Positions 1 to 24,658 of a stretch of DNA of 24,658 nucleotides are shown here, piece by piece. Positions within the stretch are counted from its first letter, which is position 1, and each line of letters begins with the position of its first letter. The notes below the pieces were generated by a model that had not been told where the DNA came from, searched no databases, and was given only the letters and a program-made list of their open reading frames with translations. Source of the DNA: a virus; the IMG/VR virus record IMGVR_UViG_3300028327_000814; one strand, written 5' to 3'. The position numbers and the translations under genes are program-made.

Positions 1-243
1 ATGAAATTCTACCACCTGTTAGCTGAAATCTATGAAGGGCGTTATTCCGGCACGAAACAGGTTGTTATTGGCAAGGAGCGCAAGGAAAAACCGAAAAGCT
101 GGTACGTTGAAAAGCCCGGTTTTACCGCGTTCAATATTTGGTTTGACAACGAAGCCGAAGCCAACGAGTTATGCGAAGCAATATGGACTGGCGACATGGG
201 AATTCACACCCTGCTGAGTATGTTTAAAGCGAGGGCGGCATGA
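1..243 (+). CDS. Hypothetical phage protein, possibly 5'-truncated by the window edge
   Basis: 80-aa ORF whose stop overlaps the next start (ATGA at 240-243). Confidence 0.6.
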   Translation: MKFYHLLAEIYEGRYSGTKQVVIGKERKEKPKSWYVEKPGFTAFNIWFDNEAEANELCEAIWTGDMGIHTLLSMFKARAA

Positions 244-671
244 GGGAACACTTATACAGGGGAAAACGAAAAGACAGCGGAAAGTTGGTATATGGCGATT
301 TATATCATCATGAATCGGGCGCAATTATTATCACATCACGCGGGACTAATTATGAGGTTATCCCTGAAACCGTGGGGCAGTTTACCGGCTTGACGAACAA
401 AGAAGGTAAAAAAGTTTTTGAAGGCGACATTCTAAAATCCCTTCATTTCATTTCCGGTAAAAAGAAACGCTATTTATACCACATCGTCAAATGGTCAAAA
501 AAATTGACGGGCTGGCAATGTATAAATACTGGCAACGTAAAAGAGGGAACGCTGGACAGTACCGCAGAAGGAAATCCTCAATTATGGGTTTACGCGAAAG
601 CGGAATTTGAAGTGGTGGGAAACATACACGATAACCCCGAATTGCTGGAGGGTGTGAATAGAAAGTTTTAG
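240..671 (+). CDS. YopX family phage protein
   Basis: Typical YopX motifs: MREHLYRGKR, VYGDL, PETVGQFTGL..KEGKKVFEGDIL, FEVVGNIHDNPELLE. Confidence 0.9.
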   Translation: MREHLYRGKRKDSGKLVYGDLYHHESGAIIITSRGTNYEVIPETVGQFTGLTNKEGKKVFEGDILKSLHFISGKKKRYLYHIVKWSKKLTGWQCINTGNVKEGTLDSTAEGNPQLWVYAKAEFEVVGNIHDNPELLEGVNRKF

Positions 672-809
672 GCGAGTTGTAAGACAATTTTATTGTTTAT
701 TTATGGAGCTAGTTTCGGCGGCACATTGAAAACAATAAATACATGGCAATTAAAGAAAATTTCCATTTGTATAAATGGATTGGATACTATTGTCAAAAAG
801 GTTTAATAA

Positions 810-1250
810 ATGGAATTAAATGTTAATAATAATATTATTCTCATAGATGAAGATGATTATAATTTATTAGGAAAAAAACATATACATATAGTAAAATCAA
901 GAAAAAATATATACGCCATATACAAAAGTGATTTTCTTCATAGGGTTATTATGAACGCCCCAAAGGGAATGGAAGTAGACCACAAAAACGGCAATACCCT
1001 AGACAACCGAAAATGCAATTTAAGGATATGTACGAGCTCTCAAAATAGCATGAATAAACATACTCAAAAAAATAATACAACTGGATATAAAGGAGTTTCG
1101 TACATTAAAAGAAGAAGAGTATTTGAAACAAGGATAAAAGCGGGGAAACAAAAAATATGGCTAGGGTATTACAAAACAGCGCAAGAAGCATACGCGGTTT
1201 ATTGTGAAGCTGTTAAAAAATATCATGGGGAATTTGGAAGTTTTAAATAG
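810..1250 (+). CDS. HNH endonuclease with C-terminal AP2-like DNA-binding domain
   Basis: LHRVIM..EVDHKNGNTLDNRKCNLR is an HNH motif. NNTTGYKGVS...WLGYYKTAQEAYAVY is AP2-like. The region is visibly AT-rich. Confidence 0.9.
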   Translation: MELNVNNNIILIDEDDYNLLGKKHIHIVKSRKNIYAIYKSDFLHRVIMNAPKGMEVDHKNGNTLDNRKCNLRICTSSQNSMNKHTQKNNTTGYKGVSYIKRRRVFETRIKAGKQKIWLGYYKTAQEAYAVYCEAVKKYHGEFGSFK

Positions 1251-1272
1251 TTGTCTAAAATAGGAGGGGAAA

Positions 1273-1398
1273 ATGAAAGGGTTTATTTACAGGCTGGGCG
1301 TGTCAATTAAAGACGCGGGGGAAAATTCAAAGAGCGGATTTGTTATCAGGCTTGGACTCGCGATCAGGAATTTTGCCGCAAGCATAGGTAGGAAATGA
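1273..1398 (+). CDS. Small hypothetical protein (41 aa, MKGFIYRLGVSIKDAGE...)
   Basis: Read by hand: AGGAGGGG RBS before the ATG, and it fills the gap to the next gene. Confidence 0.6.
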   Translation: MKGFIYRLGVSIKDAGENSKSGFVIRLGLAIRNFAASIGRK

Positions 1399-1399
1399 A

Positions 1400-1768
1400 A
1401 TGGACGAAATTGATGAAGAATTTTATTGCTCTCTTGAAAAGTGCAAGTTGCCAAAAATCATAGAAGGTAATTGCTTTGCGTTAATATCCCCTGATAGAAA
1501 AGAACGCATATGCTCAAACGCACACCGAAAACACCCCACGCCTGAACAGTTTAAGGAAGAGTACGGCGATGAATGGAAAGGCGCGGTCTATTCCAAATGC
1601 GGCATTTCCAATTGCACTGAAAATTGCAACAACGTATGGATACTTTATCCGGACGAAAAAGAGGCACTTGTTGATATATGCGTTATAGGAGCGGAAGAGG
1701 CTGACCCGATATTCGTCTGCGCCTGTACCCCCTTCGGCAAGCCTGACGGTAATTGGAGACCTGAATAA
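1400..1768 (+). CDS. Cys-rich hypothetical protein (PTPEQFKE...WRPE family)
   Basis: Coupled ORF that shares motifs with 17761..18150. Confidence 0.7.
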   Translation: MDEIDEEFYCSLEKCKLPKIIEGNCFALISPDRKERICSNAHRKHPTPEQFKEEYGDEWKGAVYSKCGISNCTENCNNVWILYPDEKEALVDICVIGAEEADPIFVCACTPFGKPDGNWRPE

Positions 1769-2199
1769 TGGGCAGATTTTACAAAATAAAAAAATCAAGC
1801 AATCCCAAAAAAGAAACCGCGTGGAGATGGTTTTCAAAATACATAAGACTTCGGGACGCCATCAAAACTACGGGTGATCAATTTTATTGCAGATGTATCA
1901 CCTGCGGCCAAGTTAAACCTATGGGCGAGATACACGCCGGGCATGGGATACCGGGAAGGATGAATTCAATCCTGTTTAACGAAGAGCTTGTAAACGGGCA
2001 GTGCAAGACCTGTAATTGTGATGGAAAAGGCCAGACGGAGATGTATAAAAAAGTTTTGATAGATATGTACGGTCAGGAAAAATGGGACTACTGGCAGTCC
2101 ACTAAAAACGATCCGGTTAAATACACGCAGTTTGACTATGAGCAGATAGCTAAAACTTACAGGCAAAAATATGAAAAGTTAAATGGAAAAATATTATAA
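1768..2199 (+). CDS. ninG: NinG/Rap-like recombination endonuclease
   Basis: AWRWFSKYIRLRD, CRCITCG, HAGH, FNEELVNGQCKTCN match NinG family motifs. Confidence 0.85.
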   Translation: MGRFYKIKKSSNPKKETAWRWFSKYIRLRDAIKTTGDQFYCRCITCGQVKPMGEIHAGHGIPGRMNSILFNEELVNGQCKTCNCDGKGQTEMYKKVLIDMYGQEKWDYWQSTKNDPVKYTQFDYEQIAKTYRQKYEKLNGKIL

Positions 2200-2353
2200 T
2201 CGAGGCATTTATTTTGATACCTCCACAAAAGGCGCGAAAGGCAAGCGACACAACGTCTACCGCGCCGACATAACGGTAAACGGAATACGCCGCCGAAAGC
2301 GGAGCCATGACAGGCGCGAACTGGAAATATGGCTTGAGGGGTTAAAAGGATAA
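2183..2353 (+). CDS. Small basic protein (56 aa), AP2/arm-binding-like DNA-binding minidomain
   Basis: Hand translation MEKYYNRGIYFDTSTKGAKGKRHNVYRADITVNGIRRRKRSHDRRELEIWLEGLKG; its TAA abuts the next ATG. Confidence 0.55.
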   Translation: MEKYYNRGIYFDTSTKGAKGKRHNVYRADITVNGIRRRKRSHDRRELEIWLEGLKG

Positions 2354-2632
2354 ATGGGCGCGATATTGGCGGTAGGGCAACACGAAGAAATAACCGCGAA
2401 GGAAAAGACAAAGATATGTAATTGCTGGTTTTCTAAAGGCGAAGAACCAGTTAAAAGGGGTGATTGTAAAAGCGAGGGTTGTTTTCTTGACAGGGAAGAA
2501 AGATGGAGAAAAATGTCCACCGAAGAACAAAAAGCGGACGATGACAGGCGCGGCAAATACGCGAAAGAAGTAGTTAAAGCCATAAAAGAAACACTGGGGA
2601 TACTTGAAAAATTTAAGGCGGCGTTAGTATGA
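2354..2632 (+). CDS. Hypothetical protein
   Basis: ORF coupled to the next gene by ATGA. Confidence 0.65.
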   Translation: MGAILAVGQHEEITAKEKTKICNCWFSKGEEPVKRGDCKSEGCFLDREERWRKMSTEEQKADDDRRGKYAKEVVKAIKETLGILEKFKAALV

Positions 2633-2844
2633 CGACAAGGGAGCTTAAATTATTGTTCGGCGAAAACTTGAAAAAATACCGCGAAAAGAAAGGCTGGAGT
2701 CAGACGAAACTGGCGGTGGAAACTGGCGTTGACGCTAGGTCGATAGCCAGATACGAAAACGGGGAACGCCATCCATATATCACAGTAATGGTTCTGTTAG
2801 CTGACATTTTAGGCGTGGAGGCGTGGAATTTTTATTGTCCATAA
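2629..2844 (+). CDS. XRE family HTH transcriptional regulator
   Basis: FGENLKKYREKKGWSQTKLA...SIARYENGERHP. Confidence 0.9.
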   Translation: MTTRELKLLFGENLKKYREKKGWSQTKLAVETGVDARSIARYENGERHPYITVMVLLADILGVEAWNFYCP

Positions 2845-2866
2845 GAATTAAAAGCAAATATGAAAC

Positions 2867-2936
2867 GGGGGCGTGCGCCGAATTGGCAAGGCGTGGAACT
2901 GATCAGCCATTGCGGGTTCAAGTCCCGCCGCTTCCA
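2867..2936 (+). tRNA. tRNA-like RNA with a shortened, irregular anticodon arm; no reliable isotype
   Basis: Acceptor GGGGGCG/CGCTTCC plus A73, D arm CGCC-GAATTGGCAA-GGCG, T arm GCGGG-TTCAAGT-CCCGC. Only 18 nt lie between the D and T arms, and no CCA is encoded after the discriminator. Confidence 0.7.
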
Positions 2937-3052
2937 TTCCTTCATTAAAGCTGGTTGTCAACCAGCGGGGGAAACACGTTTATAAAAGGGCGTGTAGCGT
3001 TGTTTTTTTCGGGTCAACTTCGGCTGACTGTCGCCGGAGAAGGGAGGGGGTT

Positions 3053-3310
3053 ATGAGGACTTGCGTATCAGCGTCAATGAGCGAGGCGGTGAGGGATTTA
3101 ATCGGCATGTACCCAATGGGTTACGAATTCGGCTTGTGGGACTTAAAGAATGACGTGTTAAGGATGTACCCGCCGTCAAGATATAACCACGCCGACACGG
3201 TTTCTAGGCGGTTAAGGGAAAACCGCCACGGGAAAGATTTTGACATCATCTGCATCAACCCCAACAAGAGCAGGTATAAAAAAGTGGAAAGAAAAAGAAG
3301 AGGCGCGTAA
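3053..3310 (+). CDS. Hypothetical protein, possibly winged-helix
   Basis: Strong GGGAGGGGG RBS; DTVSRRLRENR helix. Confidence 0.65.
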   Translation: MRTCVSASMSEAVRDLIGMYPMGYEFGLWDLKNDVLRMYPPSRYNHADTVSRRLRENRHGKDFDIICINPNKSRYKKVERKRRGA

Positions 3311-3472
3311 ATGAAAATCAAACTGATGTTTAATGACGGCGAAAAGAAAAAATATAACGCCAAAAAGTTATACAGCGTTACTATTAATAAAAACGGCATA
3401 TATGTAAATACGCGGGAAAACACGACCTGCGTATACCCCGCGGATAAGGTAAAAAAGATAAAAATAAAATGA
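3311..3472 (+). CDS. Small basic hypothetical protein (53 aa, MKIKLMFNDG...)
   Basis: Hand-read ORF abutting the upstream stop and overlapping the downstream start (ATGA). Confidence 0.55.
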   Translation: MKIKLMFNDGEKKKYNAKKLYSVTINKNGIYVNTRENTTCVYPADKVKKIKIK

Positions 3473-3762
3473 CGGTACAGGAATTTAAATTTTTATTTGG
3501 CCATAACTTAAAATATTTCCGTGTAAAAAAAGGCTGGACACAATTAAGGCTTGCCATAGAAATAGGCATTGAAAGAAGCGTTATCTCTGGTTATGAGACG
3601 GGGCGAGCAATACCGCTGATAAGCACATTATTGATAATAGCGATGATACTAAAAGTAGAGCCTTGGGAATTTTTTTTTAAGAGAGACGAACAATGTTATA
3701 TAAATGTTTTTGGAAAAAAACAAACCTATTATTATAAAAAAAGAGTAGGTAAGTTCATATAA
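3469..3762 (+). CDS. XRE family HTH regulator, paralog of 2629..2844
   Basis: FGHNLKYFRVKKGWTQLRLA...VISGYETGRAIP. Confidence 0.9.
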   Translation: MTVQEFKFLFGHNLKYFRVKKGWTQLRLAIEIGIERSVISGYETGRAIPLISTLLIIAMILKVEPWEFFFKRDEQCYINVFGKKQTYYYKKRVGKFI

Positions 3763-3779
3763 AATAAAGAAGAAAATAA

Positions 3780-4172
3780 ATGAAATTCTTTTCCGTAGAA
3801 TACAGGCGCAAGTTAAGCGAAGCCGCGAAAAGGAGGAAGACCAACGGCATGGCCGGAAAATTTCACACGCCGGAAACAAGGCTTAAAATGAGCCGCTCCC
3901 AATCCGGCAGAAAAGTGAGCGAAGAGACCAAAAGAAGGATAAGCGAAACGAAAAGGAAGAAGCAGATGAAGCCGCCAAAAACGCCCAAAGCAAATTTGCC
4001 GATGCCCGTAAAAACGCAAAAGGCAAAAACAGACGATATGTGGACGGAGGCTAACGAGGAATTAGACATACCCCGCGAGTTAAAGAAAGATAAGGTTGAA
4101 TTCAACAAGCCTAAGAACGGCAAAAAGCCGCTGATAAGGTTTCCCGTACAAGGGATATTAAGGTGTGTGTAG
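3780..4172 (+). CDS. NUMOD3 motif DNA-binding protein
   Basis: GKFHTPETRLKMS and GRKVSEETKRRISE repeats; no nuclease domain is visible. Confidence 0.75.
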   Translation: MKFFSVEYRRKLSEAAKRRKTNGMAGKFHTPETRLKMSRSQSGRKVSEETKRRISETKRKKQMKPPKTPKANLPMPVKTQKAKTDDMWTEANEELDIPRELKKDKVEFNKPKNGKKPLIRFPVQGILRCV

Positions 4173-4173
4173 G

Positions 4174-4202
4174 TTGAAAAACATCAAAAAGTCAATTAAA
4201 CT
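4174..4202 (+). promoter_or_regulatory. Putative sigma70 promoter giving a leaderless repressor mRNA
   Basis: TTGAAA-17 nt-TAAACT, with 7 nt between the -10 and the ATG at 4210. Confidence 0.5.
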
Positions 4203-4209
4203 GGTAGGC

Positions 4210-4476
4210 ATGGACAAGGACAGCCATATCACAAAACTGTTAAAATCCGCCTATGAAAAAAGCGGCAAGACACACGCTGATATTTGCAAAGAGGTAAATT
4301 TAACGCAGTCTTATATATCGAGGCTTTTAAACGGCGGTCAATCCATATCCTTAGCCAAGTTAATTAAAATCGGCAAGGCGATAGACCTAGACGCAAAACA
4401 AATAACAACCGCATGGAAGAAAGATAAAATAGAAGAAATTGACGCAGAAATAGCCAAATTCATCAAAACTACTTAA
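4210..4476 (+). CDS. XRE family HTH protein, candidate phage repressor (track start 4165; ATG 4210 preferred)
   Basis: SGKTHADICKEVNLTQSYISRLLNG HTH, lying just upstream of an operator-covered promoter. Confidence 0.8.
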   Translation: MDKDSHITKLLKSAYEKSGKTHADICKEVNLTQSYISRLLNGGQSISLAKLIKIGKAIDLDAKQITTAWKKDKIEEIDAEIAKFIKTT

Positions 4477-4537
4477 CGCCTATTAAGTAAAACCGCAAAA
4501 AATCTTTAAAAAAAGTGAAAATATTTTTTAAAAACTA

Positions 4538-4566
4538 TTGACAATTATTACTATTAATAGTAATAT
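4538..4566 (+). promoter_or_regulatory. Sigma70 early promoter overlapped by a 20-bp palindromic operator
   Basis: TTGACA(4538)-17 nt-TAATAT(4561); perfect palindrome TATTACTATTAATAGTAATA at 4546-4565; AAGGAG RBS downstream. Confidence 0.8.
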
Positions 4567-4589
4567 TAGTAATATAAGGAGATTAAGAA

Positions 4590-4739
4590 ATGGAAAAGAA
4601 AGACCTGATTAACTTAATAAAGATGAACGAGAAAGACGGAAACGCCTTAGAGGTATATTTTAAGGCGGCTGAAATCGGCGGAGCCACTAAAGAACAAGCT
4701 CTTGAGGCGTGGTACGAATACTGCGGAATGGCTGAATAA
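4590..4739 (+). CDS. Small early protein (49 aa, MEKKDLINLIKM...)
   Basis: AAGGAG RBS; first ORF after the promoter. Confidence 0.65.
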   Translation: MEKKDLINLIKMNEKDGNALEVYFKAAEIGGATKEQALEAWYEYCGMAE

Positions 4740-4751
4740 GGAAGGCAGGAA

Positions 4752-4904
4752 ATGATGATATTAAACAGAAGGTGCAAAACCGCCAGAGACAAGGCGATTA
4801 TGCAAAAAAAGAAAATGGCTTATTACAAGAGTCAAGAGTCATTCCATAAGATGATAGAGGAACAGAATAAGCCGTTAGCAGAAAACAACGGAGGCAGAAA
4901 ATGA
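4752..4904 (+). CDS. Small early protein (50 aa, MMILNRRCKTARDK...)
   Basis: Hand-read ORF with an ATGA overlap into the next gene. Confidence 0.55.
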   Translation: MMILNRRCKTARDKAIMQKKKMAYYKSQESFHKMIEEQNKPLAENNGGRK

Positions 4905-5122
4905 AAAAGACAATGTATCACGGAGTATGCGTAATAAGCGAATTCAGTACAGGCAAAATTATCGGCTTGGCTTGCACTATCAGAATAAAGAAAACATTGC
5001 CAAAACCTACCAGCCGTATAATCGGAAATTCCATGAGTACGACATACTATTTTAACACGATAATCGAAGCGCAAAATTTCTACAATGAAACATGGAAAAA
5101 GATTGAAAAGAAGGCGGCGTAA
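4901..5122 (+). CDS. Hypothetical protein
   Basis: GGAGG RBS; coupled ORF. Confidence 0.65.
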   Translation: MKKTMYHGVCVISEFSTGKIIGLACTIRIKKTLPKPTSRIIGNSMSTTYYFNTIIEAQNFYNETWKKIEKKAA

Positions 5123-5123
5123 C

Positions 5124-5336
5124 ATGGAAAAAATAGAACAAATAAAAGCGTTAAAATCCGGCGACGTTATCGAAATAAAAACCGCTTATGACGGAATGGC
5201 GAAAATCAAAATTGAAAAGGTAACGAAGAAAATGGTTTATTACCGCTGGATACAGTTATGGCAGGAAGACGGCGTATCCGGCTATGTGATGAAAAACAGC
5301 CATGAATATATAGCCCAATATTACAAGGCGGCGTAA
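5124..5336 (+). CDS. Hypothetical protein (MEKIEQIK...)
   Basis: The ATG lies within the junction repeat and is in frame with track ORF 5085..5336. Confidence 0.65.
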   Translation: MEKIEQIKALKSGDVIEIKTAYDGMAKIKIEKVTKKMVYYRWIQLWQEDGVSGYVMKNSHEYIAQYYKAA

Positions 5337-5338
5337 CC

Positions 5339-5599
5339 ATGACAAGGAAAGAAGCGGAAGAACAAGAACATATCCTTGAAAGGATAAATAAAGCAGCAGA
5401 CATAACGTTTGACAAGGGTGATCTCTTAATTTGTTTTAGCGCAACCGGCGAAAGAATTAACTTCCTGTTCAAGGGTGACGTAAGAAAAATTAATCCTAGT
5501 GTGTATGCGGCTGCTAAGGCGTTTACGGTGCTCACCAGAGAACTCGTGGGTATTGACACCGCAATGACGTTTATTCCAAGTGATTCTTGGGTTTATTAA
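5339..5599 (+). CDS. Hypothetical protein
   Basis: ORF between junction repeats. Confidence 0.65.
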   Translation: MTRKEAEEQEHILERINKAADITFDKGDLLICFSATGERINFLFKGDVRKINPSVYAAAKAFTVLTRELVGIDTAMTFIPSDSWVY

Positions 5600-5611
5600 G
5601 GCGGCGTAACC

Positions 5612-5755
5612 ATGATTGATTTAACGCCGTTAATAGAATTTATGGAAAGGCAAAATAAGTTTTTTAACGATCTGTCTTTAATGATAGAAGAACAAAACAA
5701 GTCTTTAAGCGAGGTAAGCGAAAGGCTTGATAAAATTATTGAGGCGCAAAAATGA
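5612..5755 (+). CDS. Small coiled-coil protein (47 aa, MIDLTPLIEFMERQ...)
   Basis: Starts in the third junction repeat; ATGA overlap with the next gene. Confidence 0.6.
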   Translation: MIDLTPLIEFMERQNKFFNDLSLMIEEQNKSLSEVSERLDKIIEAQK

Positions 5756-6159
5756 CAATCGGATACGTGGTACGCAAGGGCACAACATACCTATGTACGC
5801 CTTGCCCTTATAAAGGCGAAGACAAATTCGGCATTATAACAAAAGTTGGTTCAGCGGCTTGTAGAGCGTGTGAATGTAACAAAGGTGTTGATAAAGAAAA
5901 ACAGGAAGTTGAATGTGCCTATAAACACAAAACGGAGGTAAAAAAAATGACAATGAATATAACAGGCGACGCAGGTATAGACGCTATCTTAAGCAGGACG
6001 CTAAACTCTCCAGCGGCAAAACTGAAAGAAGCATGGAAAAAAGATAAAAACACCATCTTGAGGTTTCTTGACGGCAACAAGGATATTCCTACTGCTGTTG
6101 TTGACGCTCTTTTAATGAGGGTAAACACCCTATCGGATTATATAGAAGAACTGGAATAA
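5752..6159 (+). CDS. Hypothetical protein with Cys-rich N-terminus, possibly two fused genes
   Basis: Internal GGAGG (5934) and in-frame ATG (5947). Confidence 0.6.
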   Translation: MTIGYVVRKGTTYLCTPCPYKGEDKFGIITKVGSAACRACECNKGVDKEKQEVECAYKHKTEVKKMTMNITGDAGIDAILSRTLNSPAAKLKEAWKKDKNTILRFLDGNKDIPTAVVDALLMRVNTLSDYIEELE

Positions 6160-6169
6160 GGAGATTAAT

Positions 6170-6379
6170 ATGTGCGGAATAAAAATGACCGAGTATACCT
6201 TTGAGGTAAGGCAGACCGTAAAAGTAACGGTATCAGGAAACGACACGGACGAAAACTACGAGAAAGCGGAAAACGAAGCTATTAGGCAAATTAAACATGA
6301 CATAGACAATGACTGGCTTGAATTAAGGGAAGTAACCGAATACAAGGATTTTGAGAATGAATATAAGGAGGCGGTATGA
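6170..6379 (+). CDS. Acidic hypothetical protein
   Basis: AGGAG RBS; coupled to the next gene. Confidence 0.65.
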   Translation: MCGIKMTEYTFEVRQTVKVTVSGNDTDENYEKAENEAIRQIKHDIDNDWLELREVTEYKDFENEYKEAV

Positions 6380-6609
6380 AAAATGGTGGGGCGGTATTTC
6401 CTACTCAAATAATTTCGCATTATCAGGACACTAAAGAAGGTGCAGAGCCTGTCTATGTAACTAATGGCGGCATGACATTGAGGGATTATTTTGCAGGGCA
6501 AGCGTTGGCGGGGCTTGCGTCGTTAGTGCCGCCTTGTACGGAATCTAGCGCACATTATGCCTATGAATATGCCGACGCTATGCTTGCGGAAAGGGAGAAA
6601 GAACAATGA
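6376..6609 (+). CDS. Conserved phage protein of the GMTLRDYFA family
   Basis: GGAVFP...GMTLRDYFAGQALAGL...AYEYADAMLAERE. Confidence 0.8.
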   Translation: MKNGGAVFPTQIISHYQDTKEGAEPVYVTNGGMTLRDYFAGQALAGLASLVPPCTESSAHYAYEYADAMLAEREKEQ

Positions 6610-6803
6610 GCAAACAAGCCATAAAAGATTTATTAAAGCCGCCGTTTACGATTATTGTAGGCGGTGAAGGTACGGCTTTACCTAGTGCTAATATATGCGA
6701 CGCAAAATATGACGTTATTTGCACGCTAAGCCCCGCTTTTTACGACGCTAAAGATTTTATTTTAGCCGCCATGAACAAAAAATGGGAGAAAGAAAATGCC
6801 TGA
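6606..6803 (+). CDS. Hypothetical protein, paralogous to the N-terminus of 17283..17639
   Basis: IKDLLKPPF...DFILAAMNKKWEK. Confidence 0.65.
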   Translation: MSKQAIKDLLKPPFTIIVGGEGTALPSANICDAKYDVICTLSPAFYDAKDFILAAMNKKWEKENA

Positions 6804-7434
6804 AAAAAGACTGACAGCCTATGAACTAGGTCAGGAATGGTCTGCCCTAGTCTCCCTTATCAGCGATCTTACCGATCCAGAAACTGGAGAGACAAGGGAA
6901 CTGACCGAAGCCGAGAAAGCCTACTTATCCGAGCAGATTGACAAAATAGGTAGTGATATAAAAGTAAAGATTAACGGCATTTGCAAAGTCTTTAAGAATA
7001 TCAAAATGGAAGCCGAGATCGCCGAAGCGGAAAAAAACGCCTTAAAAGGCGAACTTGACAGATTATCAAAAAGGGCTAAGGCGAGGGAAAATGAGGCGGA
7101 CAGGGTTAAATTATTAGCCTGTTTGTTACTCGACAAAATAAAAGAAAAGAAAATGAAAACCGAACTATTCACCCTTTACTACATGAACACCCAAAAAAGC
7201 GTTAAAGAATCAGAGGGCTTTTTCAACCCCGACAAAATACCCGTCGAATTCTTAAAAAGAGAAATTGACAAGACGGCGATAAAAAAAGCGGTTGACGAAG
7301 GGCGGCTTTACGAGAAAGACGAAAAGGAATTTCCTTTAAGCAGGGGGAAACTTTATTACATGAACGACAGCGGCGCGGAAAGAGAGCTTGAGGGGGTGTC
7401 CTATCTTGGGTCGGAAACTTTAATAATCCGCTAA
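6796..7434 (+). CDS. Siphovirus Gp157 family protein
   Basis: LTAYEL start, long coiled coil, KMKTELFTL, IPVEFLK..IDKTAIKKA, ETLIIR end. Confidence 0.8.
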   Translation: MPEKRLTAYELGQEWSALVSLISDLTDPETGETRELTEAEKAYLSEQIDKIGSDIKVKINGICKVFKNIKMEAEIAEAEKNALKGELDRLSKRAKARENEADRVKLLACLLLDKIKEKKMKTELFTLYYMNTQKSVKESEGFFNPDKIPVEFLKREIDKTAIKKAVDEGRLYEKDEKEFPLSRGKLYYMNDSGAERELEGVSYLGSETLIIR

Positions 7435-7447
7435 AAGGATATTTATT

Positions 7448-7786
7448 ATGGAATACAGAGTATTTATTTTAACCATGCCGAACAATAACGCATGGAATGG
7501 CAAATGGACTGGCGATAATAGGCTGTTTTGCATTGTAAGAAGTTATAAGAAAAAAGACCTTGCGCTTAAAAATTTAAAAGAAGACAACCATTATTACAAT
7601 TTTGGAGATGGATGGGGCGCGAATGTAGAGGTTAAGCGCATAACGGGCGATGAAGCGAAATTATACAGAAAACGCTCCGAAGGTTTTTCTGGTTATAGCT
7701 GGATGGTAGATGAAATTGAAAAATATGGGCGCATATTAACAAGAACCGAAAGGAAGGAGAAGAAAAATGAAACCGCCAACCTGTAA
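7448..7786 (+). CDS. Hypothetical phage protein
   Basis: 112-aa ORF with MPNNNAWNGKWTG and YNFGDGWGA. Confidence 0.7.
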   Translation: MEYRVFILTMPNNNAWNGKWTGDNRLFCIVRSYKKKDLALKNLKEDNHYYNFGDGWGANVEVKRITGDEAKLYRKRSEGFSGYSWMVDEIEKYGRILTRTERKEKKNETANL

Positions 7787-8090
7787 ACAAATCGGCTGTG
7801 CCGGAATCAGTTGCAAGCATTACAAGCCAACGGATAGAAAAACATTAGATAAAATATTTGCTTTAGTGAAAACTTATGATAATTATATGGTTATTCTCAA
7901 TAAGGATAGGCATTATGTAGTTGTTGATACCCACGACCTGAACCATGAAGGGAAAATATGTAATATGGAAAAAATCGAAATAGGGTGGGAAGCGGTAAAG
8001 CCCATTATTGAAAAACAAATGGAAAGCGTCAAGCAAAAACTAAAAGAATTAGGTTTTATTATGGAGAAAGAGGAGGCAAGAAATGAGTAA
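7767..8090 (+). CDS. Hypothetical protein
   Basis: AAGGAG RBS; overlaps both neighbours. Confidence 0.65.
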   Translation: MKPPTCKQIGCAGISCKHYKPTDRKTLDKIFALVKTYDNYMVILNKDRHYVVVDTHDLNHEGKICNMEKIEIGWEAVKPIIEKQMESVKQKLKELGFIMEKEEARNE

Positions 8091-8838
8091 CGGTATCTAT
8101 CAGGCAATAGCGACCGCCATGAGCGAGATTGAGCCTATTGCGAAAAAACGCAGAAACACGGAGCAGAAATTTAACTTTAGGGGAATAGACGACGTAATGA
8201 ACGAACTGTCGCCCATACTGGTTAAAAACAAAATATTTATCTACCCCGAAGTAACCGACGTTCAACGCCATGAAAGGGCGACGGCAAAAGGCGGCACTTT
8301 GTTTTATTCGGTGCTTACCGTCAAGTACCATTTTACGCATGAGGACGGCTCTGAATTGTGCTGTGTGGTGGTGGGAGAGGGAATGGACACGGGCGACAAG
8401 GCAAGTAATAAGGCTATGGCGATAGCTTTCAAATACGCCTGTTTACAGATGTTTTGCATACCTACGGAGGATATGCCCGACCCCGACGGTGAAACGCCTC
8501 CGCCGTCAACGCCCCAAAACCAGCCGCCTCAAAATAACGCGAATTCACCCCAAAAACCCAACGGAAACGGTCAAAACGGCGCAAATTCGGCTGAAAAAGA
8601 GCGAAAAGAGAAAGCTGGCGAGGCGATAAGGAAAATCCTTGAAACGGTGGACGGCGACGAACAGCCTTTTTTCAACAAAAAAGAAATCGAGATTGAGCGC
8701 AAAATATATATGACATCTAACATGGCTGACATTGAAAAACAGTATACGAGGCTTAAAAGCGAACTGGAAAAAAGGAAAGCCCAATGGAAACCTATACCTT
8801 TTGGGGAACAGCCTGAATTTGAAAACGACATGCCTTGA
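8083..8838 (+). CDS. ERF family single-strand annealing protein
   Basis: FNFRGIDDVMN, GEGMDTGDKASNKAMAIAFKYA..FCIPTED..DPD. Confidence 0.9.
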   Translation: MSNGIYQAIATAMSEIEPIAKKRRNTEQKFNFRGIDDVMNELSPILVKNKIFIYPEVTDVQRHERATAKGGTLFYSVLTVKYHFTHEDGSELCCVVVGEGMDTGDKASNKAMAIAFKYACLQMFCIPTEDMPDPDGETPPPSTPQNQPPQNNANSPQKPNGNGQNGANSAEKERKEKAGEAIRKILETVDGDEQPFFNKKEIEIERKIYMTSNMADIEKQYTRLKSELEKRKAQWKPIPFGEQPEFENDMP

Positions 8839-8868
8839 GGCGTGTAAAAAATATTTAAGGAGAGAAAA

Positions 8869-9267
8869 ATGGCAAGTAATTTGAATCAGGTTTGTATTGA
8901 AGGCAACCTTGTAAGAAACCCCGAAATGCGATCCACCCCCAGAGGTATGCCCGTATTAAACTTTTCGATAGCCTCAAACCGCTACCGCAAGGTCGGGGAC
9001 GAGTTTGAAAAAGAAACGTCCTATTTTGACGTTCAATGTTGGGACAGGCTGGCTGAGGACGTTTACGCCTTCGGCAAAAAAGGAACGCCCGTTAAAGTTA
9101 CTGGCAGGCTGAAACAAGACCGCTGGACAGGCAGGGACGGCAAAAACGCAAGCAAAATTATCATAGTGGCGGAAACCGTGAACAAACAAGAGCGGCAACC
9201 GAGAGAACATCAGGAAGATTATCCGCAGATACAGGAACACCAAGAAACAGGCGGCTGTCCGTTTTAA
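8869..9267 (+). CDS. ssb: Single-stranded DNA-binding protein
   Basis: LNQVCIEGNLVRNPEMR, V.GRLKQDRW, C-terminal PF. Confidence 0.95.
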   Translation: MASNLNQVCIEGNLVRNPEMRSTPRGMPVLNFSIASNRYRKVGDEFEKETSYFDVQCWDRLAEDVYAFGKKGTPVKVTGRLKQDRWTGRDGKNASKIIIVAETVNKQERQPREHQEDYPQIQEHQETGGCPF

Positions 9268-9289
9268 TAACAACTGACGGGAGGGTGTT

Positions 9290-9724
9290 ATTAAAATCTT
9301 AATCACTGGCAACGGCACATACACAGGCGCGAATTTAACCGCTGGCAAATACTACCAAGTAGAACCAGCGGATACCGGCACAAGCGAACAAAACCGCTGT
9401 TGGCACTCATTACTTCAAACCTACTGGACAAGCGGCTGTCATTCCTACAACGCCACAAGTTTTGAACACTTCAGGGAGCTTATCAAACTGTATCTGGGCG
9501 CGGGCGTGGAAAAGTACCGCGATCTGGTTGACGACAACGGCGAGCCTGTAGACGAGCCTGTTATTAAATGGCGGCTTAAAAGCTGGCGGGACTACTCAAA
9601 GAAAGAGCGCATGGAAAGCATAGACCGATTAATAGCGGAGATGGTGCAGGCTGGCGTAAACAGCAAAAAGTTTTCAGAGATATTACAAGGCATGGAAAAA
9701 AACAACATGAGGGCGGTCAGTTAA
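9290..9724 (+). CDS. NinB-like recombination protein with a probable ATT start (track start 9506)
   Basis: The frame is open from the TGA at 9275. GGGAGGG precedes ATT at 9290. EQNRCWHSLL and KSWRDYSKKERMESIDRL resemble NinB motifs. Confidence 0.6.
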   Translation: MKILITGNGTYTGANLTAGKYYQVEPADTGTSEQNRCWHSLLQTYWTSGCHSYNATSFEHFRELIKLYLGAGVEKYRDLVDDNGEPVDEPVIKWRLKSWRDYSKKERMESIDRLIAEMVQAGVNSKKFSEILQGMEKNNMRAVS

Positions 9725-9741
9725 TTGTAATTGGGGGGGGC

Positions 9742-11136
9742 ATGAATTATAAAGACTTTATACATAACAAATTAAAAACATTTCCTAACGCAGGGTTTGA
9801 CATTAACACCCACGAATTAAATAAAAGTCTGTTCCAATGGCAAAAAGACGTGGTAAGGTGGGCGTTAAGAAAAGGAAAATGCGCCTTATTCCTTGACACG
9901 GGGCTGGGTAAGACATTCTGCCAGTTGGAATGGGCGTATCAAGTCCATAAGAAAACAAATGAGAATATTATTATTTTCGCCCCTCTTGCGGTGTCATACC
10001 AAACGCAGAGAGAAGGTGAAAAATACGGGATTGCCGTTCATATAAGCAGGGGTATGAACGACATTAAACCGGGCATAAATATAGCGAATTACGAAATTAT
10101 GGACAGGTTTGATTTTAATTCTTTCGGCGGCATTGTGTTAGACGAAAGCAGTTGCATAAAACATTTCGGGACAAAGACCGCGGCGGAACTGATAAGCAGA
10201 TGTAGAAACGTAAAATATAAATTGTGCTGTACGGCAACCCCCGCGCCTAATGATTTTATGGAATTGGGCATGCACTCCGAATTTCTAGGGGTAATGAAAC
10301 GGTCTGAAATGCTGGCGACTTTCTTTGTCCATGACGGCGGGGAAACTGCAAAATGGAGATTGAAAGGACACGCCGAGCCGGTATTTTGGAAGTGGATCGC
10401 TTCATGGGCTTGCGTAATTAAAACGCCCAGCGATCTGGGCTATTCAGATGAAGGCTATATTTTACCTGAATTAAAAATCATACAGCATATAGTAAAGAGC
10501 GAAATAACGGCGACACCCGAAGGGCAGAATTTGCTGTTTTGCGAACACGCGAAAACATTGAACGAGCGCAGGCAGGCGCGGAGAAACAGCTTGCAGGACA
10601 GGGTGCAGAAAGCCGCCGAAATTGCGAATAACAACAAAGACCAAGTTTTATTGTGGTGCGATTTGAACATAGAAAGTGAAATGTTGAAAAAAGCGATTAA
10701 TAATAATGTCGAAGTCAAGGGAAGCGACACGACGGAACATAAGACAAACGCGATTATTGATTTTATAAACAAGAAAATAAAAGCGATTATAAGCAAGTCT
10801 TCAATATACGGTTTCGGCATAAACCTTCAAAATTGCCATAGGATCATTTTCGTGGGATTGAATGACAGCTTTGAACAGTTTTATCAGGCGATTAGAAGGT
10901 GTTGGCGTTTCGGGCAGAAAGAAATTGTAGAGGTACACATAATCACTTCCGAAGCGGAAGGCGCGGTTAAAAAGAATATAGAACGGAAACAAAGGGACGC
11001 TGAAAGAATGACCAGAGAAATAGTCAAACACACTAAAGACATAATCAGAAATGAAATTCATCAAACTACAGGGATGGTTGAATCATACAACGCGGTAGAA
11101 AAGATGATAATTCCCAAATGGCTGGAGGTAGCATGA
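9742..11136 (+). CDS. SNF2-like superfamily 2 helicase
   Basis: DTGLGKT (Walker A), VLDESS (Walker B), TATPAPND, GFGINLQ, QAIRRCWRFGQ. Confidence 0.9.
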   Translation: MNYKDFIHNKLKTFPNAGFDINTHELNKSLFQWQKDVVRWALRKGKCALFLDTGLGKTFCQLEWAYQVHKKTNENIIIFAPLAVSYQTQREGEKYGIAVHISRGMNDIKPGINIANYEIMDRFDFNSFGGIVLDESSCIKHFGTKTAAELISRCRNVKYKLCCTATPAPNDFMELGMHSEFLGVMKRSEMLATFFVHDGGETAKWRLKGHAEPVFWKWIASWACVIKTPSDLGYSDEGYILPELKIIQHIVKSEITATPEGQNLLFCEHAKTLNERRQARRNSLQDRVQKAAEIANNNKDQVLLWCDLNIESEMLKKAINNNVEVKGSDTTEHKTNAIIDFINKKIKAIISKSSIYGFGINLQNCHRIIFVGLNDSFEQFYQAIRRCWRFGQKEIVEVHIITSEAEGAVKKNIERKQRDAERMTREIVKHTKDIIRNEIHQTTGMVESYNAVEKMIIPKWLEVA

Positions 11137-12077
11137 AAGTCATACAGCAACATATTACGGAAAAGGCGGCGATTTATCACGGCGACAGTTGCGAGGTGTT
11201 GGGCGGAATACCCGATAATACGATCCATTATGAGATTTATTCCCCCCCCTTCGCGAGCCTTTATACCTATTCAAACAGCGAACGGGATTTGGGGAACTGC
11301 CAAAGCTATAACGTGTTTTTTGAACAATACAATTTTATCGCCAAAGAATTATTCAGGGTGCTTATGCCCGGAAGGTTAATGAGCGTTCATTGCATGGACA
11401 TTCCCCTTATGAAGGAAAGGGACGGCTATATAGGGTTAAATGACTTTCCCGGACATTTGATAAAAATGTTTCAAGAAATCGGCTTTATATACCACAGCAG
11501 GGTAACGATATGGAAAGACCCGCTAATAGAGGCGACAAGAACAAAAGCCATAGGCTTAATGCACAAACAAATTATAAAAGACAGCGCGATGTGCAGGCAG
11601 GGTTTGCCTGATTATTTACTGACATTCAGAAAGTTAGGCGAAAATCCCGAACCGATAAGCAATCCCGAAGGATTTACAGAATACATCGGCGAAGAAAAAC
11701 CAGCGGTACACGGCGGAGTATTTTCTCATCATGTTTGGCGAAAATACGCAAGCCCTGTTTGGATGGACATTAATCAATCGGACACATTGCAGTATAGGAG
11801 CGCAAGGGAACAAAAAGACGAGAAACATATCTGCCCCCTGCAATTAGACGTTATAAGACGCGCCATAGAATTATGGTCAAATAAAAATGACATTGTATTA
11901 AGCCCCTTCGGCGGCATAGGAAGCGAGCCTGTGATCGCTATTGAAATGGGGCGCAGGGCGATCGCGATTGAATTGAAAGAAAGTTATTACAAACAAATGG
12001 TTGATAACTGCATAATAGCGGAAAGAAAAGCAGGCGATCTGTTTACGGAAATTGAAGATAAAAAGAATACCGCTTAA
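11133..12077 (+). CDS. N4-cytosine/N6-adenine DNA methyltransferase, beta class
   Basis: Catalytic SPPF is N-terminal; HICPLQ and SAM-binding SPFGGIGS are C-terminal. ATGA-coupled to the helicase. Confidence 0.9.
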   Translation: MKVIQQHITEKAAIYHGDSCEVLGGIPDNTIHYEIYSPPFASLYTYSNSERDLGNCQSYNVFFEQYNFIAKELFRVLMPGRLMSVHCMDIPLMKERDGYIGLNDFPGHLIKMFQEIGFIYHSRVTIWKDPLIEATRTKAIGLMHKQIIKDSAMCRQGLPDYLLTFRKLGENPEPISNPEGFTEYIGEEKPAVHGGVFSHHVWRKYASPVWMDINQSDTLQYRSAREQKDEKHICPLQLDVIRRAIELWSNKNDIVLSPFGGIGSEPVIAIEMGRRAIAIELKESYYKQMVDNCIIAERKAGDLFTEIEDKKNTA

Positions 12078-12098
12078 TCAGTTTTTTAGGGAGGGGCA

Positions 12099-12593
12099 TT
12101 GAAAAACTATAATCCGCAACAACTGTATCTTTTCAAAGACTTCATTCCCGTTCAGCCTATGCCCGACACCACCGTATTATTCCACATACAGAGGGCTAAC
12201 AAGGAGAAGTTTCAGGACATAGCCAAGCTGGAGGGGCTGTCTCTGACTGGCTTATTAAACGCCTTAATAACCGAGCATATAAAAAGCTGGTTTGAAAGGA
12301 AAAAGCCCAAGACGGGCAGGGGCAACACTAATCTAGGGGAGATAGACAAAGCCAAAGAATTCTTTAGATTAAAACACCCCAAGCCCATTAGGAAAGTTGA
12401 ACTGGCTAATTACATAGGCTGTTCACAGGCTAGGGCGTTAATCATTCTTAACATCTTATCTGGAGTTAGCAACGACAGGGAGAAAGACGGGGCGGAATTT
12501 GTGCCTAAAGATTTTTTAGTGGGGGAAAATGATTTTGATACTCCCATAACATATTTTATTGCGAAGGATAAAAAATTAGGCATAGAGCCGTAA
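12099..12593 (+). CDS. Putative DNA-binding protein (RHH-like plus HTH-like segments)
   Basis: KEKFQDIAKLEGLSLTGLLNALI and KVELANYIGCSQARA; TTG start after GGGAGGGG. Confidence 0.6.
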   Translation: MKNYNPQQLYLFKDFIPVQPMPDTTVLFHIQRANKEKFQDIAKLEGLSLTGLLNALITEHIKSWFERKKPKTGRGNTNLGEIDKAKEFFRLKHPKPIRKVELANYIGCSQARALIILNILSGVSNDREKDGAEFVPKDFLVGENDFDTPITYFIAKDKKLGIEP

Positions 12594-12596
12594 AAC

Positions 12597-13124
12597 ATGA
12601 GAAGCGAATTTGAAGAAAAAGCCATATTTGCGTTAACACAATATTATGACAGCCCCTATAGGTTAGGCAGCGCGTTTGTAATCCCTAATTGTTCTTATTT
12701 CGGGCATGAGTGCGACGTATTGATTATTTCTAAAAATGATTACGCGACGGAGATTGAACTTAAAGCGTCATTACCCGATTTAAAAGCCGATATGAAAAAA
12801 TGGCATAAACATTACAGCCCTCATATCAGGCAGTTATATTTTGGTCTATCCGAAGACATAGACTATGACAGGGCGTTAAAATACATACCAGAAAACGCCG
12901 GAATAATATTATTTTACAAACCGCAATACGGCAAATTTAAAAGTCAATATGTATGTAGGATAACACGAAGACCGAAGGCAAACAGGACGGCAAATAAAAT
13001 AAATGATAATCAAAAAAGAGATTTATTAAGAACCATGTATTTTAGGTATTATAACCTTCTATACAAGAAAGAATGGGAACAAATAAACGCACAAACAAAT
13101 GAACCAAAACAAAATAATACTTGA
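12597..13124 (+). CDS. PD-(D/E)xK nuclease-fold protein, MmcB-like
   Basis: ECDVLIIS...EIELKAS..DLKAD..K.H and IPENAGII. Confidence 0.7.
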   Translation: MRSEFEEKAIFALTQYYDSPYRLGSAFVIPNCSYFGHECDVLIISKNDYATEIELKASLPDLKADMKKWHKHYSPHIRQLYFGLSEDIDYDRALKYIPENAGIILFYKPQYGKFKSQYVCRITRRPKANRTANKINDNQKRDLLRTMYFRYYNLLYKKEWEQINAQTNEPKQNNT

Positions 13125-13737
13125 CCTCTGCGGCGGTACAGGCTCATGGATAAAGCCCTACAAAGAAGCTGGCTATGACGTGCGCCTTGTCACCTTACCC
13201 GACAATGACGTGTTAACCTACGAACCGCCCGATAACGTATACGGCATATTGGCAGCGCCGCCGTGTACCGAATACAGCGTATTAAACCGTGATAAATATA
13301 ACAACCAAGAACAGTTTTTCGATTTTGACAAATTCAAGAATACAGTGAATACGGAAATTCTTAATAGGTGTATAAAAATAATTGAAAATTGTAAACCTGT
13401 ATTTTTTGCGATAGAAAACCCCTGCGGTCTTATGCGTAAATATATGGGTAAACCAACATTATCTTTCCAACCTTATCAATATGGGGACGGCTGGACAAAA
13501 AAAACAGATATATGGGGAAAGTTTAACATACCCGCTTTTACTCATACATGGGAAACCTGCCCAAAGTTAAATCTGTATATCCGACCGACCAGAAAAAAGC
13601 CGTCAATAGCGTTTTTGCATAAATCGGCAATAACCTTAATTCCGCAGTTTGCGGGGATTGAAGTAGAAACGGACGCTGCGCTGAGGGCGATAACCCCGCC
13701 CGGATTTGCGAAGGCGTTTTTTGAAGCGAACCAATGA
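13099..13737 (+). CDS. Short C5-cytosine DNA methyltransferase-like protein
   Basis: ILDLCGGTGSW (motif I), AAPPCTEYS (catalytic PC), IENP, RAITPPGFA. Confidence 0.85.
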   Translation: MNQNKIILDLCGGTGSWIKPYKEAGYDVRLVTLPDNDVLTYEPPDNVYGILAAPPCTEYSVLNRDKYNNQEQFFDFDKFKNTVNTEILNRCIKIIENCKPVFFAIENPCGLMRKYMGKPTLSFQPYQYGDGWTKKTDIWGKFNIPAFTHTWETCPKLNLYIRPTRKKPSIAFLHKSAITLIPQFAGIEVETDAALRAITPPGFAKAFFEANQ

Positions 13738-13750
13738 CAAGGGGGAATAA

Positions 13751-13933
13751 ATGGAAAAACTGACCATCGAGCTTGACTGCAACAAAAAGACCTGCGGCAA
13801 ATGTAAACTGGTTGTCAAGGCAAGCAAGGGTACGGCTTGCGGGCTGTACGTTAAAGTACTTGAGGGTAAAGGCGGTTACAGGCGGCTGCCTGAATGTATA
13901 GCCGCTTGTAAGACGCAAAGGGGGAGAAAATGA
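13751..13933 (+). CDS. Small Cys-rich protein
   Basis: CGKC...C...RLPECIAA; RBS present and coupled to the next gene. Confidence 0.65.
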   Translation: MEKLTIELDCNKKTCGKCKLVVKASKGTACGLYVKVLEGKGGYRRLPECIAACKTQRGRK

Positions 13934-14580
13934 GCAAAATTAAAACTATACCAAAAAAAGATATGTATGTTTTACTCCTTGATGACGCTAAGGAAAAATC
14001 GTATCGTTTCTCATGGTTTGAAGATTTTTCAAATGAATACGGACAACCAAAAAAATGTAATATTTTAACTACGCACAGAATGGATCAGCTTACAACGTAT
14101 GCCGACACTAACCGCGATGTTCTTATTTTTGTTGACCCCGGAGAATTAGGCAGTATTGGACTTCATGGCAAAGAGTACAAGGAAGACAGGCAACTATACA
14201 GATGGCTTGAGAATAATCCTAGCAGAGTGATTAATGTTCTTTTCACTATCCCTAAAACAAATTATGGCGATATACAGACATTTACATTGGAAAATCAAAT
14301 ATATGATATATCTTACGAAGACTCAAGATATTATGTCGATTTATTATTACTTGAATGGCTTTTTAATAATAATCCGCTGGCACTATTCGGTAAAGACGTA
14401 ATAGGCTGGCAACAAGTTACTGACTATATTCCAAAATTACATGAACCTCTTGTATCGGCAATATGCGAACAACTAGGCATAGAGGGAAAAGGAGTCGCCA
14501 GTAAGAAAAAAGCAATATCTGAATATTATCATAACACATGGGAAATGGAAATGAAACGCCGTGGAGTAAAGGGGTATTAA
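13930..14580 (+). CDS. Hypothetical protein
   Basis: 216-aa ORF coupled on both sides. Confidence 0.7.
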   Translation: MSKIKTIPKKDMYVLLLDDAKEKSYRFSWFEDFSNEYGQPKKCNILTTHRMDQLTTYADTNRDVLIFVDPGELGSIGLHGKEYKEDRQLYRWLENNPSRVINVLFTIPKTNYGDIQTFTLENQIYDISYEDSRYYVDLLLLEWLFNNNPLALFGKDVIGWQQVTDYIPKLHEPLVSAICEQLGIEGKGVASKKKAISEYYHNTWEMEMKRRGVKGY

Positions 14581-14823
14581 ATGACAATTAAAACATGGCG
14601 CAATGACTTTTTGAAAGTCTGCAAAAACTGCAATCATTTTATCGACAGGGGCGGTGGCAGGTTCAGGTATCGGTGCGGTAAATATATCTGCTCTATATAT
14701 AAGGCTTATAAATGCAAGAAACTAGCCGCCGTTATGGAACAGGCGGCAGAAATATCGAATAAAGCCCTTGACGAGGCTTTCCGCGCTCTTACAACGGGGA
14801 ATGGGTTTTATACCGTACAGTAA
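14581..14823 (+). CDS. Small Cys-rich hypothetical protein
   Basis: CKNCNHF motif. Confidence 0.6.
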   Translation: MTIKTWRNDFLKVCKNCNHFIDRGGGRFRYRCGKYICSIYKAYKCKKLAAVMEQAAEISNKALDEAFRALTTGNGFYTVQ

Positions 14824-14870
14824 AAAATGAGCTTGATATTGTTTAATTCAACACGTTTTATAGACTTATC

Positions 14871-15008
14871 ATGCTGGTATGGCAGACCAGCATTGACAGA
14901 AACATAGCGTATTCAAGCCCGATTTTTTAATGAGGGGTTGGCAGTTGCTATGTTCTGCCTATGCTGTTTGCCGCAGCGCCCTTCATTAAAGGATTGGGCT
15001 TATTTTAT
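14871..15008 (+). ncRNA. Structured cis-regulatory/antisense RNA with C4- or P4 CI-like architecture
   Basis: A 23-bp stem (14915-14937/14979-15001) encloses two hairpins whose loops are complementary to upstream 14881-14908. A leader hairpin lies at 14871-14893. Confidence 0.7.
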
Positions 15009-15025
15009 TGGTTTGGGAGTATAAA

Positions 15026-15910
15026 ATGACAGATGAATTTTCTACTTTTGTATTAAGTGAAACAACAGTTAATCAGATAAATGCGCTGCCGGATACCATG
15101 CAATTAAAATATTATAAGGCGGTAGCGGATTATGGTTTGAATGGGATAGAGCCTGATTTTATCGGAATGGAATTGGCTGTATGGATTTCAATGCGAGATT
15201 TAATCTTACACACAAAAAGAAAAGACGAAAAATGGCGGCAAAAACAACAGGAAAATGGGAAAAAAGGCGGTAGACCAAAAACCCAAAATAACCCAGATGA
15301 ACCCAAAAAACCCACCGAAACCCAAAATAACCCAGATGAACCCAAAAAACCCACCGAAACCCAAAATAACCCAGATGATAATTGGGTTAATACGGAAACC
15401 CATAATGACAATAACAATGACAATGGAAATGACAAGGATAATGAATTTACTCCAACGGCTTGTGCCGTTGACCAAAAAGAGATTATCCCTGTTTCACCAA
15501 AAAACAAAATTGCGCCCGTTTCCCAGCCGCCGCCCAAAAAACGGGGATCAGTTTTAACTGACGAGCAAAAACCTTTATTCCATGCCGCTAAAGCCTGTTT
15601 TGAAAGTTCCGAGAGGGCTAAAGCAATTATGTATCAGGACAGGGGATCAACGCAAATGCACATGGAAAACCTAAAATTATTTGTAGTCAGGTGTCAAAAT
15701 ATGGCTCCGGAAATAACCGCAGATTTTATGCGTAACGTGCTGGAGCATTTTAAGACAATTATCAACGGCAAATTAAAAGGCAGAGCCGAATTTACGCCCA
15801 GAGCCTTAATTACCCCGTGGATATGGGAAATGGTTATAGGCACGTTGCCGGAAGCCGATGACGAACTGACGGAAAAAATAAGGGCAAGCATAAAGGGGAT
15901 GTTTCAATGA
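15026..15910 (+). CDS. Phage replication initiator with DUF6291-like N-terminal domain
   Basis: YKAVADYGLNGIEPDF...ENGKKGGRPK, then a repeat linker and a DN-rich tract; GGGAG RBS before ATG 15026. Confidence 0.8.
   Translation: MTDEFSTFVLSETTVNQINALPDTMQLKYYKAVADYGLNGIEPDFIGMELAVWISMRDLILHTKRKDEKWRQKQQENGKKGGRPKTQNNPDEPKKPTETQNNPDEPKKPTETQNNPDDNWVNTETHNDNNNDNGNDKDNEFTPTACAVDQKEIIPVSPKNKIAPVSQPPPKKRGSVLTDEQKPLFHAAKACFESSERAKAIMYQDRGSTQMHMENLKLFVVRCQNMAPEITADFMRNVLEHFKTIINGKLKGRAEFTPRALITPWIWEMVIGTLPEADDELTEKIRASIKGMFQ
15281..15378 (+). repeat. 39-bp tandem repeat (about 2.5 copies), probable origin iterons
   Basis: Unit ACCCAAAATAACCCAGATGAACCCAAAAAACCCACCGAA, with an AACCCA core recurring about every 10 bp. 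Confidence 0.85.
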
Positions 15911-16284
15911 CGGTAAAAGAATTATTAAACTTTTTTGAAAGTTATTACGGCGAAAAATATACGGGTTTGTTTCTTGACGTAATGCTGGATTATCTTGAAG
16001 ACAGCACTGATGAATTTCTGTTGGCGGTAAGAAAAACAATGGTTTTAAGGTTTTCCAGAATTTACAACAAAGTGCCCTGCCCCGCCGACATAGAAAAAAA
16101 CATGGACGAGATTTTATCTGTCATGTCCGCGCCCAAGACATATTTGCCCGAACCCGAAGAGCCGAGAGCAACACCCGAAGAGGCGCAAGAATTTCACGAA
16201 CAATTAATGTCCATGTTAAAAACAAAGAGAGTGGGAGCGATGTCAAAGCCGTTGAATGAATTTGTAAACAGTATCACTAATTGA
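15907..16284 (+). CDS. Putative helicase loader/inhibitor
   Basis: Coupled to the initiator; KVPCPADIEK resembles the P..A.I motif of G39P-like loaders. Confidence 0.5.
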   Translation: MTVKELLNFFESYYGEKYTGLFLDVMLDYLEDSTDEFLLAVRKTMVLRFSRIYNKVPCPADIEKNMDEILSVMSAPKTYLPEPEEPRATPEEAQEFHEQLMSMLKTKRVGAMSKPLNEFVNSITN

Positions 16285-16324
16285 TATTTGTTAATTTTAA
16301 TTGGGAGAGCATGAGGGGGAAAGC

Positions 16325-16423
16325 ATGAAAAATTGGTTAAATGGTTTTTGGTATGGCTGGAGCTCCGCCATGATCGGCGGTTTTATCTTAATAATAATTT
16401 TATTAATTTTGAAGTCTATATAA
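16325..16423 (+). CDS. Small membrane peptide (32 aa)
   Basis: MKNWLNGFWYGWSSAMIGGFILIIILLILKSI, preceded by GAGGGGG. Confidence 0.5.
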   Translation: MKNWLNGFWYGWSSAMIGGFILIIILLILKSI

Positions 16424-16446
16424 ACTTAAATAAAAAGGAGTAAAGC

Positions 16447-16764
16447 ATGACAGGAATAAAACTGATAGCCGAAGAAAGAAAGCGGCAGATTGAAGAAGAA
16501 GGGTGGACGGCGGAGCATGATGACGATGAGCATGATAGGGGTGAATTAGTTCGTGCCGCTGTTTGTTATGCTCTAGGCAATGAGCCTAATGTAATTGTTG
16601 GAAGAAATGCCGTGAGCATAAACTTTGTAAAACTTCTGTGGCCTTGGGATTGGAAATGGTGGAAACCGTCGCCTAAAAATCGAATTAAGGAATTAAAAAA
16701 AGCGGGAGCGTTAATCGCCGCTGAATTAGACAGACTTTTAAGGCAGAGGGGGAAGCATGATTGA
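16447..16764 (+). CDS. Conserved phage protein (ERKRQI...WPW...WWKP family)
   Basis: IAEERKRQIEEEGWTAEHDD, WPWDWKWWKP, LKKAGALIAAELDRL. Confidence 0.8.
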   Translation: MTGIKLIAEERKRQIEEEGWTAEHDDDEHDRGELVRAAVCYALGNEPNVIVGRNAVSINFVKLLWPWDWKWWKPSPKNRIKELKKAGALIAAELDRLLRQRGKHD

Positions 16765-16981
16765 AATACCGATAGGCAAGGCGTTAATAGCGGTAAAAGG
16801 CTGTCAATGCAAAAACTGCGTCTTAAACGTAGAAATTTATAAAGAATTGTGTAAACAAATGAATTGTGATATTACGCGTAAAGATGGAGAGCACGTAGTA
16901 TTCAACCTTGTCGATATTAACAGCCATTATATTGACGGCACTATACGGAAACCAATACGGAGGGAAAGCAATGAAAATTAA
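16757..16981 (+). CDS. Small Cys-rich hypothetical protein
   Basis: CKNC...C...RKDGEHVVF. Confidence 0.6.
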   Translation: MIEIPIGKALIAVKGCQCKNCVLNVEIYKELCKQMNCDITRKDGEHVVFNLVDINSHYIDGTIRKPIRRESNEN

Positions 16982-17108
16982 TCTTTACTTTAAATGGTTT
17001 GATTTTTGGATTGGTTGGTTTTATGATACCAAAAAGAAAATCTTATATATTCAGTTGTTACCAATGATAGGAATTAAAATTTTATTTCTATTGTCTGATA
17101 AGGAGTAA
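16971..17108 (+). CDS. Small hydrophobic protein (MKINLYFKWFDFWIGWFYD...)
   Basis: GGAGGG RBS before ATG 16971. Confidence 0.6.
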   Translation: MKINLYFKWFDFWIGWFYDTKKKILYIQLLPMIGIKILFLLSDKE

Positions 17109-17112
17109 GGCA

Positions 17113-17298
17113 ATGAAAATAATTGACAACCTTAAAAACGAGATAGACGAAATTCACGGCACTATCCTTATCATGCAAAACGTCATTAAAAGGCTTGATA
17201 CCCCCTGCGGGTTATGCGTGGGGTGTCCGCATAAAAACAACGAATTAGGCACTTGCGAGGATTTTGTTTTGAAGGAGAAAATATGGGACAGGAATTAA
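17113..17298 (+). CDS. Hypothetical protein
   Basis: AAGGAG RBS. Confidence 0.6.
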   Translation: MKIIDNLKNEIDEIHGTILIMQNVIKRLDTPCGLCVGCPHKNNELGTCEDFVLKEKIWDRN

Positions 17299-17639
17299 AG
17301 GATTTAACATTAAAGGATTTAATTAAACCGCCATTTTACCATAATGGGTTTTTTATTTATGACAGCGGGATACAGTTGTTTACTTTTAATGATATTTTTC
17401 GCATGGCTATTAATAATCAGGAATTAAATTGTCTGTTTTTAGATTTTGTAGTTTCCGCCCTGAACGAAAAATGGGAACGGAAACTTAGCGAGCCGTTACG
17501 GTGGAAAGTAAATAATACGACCGAAGATGATTTTGATTGTCCGAAGTGCGGAACGGGTTTTTATATGGCAACCAGATTTCAAGATTACAATTACTGCCCT
17601 AATTGCGGACACCCATTAAAAATACCGGAGAATAAATAA
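17283..17639 (+). CDS. Zinc-ribbon protein
   Basis: CPKCG...YNYCPNCG; GAAGGAG RBS before ATG 17283. Confidence 0.7.
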   Translation: MGQELKDLTLKDLIKPPFYHNGFFIYDSGIQLFTFNDIFRMAINNQELNCLFLDFVVSALNEKWERKLSEPLRWKVNNTTEDDFDCPKCGTGFYMATRFQDYNYCPNCGHPLKIPENK

Positions 17640-17764
17640 TGTTTCATAACATCTTATCCGAAGCCCTGAAAGCCAACTACTCATTTTTTATCCTGCTTGT
17701 GGGGATAATCCAGTTAATTGTTATGATAGTTAATTTAATCGTATTGATAAGGAGTAAGAAATGA
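17639..17764 (+). CDS. Small membrane protein (41 aa)
   Basis: MFHNILSEALKANYSFFILLVGIIQLIVMIVNLIVLIRSKK; coupled at both ends. Confidence 0.55.
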   Translation: MFHNILSEALKANYSFFILLVGIIQLIVMIVNLIVLIRSKK

Positions 17765-18150
17765 GATATTTCTGTAAAAATTGTTTTACAGTATTTAATT
17801 TTGCGTCAGGAAGTAAGATACCTGTCGAATACTTAAAAAAAATACTTGAAAAACAAAAAGAGATGGGCATTAAAGACAAATGCTGTGTGTGCGGGAGTTT
17901 CCTAGAGAGAATTCCCTATTATGAAATCCCGCAACAATACAAAGAGCGCACAGGGGAGCGGTGGGAAAAAAACTGGCTTGTATGGTACAGGGTTGAAGTG
18001 GTAGGCAAGCCATATTTTAGCGAATGGCATATAGGATTTTATAAAGACGCAATAGAAGACGCAAAATGCGCCGATGAAGATGGCAGAATATATGAAATTG
18101 TAATAGCCGATCCGCCAGTACCGCCGCCCGATGATTGGAGACCTGAATGA
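17761..18150 (+). CDS. Zn-binding hypothetical protein (..WRPE family)
   Basis: CKNC, CCVCG, and a C-terminal domain like that of 1400..1768. Confidence 0.7.
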   Translation: MRYFCKNCFTVFNFASGSKIPVEYLKKILEKQKEMGIKDKCCVCGSFLERIPYYEIPQQYKERTGERWEKNWLVWYRVEVVGKPYFSEWHIGFYKDAIEDAKCADEDGRIYEIVIADPPVPPPDDWRPE

Positions 18151-18548
18151 AACGAATATCTTTTAACCCCCGTTTTATAAACGAAGCTGGAAACGACTTA
18201 ATCAGCGGCAAGATACACACGATACGCCAAAACTATGACTACTGGAAAAAGTTTGAAGGTAAAGAATTAGCCCTGTTTACATGGGAAGGCAAGCCGTACA
18301 ACAGCAAGCAGAGAGTGTTTTGCGTGAAGCGGCTTGTCAGCGTACAAAAAGTATTAAGAAGGCCATGGGTAACAGCAGTTTACGCAGACGATAATTTCAG
18401 AATGGAATTTGAAGGCAAATATTTTGCTAACGCAGAAGACATGGCGCATAATGACGGCTTCAAAGATAAATATGAGTTTAGAGACTGGTTTAAAAGTTAC
18501 CCATTTGGCGAAATGGGAATACTTCATTTTACAGATTTTCAATATTGA
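18147..18548 (+). CDS. ASCH/PUA-like domain protein
   Basis: GKIHTIRQ, LFTWEGKPY, MAHNDGF...FRDWF. Confidence 0.65.
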   Translation: MKRISFNPRFINEAGNDLISGKIHTIRQNYDYWKKFEGKELALFTWEGKPYNSKQRVFCVKRLVSVQKVLRRPWVTAVYADDNFRMEFEGKYFANAEDMAHNDGFKDKYEFRDWFKSYPFGEMGILHFTDFQY

Positions 18549-18558
18549 AGGAGAAAAC

Positions 18559-19398
18559 ATGAACTTAAACAATAAAATTGAATGGCTACAAGGCGGAGCA
18601 ACATGGAACCCAGTTACGGGGTGTCTGCATAAATGCCCTTATTGTTATGCCGCTAAAATAGCAAAGAGGTTTGGCGGTAATTTTACGATGTCAAGAGCAA
18701 GTCCACATGGATTATTAGAGCTTTACGGAAAACCAGAAAATCCTTTTCCAGATAAATTTGACCCTACATTCCACCGCTACCGCCTAGACGAACCGCAGAA
18801 AATAAAGAAACCGCAAAATATCTTTGTATGCTCTATGGCTGACCTGTTCGGGGATTGGGTTCCCGATGAATGGATACAGAGGGTGTTTGACGCTTGCAAA
18901 GCCGCACCGCAACATCGGTACTTATTCCTGACGAAAAACCCTGAGCGGTACAACTACATAAACTGCGACGGGCAAACCCTTGAAGGCTGTAAAAAATGCA
19001 ATGAATGTGAGGGGGAACACCGGGTATTGACAATATACCGTGAAGAGGAAGAGCCTTTTCCTGAATTATTCTTGGGCGCGTCGGCAACCGACAGCGACAG
19101 CCTGCATAGGGCTTATGACAGTGCCGCCGAATGGGTTTCGATTGAACCTTTACTTGATGATGTATATGATGAATGTTTTTCGCAGGACGGAGAAACGCCC
19201 GTAGGTTATAGGGAGTGGGCGCGTTGGAAATGGGTTGTTGTCGGCGCGGAGAGCGGAAACAGAAAAGACAAGGTTATCCCAAAAAAAGAATGGGTACAAA
19301 ACATCGTTGATATGTGCAAGTTTTGGAACACGCCCGTATTTATGAAAGACAGCCTAAAAGACGTTTATGGCGGGCTGATACGGGAATACCCGTGGTAA
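18559..19398 (+). CDS. DUF5131 (Gp37Gp68) family radical SAM-like protein
   Basis: TWNPVTGCLHKCPYCYA, IFVCSMADLFG, FLTKNP, SIEPLL, WVVVGAESG, PVFMK; GAAGGAG RBS before ATG 18559. Confidence 0.9.
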   Translation: MNLNNKIEWLQGGATWNPVTGCLHKCPYCYAAKIAKRFGGNFTMSRASPHGLLELYGKPENPFPDKFDPTFHRYRLDEPQKIKKPQNIFVCSMADLFGDWVPDEWIQRVFDACKAAPQHRYLFLTKNPERYNYINCDGQTLEGCKKCNECEGEHRVLTIYREEEEPFPELFLGASATDSDSLHRAYDSAAEWVSIEPLLDDVYDECFSQDGETPVGYREWARWKWVVVGAESGNRKDKVIPKKEWVQNIVDMCKFWNTPVFMKDSLKDVYGGLIREYPW

Positions 19399-19415
19399 AC
19401 AAGGAGGATATTTAA

Positions 19416-19916
19416 ATGACGTATGTAAAACTTGATATGGAAAAATACATAGAAGGAAAGCCACAGCCGGAAGGGTTTTTTAACGCATTATCACATAATC
19501 AGGCTTATTCTGGCAAAATAAAACCTGATGAATGGTTGGACAAAATTCAAGAGCTTGTCAATTATTTAACTGACGGCGAACTGCCCGAAGGCGTTGAATG
19601 TAAAAGCCCTAAATTATCTCCAAGCATGGCACAAAATGTTCTTTGGTTTTTACAGGAAATAACAAAAATAATACCCGATAATTTTGCGATTTGCGACGGC
19701 TGCGGGGTGTTACATGAGGAGGGTTATTTGAAATACTTTACAACCAACGGGAAATACTATTGCGATTATTGCCTTGATTCCGCGCCCGTAGTCCATTGTG
19801 AAGAATGCGACGAAGAAGCTGGTTATAAAAAAGACGCTTATTCAGAAAAACACGAAATGTATCTTTGCAAGGAATGTAAAAAGATAAAAAGAGAAACTGA
19901 TATTGTTAAACCCTAA
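19416..19916 (+). CDS. Hypothetical protein with four CxxC pairs
   Basis: CDGC, CDYC, CEEC, CKEC; AGGAGG RBS. Confidence 0.7.
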   Translation: MTYVKLDMEKYIEGKPQPEGFFNALSHNQAYSGKIKPDEWLDKIQELVNYLTDGELPEGVECKSPKLSPSMAQNVLWFLQEITKIIPDNFAICDGCGVLHEEGYLKYFTTNGKYYCDYCLDSAPVVHCEECDEEAGYKKDAYSEKHEMYLCKECKKIKRETDIVKP

Positions 19917-19948
19917 AAACCGGACAAATATAAACAAGGAGAAATAAT

Positions 19949-21064
19949 ATGCTTCAAACCTTACAGCTTTTCGGAGAATCATGCCATTTATTAGAACTAT
20001 CCATGAACCCCTGTGTGCAGGGATGCACCTATTGTTACTCTAAAACATGGAAGCGCGAAGACCACCCTATCGAGAAGGTAGTTAATAACATTCTTCACCT
20101 GGAAACCAAACAGGAAGGCTTGCTGCCCTTCTTAATAAGAAAACGCTGGCCAATTACGATTAGCAACAGGACGGACGTAATGTGCGCCCCCGACTGGCGG
20201 GAAAGGCTGTCAGCTATCAAAAAATTAGGCTTCCCGGTCTGCATGGAGACCAAACTGAACAAGGACTATAAGGATTTAGCCCAGATACTCGACCCCAAAA
20301 CTGATCCGATATATCAAACAATAACCGGATTTAACAACAAGTATGAAGAGCATAACCTGTTAAGCCCTGAAGAAAAAATAGAGGCAGCCAAGTGGTTTGT
20401 AGAAAACGGTTTTCATTTTACCTTAGCGGTTAATCCCTTTATGCCGGACAAAGTAACGGCTGAGGAGATTAAAAAGCTCATAGACCTAATAAAGCCCCAC
20501 GGATTAGTCATGTACGATTACCACAAAACCACAAAATCAGTCCATAAACACCTTTATATGGCCGAGTACCCCAAAGAACAAATGGAAGCGGGAAGAAAAG
20601 CCGTGTCCGATTACTGCCGCGAGAAAGGAATACACCACGCCATAGGGGGATTTGAAGAACACCCCTACCCCGAATTAAATCTGAATCTTTACATGAATGA
20701 GAAGTTTTTTGGCGGCAACGCGATAATCTTCCAAGAACTGTTGATTGACGTGATCTCTCAATTCTCCCCCGAATTTGACGTTTTCGATATAACCTTTGAC
20801 ATCTTCTGCGACTTCTACCATAAGCAGATCAAGTATTTTGACGGCTGTATTATGAAAGACACCGATTACTCATTGGGAAGCATAAGGCATCCCTTCAAAT
20901 TCGCCCAGAAAAGATTTGACTTCACCTATTTCTTAAAGAACCTGTGGAACCAGAAGAAACTTCATTTTAATTTTGACTGGTACTCCGATAAATTCGACGA
21001 TGAAGGAAACCTTGTCTATTTCAGGCATAAAGACGGGTTTATGAAAGAGATAGACAAGCGGTAA
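19949..21064 (+). CDS. Radical SAM protein, SplB/photolyase-like subgroup
   Basis: NPCVQGCTYCY (CxxxCxxC), ISNRTD, ETK, TITG, VNPFMP. Confidence 0.8.
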   Translation: MLQTLQLFGESCHLLELSMNPCVQGCTYCYSKTWKREDHPIEKVVNNILHLETKQEGLLPFLIRKRWPITISNRTDVMCAPDWRERLSAIKKLGFPVCMETKLNKDYKDLAQILDPKTDPIYQTITGFNNKYEEHNLLSPEEKIEAAKWFVENGFHFTLAVNPFMPDKVTAEEIKKLIDLIKPHGLVMYDYHKTTKSVHKHLYMAEYPKEQMEAGRKAVSDYCREKGIHHAIGGFEEHPYPELNLNLYMNEKFFGGNAIIFQELLIDVISQFSPEFDVFDITFDIFCDFYHKQIKYFDGCIMKDTDYSLGSIRHPFKFAQKRFDFTYFLKNLWNQKKLHFNFDWYSDKFDDEGNLVYFRHKDGFMKEIDKR

Positions 21065-21067
21065 ATA

Positions 21068-21095
21068 TTGTTTATTCAGACCATAGAGATACAAT
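21068..21095 (+). promoter_or_regulatory. Putative promoter for the peptide-parB-terS-terL operon
   Basis: TTGTTT-16 nt-TACAAT in an AT-rich gap. Confidence 0.4.
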
Positions 21096-21124
21096 AAAAC
21101 CATCTTTTTATGAAGGAGTTGGTT

Positions 21125-21247
21125 ATGAACACGAACAAGAAAACCGCGATTTGCAAAGTAGGCACGGGACATTCAGGCGGGCCGCAGGGATCAGCCAGAA
21201 TGAGGGACGCCACCGCAAGAGCCTATCGCGGACGGCAGGGGGACTAG
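21125..21247 (+). CDS. Small Gly/Arg-rich peptide (40 aa)
   Basis: MNTNKKTAICKVGTGHSGGPQGSARMRDATARAYRGRQGD; GAAGGAG RBS; its TAG abuts the TTG of the parB-like gene. Confidence 0.6.
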   Translation: MNTNKKTAICKVGTGHSGGPQGSARMRDATARAYRGRQGD

Positions 21248-21853
21248 TTGAAAGTCCCTTTAGACAGCATAAAGCCTTCCCCCTACAACCCCAAAGAGCC
21301 GTTTACCAAAAAGCAGTACGAAGCCTTAAAAAGGCACGTCGGGAAACACGGCTTTCTGAGGGATTTGCTTATCTGTAGAAACTTCGACGCCGGGGAAGGC
21401 TTTTACTGTCTTGACGGAAACACCGCCATTAAACTGCACAGGGACTTGGGCTGGACGGAAGCCGACTGCAAGCCCCCCATTGAGAGCGTTACCGATTATG
21501 ATTCCCTAGTCGAATTTGTAACCGGGTACGCCATAAGCAAAAAGCCCATAGTGTCCGAAATTTACAAGGCGTTGGGCGAGAGAATGACCGAACTGTATGG
21601 GGCGGACACAAAATTCTTTCAAGAGAAGATAGCCGAAACCGCCGAAAAGGTGCAAAAAGCCAACGAAACAATAGCCGAAAACGTGTTACAAACGCAGTAT
21701 TTTCTCACTTTGCCCCCCGATTGCGTGCAAAAATTAAAGGGATTTGTCAGAACTAAAGCCTTTAAGTCAAACAAGACCGAAGCCATAGCCGAAAAAATAG
21801 ATTCAATGGACGAACAGCAATTCTTGGAAAACCTGTTCCAGATTATCCTGTAG
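21248..21853 (+). CDS. ParB/Srx N-terminal domain protein
   Basis: VPLDSIKPSPYNPK...LKRHVGKHGF...CLDGN. Confidence 0.8.
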   Translation: MKVPLDSIKPSPYNPKEPFTKKQYEALKRHVGKHGFLRDLLICRNFDAGEGFYCLDGNTAIKLHRDLGWTEADCKPPIESVTDYDSLVEFVTGYAISKKPIVSEIYKALGERMTELYGADTKFFQEKIAETAEKVQKANETIAENVLQTQYFLTLPPDCVQKLKGFVRTKAFKSNKTEAIAEKIDSMDEQQFLENLFQIIL

Positions 21854-21860
21854 GCTGGCT

Positions 21861-22277
21861 ATGCCGGTATTAACCACCGAAGAGATTAAAAACGACGTTG
21901 AAAGCCTGCTGGGAAAGCCCAAACACCCCGGCGGCAGGCCGAAAAAGCCCAAATATGTCATAAAAAGCATGGTCAAAATAATTGACGAATACACCGACAA
22001 AGCCTTAATTCCAATATTGAAAGAGTGCTGTTTTGAAAATAACTGGGGATACGATTATGTCATGGAACTGGAGCGGAAACATGAAGAGTTATCACGGTCT
22101 ATAAAAAGGTTAAAAACAAGGAAGGAAGCCGTATTGGAAAAAATGCTTTATACGGGGCAGAACAACACGGGGTACATATTCAGCCTCAAACAATTGGGCT
22201 GGAGGGACAAATTTGAAGTTACCGCGCCGGATAACGTGGAAGTGCCTGTCTTTAACAGCGGGAGATTAAGCAAGTGA
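21861..22277 (+). CDS. terS: Terminase small subunit
   Basis: GGRPKK N-terminus and IFSLKQLGWRDK; directly upstream of terL. Confidence 0.8.
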   Translation: MPVLTTEEIKNDVESLLGKPKHPGGRPKKPKYVIKSMVKIIDEYTDKALIPILKECCFENNWGYDYVMELERKHEELSRSIKRLKTRKEAVLEKMLYTGQNNTGYIFSLKQLGWRDKFEVTAPDNVEVPVFNSGRLSK

Positions 22278-23665
22278 AAGAGATCGACATTCCCGACACC
22301 GTAGGCAGCGGGTATGATGATTTTTGGCTGACGGAGAAACGGTATCGGGTCGTGAAGGGCGGCAGGGCAAGCAAGAAGAGTTGTACGTCCGCTTTATGGT
22401 TTGTCTTTTTTATGATGTGGTATTTCCACACATACGGATTGAAACCCTGTTTGTTAGTCGTCCGCAAATATTACAATACTCATAGAAATTCCACCCGCTC
22501 CCAACTTATATGGGCTATAAACAGGTTGGGCGTTCAAAACTGGTGGAAAATCCCCAAAGGCGAAAACACCCTCACTTATTTGCCGAGCGGTCAAGTAATC
22601 TTATTCAGGGGCATGGACGATCCCGACAGCATAACCTCTATAACGGTATCTGACGGGCATTTGGTATGGGCGTGGATTGAGGAAGCCTACCAGCTGCACG
22701 ATGAACAGGCTTTTGACAAGTTGGATATGAGTTTCAGGGGCGAAGTACCTTATCCCCTGTTCAAGCAGTTGACTTTGACCTTTAACCCGTGGAGCGACAC
22801 CACGTGGATTAAACCCCGGTTTTTTGACAATCCCGATGAGGACACTTTCACCCTTACAACGGACTATACCTGCAATGAGTTTCTGGGAGACGACGACAGG
22901 GCTATCTTTGAGAAAATGAAGGTAAACAGCCCCCGAAGGTTCGCCATCGAGGGGCTGGGGAATTGGGGCATTGCTCAGGGCTTGATTTACGGCACTTATA
23001 CCGACAATCCAGATTTATTCCATGTTCCCGACATTCCCGAAGGCGAAAAGATAGCGATTATTACGGCAGGGCTGGATTACGGCTCAGGCGAATTGGGGGA
23101 CGGCACAAAAAAAGGCAAAACGACCTTAGAGGCGACGGCGATAACAACGGGATTTGAAAGGGTCTATGCCGTTGACGAATCGTTTTTTAAGACCGACTAT
23201 GACGCTGACGAATTGGCTGAATGGGCAGTGGAATTTCTTAAAAAACTGAAGGAGCGGTACAATCTGCCAATTATTCTTTACTCCGAATGGGCGGGGGGAA
23301 TGGCGTTAAATAACCAGATTAGAAAGAAAATCAGGTTAAGCGGGCTTTTAGGGGTGTCCGTCCAGAACTGCTATAAAGGGCAGATTAACGACCGTATAGA
23401 CTTGGAGCAAATTCTGCTGTCCGAAAAGCGGCTGTTTTTTACCGCCCGTGTGCCGGGGCTGAAAGCCGCCTACTCTACCGCCATATGGGATACCGAGAAA
23501 CAGAAAAAAGAGGGAAAACCGATAAGGCTTGACAACGGCACAATCTTAATTGACCCGCTAGACGCGCATGAGTACAGCATAAACAGTTACGCGAATTATT
23601 TAACGGCTTTTACTCCAAAAGAACCGCGCCAATATAAACACGGGTTGAAAGTTACTGCTTCTTGA
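22274..23665 (+). CDS. terL: Terminase large subunit, PBSX family
   Basis: KGGRASKKS (Walker A), FRGMDDP, WIEEA (Walker B), TFNP, GLDYG nuclease motif, DPLDAHEY. Confidence 0.92.
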   Translation: MKEIDIPDTVGSGYDDFWLTEKRYRVVKGGRASKKSCTSALWFVFFMMWYFHTYGLKPCLLVVRKYYNTHRNSTRSQLIWAINRLGVQNWWKIPKGENTLTYLPSGQVILFRGMDDPDSITSITVSDGHLVWAWIEEAYQLHDEQAFDKLDMSFRGEVPYPLFKQLTLTFNPWSDTTWIKPRFFDNPDEDTFTLTTDYTCNEFLGDDDRAIFEKMKVNSPRRFAIEGLGNWGIAQGLIYGTYTDNPDLFHVPDIPEGEKIAIITAGLDYGSGELGDGTKKGKTTLEATAITTGFERVYAVDESFFKTDYDADELAEWAVEFLKKLKERYNLPIILYSEWAGGMALNNQIRKKIRLSGLLGVSVQNCYKGQINDRIDLEQILLSEKRLFFTARVPGLKAAYSTAIWDTEKQKKEGKPIRLDNGTILIDPLDAHEYSINSYANYLTAFTPKEPRQYKHGLKVTAS

Positions 23666-23834
23666 TTTTCGGTCTGCCTCTGGGCGGCGCGTTAATTATT
23701 ATTTCATAAGCGGAATTGTCATAAACAGCCTCTTTAGTTAAAGGTTTAATTCCCGCCGCTTCCAACCTTTTCTTGACCGTCTTTAATTTAAGCCCTGATT
23801 TTTCCGCCATTTCGCTGGCTGTCATTCCCTTCAT
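23652..23834 (-). CDS. Small HTH DNA-binding protein with C-terminal RGRPK (AT-hook-like)
   Basis: MTASEMAEKSGLKLKTVKKRL HTH; divergent from the RAMP-like gene; minus-strand TATAAT at 23853-23858. Confidence 0.75.
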   Translation of the reverse strand: MKGMTASEMAEKSGLKLKTVKKRLEAAGIKPLTKEAVYDNSAYEIIINAPPRGRPKIKKQ

Positions 23835-23875
23835 TCCCCTATTATCGGCTAAATTATAAAAAAAATATAGATAAA

Positions 23876-23918
23876 AAACTATATTTTACTTGACAAAATA
23901 TAGTTTATAAACGATAAT
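23876..23918 (+). promoter_or_regulatory. Sigma70 promoter with an inverted-repeat operator straddling the -35
   Basis: TTGACA(23890)-17 nt-GATAAT(23913); AAACTATATTTT-7 nt-AAAATATAGTTT at 23876-23906. Confidence 0.8.
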
Positions 23919-23972
23919 TTTACAAGCCCCGCCTGTATAGGCAGGGTAAAAAATATCTTTAGGAGAAAAACT

Positions 23973-24632
23973 ATGGCGAGAACAGCGAAAAAGGAAGAGG
24001 AAGTAGTAACCCTCAAAGAGTTGAAAGTCGAGCCGTTGACTTTAACGGTAAAGGGCGATTCACCCCTTGTAGTCCATGCTTGGGGAGAAAAGGCGCGGCG
24101 TGAAATGCTGGACAAGCAGATGAAAAAGGCAAAATCCGTAAAGGAAGCGAGAAACCCCGCCGCCGATGTCATTAATTCCCTGTACTGGATTGACGGCAAG
24201 CCAAAGGAAATGACCGAAGACGCTTTTAACGAAGCGATTAAAAAGGGCGCGAGGTTCGGTTTTCCCGCAAAGGCTTTTAAGGCGGCGGCGGTATCGGCTG
24301 GTTATCGGGCGGGAACTATTAAAAACAAAGTTACCATGTTTGCCGCTTTTCATATTCAGGGCGAACTGGTAGAGATTATCGGCAAGCCAAAACCCAGAGA
24401 AGACATGGTACGATTGGCGGGCGCGAGCGGCGTTGCGGATATACGGTTCAGGGGCGAATTCCCCGAATGGAAAGCCGTATTAAATATTACTTTTTGCCCC
24501 GACATGATTTCTCTTGAACAAATAGTAAACCTGTTTAATCTTGGTGGCTATTGTTGCGGCGTTGGTGAAATGCGCGTTGAAAAGGGCGGCGAAAATGGAA
24601 TGTATCACGTTTTGACCAAAGGCGAAAAATAA
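23973..24632 (+). CDS. Stand-alone Cas7/RAMP-like protein (candidate Vipr-type RNA-guided effector)
   Basis: LTVKGDSPLVVH first strand, FGFPAKAFKAA (PxSSLKG-like), REDMVR...DIRFRGEF thumb hairpin, C-terminal G-rich loop GVGEMRVEKGGENGMY; AGGAG RBS. Confidence 0.75.
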   Translation: MARTAKKEEEVVTLKELKVEPLTLTVKGDSPLVVHAWGEKARREMLDKQMKKAKSVKEARNPAADVINSLYWIDGKPKEMTEDAFNEAIKKGARFGFPAKAFKAAAVSAGYRAGTIKNKVTMFAAFHIQGELVEIIGKPKPREDMVRLAGASGVADIRFRGEFPEWKAVLNITFCPDMISLEQIVNLFNLGGYCCGVGEMRVEKGGENGMYHVLTKGEK

Positions 24633-24637
24633 AACTT

Positions 24638-24658
24638 GGCAGGCAGGGCATGACGCGT
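24638..24658 (+). ncRNA. Possible start of a GGY-NN periodic guide-like RNA, truncated by the window end
   Basis: GGC-A-GGC-AG-GGC-AT-GAC-GC-GT begins 5 nt after the RAMP stop codon; only 21 nt are visible. Confidence 0.45.

Follow-up and report, generated by a model that had tools for sequence, protein, structure and literature searches.

Our analysis indicates that the 219-aa gene at 23973-24632 (+ strand) of the window, by which we mean the whole 24,658-nt stretch of viral DNA analysed (bases 2549-27206 of a 38,709-bp IMG/VR virus record), very probably encodes Vipr, a small protein resembling Cas7 that serves as the subunit of a phage VIPR (Viral Interference Programmable Repeat) system. 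The system is already known and the locus is a further natural member of it: VIPR is an RNA-guided DNA-silencing system described in preprints dating from April to October 2026 (bioRxiv 10.64898/2026.04.26.720920; structures in 10.64898/2026.04.26.720927), with types numbered I-VII (10.64898/2026.04.26.720920). The locus combines a RAMP fold, homology to the Vipr protein of SUSP1, the residues that contact GGY and an adjacent array (at least four tandem YNNGG/GGYNN units) with hypervariable NN positions and units overlapping by one base. It lies in a viral context devoid of cas genes and CRISPR, and natural targets can be read from it with one nucleotide skipped. We are confident in reading the whole as a VIPR cassette with a promoter, vipr and a staggered array damaged at its fourth guide, the accessory gene being absent from the record; such a cassette would be carried as a moron by a temperate phage.

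A first-pass annotation, made from the DNA alone, had described the gene as an orphan, non-CRISPR RAMP that polymerises on guide RNA to silence rivals, and had named VIPR as a fit. The identification was sound, as the system exists in the literature and the locus shows those of its defining features that we tested, and the functional proposal gains support from the fold, the homology, the contact residues and the array. The gene is not an orphan, because a guide array begins 6 nt past its stop codon.

The Vipr protein

The open reading frame is intact and starts with ATG. No Pfam model exists for the protein, and among PHROGs it matches phrog_4652 only, a family of unknown function. The family is large and metagenomic: a word-indexed search returned 1,445 clusters at the 90% identity level, and an exhaustive one (E <= 0.001) gave 2,871 at the 50% level. 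The peptides picked out in the first-pass annotation are all present in the translation and could be placed in an AlphaFold model built with 26 homologs (pLDDT 82, pTM 0.75): the LTVKGDSPLVVH stretch forms strand 1 and its turn and ends in H35, FPAKAF starts RRM helix-1 (residues 99-113), R158 and R160 belong to a hairpin at 155-174, and the glycine loop spans 195-209. When this model was compared with 48,161 PDB representatives, the top 46 rows were all CRISPR RAMPs, led by Csm3 (9g9a_D; Z 10.0, rmsd 3.8, 151 aligned residues) and followed by Cmr4, gRAMP, type VII, IV and I Cas7, then Cas6 and Cas5, with sequence identities of 7-18% in the structural alignments. Foldseek also placed Csm3, gRAMP and Cas7 at the top, so that the comparison with Cas7, Csm3 and Cmr4 suggested beforehand did return a RAMP fold. 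Like the Cas7 backbone of type III systems (Csm3/Cmr4), the protein has an RRM core, a thumb and a G-loop, and it would be expected to form a filament on guide RNA with one protomer per repeat; unlike that backbone, it follows a 5-nt rather than a 6-nt register and is accompanied by no CRISPR repeats, Cas10, Cas5, Cas6, Cas1 or Cas2.

Sequence comparison points to a nearer relative. A profile of the 26 homologs run against the PDB gave one significant chain, the SUSP1 Vipr protein (36pp_D, E 1.9e-6; next chain, E 0.47), to which the single sequence is only remotely similar (E 0.11). Cryo-EM of the SUSP1 complex has shown that each G-G-Y is held by H17, R138, D177, W178, R179 and C173 (10.64898/2026.04.26.720927), and HMMER alignments pair these residues with H35, R160, E199, M200, R201 and C195, respectively. 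The histidine, both arginines and the cysteine are identical, and aspartate is replaced by glutamate. The protein thus shares with the type II VIPR of SUSP1 and Pseudomonas fulva, the systems characterised by experiment, the Vipr fold and the contacts to G1, G2 and Y3 (H, R, acidic, R, C), but differs from SUSP1 in having Met in place of W178. Across the family, five of the six contact positions are invariant or near-invariant (alignment A1); position 200, where this subclade has Met but most others have Trp, is not among them. This Trp-to-Met change in the G-loop was considered as a cause of the many G-T-T pentamers in the array and rejected, since the fraction of pentamers with GG hardly differs between loci with Met (0.75) and loci with Trp (0.74).

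The vrRNA array and the Mu-like prophage

Six nucleotides past the vipr stop codon and on the same strand begins a G/T-rich GGYNN tract with 5-nt periodicity; our search found no terminator-like site between the two. The window holds the first 21 nt of this vrRNA array (24638-24658, + strand), namely the leader junction GGCAG/GC and the first pentamers of guide 1, and the array runs on beyond it to a total of 231 nt or about 46 pentamers (record 27186-27416; window-equivalent end 24868). Whereas 1000 dinucleotide-preserving shuffles gave 1.9 +/- 1.3 GGY(i)/GGY(i+5) pairs (maximum 7), the array contains 15, and its G-G autocorrelation peaks at lags 5 and 10; elsewhere in the 38.7-kb record, on either strand, there is no 100-nt window with even four GGY pairs. 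Tandem Repeats Finder did not detect the array, and Rfam 15 holds no family matching it. At each GGCAG/GC junction (record 27190, 27254, 27308 and 27382) the 5-nt phase slips by -1, which divides the array into units of 13, 11 and 15 pentamers and a truncated fourth of about 7. Guides 1-3 comprise 39 in-phase pentamers, every one with G as its first base; in 27 a second G follows, and in 12 it does not. Judged by its phase, the array matches the published staggered arrangement, where each vrRNA shares one base with the next (10.64898/2026.04.26.720920, fig. S18 legend), and the locus agrees with staggered VIPR also in pairing a small single-RRM RAMP with a same-strand GGYNN array of variable NN, borne by a phage and without cas genes. 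In the type II systems of SUSP1 and P. fulva, by contrast, each unit carries a structured tail of ~40 nt, whereas here the units are joined directly by GGCAG/GC.

The pairing of gene and array holds throughout the family. Examination of homolog neighbourhoods, as proposed in the first-pass annotation, showed a same-strand array adjoining the vipr homolog in 100 of the 106 related loci with at least 300 nt of downstream sequence, while array-like tracts away from vipr homologs numbered only six in about 0.8 Mb of related loci. At least two GGCAG/GC junctions were present in 81 of the 100 arrays. Four loci whose Vipr is 85-90% identical to this one keep the junctions and the GGY but have entirely different NN, and their nucleotide homology to this phage is restricted to vipr, ~30 nt upstream of it and the first 20-130 nt of the array. 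The cassette follows terL here, lies between head-morphogenesis and scaffold genes in locus L003, and between tail-terminator and minor tail protein genes in L005; because it is placed differently among phages, we regard it as a mobile moron. In 88 of 111 relatives the array or vipr is followed by an accessory gene of 140-185 aa (phrog_15946, no Pfam match; for example, 4919-5416 in L003). The model of its product (pLDDT 91) gave weak winged-helix-type matches only (best Z 5.9); this fits, without proving, a correspondence with the "WH-like" Vap proteins of the VIPR preprint. The product is a different protein from the accessory protein of SUSP1 and P. fulva type II. Neither tblastn nor a profile search found a match to this gene in the 38.7-kb record, a departure from staggered VIPR, although an accessory vap gene is typical of VIPR loci rather than universal.

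This copy further departs from staggered VIPR in the fate of its last guide. The array breaks off with a TG at record 27416. Two ACGCAAG-containing repeats with a spacing of 22 bp come next, and after them, in inverted orientation, a 206-aa gene of unknown function, a tyrosine recombinase that adjoins tail-fibre genes, and tail and baseplate genes of Mu-like type. The Mu-like region occupies record 27416-38709 (about 1017-12310 in L113) and includes a tape-measure gene; longer contigs with the same Mu-like genes add GemA, Mor, Mu protease, gpT, sheath and tube. From the TG terminus, the repeats and these genes, as read at the one junction seen, it follows that the array borders directly on one end of a Mu-like prophage, which truncates guide 4 to about 7 pentamers. 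A 51-kb contig that shares this vipr ends in the early region of the prophage. Since the record ends within the inserted prophage, the accessory gene may lie beyond it.

Such a break raises the question of whether the insertion, together with loss or separation of the accessory gene, has left a disabled remnant of a VIPR system. The abrupt end of the array beside Mu-like genes would agree with this, as would the lack of a vap-like gene in the record, given that Vap1 is needed for natural protection in SUSP1 infections, and the 12 of 39 pentamers in guides 1-3 that lack the second G. We nonetheless consider inactivation unlikely. The vipr gene is full length, with its promoter and every residue invariant in the family intact, and three guides are complete; in the published work, Vipr and vrRNA alone silence reporters and phage lambda. 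The accessory gene may be situated past the prophage and outside the record. The degeneracy of the pentamers, moreover, is equal across the family (GG fraction 0.74-0.75), and degenerate G-T-C and G-T-T pentamers occur inside guides that match targets, so they still carry guide information.

Predicted targets and mode of action

Targets were predicted by the published 1-nt-skip rule, with each GGY replaced by one wildcard base. Read in this way, guide 1 (12 NN pairs) gives at codon positions 1-2 the sequence S-I-A-H-E-L-G-H-Y-V-L-K, that is, the HEXXH active-site motif of ImmA/IrrE (Peptidase_M78). Its 8-pair seed had 31 matches in IMG/VR. In seven of them the context was R-F-S-I/M-A-H-E-L/F-G-H and the guide agreed with the target at 5-6 of the 8 bases left over; five of the IMG/VR matches of guide 1 were confirmed as Peptidase_M78 (ImmA/IrrE). 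A 10-pair seed had six matches in metagenomes, each of them in frame at a site of the RFSIAHELGHYVL type and scoring 22-25 of 26 overall; the best metagenome matches reached 24/24 and 25/26, and L260 matches all 24 guide bases. As the motif is widely conserved, the target is resolved to the motif and not to a specific rival element. ImmA/IrrE genes control prophage and ICE induction; with such a gene silenced, a rival prophage or ICE would be unable to cleave its repressor.

The truncated guide 4 reads M-T-V-Y-[D/E]-[I/M]-[F/L]. Five related portals of the A118 family (P0277, P0278, P0280, P0281 and P0282) begin MTVYEIL, and a sixth begins MTVYEVL. At the DNA level, the match of the guide to the portal of the nearest relative (MTIYEVL) is 12/14, as expected by chance in 80 kb, and support for guide 4 is therefore confined to the protein level; an exact search for it in metagenomes found nothing. 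Guide 3 may read a major-capsid motif: its best match covers 24/28 bases and 12/14 residues of a C-terminal motif of a major head protein, and is not significant after correction (105 seed matches). The seed matches listed in one other search with this guide extended at chance level only and were rejected as targets, and its 3' half had no IMG/VR match. Silencing of a portal or capsid gene would stop packaging by a related superinfecting or co-resident phage. No target was found for guide 2, the full-length 1-nt-skip patterns of guides 1-3 had no exact match in IMG/VR, and the guides matched neither this record itself nor, above shuffled controls, the 0.84 Mb of related loci.

Within the family as a whole, an all-against-all comparison yielded 15 matches of guides to other loci, against 1-3 for shuffled guides, and several of these fall on rival vipr genes. 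One concerns the present locus: the first guide of L005, whose Vipr is 90% identical, has a predicted target inside this vipr (24453-24487, + strand; GEFPEWKAVLNI), where 21/24 NN bases match in codon register, as against 19/24 on the vipr of L005 itself. This looks like VIPR-against-VIPR targeting. In SUSP1 and P. fulva type II, with which the locus shares the 1-nt-skip logic, guides are likewise directed against competing mobile elements and against the vipr genes of rivals. As in staggered VIPR, the predicted targets lie in coding DNA, and the base that is skipped falls at the wobble position.

By analogy with SUSP1, one Vipr protomer would bind each pentamer, holding G-G-Y through H35, R160, E199, M200, R201 and C195, and the filament would present the two variable NN bases, pair with double-stranded DNA in a two-read, one-skip register and block transcription. 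RNA processing, DNA binding and silencing at this locus are what we infer from these comparisons, and the cassette would probably serve to shut down competing temperate phages that share its host. It might be argued instead that the filament binds RNA, as type III Cas7/Csm3 backbones do, because the solved structures nearest to its fold (Csm3, Cmr4 and gRAMP) target RNA, and because the predicted coding targets lie on the sense strand in codon register. This seems to us very unlikely: published VIPR binds double-stranded DNA and has targets on both strands, and some of the all-against-all matches lie on the antisense strand of vipr (a guide of L054 on both L059 and L011).

Still less can be said for an anti-CRISPR decoy, the alternative raised in the first-pass annotation, in which a free Cas7 mimic would soak up host crRNA or poison assembly of Cascade or Csm. 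The Cas7-like fold and the location in a phage are compatible with it, yet in nearly all related loci (100/106) the gene comes with a GGYNN array of its own; the GGY-specific contact residues are retained, and a homologous protein has been shown to work with such RNAs. The decoy idea found no support and we regard it as extremely improbable. That the protein is a stray subunit of an ordinary CRISPR-Cas locus outside the window, as the fold alone might suggest, is a possibility that we consider negligible, since the flanks are phage genes and searches of the 38.7-kb record and of the 51-kb contig that also carries the gene turned up neither a cas gene nor a CRISPR repeat.

Genomic setting, regulation and significance

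The first-pass annotation had reported neither cas genes nor a CRISPR array in the window, and this is true also of the rest of the record and of the 51-kb contig, in which the complete cas operon and array that it had named as a refutation did not turn up; the arrangement that defines class 1 CRISPR-Cas, a cas operon beside a CRISPR repeat-spacer array, was thus not found. Upstream of vipr lie terS (21861-22277) and terL (22274-23665; phrog_3717, E 1.5e-57), and the remainder of the window is taken up by phage replication, recombination and methylase genes. The earlier placement of vipr right after terL is correct as to the upstream neighbour, except that a 60-aa ORF on the minus strand (23652-23834) comes between the two. 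The only hint to the host from portal comparison is a portal with 51% identity in a Treponema MAG.

This intervening ORF is divergent from vipr and encodes an HTH-like protein with a basic RGRPK tail, for which HTH matches (Sigma70_r4_2, HTH_24) stayed below threshold. Each of the four closest loci (L002-L005) has a homolog of it, likewise on the minus strand and 128-144 nt upstream of vipr, and we consider the protein a probable regulator of the VIPR cassette. The promoter previously credited to vipr is indeed there, as a sigma-70-type TTGACA-17-GATAAT at 23890-23918 (+ strand; 39-67 in L113) with 11 of 12 consensus matches, and AGGAG stands 7 nt ahead of the ATG. Its -35 box is bracketed by a perfect 12-bp, operator-like inverted repeat (23876-23887 and 23895-23906; span 23876-23906), to which repeat family D2 is related and which has an extra half-site at 23862-23872. 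Together, the HTH-like gene and the inverted repeat look like a repressor-operator pair. The 5' UTR of vipr also contains two tandem GGYNN pentamers (GGCAG GGTAA, 23940-23949) like the leader of the array; the pair could be a site of Vipr autoregulation, and its conservation in relatives is limited to the 3' part.

These elements invite the tentative suggestion that the clade is a regulated subtype of VIPR, with guides tuned to conserved protein motifs (the HEXXH site of ImmA/IrrE, the first portal codons and a capsid motif) and expression gated by the divergent HTH repressor and the operator at the -35 box. Because the skipped base is at the wobble position, a single guide could in that case act against an entire family of rival prophages in spite of synonymous changes. 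Neither motif-tuned guides nor HTH/operator gating is described in the VIPR preprints consulted, and we consider this reading rather doubtful.

Three other features of the window are recorded here. At 2867-2936 the Rfam tRNA model matches with 32.6 bits (gathering score 29), and ARAGORN predicts no tRNA in the window, so we refer to a tRNA-like element. Three tandem 39-nt copies (two identical, one 64%) at 15279-15395 lie within a 300-aa ORF (15008-15910) that is DUF6291 on a matching contig; they are iteron-like and possibly mark an origin inside a replication gene. Finally, a DUF5131 protein (phrog_2045) and a 371-aa, faintly radical-SAM-like protein (18409-21064), directly upstream of a ParB-like gene and terS, may form a module for nucleotide or DNA modification.

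In summary, the locus leaves the published picture of VIPR unchanged and adds to it an example outside Enterobacteria and Pseudomonas, drawn from a large metagenomic family. It contributes clear staggered junctions together with a candidate regulator and operator, a natural case of an array broken by another mobile element, and a set of predicted targets made up of the motif of a lysogeny-switch peptidase, the start codon region of a portal gene and, for a related guide, a rival's vipr gene. As VIPR is a discovery only months old, each well-dissected natural locus helps to define its range.

Follow-up and report, generated by a model that had tools for sequence, protein, structure and literature searches.

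What is the 5-nt rhythm that begins at the very end of this viral DNA, directly behind a putative RAMP gene? We analyzed a window of 24 658 nt (the whole stretch of DNA under study), which corresponds to G000:C1:2549-27206 of a 38.7-kb IMG/VR virus record (47% complete), so that the downstream DNA was readable as well (contig L001). The original prediction took the last bases of the window for the 5′ end of a guide RNA, in which constant triplets bind successive RAMP subunits and variable dinucleotides spell a gapped target. Very probably, the tract opens an array of four vrRNA guides that belongs to a VIPR (Viral Interference Programmable Repeat) system carried by a phage, and the adjoining 219-aa gene encodes the Vipr protein of this system. 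The locus is a further example of the already known VIPR systems, which silence genes in a CRISPR-like manner and were first described in 2026. The features of the putative cassette that lie in the window are as follows.

23890..23918 (L001 1391-1419), + strand: sigma-70-like promoter (TTGACA, 17 nt, GATAAT; 11/12), a consensus match only, upstream of vipr.
23973..24632, + strand: vipr, encoding a 219-aa Cas7-like RAMP protein, as predicted from phrog_4652, the family profile and the modelled fold.
24638..24658, continuing to genome 27425 (L001 2139 to ~2378), + strand: start of the putative vrRNA array, guide 1 (GGCA GGCAG GGCAT GACGC G...), from periodicity, block structure and the layout of relatives.

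The proposed alternation of a GGC triplet with variable dinucleotides is present in the sequence: the TAA stop of the 219-aa ORF (23973-24632, +) directly precedes 24633-24658, which reads aactt and then GGCA GGCAG GGCAT GACGC GT. These 26 visible bases are indeed weak when taken alone, as had been anticipated for so few units, with a lag-5 identity of 0.43 that was equalled in 4.6% of shuffles. The expected continuation lies beyond the window, where the rhythm extends to genome 27425 (~ window position 24877) and brings the tract to ~245 nt.

The tract consists of 49 consecutive G-K-Y-N-N units, 45 of them 5 nt and four of them 4 nt long. G comes first in all 49, position 2 is G (62%) or T (31%), position 3 is T (60%) or C (31%), and positions 4-5 are unbiased. 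Identity at lags of 5, 10, 15, and 20 lay above shuffles (z = 4.1 to 5.3, with 5.2 at lag 5), whereas identity at lag 3 lay below them (z = −3.1), and for this reason we regard the tract as periodic and non-coding. Against dinucleotide-preserving shuffles the lag-5 z was 5.5, with 0/2000 shuffles reaching the observed value. The tract is G/T-rich and strand-asymmetric. Rfam returned nothing close to threshold in the tract region, and Tandem Repeats Finder detected no array, the units being too degenerate.

The only other high lag-5/10 identity in the record was found at window 15278-15377 (genome 17826-17925), an A/C-rich tandem repeat of ~36 nt with units built on AACCCAAAA and AACCCAGATG. 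It lies within a 300-aa ORF (15008-15910) and codes for a recurring 12-residue peptide rich in Lys, Pro, and Asn.

The upstream gene had been called a RAMP, and structure prediction agrees. An AlphaFold model of the 219-aa protein, based on an alignment of 49 homologues, reached a pLDDT of 85.5 and a pTM of 0.80, and a Foldseek comparison with the PDB gave 36 matches at E ≤ 0.001 (best 1.2e-5), which among the matches listed were all Cas7-type RAMPs, the best being Csm3, Cmr4, type VII Cas7, and gRAMP. As modelled, the protein is a Cas7-type RAMP fold. It matches phrog_4652 in PHROGs (E = 8.9e-20, function not annotated) and nothing in Pfam, and PADLOC reported no Cas family match above threshold, the lone match below threshold being a non-Cas candidate model, PDC-M54A (E = 0.066). 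A single-sequence comparison with the SUSP1 Vipr protein gave E = 0.11, and a profile of the 49 homologues matched PDB 36pp_D, ‘SUSP1 Vipr protein’, at E = 4.8e-10 (next match E = 0.43), with profile positions 17-193 of 197 aligned to chain residues 3-188 of 202.

At the core of VIPR systems is Vipr, a minimal RAMP encoded by phages, which polymerises along vrRNAs made of 9-16 GGY-NN repeats, with GGY hidden and NN presented by each protomer (bioRxiv 10.64898/2026.04.26.720920, 10.64898/2026.04.26.720927). When the NN bases pair with DNA, every third base is left out, usually a codon wobble position, and transcription is silenced by an R-loop triplex; in nature, the systems are directed at satellites and rival prophages, and often at regulators of lysis and lysogeny (bioRxiv 10.64898/2026.04.26.720920, 10.64898/2026.04.26.720927). 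Of the seven types (I-VII), some have ‘staggered arrays’ in which the end of one guide is the start of the next (1-nt overlap), an arrangement that is mentioned in the VIPR preprint and was not confirmed there by RNA sequencing. Characterised type II systems come from Escherichia phage SUSP1 (PDB 36pp) and a Pseudomonas fulva prophage, and in SUSP1 the residues H17, R138, D177, W178, and R179 hold the two guanines and the pyrimidine, as seen by cryo-EM. VIPR loci ‘typically’ include vap, and Vipr with vrRNA silenced without vap1, which merely enhanced protection (all from the same two preprints).

The 219-aa protein retains most of these RNA-contacting positions. Its G-loop is CCGVGEMR (residues 194-201), within which G196-V-G198-E199-x-R201 is invariant across the family, and H35, R160, E199, and R201 are conserved and align with the GGY-contacting H17, R138, D177, and R179 of SUSP1 (E199 being an Asp-to-Glu change). 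A lower-confidence hairpin at about residues 140-160 of the model holds the conserved R158 and R160. The exception is the Trp that stacks on G2, W178 in SUSP1, which is M200 here and also Met in two close relatives (L004 and L005) but Trp in ≥ 90% of the family. We found no convincing covariation between this G-loop residue (Trp or Met) and the base at repeat position 2.

Several properties of the locus are those of VIPR systems: a small, phage-borne, Cas7-like protein with a GVG(D/E)xR G-loop, and adjoining non-coding tandem pentamers of GGY-NN (YNNGG) with hypervariable NN. Others set it apart. The protein is only distantly related to SUSP1 Vipr and has Met for the G2-stacking Trp, repeat position 2 is often T, vap is absent from the record, and the guides lack the conserved structured 3′ tail or pseudoknot of type II. 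A type II architecture is thereby excluded, and VIPR membership is not, because tail-less ‘staggered’ arrays are described in other types.

Class 1 CRISPR effectors provide a second comparison. The predicted fold is shared with their Cas7 proteins (Csm3, Cmr4, type VII Cas7, and Cas7-11), as would be the periodic binding of guide RNA by protomers, with pairing interrupted by the thumb. However, the VIPR period is 5 nt with two pairing bases, in contrast to 6 nt with five pairing bases for Cas7, sequence identity is ~10%, and the locus has no repeat-spacer array or other cas genes, its neighbours being a terminase and an integrase; a search for a CRISPR-type direct-repeat array at the locus was likewise negative.

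A 5-nt RNA period is also found in the trp RNA-binding attenuation protein (TRAP), which binds (G/U)AG-NN repeats, one triplet per subunit, with spacers that carry no information. TRAP has an unrelated fold and forms a closed ring, unlike the helical filament of VIPR, in which the spacers are the information. TRAP-like ring wrapping was dropped as an explanation of the tract after the protein and the targets had been identified. The same holds for a cluster of pac, ori, or Chi type, a Pro-rich ORF on the minus strand, and a rut site for Rho on this C-rich strand.

The extended tract is organized in four blocks starting at genome 27186, 27250, 27304, and 27378, with 12, 10, 14, and ~9 pentamers, respectively. 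Every block opens with GGCAGGC, that is, a 4-nt unit GGCA followed by GGC, which slips the phase by one base and accounts for all four 4-nt units. Blocks 1-3 are phase-perfect, and block 4 degenerates into unrelated A-rich sequence. The blocks abut without non-periodic spacer, 3′ tail, or hairpin between guides, and the predicted fold energy of the array RNA equals that of shuffles (z = +0.47). Two parts of the original prediction are thereby amended: the window does end in the start of a guide, which belongs to an array of four guides and not to a single one, and GGCAGGC-initiated units do recur, but the hairpins that were to end them are missing.

The same punctuation is seen more widely. 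Across 63 arrays from related loci, 69% of 267 GGCAGG-to-GGCAGG spacings equal 4 mod 5, with modes at 44-64 nt. Judged from sequence, this tail-less, phase-slip-punctuated layout fits the ‘staggered array’ type of the VIPR preprint. We tentatively propose, as a possibility somewhat short of an even chance, that it is the one-base GGCA register slip, and not a ribozyme or a structured handle, at which one Vipr filament stops and the next one starts. The slip would be either a cleavage site or a mere break of the protein register on an uncut transcript.

We searched viral contigs with the 219-aa protein and obtained 68 loci at 39-90% identity, of which 57 distinct loci were tabulated. A G-rich period-5 tract (G ~0.4-0.5) lies on the vipr strand within 1.3 kb in ~53 of the 57, and in three of the four tract-less loci the contig ends ~0.5 kb past vipr. 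Placement varies: the tract is found immediately downstream of vipr, ~0.5 kb downstream past one ORF, upstream, or on both sides. The closest cellular homologues (≤ 52% identity) are scattered over Firmicutes, Acidobacteria, and Alphaproteobacteria.

In the four closest relatives (L002-L005; Vipr 85-90% identical), the array follows the stop codon by 5 nt and comprises three to six blocks, with GGCAGGC spacings that are always 4+5n (49 to 89 nt). All of them share the GGY frame and use GGCAGGC as punctuation, whereas block numbers differ and the NN strings are unrelated both to those of the record and to one another; the predicted alternation of a constant triplet with variable dinucleotides thus extends to a complete difference in NN between close relatives.

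Homologues 36-38% identical to the 219-aa protein, all labelled ‘hypothetical protein’, occur in Gordonia phages (ODay and UmaThurman), in ~27 Mycobacterium phage records (Donkeykong, Brocalys, and others), and in Cyanophage Cy-LDV1. The cultured-phage records include the following, each annotated ‘hypothetical protein’.

MW534375.1, 10406-10933: cultured-phage homologue.
NC_051648.1, 37424-37912: cultured-phage homologue.
NC_031249.1, 32786-33316: cultured-phage homologue.
BK059895.1: cultured-phage homologue.

By sequence similarity, phrog_4652 and these hypothetical proteins of Mycobacterium and Gordonia phages and of Cyanophage Cy-LDV1 are probably Vipr proteins.

To read the guides, the four blocks were converted to NNx patterns, in which the NN pairs are specified and one base is skipped per unit. 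No self-target was found in the record itself at ≥ 80% of positions (best self match 62-78%). The full-length exact patterns of guides 1, 2, and 3 matched nothing in the viral contigs.

Two 9-unit sub-patterns of guide 1 (18 specified bases) each matched four viral contigs, and all eight matches extend to 21-23 of 24 NN positions. In all eight, the site coincides with the zinc-binding motif (HEXXH) of a Peptidase_M78 (ImmA/IrrE) ORF; the match is in frame on the sense strand, and the skipped bases fall at codon wobble positions. Because few chance matches are expected at 18 specified bases, and chance ones would not share a motif, we take these matches as non-chance. When 401 genomes from a single bacterial class were scanned with up to 3 mismatches allowed, neither guide 1 (forward) nor its control gave any match. 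A reading of guide 1 as a family-wide ‘motif guide’ for any M78 gene is not supported by this 0/401 result, and since none of these genomes match, the guide appears specific rather than a generic M78 matcher.

One of the targeted M78 genes lies in a 97% complete phage (L082), between an XRE-type repressor and the integrase in an immR-immA-int lysogeny module. In this textbook arrangement (L082 1196-4601), the genes for an antirepressor (AntA/KilAC) and a Cro-like HTH protein run divergently from the XRE repressor, behind which lie the M78 protease, fused to zinc ribbons, and then the integrase.

For guide 3, ten units gave three matches in metagenome contigs, one of which extends to 25 of 28 positions. 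This match (L085), with 12 perfect units in a row, follows the reading frame of a gene for a major head protein (phrog_267, E = 1.5e-49); the head-gene target comes from this single metagenome contig. The other two, which lie in genes on the other strand, are chance matches. The second half of guide 3 matched nothing in viral contigs, and the lone match of its first half, 21 of 28 positions in an NlpC/P60-like gene, was likewise rejected as chance.

No target was found for guides 2 and 4 in the scans run. Guides 2, 3, and 4 were absent, at up to 3 mismatches, from the records targeted by guide 1, so that no convergence on one rival phage was seen. The decoded targets fit genes of rival phages, namely an ImmA/IrrE protease gene for guide 1 and a major head protein gene for guide 3. 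The suggestion that the NN string spells a gapped target is borne out for these two guides, with one skipped base per unit (21-23/24 and 25/28), and the matches follow the VIPR pattern in obeying the one-skipped-base rule at the wobble position, in pointing to lysogeny-switch and structural genes of rival phages, and in sparing the record itself.

The cassette lies past the terminase large-subunit gene, with its tract ~1 kb beyond that gene, and ahead of a convergent 206-aa ORF (no family). The record (window 21861-24658 and L070 1-11710) runs from the small and large terminase genes through the VIPR cassette, the 206-aa ORF, and a tyrosine integrase to Mu-like baseplate, DNA-circulation, and tape-measure genes on the opposite strand. 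Terminase genes that are not followed by portal and capsid genes are an unusual layout, which could reflect rearrangement, an inserted element, or misassembly. In L005, the cassette sits between the tail terminator and tail tube genes. At the DNA level, similarity to close relatives begins ~30 nt ahead of vipr, takes in the gene, and stops inside the array after its first units. From the differing placement here and in L005, and from similarity that is confined to the cassette, we conclude that the cassette moves between phage genomes.

The products of another group of adjacent genes in the record (window 18409-21064) are a 329-aa DUF5131 protein (phrog_2045), a protein of 166 aa that matches a zinc ribbon weakly, and a 371-aa protein whose radical-SAM-like match falls below the Pfam cut-off.

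In relatives, a partner gene of ~185 aa (phrog_15946, function not annotated) accompanies vipr, located on the far side of the array in some cases and in the gap between array and vipr in others, and Cyanophage Cy-LDV1 carries it as well. Two copies, 27% identical to each other (E = 1e-10), are located as follows.

L005 4058-4615: ~185-aa partner gene.
L018 3537-4100: ~185-aa partner gene.

Its recurrent position suggests that the phrog_15946 gene is probably the accessory (vap) gene of this clade. No phrog_15946 homologue was found in the 38.7-kb record.

This absence is among the observations that we counted against the VIPR reading, together with the similarity ending inside the array, the Trp-to-Met change in the G-loop, the lack of targets for guides 2 and 4, and the fact that the skip rule is established for type II, to which the Vipr protein here is only distantly related. 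Several of these bear on the rival explanation that survives best, in which the locus is VIPR by descent and now a decaying remnant, its accessory gene and array end lost in rearrangement and its silencing gone. The missing vap candidate, the degenerate block 4, the loss of homology within the array, the W200M substitution, and the odd record layout (TerL, VIPR, integrase, inverted tail genes) all favour it, and the cassette may be truncated, with its 3′ end missing, given that block 4 runs into unrelated sequence. However, the vipr ORF is intact and 90% identical to relatives over its full length, the Met in the G-loop is common to L004 and L005 with their long clean arrays, blocks 1-3 have kept perfect phase, and two guides match phage genes at 89-96%. 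The absent accessory gene counts for less in a record that is 47% complete and in view of the silencing reported for Vipr with vrRNA without vap1. We therefore regard a decayed locus as unlikely.

A far less probable explanation is that the tract works as DNA and not as RNA, for instance in packaging or replication, as a cluster of Chi-like sites, or as a G-quadruplex element near the terminase genes. The position of the tract ~1 kb past the large-subunit gene and its G/T-rich, strand-asymmetric composition are compatible with such a site, but the cassettes of relatives are placed elsewhere (between tail terminator and tail tube in L005, for example), and the tract travels with vipr and not with terminase. 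For duplex DNA, a repeat every 5 bp makes no simple sense, and the hypervariable NN positions decode to genes of other phages.

That the tract is coding scarcely merits consideration: the ATG at 24650, the candidate start of an ordinary gene, begins no + strand ORF of ≥ 40 aa (none begins within the tract before L001 2294 in the ORF listing), lag-3 identity is depressed, and the 86-aa minus-strand ORF that covers most of the tract (L001 2185-2445; a membrane helix and a Pro-rich tail, 12 nt past the stop codon of the 206-aa ORF) is matched by neither NCBIfam nor PADLOC and is an artefact of C/A-rich composition, the arrays of relatives differing at every NN and in length, so that no conserved protein is encoded.

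Under the VIPR reading, vipr and the array would be co-transcribed from the predicted promoter at 23890-23918, and the transcript would give rise to four guides of 9-14 GGY-NN units, bounded by the 4-nt GGCA slip in GGCAGGC. As was shown in the preprints for the SUSP1 and P. fulva systems, one Vipr protomer would bind each repeat, hiding GGY and presenting NN; the NN bases would pair with DNA, every third target base being skipped, and the resulting R-loop triplex would block transcription. These steps, from the assembly of the filament and the sequestration of GGY to triplex formation and silencing, are here carried over by homology from the preprints. In rival temperate phages, the expected effect would be disturbance of the lysogeny operon and of capsid production.

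With the discovery of VIPR only months old, each well-read natural locus is useful, and this one adds features of its own: a tail-less, slip-punctuated array, of which it is a clear example, an absent vap, a G-loop Trp replaced by Met, and two decoded targets. Guides delimited by a register slip, if true, would represent a new way of marking guide RNA boundaries. As read from sequence, the published rule (one protomer per pentamer, with NN read and one base skipped) appears to fit a locus outside the characterised type II clade, and the two concrete natural targets, the catalytic-motif region of an ImmA/IrrE gene and a major head protein gene, fit the model of inter-phage warfare.
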